A stretch of 39,899 nt of DNA from Pseudomonadota bacterium (GTDB taxonomy: Bacteria > Pseudomonadota > Gammaproteobacteria > Burkholderiales > Burkholderiaceae_C): the NCBI GenBank assembly GCA_021825505.1, contig JAKAHP010000001.1, positions 1 through 39,899 on the forward strand, written 5' to 3'. Both the position numbers and the translations under genes were made by a program. Of the stretch, positions 1 to 39,899 are shown piece after piece. The notes beneath the pieces were generated by a model. The model ran no database searches and was not told where the DNA came from. It was given only the letters and a program-made list of their open reading frames with translations. Position 1 is the stretch's first letter, and each line of letters starts with the position of its first letter.

Positions 1-795
1 ACGGAAATAGATCCCGGTCTTGCCGACGCCGTCGGTGTAGTTGCCCTTCGTGACCACATAGCGGTTGCCGGTCACGCTGGGCGAACCCGGAAACTGGTCG
101 AACTTGATGCCGGTGGTGCTCGCGTTGGGCACCTGCATATAGGAGAACTCGGGTACGGCGCCGAGCAGGTTGATGCCGGTCGCGAGCCCGCCAGGCAGCG
201 TCACGTACACCCCGCTGGTCCCCGCGCGCGTGTCGGTACCGGTCAGCGGATCGGTGTAGGTCCACACCGGCGTGGTCTGCCCGCGCGTGGCGACCATCCC
301 GCTGCTCATGTCGATGCGCGGGATCGACGGGAACTCGTTGAACGTCGCGTCGGTATTGTTCGGCGCCGGCACCGCGACGTTGGCGGTGTCGGCGACCGTG
401 TACAGCGTGGTCGTCGTCGGGCACATGTCGGCGGTGTAGATGCCGCGTTGCGGCTGCGTGCCGCCGCTGCCGCCCGAGCCGCTGGTGCCTTCGCCGGTGG
501 CCGACTTGGCGCGCCCGCGGAACACGACCAGACCGTACGTATTGACCGAGGGCTGGTTGTAGCTGAAGAAGGTCAGTCCAGGCGAATCGGGCATCAGCGT
601 CGCGTTGTTCGCGACGGTCTTCCAGGCGCCGATGACGTCGTTGCCGGGTACGCAGGTCACGACGTTGTCGCCTGGCTTCGACGGGTCGTAGGGATTGAGC
701 GCGGTCGACGAACTGCCGCCGCCGCCGCAGCTGACGAGCGTCGCGGCGACGGCGACGCCGAGGACTCGGATTACAGGAAGTTTCGTTGTCATCAT
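1..795 (-). CDS. Lipoprotein with internal repeats, probable beta-propeller (3' end outside window)
   Basis: Not in the ORF track; translated by hand. Open frame from ATGATG at 795 to base 1, with GGAG upstream. MMTTKLPVIRVLGVAVAATLVSC-GGGG is a signal peptide with a lipobox. Three ~75-aa repeats share F-x(3-5)-P-x-[VI]...V-x-x-[RK]G...G[IV]Y. Confidence 0.8.
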   Translation of the reverse strand, partial: MMTTKLPVIRVLGVAVAATLVSCGGGGSSSTALNPYDPSKPGDNVVTCVPGNDVIGAWKTVANNATLMPDSPGLTFFSYNQPSVNTYGLVVFRGRAKSATGEGTSGSGGSGGTQPQRGIYTADMCPTTTTLYTVADTANVAVPAPNNTDATFNEFPSIPRIDMSSGMVATRGQTTPVWTYTDPLTGTDTRAGTSGVYVTLPGGLATGINLLGAVPEFSYMQVPNASTTGIKFDQFPGSPSVTGNRYVVTKGNYTDGVGKTGIYFR

Positions 796-860
796 GCGCT
801 CCCAGAATGTGCAAGATGTAAATGACTGTTTCAGTGTGAACCAGGATGCCAAGAACTTCA

Positions 861-874
861 TTGCGCTAGCGCAA
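861..874. promoter_or_regulatory. Perfect 14-bp palindrome TTGCGCTAGCGCAA, CRP/FNR-like geometry
   Basis: Lies between the divergent lipoprotein and activator genes. Spacing is TTGnn-N4-nnCAA. Confidence 0.4.
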
Positions 875-1030
875 AAGGTGTCACCGGATCCGGGGAGACC
901 GGACAAACCGCATCGGCGGATCGTGTCATGTCAACAAATGCAACTCCAGCATGTTTCGTGGCGTGGCTCGGCTGCCCACAATGGCGCGACGCGGTGCCGG
1001 CCGATCCGGCGCGGCGACGGAGCCTGGTCC

Positions 1031-2392
1031 ATGCCCCCTCTTCCCACGATCGAGCTGTTCGTTTTCGGCGCATTGCCCAGTCGGGACTGGCGCGCCGCGC
1101 TCGACGACACCGGTTTCGACTGGCAGCCGACACCCGGCGTGGAAGCCTTGCGCGCGGCGTTGCGCCGCAGCGGCGATGGCGTGTGCGGCGTGCTGCTCGA
1201 CTTGCGCGACATCCACGATGCCACGCTGCTGCAGGAACTGATCGGCGAACTCGCCGCGCCCCGCGTGCGCAGCCTGTGCGTGCAACGCGGCGATGCGACC
1301 GGGCGCCCGCTGCTGTTCGAGCTGGCGCTGCGCTACTGCGTCGACAATCTGGTCGAGCCCGTCGCGCCGGAAGTCCTCAGGCTGGCGCTCGACAGCCTGC
1401 ACCGCCGGCTGCGCCTGCTGGGGGTGGCGCGCGCGCAGCGCGAAGCCCCGGCGCAACTCGACGAGATGGTCGGCGCCAGCGCCTCGATGCAACGGCTGTT
1501 CACGCAGATCGAGAAGGTCGCGGCAGCCGATGTGCCGGTGTTCGTCGCCGGCGAAACCGGGGTCGGCAAGGAACTGGCCGCGCGCGCGATCCACCGGCTC
1601 TCGACGCGGCGTCACAAGCCCTTCGTCGCGATCAATTGCGGCGCGATTCCGCCGCACTTGCTGCAATCGGAACTGTTCGGCTACGAAAAAGGCGCATTCA
1701 CTGGGGCCAGCCAGCGCAAGATCGGCCGCATCGAGTCGGCCGCCGGTGGCACCCTGCTGCTCGACGAGATCGGTGACCTGCCGCTCGACGCGCAAGTCGG
1801 GCTGCTGCGCTTCCTGCAGGAAGGCCGCATCGAGCGCCTCGGCGGCACCACGTCGGTACAAGTCGATGCGCGCGTGATCTCGGCCACCCACGTCGACCTG
1901 GAGCATGCCCAGCGCGACGGGAGCTTCCGCAGCGACCTCTACCACCGGCTGTGCGTGGTCGAGATCGACGTGCCGCCGTTGCGCGCGCGCGACGACGACA
2001 TCGAGCGCCTTGCCCGGCATGCGCTCGAGCGCCACGCGCGCGACGCGCCACGACGCATCGCCGGCTTCACCGACGACGCGCTGCGCGCGATGCGCGCGCA
2101 CGGCTGGCCGGGCAATGTGCGCGAGTTGATCAACCGTGTGCGCCGCGCGATGGTCATGTGCGAAGGCGAACACATCAGCGCCGCCGACCTCGGGCTGGCG
2201 GCGCTGGCCGATGCCGCGCCGCCGGCGCGCAGCCTCGACGAGGTCCGCGACCTGGCGATCCGCCGCGCGATCGCGCTGGCGCTCGAGCGCAACCAGCGCA
2301 CGGTCGTGCGCGCCGCCGGCGAACTCGGTGTGTCACGCGCGACGCTGTACCGGCTGATGGAGCGCCACGGCATCGCCAACCGCGAGATCTAG
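1031..2392 (+). CDS. Sigma-54-dependent transcriptional activator (bEBP), VpsR-like degenerate receiver N-terminus
   Basis: Walker A GETGVGKE, ESELFG-like QSELFG, GAFTGA, Walker B LLLDEIG, WPGNVREL and a Fis-type HTH LGVSRATLYRLM. Start moved to ATG 1031, which has GGAG upstream. Confidence 0.93.
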   Translation: MPPLPTIELFVFGALPSRDWRAALDDTGFDWQPTPGVEALRAALRRSGDGVCGVLLDLRDIHDATLLQELIGELAAPRVRSLCVQRGDATGRPLLFELALRYCVDNLVEPVAPEVLRLALDSLHRRLRLLGVARAQREAPAQLDEMVGASASMQRLFTQIEKVAAADVPVFVAGETGVGKELAARAIHRLSTRRHKPFVAINCGAIPPHLLQSELFGYEKGAFTGASQRKIGRIESAAGGTLLLDEIGDLPLDAQVGLLRFLQEGRIERLGGTTSVQVDARVISATHVDLEHAQRDGSFRSDLYHRLCVVEIDVPPLRARDDDIERLARHALERHARDAPRRIAGFTDDALRAMRAHGWPGNVRELINRVRRAMVMCEGEHISAADLGLAALADAAPPARSLDEVRDLAIRRAIALALERNQRTVVRAAGELGVSRATLYRLMERHGIANREI

Positions 2393-2421
2393 CGTCGACG
2401 CACGAGCCCGCGGCGGGCCGG

Positions 2422-3804
2422 CTAGAACGTATAGGGGAAGCGCAGCGAGAGCGCGTAGTTCGGCGCGTCCGGAGTCAGTCCCGCCTGCAGCACCGCGCTC
2501 AGCGTCAGGTGCGAACTCAAGGCGTAGTTCATGCCGAAGCTCAATGACACGTTGGTGCTGGCGCTTCCGGTCACCGTCTGCCAGCCCTGCCCGGGCAGCT
2601 GCACCTTGGTCGAGCGCGCGAACAGCCCCGACACGCTGGTGCTGACCGACGCGCGATCGTTGAGCACCAGCGCAAAACCCCCGCCGAGCTGGAAGCCGTC
2701 GCCGAGCTTGACCCGTCCGCTGCTGTCGATCGTCGCCGGGTCGATCACGCCGACGTCGCGCGCGACGTTGTACAGATAGCCGACGCTGCCGAACAGCACG
2801 ACCGGATCATTGCTCTTCAGGAACGACACGCTGGGGTTGATGGTCCACACGCCGTTGCCGGTGGGCAGCCGCTGCGGCACCTGCAGATTCGAGTTGCTCG
2901 CGTCGGGCTGCGTCACCGCGATGCCGAACGGCGAGGTTCCGGTCGGTGCGGTGACCTTGAGCGAAGCGACGACGTCGGGCGCGTTCTCGTGCTCGCGCAG
3001 CAGCCGCCAGTCGAAGCCGAAGCTGACGTCACCGATGGCGTTGTCGCTGACGGACGCCTCGCTGATCGCGGTGCTCGACGCATTCTGCCCGGCGCTGAGG
3101 AAGGTACTGCTGCGCACGACGTAGGGCAGATCGAGGTTCAGGGTCAGATCGTCGCTCAGTCCGTACTGCGCGGCGAGGTCGAAAGTATGGATCTGCGCCT
3201 TGGTCTGCCCGACTGAAATATTGCCCAGAAAGATCGCGTCGAGCGCGAGAAAGCCGCTGAGCGAGAGCTGGCGGCGGTCGTAGTAGGTGTCGTTCCAGCC
3301 CGCGGTCAGCGTCAACTTGCGGTGGAACTGCGGCGCGTGCCCCTGCGCGGCGACTTCCGTCGGCGTTTGCCGGGCGTCGGCGGCCGCCTGCTGGCGCGAG
3401 GTGCCGAGCTCGGGCAGTGCCCCATCCGCGCCGGCGCCGGTCTGCGGCGCCGCGGCGGAGGCCTGCGCGAGCTGCAGCGGCGCGCCGGGCCGCGCCGGCA
3501 CCCCGGCGATGGCGCCGCCCTGCATCAGCTGGGCGTCGATCATGTCGCTCGGGTAGCCCTTGCCCCGCTCGAGCAGCTGCGCATCGCTCAGCGCCTGCCA
3601 TCCCGGCTGTTGCAATTGCACGACGCGCGCTCGCAGCGCGCCGATTTCGAGTTGCTGCTGCACGAGCTGCTGCCGCAACTGCTGCACCTGCTGCTGCAGC
3701 ACGGCCAGCGGGTCGGCGGCCAGCGTCTGCGCCGCGGCGGCGGCGGGCAGCAGCAGCGGCGCCGCGGCCGCCATGCAACGATGGAGTTTGCGGTGGAAGT
3801 TCAT
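2422..3804 (-). CDS. fapF: FapF-like outer-membrane beta-barrel amyloid secretion channel
   Basis: Signal peptide, Gln-rich coiled coil, low-complexity linker, then GFLALDAIFLG, APTG..PFG and LPTGNG motifs. Amphipathic strands end in FPYTF. Last gene of a fap-like operon. Confidence 0.8.
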   Translation of the reverse strand: MNFHRKLHRCMAAAAPLLLPAAAAAQTLAADPLAVLQQQVQQLRQQLVQQQLEIGALRARVVQLQQPGWQALSDAQLLERGKGYPSDMIDAQLMQGGAIAGVPARPGAPLQLAQASAAAPQTGAGADGALPELGTSRQQAAADARQTPTEVAAQGHAPQFHRKLTLTAGWNDTYYDRRQLSLSGFLALDAIFLGNISVGQTKAQIHTFDLAAQYGLSDDLTLNLDLPYVVRSSTFLSAGQNASSTAISEASVSDNAIGDVSFGFDWRLLREHENAPDVVASLKVTAPTGTSPFGIAVTQPDASNSNLQVPQRLPTGNGVWTINPSVSFLKSNDPVVLFGSVGYLYNVARDVGVIDPATIDSSGRVKLGDGFQLGGGFALVLNDRASVSTSVSGLFARSTKVQLPGQGWQTVTGSASTNVSLSFGMNYALSSHLTLSAVLQAGLTPDAPNYALSLRFPYTF

Positions 3805-3854
3805 GAGCCTGGTCGTTCGAGTTGTCGTTGGACTTGCCTGCGCGGCACGGGCAC

Positions 3855-4565
3855 TCAGTGGCGCGGCATCATGTTGTGCAGTTGCCCGAGCAGCGCCGGC
3901 GCGGCCGCGCCGGCGGTGGCCTGCGTCATCACCGTAAGCAGGGCGCTGTTGCTGACGCGTTGGCCGTCGCCGACGATGCGCAGCATCTGGCTGACGTAGC
4001 CGCCGGCGGCGCCGACCGCCTGCGTGGCCACGCCCAGCGGTGTAGCGATCGCCAGCACGACGCCGCCGCGGCCGTCGCCGGACACGCTGGCGCTCGACGC
4101 TCCGGCCTGGTAGCTCGCGCCCAGGCCGCCGGCGCCGGGCAGCGCCGGCGCCGCGCCGGCGCCGTCGACCAGGCGCACGACGAAGCTGTTCTGCCCTTGG
4201 TTGGCGTCGCCGGCGACTTGCGTCAGCTGGCCCACACCGTGCACCTGCAGGCTGCCGGCCGCGCTTCCGGTCGGCACGCCGGACACGCTGCCGCTGCCGC
4301 CGGCCGCACTGCTGAACTGTGCGAGCGGCCGGCCGGCGCCGAGGCCGTCGACCTGCACCGCGGCACGCGCGTCGAGCGCGCCTTGCGCGCCGCTCCAGCT
4401 CGACGCCAGTTCGAGGCGAAAACCGGTGATCGCGGTCGCCGGAAGCCCGCGGCCGCGCGCCTGCGCCAGCAGCGCGTCGGGCGCGACGCGCACTTCGGGT
4501 GCGGCCGCCTGCACCCCCGGCGCGAGCAGCGCCAGCAGCAGCGGGGAGAAATGGATGATGCGCAT
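3855..4565 (-). CDS. fapE: FapE-like secreted accessory protein
   Basis: Start at 4565 with GGAGA upstream. Signal peptide MRIIHFSPLLLALLAPGVQA, then DALLAQARGRG. Carries Fap-like half repeats (GVGQLTQVAGDANQGQN, VSQMLRIVGDGQRVSN). Sits between the C39 peptidase and the barrel. Confidence 0.65.
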   Translation of the reverse strand: MRIIHFSPLLLALLAPGVQAAAPEVRVAPDALLAQARGRGLPATAITGFRLELASSWSGAQGALDARAAVQVDGLGAGRPLAQFSSAAGGSGSVSGVPTGSAAGSLQVHGVGQLTQVAGDANQGQNSFVVRLVDGAGAAPALPGAGGLGASYQAGASSASVSGDGRGGVVLAIATPLGVATQAVGAAGGYVSQMLRIVGDGQRVSNSALLTVMTQATAGAAAPALLGQLHNMMPRH

Positions 4566-4593
4566 GGATGATCTCCCGAGTACGAGCGCACGC

Positions 4594-5319
4594 TCAGAAT
4601 CGGCCGAATCGGGGTATGCCGAAATCGAAGACTGCCGGCGGCCTGTGCAGCAAGGTGTCGCGCACGCGGCGCGCGTGCGCGAAGTTGTCGCGCAGCAGCG
4701 GCGAATCGGCGAGGAAGGGGCGGCCGACGACTGCCAGTACCAGTCCGCCCTGCCAACTGCGGGCAAACGCGTCGAGATACAGCGAACGGTTGCCCAGCGC
4801 CGGATCGCTGATGAACACGAGATCGTGGTCGACTTTCTTGACGACGACGAAATGGCTGTAGCCGCCGACTTCGAGCAGCACGATGACCGGAATGCGCAGC
4901 CTGCGCATCGCCGCCAGATTGACCTGGAAGCCGACCGCGTGCAGCCCCAGGCTGTCGACGTAGCGCTTCATGTCGAGCATCGAAAAGCCGCTCCTGAGCA
5001 CCTCGGCCGGGTCGTCGACGTGCCGCATCATCGCTTCGATGGTCTGCGTCTCGTCGAGCGTGTAGCCGTAGCCGTAGTCGAGCAGCGTGGCCAGCGCCGC
5101 AGCGCCGCAACTGTAGTCGCGCTGCTGCGCGATCATGTCGCGGTAGCGCAGTGCGCGCATGCCGCTCAGCCCCGAGCGCACCTGCAGTCCCGGCACCGGC
5201 AGCAGCTGCGCGGCCTCCAGCGGTGGCGCCGCCAGCGTCAGGCAACCCAGCGCCAGCGCGCCGCAACCGGCACGACACCCGCGCAGCGCGCGGGCGACGA
5301 CGGATGTCGTGCGGTTCAT
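4594..5319 (-). CDS. fapD: Stand-alone C39 family cysteine peptidase, FapD-like
   Basis: Signal peptide. QQRDYSCGAAALATLL supplies the catalytic Cys and oxyanion Gln, HFVVV the His and DPALG the Asp. No ABC-transporter domains. Confidence 0.88.
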   Translation of the reverse strand: MNRTTSVVARALRGCRAGCGALALGCLTLAAPPLEAAQLLPVPGLQVRSGLSGMRALRYRDMIAQQRDYSCGAAALATLLDYGYGYTLDETQTIEAMMRHVDDPAEVLRSGFSMLDMKRYVDSLGLHAVGFQVNLAAMRRLRIPVIVLLEVGGYSHFVVVKKVDHDLVFISDPALGNRSLYLDAFARSWQGGLVLAVVGRPFLADSPLLRDNFAHARRVRDTLLHRPPAVFDFGIPRFGRF

Positions 5320-5334
5320 CGCAGTTCCTCGCGT

Positions 5335-6135
5335 TCAGGGCGCGACGATCAGCGACAGGCCGTTGTGCTGCAGATTGCCGACGCCGGAGGCGACGTTGAC
5401 GCCGATGTTGCCCGAGGCATTCATCAGCGCATTGCCACCGATCGCCGCGGTGTTGGTGAAGCTGCCGGTCTGGGTGTTGCCCGACGCCGTCTGCATATTG
5501 GTCGCCGTGGCCATCGCCAGCACCGGGTTGGCGCTTTGCGTCACCGCCATGCCGTTGCTTTGCGCGTTGCCGACACCGGCGGCGACGTTGACCGCGATAT
5601 TGCCCGAGGATCCCGCCAGCGCACTGTCGCCCAGTGACGCCGTGACCGTATAGCCGTTGCCGCTCAGGCTGTTGCCCATCGCGGTCTGCGCATTGGCCAC
5701 ACCGGCGGTGCCGAATACGTTCTGCGCGGCGATCGCGGCGACCGCGGCGTCATTGGATTGCACGTTCTGCATGCCGGCCGCCGAGTTCAGGCCGATATTG
5801 CCTTTCGCGCCATTGGCTGCGTTGTTGCCGATCGAAGCCTGGAGGGTCGTGCTCGGCGGGTTGTTGCCGCCGTGATCGCCGTGATCGCCCTGGCCGCCGT
5901 GATCGTCCTGGCCGCCGGGGCCGCCGAGCGTCAGCACGACATTGCCGGTACTTTGCGAACTGTCGACGCTGGCGCCGGCACCGGCGTTGACGGTGATCTT
6001 GCCGCCAAGGCTGAAGCCCTGGTCCTGCCCACCATGGTCACCATGGTCGTAGGGCCCGCTCGCGTAGGCCGCGCCACCGGCGAACAGCACGGCAACGGCA
6101 ACGGCGGTCATTCTGGCGTTGAAGAGCGTTTTCAT
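5335..6135 (-). CDS. fapC: FapC-like major amyloid subunit (266 aa)
   Basis: ATG 6135 has GGAG upstream and overlaps the upstream stop (ATGA). Signal peptide ends AAYA. Three repeats: GNIGLNSAAGMQNVQSN, GNIAVNVAAGVGNAQSN and GNIGVNVASGVGNLQHN. Rich in G/A/N/S/Q. Confidence 0.82.
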   Translation of the reverse strand: MKTLFNARMTAVAVAVLFAGGAAYASGPYDHGDHGGQDQGFSLGGKITVNAGAGASVDSSQSTGNVVLTLGGPGGQDDHGGQGDHGDHGGNNPPSTTLQASIGNNAANGAKGNIGLNSAAGMQNVQSNDAAVAAIAAQNVFGTAGVANAQTAMGNSLSGNGYTVTASLGDSALAGSSGNIAVNVAAGVGNAQSNGMAVTQSANPVLAMATATNMQTASGNTQTGSFTNTAAIGGNALMNASGNIGVNVASGVGNLQHNGLSLIVAP

Positions 6136-6575
6136 CGAAGACTCCTGGAGTTGGACAAGGAAAGACCCGGCGTTTGCAGCACGAAGGCGTTGCCGGTGGA
6201 GTTGCCCAGGCCTGCCGTCTGGTTGACCTGCACCACGCCGGCTGCAGCCTGGAACGCGCTGGGTTCGATCAGCGCGCTCCTGCCCGACGGGGTGACAGGG
6301 CCGGCGGCCGACCCTGGACGCGGAGACACGGAGGCCAACTGGCCGTCCGTGGCGATGGCGAGGGAGCTTCCGATCCCGAGCACGACAGCGTTCGCCTGGC
6401 TGTTGCCAGAGCCGCTGGCCTGGTTGACCGCGATCACGCCGCGGGCGCCGGAAAACGCGCCGGCGCCGATCAGCGTCCGTTCGTCGGCATGTGCCAGACC
6501 CAGCACGGCGCACAGCGCCAGGCCCGACCCAGCGACTCTGCGGAAATCGACGGCAAACGCAGACGACAAAGGCAT
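6132..6575 (-). CDS. fapB: FapB-like minor amyloid subunit / nucleator
   Basis: GGAGG RBS and a signal peptide ending AHA. Two repeats: AFSGARGVIAVNQASGSGNSQAN and AFQAAAGVVQVNQTAGLGNSTGN. Confidence 0.72.
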   Translation of the reverse strand: MPLSSAFAVDFRRVAGSGLALCAVLGLAHADERTLIGAGAFSGARGVIAVNQASGSGNSQANAVVLGIGSSLAIATDGQLASVSPRPGSAAGPVTPSGRSALIEPSAFQAAAGVVQVNQTAGLGNSTGNAFVLQTPGLSLSNSRSLR

Positions 6576-6608
6576 CGAAGCACCCTCCGATCAGGATGCC
6601 CGGTCTCT

Positions 6609-6624
6609 TGCGAATGTCGTGCCA
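6609..6624 (-). promoter_or_regulatory. Sigma-54 (-24/-12) promoter of the fap-like operon
   Basis: Minus strand reads TGGCACGACATTCGCA, i.e. TGGCAC-N5-TCGCA with exact GG-N10-GC spacing. It lies about 35 bp upstream of the fapB-like start. Confidence 0.8.
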
Positions 6625-6700
6625 GCGGCCGCGCGCGAGCGCAAGCCCTTGTCAGGGCTTGATTCTGTCTGCAGTCAGGGGGCTGAAAATGCGCTGCGGC

Positions 6701-6747
6701 GTCGCAGGATCGAGACGCCGCAGCGACGGTCGTCTCAACGCCGAGGC
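6701..6747. promoter_or_regulatory. Two candidate upstream activator sites (GTCTCA-N4-TGAGAC-like)
   Basis: GTCGCA-GGAT-CGAGAC at 6701-6716 and GTCTCA-ACGC-CGAGGC at 6732-6747. They are 31 bp apart and about 80-125 bp upstream of the -24 element. Confidence 0.5.
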
Positions 6748-6754
6748 AGCGCGT

Positions 6755-7000
6755 TCAGCTGAAGCGCGCGGTGTGGTGCCCGGTGAACAGGCGGCGCCCG
6801 ATCGCGCGTTCGCGCCGCTCGAGTTCGCGCAGGCGCTTCAGGTGATGGCCGTCGACCGCCGCGTACAACTGCTTGGCGGCGTCGCTGCCCATCATGCCGC
6901 GCATTTGTTCGTGCCAGATTTCCATGGTCCGCGCGTACCACTCATGAATGGTTTCGCCGGCCAGCCGGTTGCTGTTGTAGACGTTGCGCGCCGCTGCCAC
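6755..7000 (-). CDS. Small hypothetical protein (81 aa)
   Basis: GTG at 7000 preceded by AAGGAGA. Protein-like helical composition. No family recognised. Confidence 0.6.
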   Translation of the reverse strand: MAAARNVYNSNRLAGETIHEWYARTMEIWHEQMRGMMGSDAAKQLYAAVDGHHLKRLRELERRERAIGRRLFTGHHTARFS

Positions 7001-7160
7001 CGCGTTTCTCCTTCGAGTTCCCGGCACGCGATGAATGCTTCAAAACGTCAAGGCCGCGGCCGGCGGTTTGCAACGATGATTTTTGCGCAGAAATATTGAT
7101 CTGGGTGGACGATTAAATATCAAATTGACATGTTCTTGACGGCGATCATCGACGCCGCGT

Positions 7161-7394
7161 TCACTGCCCCCGTGCCAGCGCGGCCGCGCTTAACGTCTGC
7201 TGCGTCAGCAGGTGGATCGCTTGCGCCGGAAACAACGCGTCGATGGCCGCGCCGACCGCCCAGGACACGATCGACGCGAGCAGGAAAACCAGCAGCTTGC
7301 GCAGCAGTCCGGGCTCCAGATAATCGTCGAGCCGGATGTGCAGGTACCAGGCGGCTACGCCATAGGCGATCAGTGAAGCGATGATCGAATACAT
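7161..7394 (-). CDS. Small membrane protein (77 aa, two predicted TM helices)
   Basis: ATG 7394 with AAGGA upstream. Hydrophobic segments IIASLIAYGVAAWYL and LLVFLLASIVSWAVGAAI. Confidence 0.65.
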   Translation of the reverse strand: MYSIIASLIAYGVAAWYLHIRLDDYLEPGLLRKLLVFLLASIVSWAVGAAIDALFPAQAIHLLTQQTLSAAALARGQ

Positions 7395-7574
7395 CGGTGA
7401 ATCCTTCGGTGATGGTGCGCTGATGTTATCGGCGCCGCGCGCCGAAAGCGCGCGCCGCACAATAATCTATAGTTACTTTTATTACGTTCGCATAACGACC
7501 TGCGCACCGAATCCTGCACACTAGACTGGTTTGCAGCGGGGTGCTCAACGCCCCGCTCCGTTGGAGTGTGCGCG

Positions 7575-9170
7575 ATGAACCCGAACTGGCAAGCCGTGCT
7601 GCCCTGGCTGAGCGCGGCCGGCGCCGCGCTGATCGCCGCGCTGGCCTGGGAGTTGCGCCGCCGCGAGCGCCTTGCCGCGCGTGCCCGGCAGAGCGTCGAA
7701 TCGTGGTACCGCGCCGTCGTCGAATCGTCCGACGATGCGATCATCGGCAAGGACCTCAACGGCACCATCCTGAGCTGGAACGCTGCCGCCCAGCGCCTGT
7801 TCGGCTACACCGCCGCGGAGGCGCTGGGGCGGCCGATCACGATGCTGTTTCCGGCCGGCACCGAGCATGAGGAAACGGTATTGCTGCACCGCATCCGCAG
7901 CGGCGAGCACATCAGCCATTACGAAGCCGAGCGCGTGTGCCGCGACGGCCACACGGTCAGCGTGTCGCTGAGCATCTCGCCGATCAAGGACGAGCGCGGT
8001 CGCATCGTCGGCGCATCGAAGATCGCGCGCGACGTCAGCGAACGCAAGCGCATCGAAGCCGAGCTGCGTGAAAGCCGCCAGCGACTGGCGCTGCTGATCG
8101 ACCAGGCACCGGTCGCGCTGGCGCTGTTCGACAGCGGCGCGCATTGCCTGCTGGCCAGCCGCCGCTGGCTGGAGGACCACCGCGTAGCCGACGTCGAGCA
8201 GCGCGAACTGGCGGCCTTGCTGCCGCGCACCGCACTCGACTGGCCGGAGGTGCAGCGCCGCGCGCTGTCCGGCGAGGCGATGCAGGGCGATGCGCTGCCG
8301 GTGGCCGGGACCGACGCGCGCAGCCACTGGCTGCGCTGGGCGGTGCGTCCCTGGCGCACCGACGACGGCGGCATCGGCGGCCTGGTGGCGTTCACCGAGG
8401 ACGTCTCCGGGCTGGTCGAGGCGCGGCGTGAGATCGAGCGCCTGAACGCCGACCTGCAGCGCCGCGTCGACGAAGGCAGCGTCGCGCTGAGCGGCGCCAA
8501 CGACGAGCTCGACGCATTCACCTACGCGGTGGCGCACGAGCTGCGCGCGCCACTGCGCGCGATGAGCGGCTTCAGCCAGGCGCTGGTCGACGACCATGCC
8601 GCGCAGCTCGACGGCGAGGCCCGCGTCTACCTCGAGCAGATCGACACGGCGGCACGCCGCATGGCCGCGCTGGTCGACGGCATCCTCGCTCTGGCGCGCA
8701 GCGCACGCAGCGCACCGCAACGCGTCGACGTCGACCTGGCCGCGCTGGCGCGACGGCTGCTGCTCGAGCTCGAGCGGCATGACCCCGCGCATCGAGTCGA
8801 GTGGTCGGTCGACGACACGCTGCGCGTGCACGCCGACCCGCGCATGGTCGAAGTCGCGTTGCGCTTGCTGCTCGAAAACGCATGGAAGTTCAGCGCAGGC
8901 GTTGCGCGACCGTGCATCCAGGTCCATGCGATCGAGCTCGACGGGGTCGCCGGCTGCTGCATCGAGGACAACGGCGCCGGTTTCGACATGCGCCACGCGG
9001 CGCGCCTGTTCAAGCCCTTCCAGCGCCTGCATCGCCACGACGAATTTCCCGGCGTCGGTGTCGGGCTGGCGACCGCGCAGCGCATCGTGCAGCGCCACGG
9101 CGGACGCATCGACGTCGAAGCCCGCCCCGGCGCCGGTTGCCGCGTGCGCTTCAGGCTGCAGCCGGCATGA
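7575..9170 (+). CDS. PAS/PAC-domain sensor histidine kinase
   Basis: N-terminal TM helix and PAS (SSDDAIIGKDLNGTILSWN...GASKIARDVS). H-box AHELRAPL, N-box LLENAWKF, G1 DNGAGF, F-box FKPFQRL and G2 GVGVGL. Confidence 0.93.
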   Translation: MNPNWQAVLPWLSAAGAALIAALAWELRRRERLAARARQSVESWYRAVVESSDDAIIGKDLNGTILSWNAAAQRLFGYTAAEALGRPITMLFPAGTEHEETVLLHRIRSGEHISHYEAERVCRDGHTVSVSLSISPIKDERGRIVGASKIARDVSERKRIEAELRESRQRLALLIDQAPVALALFDSGAHCLLASRRWLEDHRVADVEQRELAALLPRTALDWPEVQRRALSGEAMQGDALPVAGTDARSHWLRWAVRPWRTDDGGIGGLVAFTEDVSGLVEARREIERLNADLQRRVDEGSVALSGANDELDAFTYAVAHELRAPLRAMSGFSQALVDDHAAQLDGEARVYLEQIDTAARRMAALVDGILALARSARSAPQRVDVDLAALARRLLLELERHDPAHRVEWSVDDTLRVHADPRMVEVALRLLLENAWKFSAGVARPCIQVHAIELDGVAGCCIEDNGAGFDMRHAARLFKPFQRLHRHDEFPGVGVGLATAQRIVQRHGGRIDVEARPGAGCRVRFRLQPA

Positions 9171-9193
9171 GACGCGACGTGCGCCCCCCTTGT

Positions 9194-10246
9194 TCAGTGG
9201 CTGACGAGCTGCGCGCCGCCGACGGTGACGCGGTTGCGCCCGGCCCCCTTCGAGGCATACAGCGCGCTGTCGACGCGCTGCAGCAGGGTCTCGCGGGTGT
9301 CGTCGTGCAGGCGGGTGGCCACGCCCAGCGACGCCGTGAACGGCTCGAGCATGAAGTTGTCGCGCTTGCGCACCAGGCGCAGCGACTGGATGCGCGTGCG
9401 TATCGTCTCGGCCAGGTGGCGGGCCGTGTCCTCGGGGGTTCGCGGCAGCAGCACGATGAACTCTTCGCCGCCGTAGCGCACCGCCTGATCGGCGCCACGC
9501 AGGCATTTGCGGATCACTTCGGCGACGTTGCGGATCACCGCGTCGCCGAGCACGTGACCGTAGGTATCGTTGATGCGCTTGAAATGATCGATGTCGACCA
9601 TCAACACGCTCAAGGGCTCGCCCGTGTCGAGCGCCATCAGTTCGTCGAACTGCGCGTCCATGCCGCGCCGGTTGAGCAAACCGGTCAGTGGATCGAGCAA
9701 GGCGGCGCGGCGCTGTTGTTCAAGCTCGCTGCGCAGCGTATCGGTTTCCGCGAGCGTATCGTGCAGCTGTTGCTGCAAACGCGCGTTGCTCTGCACCGCG
9801 TCGCGCGTGGCGTCGGCCAGCCGCAGCACGACCGCCTCGACCGCCTCGACACCGCTGGCCGCGTCGAGGTTGCCGAGGCTGGCTTCGAGTTCGCGGCCGA
9901 ACGCCGCGGCGCCCTCGCCGGCCTCGCCGACGCTTTGCGCCAACGATTCGACCAGCTGCTTCAGGTCGCCGCCGACCCCACGCAGATTCTTGTACGGATC
10001 GACCGCGATGTGGCGTTCATGCAACTCGGCGAACAGAAACGCGTCGAGCGCGCGACCGGCCTGCAGCCGCTGGTCGATTTCGGCGCGCAATTCGGCGTGG
10101 CTGCCGGCCGCGTACAGGTACGCGACCGCGTAATGCTGCGGGGTCGGCGCGATCGAGTGTTCGAGCAGCAGCTCGAACGCGCGCTCGCCGAGCTTGCGCG
10201 CCTCGCTGAAGTCCTGATGCGCTATCTTGGAATCGACGGCAGGCAT
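9194..10246 (-). CDS. Diguanylate cyclase (GGDEF domain)
   Basis: DPLTGLLNRR, DIDHFKRINDTYGH and RYGGEEF. I-site RGAD lies five residues before GGEEF. Soluble helical N-terminus. Start placed at ATG 10246. Confidence 0.93.
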   Translation of the reverse strand: MPAVDSKIAHQDFSEARKLGERAFELLLEHSIAPTPQHYAVAYLYAAGSHAELRAEIDQRLQAGRALDAFLFAELHERHIAVDPYKNLRGVGGDLKQLVESLAQSVGEAGEGAAAFGRELEASLGNLDAASGVEAVEAVVLRLADATRDAVQSNARLQQQLHDTLAETDTLRSELEQQRRAALLDPLTGLLNRRGMDAQFDELMALDTGEPLSVLMVDIDHFKRINDTYGHVLGDAVIRNVAEVIRKCLRGADQAVRYGGEEFIVLLPRTPEDTARHLAETIRTRIQSLRLVRKRDNFMLEPFTASLGVATRLHDDTRETLLQRVDSALYASKGAGRNRVTVGGAQLVSH

Positions 10247-10379
10247 GGCAGTGTCCCTGTGATCGCGACGCCCGACGGCCCCACGCCATTGCAACTAAAA
10301 TGGCAGGTATCCGACGGAACTTGCGGATTTTTATAGGATTCTATACCGCTTATTCCGATACGCACCCCCCTGAATCCGC

Positions 10380-10988
10380 ATGTTTGATCCGCCCCAGGTC
10401 CCGGCGCCTACGCCGGGCAACACCATCCACCCGCTCGGCCAGGCATTGATCGCCGCGGTCGACGAGCGCGACCGCCACACTGGCGAGCACTGCCGCCGGG
10501 TGTGCGTGCTCGCAGTCGAACTCGGCCGTCGCGTCGGACTCGAGGCGCCGTCACTCGACCTGCTGCACCAGGCCGCCGCGCTGCACGATCTGGGCAAGAT
10601 CGGCATCCCCGACATGGTGCTGCTCAAGCCGGGTCGGCTCTACGACGACGAGTGGGAGGTGATGCGCAGCCATGCCGACCGCGGCGCGCGCCTGATCACC
10701 GCGGCCGGGCTGCACAACGCCGCGGCGCTGGCGCAGGTCGTGCGTCACCACCACGAGCACATCGACGGCAGCGGCTACCCCGACGCGCTGCGCGGCGACG
10801 CGATTCCGCTGCTGTCGCGCATCGTGGCGCTGGCCGACAGCTATGACGCGATGTGCGAACCCCGCTCCTACCGTGACGCGCTGCCCCCGGCGCAGGCACT
10901 GGAGATCATGCGTGGCGAGCGCGGCGTGAAATTCGAGCACGAACTGTTTGCGTTGTTCGAACAGGCGGTGGCCGGGGTCGGGGCCTGA
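10380..10988 (+). CDS. Stand-alone HD-GYP domain protein (putative c-di-GMP phosphodiesterase)
   Basis: TGEH, LHDLGKIG, HHEHIDGSGYP, ADSYDAM and RSYR motifs. Confidence 0.9.
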   Translation: MFDPPQVPAPTPGNTIHPLGQALIAAVDERDRHTGEHCRRVCVLAVELGRRVGLEAPSLDLLHQAAALHDLGKIGIPDMVLLKPGRLYDDEWEVMRSHADRGARLITAAGLHNAAALAQVVRHHHEHIDGSGYPDALRGDAIPLLSRIVALADSYDAMCEPRSYRDALPPAQALEIMRGERGVKFEHELFALFEQAVAGVGA

Positions 10989-11069
10989 GCCGCGGTCACC
11001 GCCACCGCGACCGCTGATTCCATGCGACGCAAAAATGCGCGATAATCCAGGGTTGCCTGGAATCGTGCA

Positions 11070-11705
11070 ATGACCTATTCGGTCAAAGAAATCTTCTACA
11101 CGCTACAAGGCGAAGGCATGCAGGCCGGGCGCGCCGCGGTATTCTGCCGCTTCGCCGGGTGCAATCTGTGGTCGGGCCGCGAGGCGGACCGCGCCGGCGC
11201 GCAATGCCGGTTTTGCGACACCGATTTCGTCGGAACCGACGGCAGTGGCGGCGGCAAGTTCACCGACGCCGCTGCGCTGGCCGCCGCGATCGCCGCGCAA
11301 TGGCCGGCACAGGTCGGCGGCCGGCGCTTCTGCGTGCTCACCGGTGGCGAGCCGCTGCTGCAGGTCGACTCCGCGCTGTGCGCCGCGTTGCATGCGAGCG
11401 GCTTCGAAATCGCGGTCGAGACCAACGGCACGCTGCCGGCCCCGGCGGGCATCGACTGGATCTGCGTCAGCCCGAAGGCCGGCAATGCGCTGGTGTTGCG
11501 CAGCGGCGACGAATTGAAAGTCGTTGTGCCGCAAAATGGCATCGATCTCGACGCCCTGGCCGAGCTGCCGTTTCGCCACCACCTGCTGCAGCCGCTCGAC
11601 GATGCGCGGCGTGCGGCCAATACCGCGTGGGCGGTACAGCGCTGTCTGGACGACCCGCGCTGGAAGCTCAGTTTGCAGACCCACAAGACCTTAGGCATCC
11701 GTTGA
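11070..11705 (+). CDS. queE: 7-carboxy-7-deazaguanine synthase (radical SAM)
   Basis: EIFYTLQGEG, CX14CX2C motif (Burkholderia-type QueE), TGGEP, ETNG and SLQTHK. Confidence 0.95.
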   Translation: MTYSVKEIFYTLQGEGMQAGRAAVFCRFAGCNLWSGREADRAGAQCRFCDTDFVGTDGSGGGKFTDAAALAAAIAAQWPAQVGGRRFCVLTGGEPLLQVDSALCAALHASGFEIAVETNGTLPAPAGIDWICVSPKAGNALVLRSGDELKVVVPQNGIDLDALAELPFRHHLLQPLDDARRAANTAWAVQRCLDDPRWKLSLQTHKTLGIR

Positions 11706-11751
11706 ACCCTGCCGCGCGCATAATGCGCACTGACCGCGAGCGTACCGATCG

Positions 11752-13167
11752 ATGAACAGTGAAACCCAGGAAGCCCCGCAGCGCTATACCGAGCTCGAAC
11801 TCGACGAGCGACTGCTGCGCGCGGTGGTCGATATCGGTTACACCACGCTGACCCCGATCCAGCAGCGCGCGATTCCGATCGTGCTGTCGGGTCGCGACGT
11901 GATGGGCGCCGCGCAGACCGGAACCGGCAAGACCGCGGCGTTCTCGCTGCCGATCCTGCAGAAGCTGCTGCCGCTGGCGAGCACCAGCGTGTCGCCGGCA
12001 CGACACCCGGTGCGTGCGCTGGTGCTGGCGCCGACGCGCGAGCTCGCCGACCAGGTGTTCAACAACGTGCAGGCCTATGCCAAGCACACGCCGCTGCGCT
12101 GCGCCTGCGTGTTCGGCGGTATCGACATGGCGCCGCAGACCGCGGTGCTGCGCAAGGGCGTCGAGGTGCTGGTGGCCACGCCCGGGCGCCTGCTCGATCA
12201 CATCGAGGCGAAGAACGTCACGTTGTCGCAGGTGCAGTACGTCGTGCTCGACGAAGCCGACCGCATGCTCGACATCGGCTTCCTGCCCGATCTGCAGCGC
12301 ATCCTCGCCTACCTGCCCAAGCAGCGCACCACGCTGCTGTTCTCGGCGACGTTCTCGCCCGAGATCAAGCGCCTGGCGCAGAGCTATCTGCAGGAGCCGG
12401 TGCTGGTCGAGGTGGCACGACCGAACGCCACGGCGACCAATGTCGAACAGCTGGTCTACAAGGTCGGCGAGGAAAGCAAGCACGCCGCGCTGCTGCAACT
12501 GCTGCGCGACCACGAGCTGCGCCAGACCATCGTGTTCGTCAACAGCCGACTGGGCGCCAGCCGCCTGGCGCGCCTGCTGGTGCGCGACGGCCTGCGCGCG
12601 CAGGCGATGCACGGCGACAAGTCGCAAGCCGAGCGCCTGGCCACGCTGGATGCGTTCAAGCGCAACGAAGTCGAGGTGCTGGTCGCCACCGACGTGGCCG
12701 CGCGCGGCCTCGACATCGCCGAGCTGCCCGGGGTGATCAATTACGACGTGCCGTTCAACGCCGAGGATTACGTGCACCGCATCGGCCGCACCGGCCGTGC
12801 CGGCGCCTCGGGGCTGGCGATCACGCTGGCGGCCGAGCGCGACACGCGCGGCCTGGCCGACATCGAGAAGCTGATCAAGCGCTCGATCGAGGTGCGCGAG
12901 CTGCGCCTGGAACCGCGCCGCCGTCGTGAAGAGCACGCCGGCGAGCGCCGCGATGACCGGCGCGGCAGCGCGGGAGGGCCGCGCACGTCGGCGCCCCGCG
13001 CGCCGCAGGACCCGTGGTTCGACAAGCCCTACGAAGCCGATCCGGAAGCGAACCCGGGCTGGGAACAGGCTGCCGTCTCGAGCGGCCGCAGCGCGGGGCC
13101 GAACATTCGGCAGCGGCGCAAAGTCGCGCTGCTGCTCGGCGGCAAGCCGCCCGCCACCAGCAACTGA
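11752..13167 (+). CDS. rhlE: DEAD-box ATP-dependent RNA helicase (RhlE-like)
   Basis: Q motif, AQTGTGKT, PTRELA, TPGRL, DEAD, SAT, ARGLD and HRIGRTGR. Confidence 0.92.
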   Translation: MNSETQEAPQRYTELELDERLLRAVVDIGYTTLTPIQQRAIPIVLSGRDVMGAAQTGTGKTAAFSLPILQKLLPLASTSVSPARHPVRALVLAPTRELADQVFNNVQAYAKHTPLRCACVFGGIDMAPQTAVLRKGVEVLVATPGRLLDHIEAKNVTLSQVQYVVLDEADRMLDIGFLPDLQRILAYLPKQRTTLLFSATFSPEIKRLAQSYLQEPVLVEVARPNATATNVEQLVYKVGEESKHAALLQLLRDHELRQTIVFVNSRLGASRLARLLVRDGLRAQAMHGDKSQAERLATLDAFKRNEVEVLVATDVAARGLDIAELPGVINYDVPFNAEDYVHRIGRTGRAGASGLAITLAAERDTRGLADIEKLIKRSIEVRELRLEPRRRREEHAGERRDDRRGSAGGPRTSAPRAPQDPWFDKPYEADPEANPGWEQAAVSSGRSAGPNIRQRRKVALLLGGKPPATSN

Positions 13168-13182
13168 GCGCTGCGGCGCGCT

Positions 13183-14046
13183 TCAGCGCCACAGCTCGCG
13201 CCACTGCACGACCGCCGACTCGAGCTGTTCGGCGATGCTGCCGCCATGCGGCTGCACGCCGAGGTGCCGGCAGGCGTCGCGCAGTGCGCCAAGGCCGGGC
13301 ACCAGCGGCGCCGCCGCATCGCTTTTCGACAGCTTGCGGCTCTGCCCGTCGAGCACCAGCGCGACGTGCAGGTAGCGTGGCGACGGCAGTCCGAGCGCGC
13401 GCTGCAGCAGCAGCTGGCGCGCGGTCGACGTCGCCAGGTCCTCGCCACGCACGACGTCGGTGACGCCCTGCGCGGCATCGTCGACCACCACCGCCAACTG
13501 ATAAGCCCACAGCCCGTCGGCGCGACGCAACACGAAATCGCCGACGCTCGCGGCAACGTCCTCGCAGCGCTCGCCCAGGCGGCGGTCGCTCCAGCGCACG
13601 CACGCATCGTCGGGCAGACGCAGGCGCTGCGCGCGCGCGCCGTCGGCGCGGCGGCAGCCATCGCGGCAGGTTCCCGGATAAGGCCATTCGACGCCCGGCG
13701 CCGGCGCTCGCCCCTGCGCGCGCAAGGCGCGCGCGATATCGCTGCGCGAGCAGCTGCACGGATAGACCCTGCCCGCCGCCGCCAGCCGCGCCAACGCCCG
13801 CGCGTAGGCGGCGCCGCGCGTCGACTGGCGCAGCGGCGGCGCGTCGGCCTGCAGGCCGCATGCCGCCAGTTGACGCACGATCAGCGCATCGGCGCCGGCC
13901 ACGCAGCGCGGCGTATCGACGTCCTCGATGCGCAGCAGCCAGCGACCGCGTGCGGCGCGCGCATCGAGCCACGAGGCCAGCGCCGCGACCAGCGAGCCGG
14001 CGTGCAGCGCGCCGGTGGGCGACGGCGCGAAGCGGCCGACGTACAT
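13183..14046 (-). CDS. gluQ: Glutamyl-Q tRNA(Asp) synthetase
   Basis: [17 protein letters not shown]...YPGTC zinc site, [16 protein letters not shown] and KLSKS. No anticodon-binding domain. Confidence 0.93.
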
Positions 14047-14056
14047 CGGGCGCCGC

Positions 14057-14956
14057 TCAGAAGCGCACGTAATGGTCGAGCAGCATCGCGCCGAACAACA
14101 GCGACAGGTAGACGATCGAGTAGCGGAACATGCGCCGCGCCAACGCGTCGCTGTAGCGCTGCTTCAGCTCCCACGCGTAGGCCAGGAACACCGTGTCGAG
14201 CAGCACCGCGGCGACAGCGTAGACGATGCCGCTCATGTGCATCGCGAACGGCATCAGGCTGACCGCGGTCAGCAGCACCGTGTAAAGCAAGGCCTGCAAC
14301 CGGGTGTATTCTGACCCGTGCGTGACGGGCAGCATCGGCAAGCCGGACTTGCGGTAGTCCTCGGTGCGGTAAAGCGCCAGCGCCCAGAAATGCGGCGGCG
14401 TCCACAGGAAGATGATCAGGAACAGGATCAGCGCCTGGGCGTCGACATGGCCGCTGACCGCGGCCCAGCCCAGCACCGGCGGCATCGCGCCGGAGGCGCC
14501 ACCGATCACGATGTTCTGCGGAGTGGCAGGCTTGAGCAGCACCGTGTAGATCACCGCATAGCCGATGAAGGTGCCGAAGGTCAGCCACATCGTCAGCGTG
14601 TTGACTTGCGTGGCCAGCAGCAGCATGCCCAGGGCGCACAGCGCGCCGGAGAACGCGATGATCGACGACGCGCGCAGCTCGCCGGTGGCGCTCGGCCGCC
14701 ACGAGGTACGCCGCATCACCGCATCGATGCGCTGCTCGACCAGGCAGTTGAACGCGGCGGCAGCGCTGGCGACGAACCAGATGCCCAGCGTGCCGAACAC
14801 CAGCGGGCGCCACGACGGCAGGCCCGGGGTCGCGAGGAACATGCCGATCACCGCGCAGAACACGATCAGTTGCACGACGCGCGGCTTGGTCAGCGCGTAG
14901 TACTGGTGGAGGGCGCGCTGCAATCCCGGCGCCGGAGGCATCGTGGTCGTTTTCAT
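14057..14956 (-). CDS. cyoE: Protoheme IX farnesyltransferase (heme o synthase)
   Basis: [28 protein letters not shown] and DY...GLPMLP motifs. Confidence 0.95.
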
Positions 14957-16077
14957 CGATAGATCATCAAGAAATCCCGGCGCGGGGCGCCGGCGCGGTA
15001 CACGGCGATGCTCAACAGCAGCACCAGCAGCGCCGCCACCCCGTTGTGCGCAACCGCCAGCGCCAGCGGATGCGCGAAGATCACGACGCTGGCGCCGAGC
15101 GCGATCTGCACCACCAGCAGCAGCGCGATCTGCCACGCGAGCCGGCGCAACTCGGCGTGGCGCGCCATCGCGGCGCACGCCGCGCCGATGATCACCGCCA
15201 GCACCAGCGCGAACAGCCGGTGACCCCACTGGATCGCCACCAAGGCCTGCAGCGTGATCGCCGAGCCGTCCGGATTTTCGCCGAGGTTACGCCAGAAGGT
15301 AAAACCATGCAGCCAGTCGGCTTGCGGATGCAGCGTGCCGTTGCAGGTCGGGAAACCCGAGCAGGCCAGTGCCGCGTAATTGGTGCTGACCCAGCCGCCG
15401 AGGAAGACCTGCCACAGCGTCGCCAGCAGCGCCAGCCACAGCAGGGCCCGCGTCGCGCCGCCGGCTTGGGCGCGCGGCAGGTCGTCGCGGTTGCGCATCC
15501 AGAACCAGGCGGCGAGCATCAGCAGCACGATGCCGCCCATCAGGTGCAGCGTGACGATCAGCGGCTTGAGCAGCAGGGTCACGGTCCATGCCCCGAACAG
15601 CCCCTGCAGCACGACCCAGGCGACCAGCAGCAGCGGCAGGCCCAGGCGCACCGAGTTGCGGCGGCGACGTGTCAGCGCCGCGCGCACCGCCATGGCGACG
15701 ATCAGCGCACCGATGATGGTCGCGACGTAACGGTGAATCATCTCGACCCAGGCCTTGAACGGGCTGACGTTGCCCTGGGTGCCGCCCTGCTCGGCCACTG
15801 CCTGGCCGATCTGCACATGGGCCTGCGCCGGCGTGAAATGACCGTAGCAACCGGGCCAGTCGGGGCAGCCCAGGCCGGCATCGGTCAAACGCACGAAAGC
15901 GCCGAACATCACCAGGTCCATGGTCAGGAACACCAGCAGCGCGACCAGCTTGGGCCAGCGCATGCGCAGCGCCGCGACCAGCACCAGCAGCAGCCCGCCG
16001 AGCCACATCACGGCCTGCACCGCGTGCAGCGAGAACGACCACACGGTGGGTACCGCGGTCGACAGATTGCCGGTCAT
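14953..16077 (-). CDS. ctaA: Heme A synthase (COX15/CtaA)
   Basis: [29 protein letters not shown] and AHN motifs. Multiple TM helices. Confidence 0.92.
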
Positions 16078-16685
16078 CGCAAAGGCTCCAGATGGCGCGG
16101 CTTCCAGCCGGCGCTGTTGTAAAGCAGTTTCTTGAACACGCCCAGCGCCGGCAGCGGCCGCACGGGTGCGTCGAAGCGCAGCATCAGGTGACCCAGCGGG
16201 TCGACCAGCCACAGCACACCCTCGAGCGGCGCCGCCGGCGCGGTGGGCAGCCAGGCACGCAGCTGCGCCGGATCGGCGCGCAGGATCATGGTGCCGGCCG
16301 CCGGCGCGAGCACGCCGGGGTTGATCGGCGCGTCGTCGAGCACCAGCCAGACGCGCGCGACGCGGTACTGATCCTCGCCCGAGGCCAGGCGGAACTGGCG
16401 CATGTCGAACAGCAACTGCTGGCAGGTCGCGTCGCACGCCGCCGGCGCCGCCATCACCATCAACCAGTAGCCGTCGTAGCGGCGCAGGTCGACCGGCTGG
16501 CCGCGCAGGTCGCTCAGCGTCAGCGCCGGCACCGGGCGCTGCGGCTCGATCAGCTCGCCGTAGGCCGGGCGCCCGCTCGGGTGCACAACGAAGAACAGCA
16601 GCGCGGCCAGCAGCACCGGCGCGGCCGACACCGCGAAGATCAACGCCAGCGTGCGCCGGTTGCGCCGCGCGACATCCTTGCTCAA
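16074..16685 (-). CDS. SCO/thioredoxin-like membrane-anchored oxidase assembly protein
   Basis: TTG start with GGAGG upstream, N-terminal TM, YGELIEPQRP, CxxxC (CDATC) and LVDPLGHLMLRF. Sits between the SURF1 gene and ctaA. Confidence 0.75.
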   Translation of the reverse strand: MSKDVARRNRRTLALIFAVSAAPVLLAALLFFVVHPSGRPAYGELIEPQRPVPALTLSDLRGQPVDLRRYDGYWLMVMAAPAACDATCQQLLFDMRQFRLASGEDQYRVARVWLVLDDAPINPGVLAPAAGTMILRADPAQLRAWLPTAPAAPLEGVLWLVDPLGHLMLRFDAPVRPLPALGVFKKLLYNSAGWKPRHLEPLR

Positions 16686-17443
16686 CGACTGCCCTCCGTG
16701 ACGGCACGGCGACGCAGCCGCCTGCCCATGAAATAAACGGTCAAACCCGCACCCAGCACGCTCATCGCCCACCATTGGAACGCATAACCGAAATTGCGCT
16801 CCATGCCGGTGTCGGCGCGCGGCCACTCGCACACCATCTGCGGCTCGCACGGGGCGAGCTGCTGCAGCACGTAGGGCAGCAGATCGATATGGTGCGTGGC
16901 GGCGAACTGGCTCAACGCCACGTTCTGCCGGATCACCGCGTCGGGCGCATCCTTGGCGAACGAGAACCACTGCGAGGGCGGCGGCGCCAGCCGCCCCGCG
17001 ACGTCGACCGGCGCCTGCGGCGTCGGCACCCCCGGCACCACGCTGCCGGGCGCGAAGGCCGATGCCACCCAGCCGCGCTCGACCATGATCCAGCGCGAGG
17101 TTCCGGCCAGATGCAAGGGGGTCAGCACCCAGAAGCCCGAGCGCCCGTCGTGCTGTCGATTCTGCAGGAACACGGTCCACGCCGCGGCGTAGCTGCCGTG
17201 CGCGCGCAGCGGCCGCCACGCGTCGCGCACCGCGTCGAAGGCCTGCGCGCCCTGCACCAGCGCCGGTCCGCGCATGCGCGCCTCGATGCGCGCGGCCAGC
17301 TGCTGCTTGGTCTGCCCGCGCCCCCACTGCCAGCGCCCGAGCAGCGCGGTCGCGACGATCAGCGTCAGCGCCGCGAACAGCGTCAGGATTTCCCTAGGCC
17401 GCAGCGGCACACGTGCGCTTGATGGGACAATCGGTTCTTGCAT
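16682..17443 (-). CDS. SURF1 family cytochrome oxidase biogenesis protein
   Basis: LGRWQ..R...K, GFWVLTPL, VERGWV and GYAFQWW motifs. Confidence 0.9.
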   Translation of the reverse strand: MQEPIVPSSARVPLRPREILTLFAALTLIVATALLGRWQWGRGQTKQQLAARIEARMRGPALVQGAQAFDAVRDAWRPLRAHGSYAAAWTVFLQNRQHDGRSGFWVLTPLHLAGTSRWIMVERGWVASAFAPGSVVPGVPTPQAPVDVAGRLAPPPSQWFSFAKDAPDAVIRQNVALSQFAATHHIDLLPYVLQQLAPCEPQMVCEWPRADTGMERNFGYAFQWWAMSVLGAGLTVYFMGRRLRRRAVTEGSR

Positions 17444-17479
17444 CAATTCGCCCGCACGCGCCGGGCGTGGGAGTGAGCC

Positions 17480-17692
17480 TTGCACATCATCGTCGTGATC
17501 GCCTTCATCGGCATCCTCGCCAGCCTGTTCTCCGGGCTGTATTTCGTGATGAAGGACAAAGGTCGCAGCAATCGCGCGGTCAACGCGCTGAGCTGGCGCA
17601 TCGGCCTGTCGATCCTGCTGTTCGTCTTCATCCTGATCAGCTACCGGATGGGCTGGATCCACCCGACCGGCATTCCGCTGACCCCGCGCTGA
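17480..17692 (+). CDS. Twin-transmembrane-helix small protein (HIG1-like/DUF2909)
   Basis: Two TM helices, SLFSGLYFVMKDKG and ALSWRIGLS. Inverted orientation inside the cox cluster. Confidence 0.85.
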   Translation: MHIIVVIAFIGILASLFSGLYFVMKDKGRSNRAVNALSWRIGLSILLFVFILISYRMGWIHPTGIPLTPR

Positions 17693-17708
17693 ACAGCGCG
17701 GCGGCAGT

Positions 17709-17730
17709 GCCCGGCGCCTGTACGCCGGGC
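17709..17730. terminator. GC-rich hairpin between convergent genes
   Basis: GCCCGGCG-cctgta-CGCCGGGC. There is no U-tract, so the call is weak. Confidence 0.3.
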
Positions 17731-17741
17731 GCATGGAACGG

Positions 17742-18599
17742 TTACAGCCAATACACGAGCACGTACAGCAGCAGCCAGACGACGTCGACGAAGTGCCAGT
17801 ACCACGCAGCGCCTTCGAAGGCGAAGTGATGCTCGGCGGTGAAATCGCCGCGGATCATCCGACGCAGCACGACGCTCAACATGGTCGCGCCGAGCAGCAC
17901 GTGAAACCCGTGGAAGCCGGTCAGCATGAAGAAGGTCGAGCCGTAGATGCCCGAGGTCAGCTTCAGCCCGAGTTCGGTGTAGGCGTGGTGGTACTCGTAG
18001 CCCTGCAGGAACAGGAAGCAGATGCCGAGCACGACGGTCGATGCCAGCCAGAAGATCGCCTTCTGGCGGTGGTCGGCGCGCAGCGCGTGGTGCGAGATCG
18101 TCAGCGTCAGGCCCGAGCTCAGCAGCAGCGCGGTGTTGATCGTCGGGATCGGCCACGGATCCATCGCGTGCACCGCCGGGATCAGCCCGGACGGGCCGAC
18201 GCTGGGCCACGCCGCCTGGAAATGCGGCCACAGGATCTGGCTGTGCAAGGCGCCGAGGTCGGGCAGCGCGTAGACCCGCGCGTAGTACAGCGCGCCGAAG
18301 AACGACGCGAAGAACATCACCTCGGAGAAAATGAACCAGCTCATGCTCCAGCGAAACGACGTGTCGACCGCCTGGTTGTGCATGCCCCCTTCGCTCTCGG
18401 AGATCGCGCGGCCGAACCAGCGATACATCGTGAACAGCAGCCACACCAGGCCGAAGGCCGCCAGCCACTGGCCGTGCGGGACGCCGTTGAACCAGAACGC
18501 CGCACCGAACGCCATCATCACCAGGCCGGTGGCGGCCAGTACCGGGAACGGCGACGGTCCCGGCACGAAATAACCGTTGTGATTTGCTGTTGTCGACAT
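17742..18599 (-). CDS. coxC: Cytochrome c oxidase subunit III
   Basis: WFIFSEVMFF, NTALLLSSG, TGFHGFHV and AWYWHFVDVVW motifs. Confidence 0.96.
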   Translation of the reverse strand: MSTTANHNGYFVPGPSPFPVLAATGLVMMAFGAAFWFNGVPHGQWLAAFGLVWLLFTMYRWFGRAISESEGGMHNQAVDTSFRWSMSWFIFSEVMFFASFFGALYYARVYALPDLGALHSQILWPHFQAAWPSVGPSGLIPAVHAMDPWPIPTINTALLLSSGLTLTISHHALRADHRQKAIFWLASTVVLGICFLFLQGYEYHHAYTELGLKLTSGIYGSTFFMLTGFHGFHVLLGATMLSVVLRRMIRGDFTAEHHFAFEGAAWYWHFVDVVWLLLYVLVYWL

Positions 18600-18615
18600 A
18601 TCGTCTTCCTCGCGT

Positions 18616-18810
18616 TTACGAATGACCGGTCGGGATGACCCAATGAATGATGAGCATCAGCAGCCCGACGAACAGGGCTGCGGAAACGAGGCCCGCGATC
18701 GCCACGTGCACGATGTTCAGATTTTCGAAGTCCTGCTCGCGGTCGCGCGCCTTGCGCACGCCGAGAAAGGCCCAGAAGATCGTTTTGAACGCACGCACGA
18801 AGGAGCTCAT
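18616..18810 (-). CDS. DUF2970-like small membrane protein
   Basis: WAFLGVRK...DF..LN..H motif. Conserved position upstream of coxC. Confidence 0.8.
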   Translation of the reverse strand: MSSFVRAFKTIFWAFLGVRKARDREQDFENLNIVHVAIAGLVSAALFVGLLMLIIHWVIPTGHS

Positions 18811-18817
18811 CGCGGCC

Positions 18818-18934
18818 TCAGAGCAATGTCCAGCGCAGCACGAAACCGATGAAAATCGCCGCGGCGATGCTCAGTGTGATCAGCGCCACCCGCAGGTTGC
18901 GGCGCTTCAGGTCCTTGCCGATTCGATCGTCCAT
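18818..18934 (-). CDS. Cytochrome oxidase small assembly protein (38 aa)
   Basis: Not in the ORF track. MDDRIGKDLKRRNLRVALITLSIAAAIFIGFVLRWTLL is a basic patch plus one TM helix, directly after coxA. Confidence 0.75.
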   Translation of the reverse strand: MDDRIGKDLKRRNLRVALITLSIAAAIFIGFVLRWTLL

Positions 18935-18946
18935 CGCGCGTTGCTT

Positions 18947-20569
18947 TCAGTGGCCGAGCACCCGGGTGGCGGTCTCGTCGAGCTTGGGCGGGTGTTCGAA
19001 GGTGTGGAACGGCGCCGGCGACGGCACTTCCCACTCCAGGCCGTGCGCACCGTCCCACGGGCGCTGCGGAGCGGGATCGCCGCGGCCGCGCAGCACCGGT
19101 ATCACGACGGCGAACAGGAAATACGCCTGCGCCAGCCCGAAGCCGAGCGCGCCGATCGACGAGATCGCGTTGAAGTCGGTGAACTGCACCGGGTAGTCGG
19201 CGTAGCGCCGCACCATACCCGCCAGGCCGAGGAAGTGCTGCGGCAGGAAGGTGATGTTGAAGGTGATCAGCGAGGCCCAGAAATGGATCTTGCCGGCGCG
19301 CTCGTTGTACATCACCCCGGTCCACTTCGGCGACCAGAAGTAAAAGCCCATGAAGATCGCGAACAGCGAACCGGCGACCAGCACGTAGTGGAAATGCGCG
19401 ACCACGTAGTAGGTGTTGTGCAGCTGCGTGTCGATCGGCGCGGTGGCCAGCACCAGGCCCGAGAAGCCGCCGAAGGTGAACACGAAAATGAAGCCGATCG
19501 CGAACAGCATCGGCGTCTCGAAACTGAGCGAGCCGCCGTACATCGTCGCGATCCAGTTGAACACCTTCACGCCGGTGGGCACCGCGATCAGCATCGTCGC
19601 GTACATGAAGAACAGCTGGCCGGTGGTCGGCATGCCGGCGGTAAACATGTGGTGGGCCCATACGATGAACGACAGGATCGCGATCGACGCGGCCGCGTAC
19701 ACCATCGAGCTGTAGCCGAACAGCGGCTTGCGCGAGAACGCCGGCACCACCGAGCTGACGATGCCGAACGCCGGCAGGATCATCACGTAGACCTCGGGGT
19801 GGCCGAAGAACCAGAACAGATGCTGGTACAGCACCGGATCGCCGCCGCCGGCGGCGTTGAAGAAGCTGGTGCCGAAGTGACGGTCGGTCAGCGTCATCGT
19901 CACCGCGCCGGCGAGCACCGGCATGATCGCGATCAGCAGATAGGCGGTGATCAGCCAGGTCCAAGCGAACAGCGGCAGCTTCATCAGCGTCATGCCCGGC
20001 GCGCGCATGTTCAGCAGCGTCACGATGATGTTGATCGAACCCATGATCGACGACGCGCCCATCAGGTGCACCGCGAAGATCACCAGATCCATCCCCATGC
20101 CCTGTTGCACGGTCAGCGGCGCATACAGCGTCCAGCCGACCTGCGGCGAGCCGCCGGAGACGAAGAACGACGCAGTCAGCAGCAGCGCGGCCGGAATCAG
20201 CAGCCAGAAGCTGAGGTTGTTCATGCGCGGGAACGCCATGTCGGGCGCGCCGATCTGCAGCGGAATCATCCAGTTCGCGAAGCCGACCATCGCCGGCATC
20301 ACCGCGCCGAAGATCATCAGCAGGCCGTGCATGGTCGAAATCGACAGGTACAGCTGCGGATTCAGGAACTGGATGCCGGGCTCGGCGAGCTCGGCGCGGA
20401 TCAGCATCGCCAGGATCCCGCCCTCGAACAACATGAACAGCGCGAACAGCAAGTACATCGTTCCGATGTCCTTGTGGTTCGTCGAGAACAGCCAACGCCG
20501 CCAGCCATGGGGGTGGTCGTGGGCATGATCCCCGGCGCCGGCCGGGGCATGATCTAGCACTGCGCTCAT
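18947..20569 (-). CDS. ctaD: Cytochrome c oxidase subunit I (type A1)
   Basis: [40 protein letters not shown] and MVRR motifs. Start at ATG 20569 after GAGGAG. Confidence 0.97.
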
Positions 20570-20670
20570 CGGGTGCACTCCTCGGGGTAATTGAAAAGAA
20601 GCGGCCTGGCTATAGGTCTATGAATGTCCGTGGACTTCGTTTGTGGGTGCCAGGCCGTGCTGCGCCAACG

Positions 20671-21537
20671 TCAGCTGTCGGCGCCCGACGGCGGCAACTG
20701 CCCGCCGCCGGCCTTGATCGCGGCCTGCGTGGATTTCACCCAGGCCTGGTAGTCGTCCAGCGAGACGACCTTGACGACGATCGGCATGAACGCGTGGCCC
20801 TTGCCGCAGATCTGCGCGCACTGGCCGTAGTAGGTCCCGATCTTGTCGGCCTTGAACCAGGTCGCACGCACGAAGCCGGGAATCGCGTCGAGCTGCACGC
20901 CGAACGACGGCACATACCAGCCGTGGATCACGTCGGCCGAGGTGGTCAGGATGCGCACCTTCTCGTTGACCGGCACGACCAGCGGGTGGTCGACCTGCAG
21001 CAGGTAATTGTTGGGCTTGGCCGCGTTGCCGAAAATCTCGCTCATCGGCGTCGTCAGCGTGGAGTAGAAGTTGATGCCCTTGCCGGGGCCGTCGACGTAG
21101 TCGTAGCCCCACTTCCACTGGTAGCCGGTGACCTTGACGGTCAGGAACGAGTTCGCGGTGTTCTCCTGCGCGACGACCAGCTTGGTCGCCGGAATCACCA
21201 TCGCGATCACGATCAGCAGCGGCACGACGGTCCAGGCGACCTCGACCGCGGTGCTCTCGTGGAACTTGGCCGCGACCGCGCCCTTGGATTTGCGGAACTT
21301 GAACACCGAATAGAACATCACGCCGAACACGACGATGCCGATGCCCAGGCAAATCAGCATCACCATGTAGTTCAGGTCGCGCTGGTCGGCCGCGATCTGC
21401 GTGACCGGCGGCTGGAAGTCGATGCCCCAGGTCTGCGGACCGCCGGGAAGGCTCTGCGCGCCGAACGCGTTGGCGACGAACAGCGCCGACGCCGTTGCGA
21501 GGTAGTGCTTCAGTTTCATCTTCGGTGTCACCTTCAT
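20671..21537 (-). CDS. coxB: Cytochrome c oxidase subunit II (CuA, no fused cytochrome c)
   Basis: GYQWKWGYDY, DVIH and CAQICGKGHAFM motifs. Alternative start at 21519. Confidence 0.95.
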   Translation of the reverse strand: MKVTPKMKLKHYLATASALFVANAFGAQSLPGGPQTWGIDFQPPVTQIAADQRDLNYMVMLICLGIGIVVFGVMFYSVFKFRKSKGAVAAKFHESTAVEVAWTVVPLLIVIAMVIPATKLVVAQENTANSFLTVKVTGYQWKWGYDYVDGPGKGINFYSTLTTPMSEIFGNAAKPNNYLLQVDHPLVVPVNEKVRILTTSADVIHGWYVPSFGVQLDAIPGFVRATWFKADKIGTYYGQCAQICGKGHAFMPIVVKVVSLDDYQAWVKSTQAAIKAGGGQLPPSGADS

Positions 21538-21562
21538 ATGGAAAACTTCGGCCAGCCCGGAA

Positions 21563-22051
21563 TCAGGCAGCGAGCACGGCGCGGCGCAAGTCCCTGGCCA
21601 GGGTCTCGCGCCGTTCGGGTCGCGTGTAGCGCCCGACGAAGGCCTGTCTGCCCGACTCGGAAATCGCGACCAGTCCGTTGTCGTGCAGCACGATCCTGGC
21701 CCAGCGCGGATTGAACTCGGCACGCTCGAAGCGGCCGCCGCACTCCCACTCGACGATGAGCGCGTTCGCCGAGACGACGATGCGCTCGCGGTCGCCGGCA
21801 TGGCGCGCGTAGACCACCAGCGCGACGCCGAACGCCAACAATTCGGCCAGCGTGAACGGCGGCACCAGCTTGGCACCGCCGGCCCAGCACAACAGCGCGA
21901 CGAACAACGAGACCAGCGTCAGCGAGGCGAAGAACAGCAGCAGCTGACGCGGGCTGATCGAGCAGTTGCGACGCAGCGACCAGACGAGCCTGCCGTCCTG
22001 GCTGAGCGGCCTGCCGAGCAGGCCGAATTCGACGCTGTCCACCCACTGCAC
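21563..22051 (-). CDS. DUF2244-like membrane protein
   Basis: WSLRRNCSISPRQL, two TM helices and YARHAGDRERI. Start uncertain; the frame is open to 22123. Confidence 0.75.
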   Translation of the reverse strand: MQWVDSVEFGLLGRPLSQDGRLVWSLRRNCSISPRQLLLFFASLTLVSLFVALLCWAGGAKLVPPFTLAELLAFGVALVVYARHAGDRERIVVSANALIVEWECGGRFERAEFNPRWARIVLHDNGLVAISESGRQAFVGRYTRPERRETLARDLRRAVLAA

Positions 22052-22106
22052 CGCTGCCCCCAAGATCGTGTCGTTCGCGCTGCGGCAACGACTATTCCTC
22101 GTTTGA

Positions 22107-22221
22107 TTGATCTCGCGCAACACGCTGGCCGCACGAAGCCCTTAATCGATCCATTATAAGGAGCCGATTGCTCGTGCCGATCGGCGCGCGATCGATTTGG
22201 CTCGATTTTGCGCACAATCAA
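22107..22221 (-). promoter_or_regulatory. Putative cox-cluster promoter region with two FNR-like boxes
   Basis: TTGAT-CTCG-CGCAA at 22107-22120 and TTGCG-CACA-ATCAA at 22208-22221. They flank a minus-strand TATAAT at 22153-22158. Confidence 0.5.
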
Positions 22222-22347
22222 GACGGCCCGCCACCTATCTCGTTCAGCCGATACAACAATTCGAGGCGCGGCGGGCGCAGAGGCACATATCCATGATGCC
22301 AGCGCGCCGTCGCGCGCGCCCTGCGGGACAACCCGGCGCCGGCGCGC

Positions 22348-23217
22348 TCAGCGACGCGCGCGCGAACCGCGCAACTGTTCGATGGGGAAGGTGGCGACGC
22401 CGTCGACCGCGCCGCGCGTGCTGGGTTTGTAGGCGTGGCCGTAGATCAGCTCGAAACTCAGCTCGACCGGGCCCGCGCCCAGCGCCTGCTGCAACTCCCG
22501 CCAGCGCCTGGGCGTGCGCAGCCCCGGCGCCGCGGCGGCATGCGGCACGCGACCGAGTTCGGCCAACTCGGCCAGTGCCGCGCGCGCATCGGGGTAGCGC
22601 AGCGTGACCATTTCCATGTCCATCACCGGCTCGGCGAACCCTTGCGCGAGCAGCAGGTCGCCGAGGTCGTGCATGTCGACGAAGTCCGGCGGCACGACGC
22701 CGAGCGCGCGCACCGCGGGCACACGCAGCTCGCGCAGCGTGTCGGGGCCGAAACTGGTGAACATCAGCACGCCGTCGGGCTGCAGCGCGGCGTTCCAGCC
22801 CCCCAGCAAGGCGCCGAGATCGTCGGCCCACGGCAGCGCCAGGTTGGACCACAACATCTGCGCGCCGTCGCGCGGCGGCGCGTGCAGCGCGGCCTCACGT
22901 ACCTCGGCGCGGCCGCGCCAGGCCTGCAGCAGGCGCGCGGGCACATGGCTGCGGCGCGCATGCGCGGCCAGCGCGGCGGCCGGTTCGATGCCGATCAGCT
23001 GGGCGCGCGGATACTGGGCACGCAGCAGCGCGAGGCCGTCGCCCCAGGCGCAGCCGACGTCGAGCGCCAGGGTCGGCTGCAGGCGCAGCAAGGGAAGTCG
23101 CTCGGCCAGGCGGCGCGCGGCCTCCTGCCAGATGAAAGGTGCGGCGCGGCGCGCCAGCCGCTCGCGTGCGAGGCGGCGGCCGTCGGGTTCGTGGGCGGTG
23201 GAGGTCATCGGGGTCAT
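22348..23217 (-). CDS. BioC-like SAM-dependent methyltransferase
   Basis: LDVGCAWG, WSNLAL, FTSFGPDTL.EL, FVDMHDLGD, PVMDME and FELIYGHA motifs. Divergent from comF. Confidence 0.82.
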   Translation of the reverse strand: MTPMTSTAHEPDGRRLARERLARRAAPFIWQEAARRLAERLPLLRLQPTLALDVGCAWGDGLALLRAQYPRAQLIGIEPAAALAAHARRSHVPARLLQAWRGRAEVREAALHAPPRDGAQMLWSNLALPWADDLGALLGGWNAALQPDGVLMFTSFGPDTLRELRVPAVRALGVVPPDFVDMHDLGDLLLAQGFAEPVMDMEMVTLRYPDARAALAELAELGRVPHAAAAPGLRTPRRWRELQQALGAGPVELSFELIYGHAYKPSTRGAVDGVATFPIEQLRGSRARR

Positions 23218-23306
23218 CGCGGCGCAGGCGCCGCGATGCGCACTATAGTGGTTCAGCGGCCACGGCATCGCTCGCCGGCCGCATGCCCCCTGTGCCCGGA
23301 ATCGCG

Positions 23307-24011
23307 ATGCCCGCCCCCGACCGACGCTGCGCGCGGCTGGTCGGCGCGCTGGCGCGGCTGCTGCCGCGCGGCCTGTGCCAACTGTGCGCGCTGCCCAGCA
23401 ACACACCGCTGTGCGCCGCCTGCCTGGCGCAGCACTTCGGCGACGCGGTCCCGCGCTGCCCGCGCTGCGCGCTGCGTGCGCCATGCGGCGCCTGCGTACT
23501 GGCGCCGCCGCGCTTCGTGCGCGCGCTGGCCCTGGGCGACTACACGCCGCCGCTGGATCGCTTGATCGAGCGCTTGAAGTTCGGCGCGCAGCCGCGGCTG
23601 GGACGCTGGCTCGGCGTCCAGCTCGCGCAGCGCTGGCACGCGGCCGGGCTGGCGCTGCCGCATTGCGTGGTGGCGGTGCCGCTGGCGCCGGCGCGCCTGC
23701 GCGAGCGCGGCTACAACCAGGCCTGGGAAATCGCGCTGGGCTTCGCGGCCGCACTGCGCCTGCGCGTCGACGCCGGTGCGCTGCAGCGCTGCCGCGACAC
23801 CGCGGCGCAGTCGCTGCTGCCGCGCGCGGCGCGCGCCGCCAATGTGCGCGGGGCCTTCGTCGCGCATGCGCGGCCCGGCACGCGCATGCTGCTGGTCGAC
23901 GACGTGATGACCAGCGGGTGTACGCTGGACGCCGCGGCCGACGCCCTGCTGCGCGGCGGTGCGGCCGAAGTCGCGGTCGCCGTCGCGCTGCGCACGCCGG
24001 CTCCCGATTGA
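23307..24011 (+). CDS. comF: ComF family protein (zinc ribbon + PRT)
   Basis: CxxC pairs, RERGYNQA and LLVDDVMTSG.TL. Start uncertain (23283 or 23307). Confidence 0.88.
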   Translation: MPAPDRRCARLVGALARLLPRGLCQLCALPSNTPLCAACLAQHFGDAVPRCPRCALRAPCGACVLAPPRFVRALALGDYTPPLDRLIERLKFGAQPRLGRWLGVQLAQRWHAAGLALPHCVVAVPLAPARLRERGYNQAWEIALGFAAALRLRVDAGALQRCRDTAAQSLLPRAARAANVRGAFVAHARPGTRMLLVDDVMTSGCTLDAAADALLRGGAAEVAVAVALRTPAPD

Positions 24012-24017
24012 ATCCGC

Positions 24018-24482
24018 ATGTTCAACATCGTCCTCGTCCACCCCGAAATCCCGCCCAACACCGGCAATGTGATCCGTCTGGCGGCCAACACCGGCTGCAC
24101 GCTGCACCTGATCGAACCGCTGGGCTTCTCGCTCGACGATCGCCAGCTGCGGCGCGCCGGGCTCGACTATCACGAGTACGCCGAGCTGCGCGTGCACGCG
24201 TCGTGGGACGCGCTGCTGGCGCGCGAGGCGCCCGACCCCGCGCGCCTGTTCGCGTTCACGACGCATGCGAACGCGGGCTTCGCGCAGGCGCGCTTCCAGC
24301 CCGGCGACTGGCTGGTGTTCGGCGCCGAGACCAGCGGGCTGCCTCCGCCCCTGCGCGAACGCATCGCGCAAAGGCTGCGCCTGCCGATGCGCCCGGGTCA
24401 GCGCAGCCTGAACCTGTCGAACGCGGTCGCGGTTGCGGTGTTCGAGGCCTGGCGCCAGTGCGGCTGGGCCGGCGCGCAGTGA
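24018..24482 (+). CDS. trmL: tRNA (cytidine/uridine-34-2'-O)-methyltransferase
   Basis: PEIPPNTGN, RRAGLDY, FGAETSGL and RSLNLSN motifs. Confidence 0.95.
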   Translation: MFNIVLVHPEIPPNTGNVIRLAANTGCTLHLIEPLGFSLDDRQLRRAGLDYHEYAELRVHASWDALLAREAPDPARLFAFTTHANAGFAQARFQPGDWLVFGAETSGLPPPLRERIAQRLRLPMRPGQRSLNLSNAVAVAVFEAWRQCGWAGAQ

Positions 24483-24492
24483 GCGCGCGCAG

Positions 24493-24671
24493 GCAGCCCG
24501 GCCCTGGGGGCGCGCTCAAGCCATCGCCGGGCCGCCCCAAGATGGCTTGACCCCCTCGGGGGATGAGGCGGGACCAGCGAACACGCCTGCGCGTGTTCGC
24601 GCGCCTGCCGAATCCGAGCCGCTTGCAAGCGGCGAGGTGGAACGGGCTGGGCGCAGCCCGGCCCTGGGGGC
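24493..24671. repeat. Multi-hairpin REP/MITE-like element between convergent genes
   Basis: 19-bp direct repeat GCAGCCCGGCCCTGGGGGC at 24493 and 24653. Five stems: 24516-24550, 24551-24562, 24577-24600, 24618-24633 (perfect palindrome) and 24643-24660. Confidence 0.75.
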
Positions 24672-24673
24672 TC

Positions 24674-25438
24674 TCAAAGTCCGCTGAAATCCGGCTTGCG
24701 CTTGGCCAGGAACGCGGTGAACGCCTCCTTCGCCGCCGGCCCCTTGAGCAGGCGCTCGAACTCGGCGGCCTCGTCGCGCATCACCTGCGCCACCAGCGCG
24801 CGTTGCGGCGCGCGCATCAGCGCCTTGGTCGCGCGCAGCGACGCGGCCGGGCGCGCCGCCAGCTTGGCCGCCAGCGCCTGCACATGGGCGTTGACCTCGG
24901 CCGGCGGCAGCACGCGGTTGACCAGCCCCAGCTCGAGCGCCTCGTCGGCCGCGAACGGCTCGCCCAGCAGCAGCTTCTCGGCCGCCGCGGCCCAGCCGAT
25001 GCGCTGCGGCAGCAACAGGCTGGAAGCGGCCTCCGGGCACAGCCCGAGGTTGACGAAAGGCAGCGAGAACAGCGCGTTGTCGCCGCAGCACACCAGCTCG
25101 CAGTGCAGCAGCAGCGTCGTGCCGATGCCCACCGCAGGACCGCACACCGCGGCCAGCGCCGGTTCCGGCAGCGCGCTGAGCGCGCGCAGGAAGCGGAACA
25201 CCGGCGCGTCCTCCGACGCCGGCGGGCGCTGCAGGAACTCGCCGACGTCGTTGCCCGAGCTGAACATCTCGGGCTGACCCTGGAACACGACGACGCGCAC
25301 CGCGGCGTCGGCGGCCGCCGCCTCCAGCGCGTCGGCCAGTTGCGCGTACATCGCCGCGGTCAGCGCATTGCGCTTGGCGGTGCGGTTGAAGGTCAGCGTC
25401 AGCACGCCGCCTTCGCGCATCTCGAGAATGTCGCTCAT
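24674..25438 (-). CDS. Enoyl-CoA hydratase/isomerase family protein
   Basis: KRNALT, FSSGND, AVGIG and LGLCPEAASS motifs. Confidence 0.92.
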   Translation of the reverse strand: MSDILEMREGGVLTLTFNRTAKRNALTAAMYAQLADALEAAAADAAVRVVVFQGQPEMFSSGNDVGEFLQRPPASEDAPVFRFLRALSALPEPALAAVCGPAVGIGTTLLLHCELVCCGDNALFSLPFVNLGLCPEAASSLLLPQRIGWAAAAEKLLLGEPFAADEALELGLVNRVLPPAEVNAHVQALAAKLAARPAASLRATKALMRAPQRALVAQVMRDEAAEFERLLKGPAAKEAFTAFLAKRKPDFSGL

Positions 25439-25451
25439 CGTGGCGCCCGCC

Positions 25452-26681
25452 TCACAGCGCCTCGAAAATGCCGGCCGCGCCCTGGCCGGTGCCGACGCAC
25501 ATCGTCACCATGCCGTATTTCTGCTTGCGCCGGCGCAGGCCGTAGATGGTCGTGCAGGCGCGGATCGCGCCGGTGGCGCCCAGCGGGTGGCCGAGCGCGA
25601 TGGCACCACCCAGCGGATTGACGCGCGCCGGGTCGAGCCCGCAGCTCTCGATCACCGCCAGCGACTGCGCGGCGAAGGCCTCGTTGAGCTCGATCCAGCC
25701 GAGGTCGTCGAGCTTGAGCCCGGTGGCCTTCAGCGCCGCCGGAATCGCCTCGATCGGGCCGATGCCCATGATCTCGGGCGGCACGCCGCGCGACGCGAAG
25801 CCGACGAAGCGCGCCAGCGGCTGCAGGTTGAAGCGCTTGACCGCGGCCTCCGACGCCAGAATCAGCGCACCGGCGCCGTCCGAGGTCTGCGAGCTGTTGC
25901 CGGCAGTCACCGTGCCCAGCCCGGTGGCGCGCCCGCAGGGGTCCTTGGGCGACGCGAACACCGGGCGAAGCTTGCCCAGCGCGGCCAGCGAGGTATCGGC
26001 GCGAGGACCTTCGTCGAGCGCAATGGTGCGGCGGCGCTCGACCACGCTGCCCGCGGCCAGGTCGGGCACGCGCTCGAGCACCTCGACCGGAACGATCTCG
26101 TCGGCAAACTCGCCGGCGGCGATCGCCGCCACCGCGCGCTGGTGCGACTGCAGCGCGAACGCGTCCTGCGCGTCGCGCGAGACCTTCCACTTCTGCGCCA
26201 CCAGCTCGGCGGTCAGCCCCATGCCGTAGGCGATGCCGACGTCCTCGGCGCGCGCGAACACTGCCGGGTTGAACGCCGGCTTGTTGCCGCTCATCGGCAC
26301 CAGGCTCATGCTTTCGGCGCCGCCCGCCAGCATCACGTCGGCCTCGCCGACGCGGATGCGGTCGGCGGCCATCTGGATCGCGGTCACGCCGGAAGCGCAG
26401 AAGCGGTTGACGGTGACGCCGCCGACGCTGTTGGGCAGCCCGGCGAGCAGCGCCGCCACGCGCGCCATGTTCATGCCCTGCTCGGCCTCGGGGAAGGCGC
26501 AGCCGATGATCGCGTCCTCGATCGCCGCCGGGTCCAGGCCGCTGGCCTGCTTCAGCGCGGCGTGGATCGCGGCGACCAGCAGGTCGTCCGAACGCGTGCT
26601 GCGAAACGCACCGCGGTGCGACTTGCCGATCGGCGTGCGTGCCGCGGCGACGATGTAGGCATCCTGCACTTGCTTGGCCAT
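25452..26681 (-). CDS. Acetyl-CoA C-acyltransferase (3-ketoacyl-CoA thiolase)
   Basis: VNRFCASG, NEAFA, GHPLGATG and MCVGTGQG. Start MAKQVQD at 26681. Confidence 0.95.
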   Translation of the reverse strand: MAKQVQDAYIVAAARTPIGKSHRGAFRSTRSDDLLVAAIHAALKQASGLDPAAIEDAIIGCAFPEAEQGMNMARVAALLAGLPNSVGGVTVNRFCASGVTAIQMAADRIRVGEADVMLAGGAESMSLVPMSGNKPAFNPAVFARAEDVGIAYGMGLTAELVAQKWKVSRDAQDAFALQSHQRAVAAIAAGEFADEIVPVEVLERVPDLAAGSVVERRRTIALDEGPRADTSLAALGKLRPVFASPKDPCGRATGLGTVTAGNSSQTSDGAGALILASEAAVKRFNLQPLARFVGFASRGVPPEIMGIGPIEAIPAALKATGLKLDDLGWIELNEAFAAQSLAVIESCGLDPARVNPLGGAIALGHPLGATGAIRACTTIYGLRRRKQKYGMVTMCVGTGQGAAGIFEAL

Positions 26682-26713
26682 TGCTTGAATCTCCGTATCT
26701 TGGATGGGTGCGC

Positions 26714-29110
26714 TCAGTTGCGCACCGGCTTGCCGCCTTGCAGCAGACTCATGATGCGTTCCTGCGTCTTCGGATGCTCGAGCAGCTTGCAGAAGCGCTC
26801 GCGCTCCAGGCGCATCAGCCAGGCTTCGTCGACCAGGCTGCCGGCGTCGACGTCGCCGCCGCACATCACTTCGGCGATCGCCACGCCCAGGGTGTAGTCG
26901 TGCGCAGTGATCTGGGCACCGTCGCGCATATTGACGAGCTGCGCCTTGATGGTCGCGACACCGCCGCGCCCGGCCACCTTGATCGGCCGCGCCAGCGGCG
27001 GCCGCCAGCCGGCCTCGGCCAGCGCGCGCGCCTGCGCGATCGCCACGTGCAGCACTTCGTCCTTGTGCATCACGATCACGTCGTCGTCGCTCAGGTAGCC
27101 CATCGCGCGCGCTTCCAGCGCCGACTTCGACACCGCGGCCATCGCTGGCTGCATGTACAGCTTGGCGAGGAAGGCCATCGGGTCGACATCGGCGCCGGCC
27201 GCCGCGGCCAGCTCCGAGGCGCGCCGCGCCAGATAGCACAGGCCGCCGCCGCCGGGGATGAGCCCGACGCCGACTTCGACCAGCCCGATGTAGCTCTCGA
27301 GCGCGGCGACGCGGCGCGCGCAATGCACCGCGATTTCGCAGCCCCCGCCCAGCGCCATGCCGCGCACCGCGGCGACCACCGGCACCTGCGCGTAGCGCAG
27401 TCGCAGCACCATGTCCTGCAGCCGGCGCTCGACCGGCTCGATCGCGGCCGCGCCGCCCGCCATGAACGCCGGCAGCATGGCCTGCAGGTCGGCCCCGGCC
27501 GAGAACGGCTCCGAGGTCTGCCAGATCACCAGGCCGGCGTAGTCGCGCTCGGCCAGCTCGACCGCGCGCTCGAGCTGCTCGACGATGCTGCCGCCGATGG
27601 TGTGCATCTTGGTCTTGAAGCTGGCCACCAGCACGTCGTCGGCGCCGGGCGCGGTCCACAGGCGGATCGACGCGTCCTCGAACACGGTGCTGCCGGCGCT
27701 GGCCGGGTCGGCCGCGGCCTCGCCGAGCACGCTCTGGCCGAAGGGCTGGCGCGCCATCACCGGCAGCGCGCGCCGCGGCTGGTAGCGCCCGGCCGCCGCC
27801 GACCACGAGCCTTCGGGGTTGTGCACGGCGTCGATGCGGCCCACCCAGTCGGGCAGCGGCGTGTCGCACAGCGCGCGCTCCTGCGCGATGTCCTCGGCGA
27901 CCCACGCCGCGATCTGCTGCCAGCCGGCCGCCTGCCAGGTCTCGAACGGGCCCTCGTTCCAGCCGAAGCCCCAGCGGATCGCGAAGTCGAGGTCGCGCGC
28001 GTTGTCGGCGATCGACCCCAGATGCACCGCGATGTAGTGCCACACGTCGCGGAACACCGCCCACAGGAACTGCGCCTGCGGGTTGCTCGACTCGCGCAGC
28101 AGCTTGAAGCGCTCGGCGGCCGGCTTCTTCAGCATGCGCACGACGATCTCGTCGGCCTTGGCGCCGCCGGCCACGTAGTCGCCGCTGGCGGCGTCGAAGC
28201 GCAGGATGTCGCGCCCGACCTTCTTGTAGAAGCCGGCGCCGCTCTTCTGCCCGAGCTGGCCGCGCGCGACCAGGTCGGCCAGCGCCGGCGGCGTCGCGTA
28301 CAGCGCAGCGAACGGGTCGGCCGACACCGGCAGCGTGTCGCGCATGGTGCCGATCACGTGCGCCATCGTGTCGAGGCCGACGACGTCGGCGGTGCGGAAG
28401 GTCGCGCTCTTGGCGCGGCCGAGCTTGGCGCCGGTCAGGTCGTCGACGACGTCGTAGCTCAGGCCGTATTTCTCGGCCTCGTGCATCACCGCGAGGATCG
28501 AGAACACGCCGACGCGGTTGGCGACGAAGTTCGGCGTATCGAGCGCGCGCACCACGCTCTTGCCCAGCGTCGTCGTCAGGAAGGTCTCGAGCTGGTCGAG
28601 CGCGGTCGGGTCGGTGGCCGGAGTCGGGATCAGCTCGACCAGCGGCATGTAGCGCGGCGGATTGAAGAAGTGCACGCCGCAGAAGCGGCTGCGCAGCGCG
28701 TCGGAGAAGCCTTCGGACAGCTGCGCGATCGACAGCCCCGAGGTGTTGGTGGCGAACAGCGCGTGCGGCGCCAGGTGCGGCGTGACGCGCTGGTACAGCG
28801 CGTGCTTCCAGTCCATGCGCTCGGCGATGGCCTCGATCACGAGGTCGCAGCCGGCCAGCAGCGCCAGATCGTCGTCGTAGTTCGCGGCGCGGATCAGCCC
28901 GGCCAGCGCGGCGTCGCCCAGCGGCGCCGGGCTGAGCTTCTTCAGGTTGGCGATGGCCTTGTCGGCGATCGCGTTCTTCGGCCCTTCCTTGGCCGCGAGG
29001 TCGAACAGCACCACCGGAACGCGGGCGTTGACGCAGTGGGCGGCGATCTGCGCGCCCATGACGCCGGCGCCGAGCACGGCGACGCGGCGAATCGGGAAAC
29101 GGGAAGTCAT
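26714..29110 (-). CDS. 3-hydroxyacyl-CoA dehydrogenase / enoyl-CoA hydratase (FadN-type)
   Basis: GAGVMG, TNTSG and HFFNP in the N-terminal part. C-terminal crotonase FSAGADL and GGGCE. Confidence 0.93.
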   Translation of the reverse strand: MTSRFPIRRVAVLGAGVMGAQIAAHCVNARVPVVLFDLAAKEGPKNAIADKAIANLKKLSPAPLGDAALAGLIRAANYDDDLALLAGCDLVIEAIAERMDWKHALYQRVTPHLAPHALFATNTSGLSIAQLSEGFSDALRSRFCGVHFFNPPRYMPLVELIPTPATDPTALDQLETFLTTTLGKSVVRALDTPNFVANRVGVFSILAVMHEAEKYGLSYDVVDDLTGAKLGRAKSATFRTADVVGLDTMAHVIGTMRDTLPVSADPFAALYATPPALADLVARGQLGQKSGAGFYKKVGRDILRFDAASGDYVAGGAKADEIVVRMLKKPAAERFKLLRESSNPQAQFLWAVFRDVWHYIAVHLGSIADNARDLDFAIRWGFGWNEGPFETWQAAGWQQIAAWVAEDIAQERALCDTPLPDWVGRIDAVHNPEGSWSAAAGRYQPRRALPVMARQPFGQSVLGEAAADPASAGSTVFEDASIRLWTAPGADDVLVASFKTKMHTIGGSIVEQLERAVELAERDYAGLVIWQTSEPFSAGADLQAMLPAFMAGGAAAIEPVERRLQDMVLRLRYAQVPVVAAVRGMALGGGCEIAVHCARRVAALESYIGLVEVGVGLIPGGGGLCYLARRASELAAAAGADVDPMAFLAKLYMQPAMAAVSKSALEARAMGYLSDDDVIVMHKDEVLHVAIAQARALAEAGWRPPLARPIKVAGRGGVATIKAQLVNMRDGAQITAHDYTLGVAIAEVMCGGDVDAGSLVDEAWLMRLERERFCKLLEHPKTQERIMSLLQGGKPVRN

Positions 29111-29136
29111 CGTGGCATCCTTCGGTCGAGAGACGA

Positions 29137-30936
29137 TCAGGCGAACACCGCTTCGGTGTCCAGCAGGTTGTTGACGCCGCTGCGCGCGATGCGGATCGCC
29201 GCGGCGGTCTCGGGGTACAGGCGCGCGAAATAGAAGCGCGCGGTCTGCAGCTTGGCCTGGTAGAACGCGGCGTCGGCGGCGCCGGCGGCCAGCGCGGCCT
29301 GCGCCACCGCGGCCATGCGCGCGAAGGCGTAGGCGAACACCAGGTGGCCGACCACGCGCAGATAGGGCACCGCGGCGGCGCCGACTTCGTCGCGCTTGGC
29401 CATCGCCTTGAAGCCCAGTTCCATCGTCAGCTTCTGCACCTTGTCGCCGAGATCAGCGAGCGGGTTGACGAATTCCTGCATCGAATCGGACACGCCGTAC
29501 TCCTCGACGAAGTCCTTGACGATGGCTCCGAACTTCTTCAACTTCGCGCCGTTGTCCATCAGCACCTTGCGGCCGATCAGGTCGAGCGCCTGGATCGTGT
29601 TGGTGCCTTCGTAGATCATGTTGATGCGAGCGTCGCGCACCAGCTGCTCCATGCCCCATTCGCGGATGTAGCCGTGGCCGCCGAACACCTGCAGGCATTC
29701 GTTGGTCGCGGCAAATCCATTGTCGGTCAGGAAGGCCTTGACGATGGGCGTCAGCAGCGCGACCAGGTCGTCGGCGTCGGCGCGCCGCGCCGCGTCGGGG
29801 TGCAGGCGCGACTGGTCGAGCAGCAGGGCGACCCAGTACACCAGGAAGCGACCGCCTTCGGCCCAGGCGCGCGCGGTCAGCAGCATGCGCCGAACGTCCG
29901 GGTGCACGATGATCGGGTCGGCCGGCTGCTGCGGCGCCTTCGGCCCGGACAGCGCACGCATCTGCTGGCGCTCCTTCGCATAGGCCAGCGCGTTCTGCCA
30001 GGCGACCTCGGTCAGCCCCAGCGACTGCGTGCCCACGCCCAGGCGCGCGCCGTTCATCATCACGAACATCGCCGCCAGCCCCTTGTTGGGCTCGCCGACC
30101 AGCCAGGCGCGCGCGCCGTCGAGCGTCATCTGGCAGGTCGAATTGGCGTGGATGCCCATCTTGTGCTCGATGCCCGAGCAGAAGATCGCGTTGCGCTCGC
30201 CGGCTTCGCCGGCGGCGTCGGGGACGAACTTCGGGCAGACGAACAGCGAAATGCCCTTCGAGCCCTCGGGCGCACCCGGCAGCTTGGCCAGCACCATGTG
30301 CACGATGTTCTCGGACAGGTCGTGCTCGCCGCTGGAGATGAAGATCTTCTGCCCGCTGAGCGCGTAGCTGCCGTCGTCCTGCTGCGTCGCCTTGGTGCGG
30401 ATCAGGCCGAGGTCGGTACCGCAATGCGGCTCGGTCAGGCACATCGTGCCGGTCCACTGGCCGCTGGCCAGGCGCGGCAGGTAAAGCGCCTTCTGCGCCT
30501 CGCTGCCGTGGGCTCCGAGCAGTTCGACGACGCCGTGCGTCAGCCCCGGGTACATGGTCCAGGCCTGGTTCGCCGAGTTCTGCATTTCGTGCACCGCGCT
30601 GCCGACCAGGTGCGGCAGGCCCTGGCCGCCGTATTCGGGCGCAGCGTTGAGCAGCGGCCAACCGGCCTCGACGTACTGCTCCCAGGCCTGGCGGAAGCCG
30701 GCCGGCGTCGTCACCGCGTGGGTCGCGGGGTCGTAGTGGCAGCCTTCGGCGTCACCGCTGGCGTTCAGCGGATGCAGCACATCGGCGCAGAACTTGCCCG
30801 CCTCCTCGCACACCTGGTCGATCAGTTCGGCGTCGATGTCGGCGTGGGGGGGAAGTTCGCGCAGCGCCGGCACGGCGCCGAGCACTTCGTGCATCACGAA
30901 GCGCATGTCGCGCAAGGGCGGGGTATAACTGGGCAT
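29137..30936 (-). CDS. Acyl-CoA dehydrogenase (long form with C-terminal domain)
   Basis: MCLTEP, GQKIFIS, EHKMGI, FGGHGY and IYEGT motifs. AGGAG RBS before 30936. Confidence 0.94.
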   Translation of the reverse strand: MPSYTPPLRDMRFVMHEVLGAVPALRELPPHADIDAELIDQVCEEAGKFCADVLHPLNASGDAEGCHYDPATHAVTTPAGFRQAWEQYVEAGWPLLNAAPEYGGQGLPHLVGSAVHEMQNSANQAWTMYPGLTHGVVELLGAHGSEAQKALYLPRLASGQWTGTMCLTEPHCGTDLGLIRTKATQQDDGSYALSGQKIFISSGEHDLSENIVHMVLAKLPGAPEGSKGISLFVCPKFVPDAAGEAGERNAIFCSGIEHKMGIHANSTCQMTLDGARAWLVGEPNKGLAAMFVMMNGARLGVGTQSLGLTEVAWQNALAYAKERQQMRALSGPKAPQQPADPIIVHPDVRRMLLTARAWAEGGRFLVYWVALLLDQSRLHPDAARRADADDLVALLTPIVKAFLTDNGFAATNECLQVFGGHGYIREWGMEQLVRDARINMIYEGTNTIQALDLIGRKVLMDNGAKLKKFGAIVKDFVEEYGVSDSMQEFVNPLADLGDKVQKLTMELGFKAMAKRDEVGAAAVPYLRVVGHLVFAYAFARMAAVAQAALAAGAADAAFYQAKLQTARFYFARLYPETAAAIRIARSGVNNLLDTEAVFA

Positions 30937-30971
30937 GTCCTGCTCCTGTCGTGGACGGTCTTGAATGGGGG

Positions 30972-31655
30972 TCAGGCTTGGTCGGGATCGACCAGATCGA
31001 TCAACGCGAGCCCGGCCGGCGTCGCGTAGTTGCGCAGCACGCGCGCGTAGCTGCGCTGCGCGATCTGCAAGGAACCTGCGATCTGCAACAGCCGGGCGTC
31101 GTGGTGCAACGCCAGGATCAAGCCGTGCAGCTCGAACACCAACTGGCGCATCGGCGTGTCGGCGCGCAGGTGGCCGGCGTCGATCGCCTGCTGCACCGCG
31201 CGCTGCAGCGCGTCGTGCCAGTCCTGCACCATCTGCACCAGCGCATCGCGCACCGGGCCCGGGCGATCGTCGAACTCGACAGCGCCGGAAATGTAGATGC
31301 AACCGGTCTCGACTTCGCGGCTGACCTGCTGCAGCCAGCGCTCGAACATCGCGTGCAGGCGCGGCAGGCCGCGCGGCTGCTGCAGCGCCGGGTAGAACAC
31401 CTCGTGTTCGAACAGCGCGTGGTAATGACGAATGACCGAGATCTGCAGTTCCTCGCGCGAGCCGAAATGCGCGAAAACGCCCGACTTGCTCATGTCCATG
31501 CGATCGGCGAGCACGCCGATCGACAGGCCTTCGAGGCCGATGCGGCCCGCCATCTGCAGCGCGCAGTCGAGAATCGCCTGGCGCGTCATGCGGCCCTTGC
31601 CCGAGGTTTCGGGAGCGTCGCGGAGCGTAGTATCGGGAACGGATTTGCGGACCAT
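30972..31655 (-). CDS. TetR family regulator heading the fatty-acid degradation operon
   Basis: HTH GLEGLSIGVLA...MSKSGVFAHFGSREEL plus GCIYISGAVEFDD. Start approximate. Confidence 0.9.
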   Translation of the reverse strand: MVRKSVPDTTLRDAPETSGKGRMTRQAILDCALQMAGRIGLEGLSIGVLADRMDMSKSGVFAHFGSREELQISVIRHYHALFEHEVFYPALQQPRGLPRLHAMFERWLQQVSREVETGCIYISGAVEFDDRPGPVRDALVQMVQDWHDALQRAVQQAIDAGHLRADTPMRQLVFELHGLILALHHDARLLQIAGSLQIAQRSYARVLRNYATPAGLALIDLVDPDQA

Positions 31656-31672
31656 CGGTCGTGTGAATTTCG

Positions 31673-31714
31673 AACGAACGGTCGTACTATTTCTGAATAC
31701 GCGTCGTTTGTCAA
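31673..31714 (-). promoter_or_regulatory. Sigma-70 promoter overlapped by a TetR-type operator
   Basis: Minus-strand TTGACA (31709-31714), 17-bp spacer, then AATAGT. The -10 element overlaps the imperfect palindrome AATAGTACGACCGTTCGTT. Confidence 0.55.
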
Positions 31715-31750
31715 CCTTTCCCGTCGATATCCTGCCGCGCCGGCGTGGGT

Positions 31751-32368
31751 CTAGGCCAGCAATGCGAGCAGTGCGCCATCGGCGTCGGCGCCGCCGCGAC
31801 GATGCGCCACGCGCCACAGGCAGCCGCCGGCGTAGGTCATCAGCCACTGCGCGCGCTGCGCCGGATCGAACGCGAGCGATTGCTGCTGCAAGGCCAGCCG
31901 CAGACTGTGGCGCAGCGCGGCCTCGACGCGCTCGAGGAAACGGTCGACGCGCTGCTGCAGTCGTGCGTGCTCGCCGGCCAGCACGTCGCCGGCCAGCAGC
32001 CGGCACAGCCCGGGGTTGCGTTCGGCGAAGGCCAGCAGCGCCTGCACCATACGCTGCGCCTGTACCAGCCCCGAGTCGTGCTGCGCGGCGATCTGGTTGA
32101 TCAGCCCGAACACGCTGGTTTCGATGAACTCGATCAGCGCGTCGAACATCTGCGCCTTGCTCGCGAAATGGCGGTACAGCGCCGCTTCCGAGACCTGCAG
32201 GCGCTGTGCCAGCGCCGCAGTGGTGATGCGCTCCACGCCGCCGTCCTCGAGCATGCCGGCCAGGCACTGCAGGATCTGTGCGCGGCGCTCGCCCGGGCGC
32301 GGCCGCTTGCGCGCGGCACGGGCAGGATTCAGCGCGGCAGCGGCTTCGGCGGTTTCGGCAGGTCCCAT
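31751..32368 (-). CDS. slmA: Nucleoid occlusion factor SlmA-like TetR protein
   Basis: RKRPRPGERRAQIL, ITTAALA..L.VSEAALYRHF.SK and LIEFIE. Gene order argB-HAD-slmA. Confidence 0.87.
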   Translation of the reverse strand: MGPAETAEAAAALNPARAARKRPRPGERRAQILQCLAGMLEDGGVERITTAALAQRLQVSEAALYRHFASKAQMFDALIEFIETSVFGLINQIAAQHDSGLVQAQRMVQALLAFAERNPGLCRLLAGDVLAGEHARLQQRVDRFLERVEAALRHSLRLALQQQSLAFDPAQRAQWLMTYAGGCLWRVAHRRGGADADGALLALLA

Positions 32369-33024
32369 AACGTGCCGATTCTCGCATGGACGTAGGCCGG
32401 GCGACCGTGGCGCAGCCGCGCACCGCGCGCGCTGTAGCGCGTGTACCAGACCGTGCGCAGGCCAACGCGGCGCGCGGCACGCAAGTGCTGCAGCGTGTCC
32501 TCGACCAGCACGCACTGCGCCGGGCGCAGTCGCGCGCGACGCAGCACCGCGCGCAGTCCGCGCACATCGGGCTTGGGGCGCAGGCGACCGCACTGGCGCA
32601 TGTCCTCGATGCTGACGACGTCGTCGAAGCCGCGCAGCAGTGCGCAATGGCGCAGCACACGCAGCGCGTAGTCGCGCGGCGCATTCGTCAGCACCAGCTT
32701 GCGCCCGGGCAGCGCGCGCAGCGCGGCGCGCTCGCTGCGATCGGCACGCAGCATCGCCTCGAGCTGCGGAAAACGGTGCGTCTCGGCGAGGAAGTGCTCG
32801 GCGCGCACGCCATGTTCGTGCACCAGGCCGAGCAGCGTGGCGCCATAGCGGCGCCAGAAGTCCACGCGCAAGCGCCCTGCGGTCGCTTCATCGACTCCGA
32901 GATGGCGCACGATGTACTGCGTCATCTCGATATTCATTTGCGGAAACACACGCCACGAAGCATCGTGCAGCGTGTCGTCCATATCGAACAACCAGACCAC
33001 GCTCACCGCGCCGCTCTCGCGCAC
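32329..33024 (-). CDS. HAD-family pyrimidine 5'-nucleotidase
   Basis: FDMDDTL, YGATL.GL, LTNA, PKP and VED motifs. Alternative GTG start at 33006. Confidence 0.87.
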   Translation of the reverse strand: MRESGAVSVVWLFDMDDTLHDASWRVFPQMNIEMTQYIVRHLGVDEATAGRLRVDFWRRYGATLLGLVHEHGVRAEHFLAETHRFPQLEAMLRADRSERAALRALPGRKLVLTNAPRDYALRVLRHCALLRGFDDVVSIEDMRQCGRLRPKPDVRGLRAVLRRARLRPAQCVLVEDTLQHLRAARRVGLRTVWYTRYSARGARLRHGRPAYVHARIGTLWDLPKPPKPLPR

Positions 33025-33055
33025 GGCTCAGCCCGCGGCGCCGGCTGCGGGGCCA

Positions 33056-33958
33056 TCAATGCGAACGGATCATCGTGCCGTAGGCCTGCTCGGTCAGCAC
33101 CTCGAGCAACAGCGCGTGCGGGATGCGACCGTCGATGATGTGCACGCTGTTGACGCCCGAGCGCGCGGCGTCGAGCGCCGAGGCGATCTTCGGCAGCATG
33201 CCGCCGGAGATGCTGCCGTCGGCGAACATCTCGTCTATCTCGCGCGCGCTGAGGTTGGTCAGCAGTTCACCGGCCTTGTTCAGCACGCCCGGGGTGTTGG
33301 TCAGCAGCAACAGCTTCTCGGCTTTCAGCACTTCCGCCAGCTTGCCGGCGACGACGTCGGCATTGATGTTGAAGTTCTCGTTGTCGGCGCCGAAGCCCAG
33401 CGGCGAGATCACCGGGATGAACTGGTCGTCCTGCAGCGCCTTGACCACGCTGGGGTCGATCGCCTCGATCTCGCCGACCAGGCCGACGTCGTGCTCGAGC
33501 TGCGGGTTCTCGCGGTCGCGCATGCGCAACTTGCGGGCGCGGATCATGCCGCCGTCACGCCCGGTCAGCCCCACCGCCTTGCCGCCGGCGACGTTGATCA
33601 GGCCGACGATGTCCTGCTGCACCTGGCCGGCCAGCACCCACTCGACGACTTCCATCGTTTCGGCGTCGGTCACTCGCATGCCCTGGATGAACGTTCCCTT
33701 CTTGCCGACCTTGGCCAGCGCCTCGTCGATCTGCGGCCCGCCGCCGTGGACCACGACCGGGTTCATGCCCACCAGCTTGAGCAGCACGACGTCTTCGGCG
33801 AAGTCCTGCTGCAGCGACGGGTCGGTCATCGCGTTACCGCCGTATTTGATGACCAGCGTCTTTCCGTGAAACTTGCGGATGTAGGGCAGAGCCTGCGACA
33901 GGATCTCGGCCTTGTCCCGCGAGGAGATATGCGCCAGTTCAGGCATCGGATCTTGCAT
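33056..33958 (-). CDS. argB: Acetylglutamate kinase
   Basis: [28 protein letters not shown] and GGMLPKI. Start at 33958 or 33946. Confidence 0.96.
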
Positions 33959-34195
33959 GGCAACGCTCGGGCTAAAGGAATTGCTGCGGCGACGCGCCGC
34001 ATCGCGGATTCTAGGGACAGCCGTGCGCCTTGCGCGCGCACCGTGTTGCATTGCGGCAACCGCACCACGCCGCAGGCTTCGTGCGCAAGATCATGGAAAC
34101 CAATCGCGCGCAGCGGATCCAATGCATCAGGCGCGGTGCTGGCAGCAAGACGCCTGCGCCACTTTTACCCCTGAAACGTTTGCCAAGAGCCCACC

Positions 34196-34390
34196 ATGAA
34201 ACGCATCGAAACGATCCTCGCCGCCGCCGCCCTGCTGCTTGCCCTGGGCGCCTGCCAGAAAGCTTCCGAACCGACCCCGGCCGCCCCCGAAAGCGACGCC
34301 GCGAGCACCGCCGCACCGCAGGAGCCGGCTTCGGCGACGCTGCCCGCGCCGAGCGAGCCGGCCGCGCCGGCCTCGGCGGCCAGCCAGTGA
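34196..34390 (+). CDS. Small Pro/Ala/Ser-rich lipoprotein (64 aa)
   Basis: MKRIETILAAAALLLALGAC lipobox followed by a disordered tail. Confidence 0.7.
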   Translation: MKRIETILAAAALLLALGACQKASEPTPAAPESDAASTAAPQEPASATLPAPSEPAAPASAASQ

Positions 34391-34441
34391 TGCCGGCCGC
34401 GCCCCCACCGCCCCGGCACAGCCACGCCGACGGAGCCGCCC

Positions 34442-35089
34442 ATGGAACCGCATTTTGCTGACCGCGCAAGCGCCGGGCAGGCGCTCGGCGAAGCGCTGCG
34501 CGCGCAAGGCCCCTGGGCGCAGCCGCTGGTCCTGGCGCTGCCGCGCGGCGGCGTGCCCGTGGCCCGCGAAGTGGCTCGCGCGCTCGACGCCGAGCTCGAC
34601 CTGCTGCTGGTGCGCAAGCTCGGCGTGCCGGGCCAGCCCGAGCTGGCGATGGGGGCACTGGCCGAAGCCGATGCGCTGGTGCTGAACCACGCGCTGATCC
34701 GTGAAGCCGGCGTCAGCCAGGCGCAGATCGACGCCGCGGTCGAAGCCGCGCGGGGCGAGTTGAACCGTCGCGCCACGCTGTGGCGTGGTGGGCGCGCACC
34801 GCCGGCCGTCGCCGGACGCAGCGTGATCGTGGTCGACGACGGCATCGCCACCGGCGCGACGATGCGTGCGGCGCTGCTGGCGCTGCGCGCGCAAGGCCCG
34901 GCACGCGTGACGGTCGCGGTGCCTGTGGCGCCACCCGACATCGGCTTCGACGAGCTCGCCGATCGCTTCGTGTTCCTCGCGCGCCCGCCACACTTCACCG
35001 CGGTTGGTGCGTTCTACAACGATTTCCAGCAGGTCGACGACGCGACCGTGCGCGCGCTGCTCGACGCAGCCCAAAGGAGGCCCTCATGA
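34442..35089 (+). CDS. Phosphoribosyltransferase-like protein
   Basis: FADR..AG, LALPRGGVPVA, VRKLGVPG.PELAMGA and VVDDGIATG motifs. Confidence 0.9.
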   Translation: MEPHFADRASAGQALGEALRAQGPWAQPLVLALPRGGVPVAREVARALDAELDLLLVRKLGVPGQPELAMGALAEADALVLNHALIREAGVSQAQIDAAVEAARGELNRRATLWRGGRAPPAVAGRSVIVVDDGIATGATMRAALLALRAQGPARVTVAVPVAPPDIGFDELADRFVFLARPPHFTAVGAFYNDFQQVDDATVRALLDAAQRRPS

Positions 35090-35544
35090 AGGTCAAGGAT
35101 GTCTACACCGAAGGCACCGTGCATATTCCGCAACGCTGCAACCTGCAGGAGGCGGCGCTGCAGATGCGCGAACAACATGTCGGCGCGCTCGTCGTCACCG
35201 ACGGCGACGGCACGCCGCTGGGCATCGTCACCGACCGCGACATGGTGCTGCGCGCGGTGGCTGAAGGCGCCACGCCGCGCGAACTGCGCGTGGCCGACGT
35301 GATGAGCCACGGCACGCTGAGCATCGACCGCGACGCCGACATCGACGACGCGATGCAAGCCATGTCCAGCCACGGGGTGCGCCGCCTCGCGGTCACCGGC
35401 GACGGCGGGCGGCTGCTCGGCATCCTCGCGCTAGACGACCTGATCGAGGCCGAGGGTCGCGACTTCGCGCTGCTGTCGGGCATCCTGCGCCGCGAACGTC
35501 AGCGCGAACGCAGCGGCAGCGTCGAGTCGCCCTTGCATCCCTGA
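35086..35544 (+). CDS. CBS-domain pair protein
   Basis: AAGGAGG RBS and ATGA overlap. Contains VGALVV, GIVTDRD and VRRLAV. Confidence 0.9.
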   Translation: MKVKDVYTEGTVHIPQRCNLQEAALQMREQHVGALVVTDGDGTPLGIVTDRDMVLRAVAEGATPRELRVADVMSHGTLSIDRDADIDDAMQAMSSHGVRRLAVTGDGGRLLGILALDDLIEAEGRDFALLSGILRRERQRERSGSVESPLHP

Positions 35545-35628
35545 AGCGCAACCCCGGCAGATCGCACTTACACGCGTCGCGCGCAGCAACACAAGAAACA
35601 CATGGTTTCACGTTGTTAGCGGAACATC

Positions 35629-36375
35629 ATGGATTTCGCAACTCCGAGGTTCGATACTACGGTCCATGCCGTCCATGCAGGACGGCGTGACGACACTGAT
35701 GCCATGCCCCTCAACCCTGCCCCCGATCCGAGCTTCGCGCCCGGCGGCTCGGCCAACCCGCCGGCGGCCGCCGCGGTCGCCGAGCGGCTGAGCCAGCTGC
35801 GCGCGGCCTCGGCGCAGGGCAGCGCCGAGGCGCAATACGAACTCGGCTGCCTGTTCCGCGCCGGTGAATGCGTCGCGCGCGACGACGCTGAAGCCGCCTG
35901 CTGGTGGGGGCTGGCCGCGCTCGGCGGACATGCGCGTGCGCAATGCGAACTGGGCGTGCTCCACCTCAGCGGCAGCGGTGTCGCGCACGACCACGCGACG
36001 GCCCGCATGTGGCTGGAATGCGCTGCAGCGCAGCACGACGCCGCGGCGCAGTACCAGCTCGGCATGCTCGCGCTGGAGCCGACCGGGGACGGCGCCGAGG
36101 TGGCTGCACACTGGTTCGAGCTGTCCAGCCTGCGCGGCCACCCCTGCGCCCAGTTCCGGCTCGGTCTGGCCTACCGCGACGGCGCCGGCGTGTGCGCCGA
36201 CGACGAGTGCGCGATGCACTGGCTGGATGCCGCCAGCGCCCAGGGCTGCGCACTGGCCGCGTATGCGCTGGCCGAGCTCGGCTGGCGCGGGCGCCGCGTG
36301 CCGCCGCGCCGCGTGTCGCGCGACGGCGACTGCAACATCGCGGCTTCGACCACGGCGTGCTGCAAGCGCAGCTAG
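35629..36375 (+). CDS. Sel1-like repeat protein, cysteine-rich
   Basis: About four AQxxLG...G.GV..D...A..W...AA.QG repeats. Start may be 35704. Confidence 0.85.
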   Translation: MDFATPRFDTTVHAVHAGRRDDTDAMPLNPAPDPSFAPGGSANPPAAAAVAERLSQLRAASAQGSAEAQYELGCLFRAGECVARDDAEAACWWGLAALGGHARAQCELGVLHLSGSGVAHDHATARMWLECAAAQHDAAAQYQLGMLALEPTGDGAEVAAHWFELSSLRGHPCAQFRLGLAYRDGAGVCADDECAMHWLDAASAQGCALAAYALAELGWRGRRVPPRRVSRDGDCNIAASTTACCKRS

Positions 36376-36383
36376 GAGCACCG

Positions 36384-37670
36384 ATGCTGTCCGAGCGCCT
36401 GTTCGTCCAGCCCGCCACCGCGAGGCTGTCGGCGCTGCCCCTGCCGTGCGCTGTGCAACTGCCCGGCGGGCGCCGCATCGGCGCGGCCCGGCCCGCCCTG
36501 CAACTGATCGTGCGCGATGCGCGCGCGCTGCTGCATCTGGCGCAGGGCGCCATCGGCCGGATGGCCGAAGATTACGTCGAGGGGCGCCTGGAGATCGAGG
36601 GTCGCATGCGCGACCTGATGGCCGCGGCGCCGGCACTGCTGCCGCATGACCCGACCCGCGCGGCGGCAGCCGGGCCGATGCGCATGCTGCAACGCGCGTC
36701 GCGCCTGCTGTGGGAACACACCCATCACAGCCGCGCGCGCGACGCCGCGCAGGTGCAGAGCCACTACGACGTCGGCGATGCGTTCTACGCGCTGTGGCTC
36801 GACCCGCGACGCGTCTATTCGTGCGCCTACTTCGAGCGCGACGACATGAATCTGGCGCAGGCCCAGGAAGCCAAGCTCGACCTGATCTGCCGCAAGCTGA
36901 TGCTCGCGCCGGGAGAGCGCCTGCTCGACATCGGCGCCGGCTGGGGCGGGCTGCTGCTGTGGGCTGCCGAGCATTACGGCGTGGACGCCACCGGCATCAC
37001 GCTGTCGCGCAACCAGTACGAATACGTCAACCGCCTGATCGAACGCAAAGGCCTGCAGCGACGCGTGCGCATGCTGCTGCTGGACTACCGCGACGTCGAT
37101 GAGCGCGAGCCGTGGGACAAGATCGCGTCGGTGGGCATGTGCGAGCATGTCGGTCGCCCGCACCTGGCGCCGTATTTCGCGAAACTGCGACGCTTGCTGC
37201 GCCCCGGCGGCCTGCTGTTGAACCACGGCATCACGGCCGGCGGCACCGACAACCCGCAGCTCGCCAGCGGCATGGGCGACTTCATCGAGAAGTACATCTT
37301 CCCCGGCGGTCAGCTCGTGCACGTGTCGCTGATGCTCGACGGCATGGCACGCGGCGGGCTCGAGCCGCTCGACGTCGAATGCCTGCGCCCCCACTACGCG
37401 CGCACGCTGTGGCACTGGGCCGACGCGCTCGAGGCGCATCTCGACGACGCGCGCCAGGTGCTCGGCGCGCACGCCGAGCGCGTGATCCGCGCCTGGCGGC
37501 TGTACCTGGCGGGATCGGCGATGGGTTTCGAGCAAGGCTGGATCTCCTTGCACCAGGTGCTCGGTGCGCGTGCCGACGGCGCCGACCCGTCATCGTCCAG
37601 GCTGCGCGGCGCGCGCAGCGCCTATCCGTTCCGGCGCGGCTATATGTATCCACCCCCGGCCGGCGACTGA
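36384..37670 (+). CDS. cfa: Cyclopropane-fatty-acyl-phospholipid synthase family methyltransferase
   Basis: HYDVG, YSCAYF, LLDIGAGWG, SVGMCEHVG, YIFPGG and HYARTL motifs. AGGAG RBS before 36384. Confidence 0.9.
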   Translation: MLSERLFVQPATARLSALPLPCAVQLPGGRRIGAARPALQLIVRDARALLHLAQGAIGRMAEDYVEGRLEIEGRMRDLMAAAPALLPHDPTRAAAAGPMRMLQRASRLLWEHTHHSRARDAAQVQSHYDVGDAFYALWLDPRRVYSCAYFERDDMNLAQAQEAKLDLICRKLMLAPGERLLDIGAGWGGLLLWAAEHYGVDATGITLSRNQYEYVNRLIERKGLQRRVRMLLLDYRDVDEREPWDKIASVGMCEHVGRPHLAPYFAKLRRLLRPGGLLLNHGITAGGTDNPQLASGMGDFIEKYIFPGGQLVHVSLMLDGMARGGLEPLDVECLRPHYARTLWHWADALEAHLDDARQVLGAHAERVIRAWRLYLAGSAMGFEQGWISLHQVLGARADGADPSSSRLRGARSAYPFRRGYMYPPPAGD

Positions 37671-37748
37671 TCACTGGCCGCCTCGGCAAGCGCATGCGGG
37701 CCGCTGCCGGCGGCCCGTCAAGTCAGCCCGCGCTTCGAGAGGTGCATC

Positions 37749-38195
37749 ATGGCCATCGTCAAATGGGATCCCTGGCAGGAGATCGAAGACATGTTCGACC
37801 GCTACACGCGCGCGGTCGGCTGGCCGCGCAAGTTCGCCCAATCGGGAGAACTCGTCGCGTCGCCCGACTGGTCGCCGCGGGTCGACATCGCCGAGACGCC
37901 GCAGGCGTTCACCGTGAAGGCCGAGATTCCGTCGGTCGAGAAGGACGACGTGAAAATCACAATCGAAGGCGGCATGGTCACGCTGACCGGCGAGCGTCGT
38001 CAGGAGAAGGAAGAGAAGGACAAGACCTTCCACCGCATCGAGCGCTTCTACGGCACCTTCAGCCGCAGCTTCTCGCTGCCCGACAACATCGATGCGGCGG
38101 CGGCGAAGGCAAGCTTCAAGGATGGCGTGCTGACGCTGGAGATCCCGAAAACCGAAGCGGCCAGGCCCAAGGGCATCGAAGTCAAGGTCGACTGA
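37749..38195 (+). CDS. Hsp20 / alpha-crystallin small heat-shock protein
   Basis: PRVDIAE, ERFYGTFSRSFSLP and FKDGVLTLEIPK motifs. Confidence 0.94.
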   Translation: MAIVKWDPWQEIEDMFDRYTRAVGWPRKFAQSGELVASPDWSPRVDIAETPQAFTVKAEIPSVEKDDVKITIEGGMVTLTGERRQEKEEKDKTFHRIERFYGTFSRSFSLPDNIDAAAAKASFKDGVLTLEIPKTEAARPKGIEVKVD

Positions 38196-38267
38196 TTCGC
38201 CGGCGTCGTGCCGACACGGCACCCCGGCTTGCACACTCTCTGCCCCTCCACTCAAGACGAGGTGCGC

Positions 38268-38801
38268 ATGGACAAGATCGCTTTCGAGCTCGCGCAGGTC
38301 TACCAGCTGCTCGAGCCTGGCCCGGTGCTGCTGCTGGCCACCGCGGGCCCACAAAGGCCGAACGTGATGACGTTGAGCTGGCAGACCATGGTCGAATTCG
38401 AACCCCCGCTGGTCGCCTGCGTGCTCAGCCCGTCCGACTACAGTTTCGAGACGCTGCAACGCGACGGTGAATGCACGCTCAACATCCCTGACGCCGGGCT
38501 GGTCGATGCCGTGGTCGGGTGCGGCAACCACTCGGGGCGTGACCTCGACAAGTTCGCCGCCTTCGGCCTGACGCCGCGGCCGGCCGCGACGGTCGCCGCC
38601 CCGCTGATCGACGAGTGCGACGCCAGCCTCGAGTGCCGCGTCGTCGAGCGCGACCTGGTCGAGCGCCACGGGCTGTTCATCGTCGAGGTCGTGCGCGCCT
38701 GTCGTCGGCCCGGCCAGCCGCAGCGCACGCTGCACCACTGCGGTCAAGGCACCTTCCGCATCGCGGGCGAAACGCTGCACCTGCCGTCGGCGATGCGCTG
38801 A
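38268..38801 (+). CDS. Flavin reductase family protein (FMN-binding split barrel)
   Basis: LEPGPVLL, NVMTLSW, GNHSGRDLDKF and LECRV. GAGGT RBS before 38268. Confidence 0.85.
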   Translation: MDKIAFELAQVYQLLEPGPVLLLATAGPQRPNVMTLSWQTMVEFEPPLVACVLSPSDYSFETLQRDGECTLNIPDAGLVDAVVGCGNHSGRDLDKFAAFGLTPRPAATVAAPLIDECDASLECRVVERDLVERHGLFIVEVVRACRRPGQPQRTLHHCGQGTFRIAGETLHLPSAMR

Positions 38802-38839
38802 ACACCGGCTGCCGCGAACACCGCGGCAATCGTAGGGAT

Positions 38840-38894
38840 TTGGCCGAATCGCGGGAATGGCCTAGCATAGGCGCAAACGCAAACCATTCTCATT
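38840..38894 (+). promoter_or_regulatory. feoAB promoter with Fur-like box
   Basis: TTGGCC-17 bp-TAGCAT at 38840-38868. It is followed by AAACGCAAACCATTCTCATT at 38875-38894, which contains an ATTCTCATT Fur half-site. Confidence 0.6.
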
Positions 38895-38898
38895 CGCT

Positions 38899-39159
38899 AT
38901 GACGACATCACTCCCCCTTCCCTTGCTGCCGCTGGCCGCGCTGCGCCGCGGCCAATGCGCGCGCATCGCCGCGATCAGCGCCGACGCCGCCCGACGGGTC
39001 GCGATGCTCGGCCTGCGCCGCGGCGTCGAATTGAGCGTGCTGCACGGACCGGACGCGCGTGGCGCGGTGGTGCGCGTCGGCACCGCGCGCATCGCACTCG
39101 GCCGCGAACTCGTCGACGCGGTCGCGGTGACCACCACGCCGCCGGAGGCGATGACATGA
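38899..39159 (+). CDS. feoA: Ferrous iron transport protein A
   Basis: RRVAMLGLRRG and VRVGTARIALGR motifs. ATGA overlap with feoB. Confidence 0.88.
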   Translation: MTTSLPLPLLPLAALRRGQCARIAAISADAARRVAMLGLRRGVELSVLHGPDARGAVVRVGTARIALGRELVDAVAVTTTPPEAMT

Positions 39160-39899
39160 GCGCCGCGCACGGCCGCTCCGAAGCGGCGCTCAGCCCCCTC
39201 GGGGGGCCGGCGCGCAGCGCCGAGGGGCACACCAGCGCGCCGCACGGCCGCTCCGAAGCGGCGCTCAGCCCCCTCGGGGGGCCGGCGCGCAGCGCCGAGG
39301 GGCACACCAGCGCGCCGCACGGCCGCTCCGAAGGCGCGCTCAGCCCCCTCGGGGGGCCGGCGCGCAGCGCCGGGGGGCACACCACCCGCGCGCCTGTGAT
39401 CGCGCTGGCCGGCAACCCGAACTGCGGCAAGACGACGCTGTTCAACCTGCTGACCGGCGCACGCCAACAGACCGGGAACTGGCCGGGGGTGACCGTCGAG
39501 CGGCGCCGCGGCAGCGTCGCGCTGCGCGGCCGCCGTGCCACTCTGGTCGACCTGCCCGGGGTCTACAGCCTGCTCGGCGGCGGCGGCGAGGATCAGCGCG
39601 TCGCGCGCGATTACCTGCTGGGCGGCGAAGTCGACCTCGTCGTGCTGGTGGCCGACGCGTCGAACCTCGAGCGCCATCTGTTGCTGGGGGCCGAGCTGAT
39701 CGAGACCGGGTTGCCCTTGATCGTCGTGCTCAACATGGTCGACGAAGCCCGCGCGGCCGGCCTCGAGCCACGCCCGGAAGCGCTCGCACGGCACCTGGGC
39801 GTGCCGGTCGTGGCGATGGTCGCGCGCCGCGGGCGCGGTCGCGTCGCGCTGCTCGACGCGCTGGCCGACGCGCTGCGCGATCCGCCGCGGCCGCGCAGG
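39156..39899 (+). CDS. feoB: Ferrous iron transport protein B (partial, runs off window)
   Basis: Not in the ORF track. G1 GNPNCGKT, G2 GNWPGVTVE, G3 DLPG and G4 NMVD are in frame with ATG 39156. Confidence 0.93.
   Translation, partial: MSAAHGRSEAALSPLGGPARSAEGHTSAPHGRSEAALSPLGGPARSAEGHTSAPHGRSEGALSPLGGPARSAGGHTTRAPVIALAGNPNCGKTTLFNLLTGARQQTGNWPGVTVERRRGSVALRGRRATLVDLPGVYSLLGGGGEDQRVARDYLLGGEVDLVVLVADASNLERHLLLGAELIETGLPLIVVLNMVDEARAAGLEPRPEALARHLGVPVVAMVARRGRGRVALLDALADALRDPPRPRR
39157..39384 (+). repeat. Three tandem 75-bp structured repeats in frame at the feoB 5' end
   Basis: CGCACGGCCGCTCCGAA recurs at 39166, 39241 and 39316. Each unit holds CCCCCTCGGGGGG and encodes about HGRSEAALSPLGGPARSAEGHTSAP. 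Confidence 0.92.

What the first reader, a model, noticed from the sequence alone, without database searches (positions are those of the whole stretch)
1031..6747. Self-contained, sigma-54-controlled Fap-like functional amyloid system with non-canonical parts
Seen: five co-oriented genes, all with signal peptides: a two-repeat subunit, a three-repeat subunit, a C39 peptidase, an accessory protein and a coiled-coil beta-barrel. A -24/-12 promoter lies upstream and a bEBP gene converges on the 3' end. Established: this order and the GNxxxNxAxGxGNxQxN repeat match Pseudomonas fapBCDEF. Differences seen: no fapA and no room for one between promoter and first gene, two rather than three repeats in the FapB-like protein, and no C-terminal CxxC in the FapC-like protein. 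Inference: this is a divergent amyloid-export variant with its own activator in a Burkholderiales-like host. Fap homologues are known outside Pseudomonas, so the novelty is the architecture and regulation.
Basis: partly seen in the sequence, partly recalled or inferred. Interest (0 to 1): 0.85.

Follow-up and report, generated by a model that had tools for sequence, protein, structure and literature searches.

The report
Fap amyloid operon, two-repeat FapB
This is a five-gene Fap cluster that likely makes biofilm amyloid fibres under its own sigma-54 switch, a layout and control already described in Pseudomonas; its only unusual parts are a minor subunit shortened to two repeats and a changed residue pair in the export pore.

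Summary
The five genes match FapB, C, D, E and F in order. The FapC model superposes on the solved FapC fibril (Z 16.3), and FapF matches PDB 5o67 (E 1.8e-72).

Already published: fapA loss is the commonest deviation, and two-repeat FapB occurs (PMC3792158); an RpoN promoter with a reverse activator gene, brfA, after fapF was shown by knockouts in P. fluorescens (PMC9207406). I found that convergent layout in 10 other loci. CxxC is missing from 64 of 120 FapC homologues.

What is lineage-specific: FapB lost its first repeat in frame, kept in 7 of 16 homologue clusters, whereas 40 of 40 other loci have three. FapF of this clade has Gln and Thr where R157 and E111 lie; R157A blocks secretion in Pseudomonas. 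Two enhancer-like palindromes sit 92 and 123 bp upstream of the promoter. A close congener lacks exactly this module.

Fibre formation is untested. This scan noted similar Fap loci on other DNA before.

The parts
1031..2392 (+). BrfA-type sigma-54 enhancer-binding protein (453 aa): receiver-like N-terminal domain, AAA+ with GAFTGA (221), Walker A (174) and B (242), Fis-type HTH
   Evidence: Pfam PF00158 E 8.7e-68 and HTH_8; motifs; groups with fap-adjacent activators, SH-aLRT 98, quick tree; VpsR domain PF20161 not hit at E<=0.1
2422..3804 (-). fapF: outer-membrane barrel with N-terminal coiled-coil-like stretch (about residues 33-67) and two PTG motifs (287, 314); T167 and Q213 stand where Pseudomonas E111 and R157 lie
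   Evidence: NF058560 E 7.8e-97, below cut-off; PDB 5o67 E 1.8e-72; alignments
3855..4565 (-). fapE accessory subunit (236 aa)
   Evidence: NF058559 E 3.8e-13, below cut-off, only family hit; position in operon
4594..5319 (-). fapD C39 peptidase (241 aa) with Cys71, His156, Asp172
   Evidence: PF03412 E 7.6e-23; NF058616 E 2.2e-50 versus FilB 8.6e-32; motifs
5335..6135 (-). fapC major subunit (266 aa), three repeats, no cysteine, His/Gly/Asp-rich low-complexity stretches
   Evidence: NF058558 E 7.9e-23; PDB 9u4u E 1.4e-15; model pLDDT 82; Z 16.3, rmsd 2.3 over 150 residues to 9u4u
6132..6575 (-). fapB minor subunit (147 aa), repeats 2 and 3 only; signal peptide joined directly to repeat 2; stop overlaps the fapC start by 4 bases
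   Evidence: NF058557 E 4.7e-15 matching profile positions 82-185 of 190; alignments; repeat count
6610..6624 (-). sigma-54 -24/-12 promoter element TGGCAC-N5-TCGC
   Evidence: same element before fapB in L005, L006, L007, L073, L074; rpoN present in the genome over cut-off
6652..6664 (-). candidate IHF-like site between enhancer boxes and promoter (one mismatch to a recalled consensus; weak, untested)
   Evidence: read from sequence; not clearly kept in relatives
6701..6716 (.). promoter-proximal enhancer-like palindrome GTC(T/G)C-N6-G(A/C)GAC, 92 bp upstream of the -24 element
   Evidence: same 92-93 bp distance in L005, L007, L073, L074
6732..6747 (.). promoter-distal enhancer-like palindrome (one mismatch), 31 bp from the first
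   Evidence: the only promoter-like site of 242 in the genome with such a 31-bp pair

Best explanation
This is a fapBCDEF operon with its own BrfA-type activator, and it likely builds extracellular FapC amyloid fibres for a biofilm matrix. Shown from sequence: gene set, order, repeats, catalytic and activator motifs, promoter and paired palindromes. [quoted passage not shown] No FapA chaperone is used.
For: Each gene's best NCBIfam family is its Fap counterpart. FapF matches only FapF in the PDB (4 of 4 hits). The FapC model's best match among 48,161 chains is 9u4u at Z 16.3, next 4.2; Foldseek agrees (E 7.8e-8, the only match under 0.001). All frames are intact, and fapB shows dN/dS about 0.33 over its last 122 codons against congener G825. 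An activator lies within the fetched stretch in 15 of 18 class-level loci and is convergent after fapF in 10 loci besides the window (L019, L023, L031, L032, L043, L045, L050, L066, L071, L073); L023 is a Pseudomonas-type locus whose activator ORF is 1326 bp, the length given for brfA. The orthologous activator is in all 4 fap-bearing congeners and not found at E<=1e-80 in fap-less G015. Congener G009 keeps both flanks and lacks window 766-6754. Knockouts of rpoN and brfA lower fap transcription in PF07 (PMC9207406); BrfA is reported to sense c-di-GMP (PMC13101488 passages).
Against: All five proteins score below NCBIfam's curated cut-offs. FapF lacks the lumen arginine whose loss (R157A) stops secretion in Pseudomonas, and has no clear E98/F102 equivalent (PMC5557850 Table 1). 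The FapB model is poor (pLDDT 52.5, 10 sequences). The activator's N-terminal domain does not hit the VpsR profile that 5 of 6 other fap-adjacent activators hit, and my own N-terminal profile scored two unrelated activators of the genome higher, so c-di-GMP sensing is unsupported here. The enhancer motif was derived from these loci, so its match is partly circular. The tree was the quick version with long outgroup branches.
Confidence: 0.85

Rival explanations
1. The operon is decaying: loss of a FapB repeat and of FapF gate residues has left it unable to export amyloid, and it is being lost from the genus.
For: FapF is found in only 5 of 29 genomes of the genus; close congener G009 lacks the module; R157A, E98A and F102A each abolish secretion in Pseudomonas.
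Against: No stops or frameshifts. The 146-147 aa FapB is kept in six other clusters at 67-81% identity with dN/dS about 0.33 in one pair. Both salt-bridge partners are replaced by the same residues (T, Q) in 6 of 6 clade members, including a genome outside the genus. Promoter and boxes are conserved.
Confidence: 0.07
2. The operon makes Fap fibres, but the adjacent activator is not its regulator, or answers a signal other than c-di-GMP.
For: In congener G825 the activator is not next to fapF and lies on another contig; the genome has 8 other bEBPs; the N-terminal domain misses the VpsR profile; another sigma-54-like site on C236 carries similar boxes.
Against: Clade membership with fap-adjacent activators; co-occurrence in congeners; joint absence with the operon in G009; shared G-x-L-D-L and Y-C-x-D motifs with BrfA-type domains by eye. 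A different signal is not excluded.
Confidence: 0.06
3. The barrel and peptidase belong to a non-Fap system (SphA/MetA-pathway channel or Fil-type pilus) and the repeat proteins form a non-amyloid filament.
For: Pfam gives only PF13557 MetA-pathway for the barrel (E 1.5e-7); FilB and FilC models also hit.
Against: FapF model E 7.8e-97 against FilC 2.7e-13, FapD 2.2e-50 against FilB 8.6e-32; the score falls in the upper group (above 320 bits) of a two-group distribution in the order, the paralogues scoring 183 or less; FapC fold match.
Confidence: 0.02

Closest known systems
Pseudomonas fapABCDEF system (UK4, PAO1, PF07; FapF PDB 5o65/5o67/5o68; FapC fibrils 9u4u, 9nqd)
   Same: Gene order B-C-D-E-F, repeat motif, three-repeat FapC with the same predicted fold, C39 peptidase with catalytic Cys, barrel with coiled-coil-like N-terminus and two PTG motifs.
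   Different: No fapA; FapB has two repeats; FapC has no C-terminal CxxC; FapF has T/Q at E111/R157; all proteins below the Pseudomonas-tuned NCBIfam cut-offs.
RpoN/BrfA control of fap in P. fluorescens PF07 and SBW25 (PMC9207406; PMC13101488; bioRxiv 10.64898/2026.01.27.702051)
   Same: -24/-12 promoter before the first fap gene; activator gene on the opposite strand directly after fapF; intact GAFTGA.
   Different: Promoter opens directly on fapB; activator N-terminal domain too diverged to hit the VpsR profile; in three close relatives (L005-L007) the orthologous activator sits divergently upstream instead.
fapA-less (fapBCDEF) and short-FapB variants in Dueholm 2013 (PMC3792158) and GTDB surveys (PMC12392863, PMC12822426)
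   Same: fapBCDEF is counted as a canonical synteny; two-repeat FapB reported for Aeromonas and Acidithiobacillus.
   Different: Here the two-repeat form arose inside one Burkholderiales genus whose other members have three, beside a normal three-repeat FapC.
Paraburkholderia/Ralstonia/Pandoraea Fap homologues
   Same: CxxC-less FapC (12 of 12 named proteins checked); TCGC variant of the -12 element in related loci; activators of the same supported subclade.
   Different: Loci of that type examined here (L019, L066, L068-L071) carry a fapA-like gene, three-repeat FapB and the FapF lumen arginine.

Membership tests
Fap system, broad sense (fapABCDEF or fapBCDEF) | Two genes with Fap imperfect repeats (FapB then FapC) | tested here: met
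   NF058557 and NF058558 hits; repeat counts; PDB FapC hits
Fap system, broad sense (fapABCDEF or fapBCDEF) | Gene order (A)BCDEF in one co-oriented cluster | tested here: met
   fapBCDEF counted as canonical in PMC12822426 section 7
Fap system, broad sense (fapABCDEF or fapBCDEF) | FapC folds as the three-layer Greek-key beta-solenoid | tested here: met
   predicted model only: Z 16.3, rmsd 2.3, 150 residues to 9u4u
Fap system, broad sense (fapABCDEF or fapBCDEF) | FapD C39 peptidase with catalytic Cys and His | tested here: met
   PF03412 over cut-off; Cys71, His156
Fap system, broad sense (fapABCDEF or fapBCDEF) | FapF barrel with N-terminal coiled coil and two PTG motifs | tested here: met
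   5o67 alignment; both PTG kept; coiled coil judged by eye from the Q/L-rich heptads
Fap system, broad sense (fapABCDEF or fapBCDEF) | Secreted, SDS-resistant cross-beta fibres | not testable with these tools
   needs expression and formic-acid assay
Canonical Pseudomonas fapABCDEF (NCBIfam equivalogs) | Scores over curated cut-offs | tested here: not met
   55.7/190, 81.6/195, 171/330, 49.2/250, 324.7/700 bits
Canonical Pseudomonas fapABCDEF (NCBIfam equivalogs) | fapA as first gene | tested here: not met
   no room in the operon; not found in the 81%-complete genome with NF058556, NF058617, tblastn or a profile of 11 FapA-like proteins; controls rang in 4 of 17 and 2 of 5 genomes
Canonical Pseudomonas fapABCDEF (NCBIfam equivalogs) | Three-repeat FapB, C-terminal CxxC in FapC, lumen Arg157 in FapF | tested here: not met
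BrfA-type sigma-54 activator | AAA+ domain with GAFTGA, Walker A/B and C-terminal HTH | tested here: met
BrfA-type sigma-54 activator | Adjacent to fap and in one clade with fap-adjacent activators | tested here: met
   38-row clade, SH-aLRT 98, quick tree; it also holds 3 activators next to FapF paralogues; outgroup only the genome's 8 other bEBPs
BrfA-type sigma-54 activator | VpsR-type N-terminal domain | tested here: inconclusive
   PF20161 not hit in window or L007, hit in 5 others; aligns by eye
BrfA-type sigma-54 activator | Binds c-di-GMP and the fap upstream region | not testable with these tools
   Guo 2024 (PMID 39116779) seen only as a reference and through PMC13101488 passages
SphA/MetA-pathway or FilC channels without amyloid neighbours | Closer to those families than to FapF, no Fap-repeat neighbours | tested here: not met

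The most novel reading that the evidence does not exclude
This lineage runs a naturally minimised Fap machine: no FapA chaperone, a two-layer FapB made by clean loss of its weakest layer, and a FapF pore that exports amyloid without the E111-R157 pair although an arginine there is called vital in Pseudomonas. It would show that the near-universal three-layer FapB and the arginine gate are dispensable, and give a ready-made natural construct for testing how FapF gates.
Probability: 0.5. Interest if true: 0.35.

Novelty: new member of a known kind. Interest (0 to 1): 0.2.

Why it matters
It is a sound annotation of a biofilm amyloid module with its promoter, likely activator sites and clear boundaries in a Burkholderiales lineage. 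Its value to specialists is modest: a natural two-repeat FapB with three-repeat congeners as controls, and a FapF clade that has replaced both partners of a lumen salt bridge, are useful variants for asking why three repeats dominate and how the plug is gated. It opens no new kind of system.

Tried and rejected
Promoter by motif count alone: not significant. FapB structure prediction: low confidence, not searched. FapB-FapC complex prediction: not run, so stacking of the two-layer FapB on FapC stays open. RNA evidence: no RNA holder listed; one run of uncertain kind gave a single 256-base piece on fapC and short chance pieces, which says nothing on expression. Horizontal transfer as recent origin: not supported; third-position GC of module genes (0.81-0.91) equals flanking genes (0.83-0.90) and congener G826 has the module at the same site. 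The 90-aa ORF upstream as a FapA substitute: rejected; no signal peptide by eye, no family, present in fap-less G009 and not found in three fap-bearing congeners; atlas gave no usable hit. N-terminal-domain profile of fap-adjacent activators: not specific. A recalled VpsR consensus could not be confirmed in PMC6158489 passages, so no identity with VpsR sites is claimed. A replacement arginine in the FapF lumen: basic gains at three later positions were listed but could not be placed without a model. Metagenome scan found no member of the close clade (32 more distant loci; 13 of them mapped). Searches for printed accounts of CxxC distribution, of this two-repeat clade and of R157 variation listed none; only listings and the passages cited were seen, and supplements were not read.
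Full report
Observation. fapB overlaps fapC by four bases. The first protein has two repeats and the second three, without cysteine. The -24/-12 element at 6624-6610 lies 34 bases before the fapB start. By itself it is no more than chance (46 of 100 shuffles give one), but the same element precedes fapB in L005, L006, L007, L073 and L074. The genome encodes RpoN. Signal peptides were judged by eye and hydrophobicity only.

Identity of the genes. Each gene's best NCBIfam family is its Fap counterpart, all below the curated cut-offs. FapF matches only FapF entries in the PDB (E 1.8e-72) and FapC only FapC entries. An AlphaFold2 model of the 266-aa protein from 81 of the homologues (pLDDT 82) superposes on the FapC fibril 9u4u at Z 16.3, rmsd 2.3 over 150 residues, with the next chain at 4.2; Foldseek ranks the same entry first, with a looser fit (rmsd 7.2, TM 0.66 by target). 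In the host's order the FapF profile splits hits into a group above 320 bits, which includes the window, and paralogues at 183 or less.

Claimed differences against print. PMC3792158 (parts 1-3 of 5 read) gives absence of fapA as the commonest deviation, 6 of 16 genera, and two-repeat FapB in Aeromonas and Acidithiobacillus. PMC12822426 (section 7 and passages) counts fapBCDEF as canonical among 1602 GTDB clusters. PMC12392863 (section 2.1 and passages) finds three repeats in 93.9% of 1095 FapB. PMC9207406 (abstract, discussion, passages) maps a -24/-12 promoter before fapA and shows that brfA, a reverse gene directly after fapF, and rpoN are needed for fap transcription. PMC13101488 and a 2026 preprint (passages) cite BrfA as c-di-GMP responsive. 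PMC6173800 (passages) calls CxxC conserved but outside the fibre core; a 2026 preprint (passages) shows FapC without that tail still forms fibrils, more slowly. In my sample CxxC is missing from 64 of the best 120 of 318 homologues and from all 12 named Burkholderiales proteins checked.

Synteny. An activator lies within the fetched stretch in 15 of 18 class-level loci; two of the three without end at a contig edge. The convergent-after-fapF layout recurs in 10 loci besides the window, including the Pseudomonas-type L023, whose FapA, FapB and FapC pass NCBIfam cut-offs. The window's activator, 34 fap-adjacent activators and 3 next to FapF paralogues form one clade apart from the genome's 8 other bEBPs (SH-aLRT 98; quick tree, long outgroup branches). 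It keeps GAFTGA and both Walker motifs. Its N-terminal domain does not hit the VpsR profile that 5 of 6 other activators hit, so the inducing signal is inferred, not shown. FapA was not found in the 81%-complete genome by four searches with working controls.

Cis elements. Two palindromes of the form GTC(T/G)C-N6-G(A/C)GAC lie 92 and 123 bp upstream of the -24 element, 31 bp apart, here and in L005, L006 and L007; the proximal one is at 92 bp in L073 and L074, and a related box precedes fapA in L023. Of 242 promoter-like sites in the genome only this one has the 31-bp pair. The motif was derived from these loci, and looking for a pair was prompted by earlier scan notes, so this supports but does not prove activator binding.

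History in the genus. FapF is found in 5 of 29 genomes. G826 has the whole neighbourhood in the window's order with a three-repeat FapB. G009, closer by flanking genes (85% nucleotide identity), keeps both flanks and lacks window 766-6754, which bounds the module and confirms 'self-contained'; loss in G009 is the simpler reading. L005 and L007 (congeners) and L006 carry the orthologous activator divergently upstream; G825 has it away from fapF. The activator's position is thus labile.

What is unusual. First, FapB: the signal peptide joins directly to repeat 2, an in-frame loss of about 58 residues. Seven of 16 homologue clusters (the window and six at 67-81% identity) have two repeats, against 40 of 40 other loci with three (the profile was seeded on those loci). 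One pair gives dN/dS about 0.33. A 2026 FapB cryo-EM preprint (abstract and passages) calculates layer 1 as the weakest (-0.9 against -6.6 and -4.1 kcal/mol), which fits its loss being tolerated; this step is inference. Second, FapF: among 46 sequences the R157 column is Arg in 38, Gln in all 6 of this clade and Thr or Ser in two others, and E111 is Thr in the same six (numbering carried over through L023 and the 5o67 alignment). In PMC5557850 (section read) R157A, E98A, F102A and K401A block secretion, while E111R/R157E restores it. The plug columns are poorly aligned and variable (Glu in 17 of 46), so only the 111/157 change is firm. This counts against the best reading as much as it is a curiosity.

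Mechanism and verdict. Most likely the activator binds the two palindromes and opens the sigma-54 promoter, the subunits go through Sec and FapF with FapD activity, and FapC forms fibres modulated by a two-layer FapB (0.85; all functional steps inferred from Pseudomonas). Decay (0.07), a different regulator or signal (0.06) and a non-Fap system (0.02) are the rivals. It is a member of the Fap system in the broad sense, not of the Pseudomonas equivalog families. Architecture and regulation are known; the short FapB and altered pore are minor lineage traits. Novelty: new member of a known kind. Interest 0.2.

Noticed in passing
window:1-795 (-): Lipoprotein-like ORF running off the window, divergent from the activator; no Pfam or NCBIfam hit; 75-80% identical copies sit beside the activator in G826 and G825 and at the empty site in G009.
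   Followed up: partly
window:6755-7027 (-): 90-aa ORF ending just upstream of the distal palindrome; found in 3 of 29 genomes of the genus (58% in G826, 89% in fap-less G009); no family; not part of the module.
   Followed up: yes
window:7566-10988: PAS histidine kinase, GGDEF diguanylate cyclase and an HD-GYP-like phosphodiesterase lie 1-4 kb from the fap promoter; suggestive for c-di-GMP control, but all are kept in G009, which lacks fap.
   Followed up: partly
window:5860-6050 (-), FapC residues 29-38 and 76-92: His/Gly/Asp-rich stretches (DHGDHGG-like) outside the repeats; relatives vary them, one with a run of six His. Possible surface or metal-binding appendages; untested.
   Followed up: no
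L019:4461-14382: Two sister activators flank one fap operon, one convergent downstream and one divergent upstream; differential loss from such a state could explain the two layouts.
   Followed up: partly
L043:6027-7702; L045:5907-8492: Two and three tandem fapC-like genes in one operon.
   Followed up: no
L008, L010, L011, L020: Split layout with the activator between fapE and an inverted fapF.
   Followed up: no
G000:C236 near 14228 (-): Another sigma-54-like promoter with two similar palindromes 63 bp apart, next to a different bEBP gene.
   Followed up: no
L035, L039: Divergent loci with separated fapF and other subunit layouts also lack the R157 arginine (Thr, Ser).
   Followed up: no
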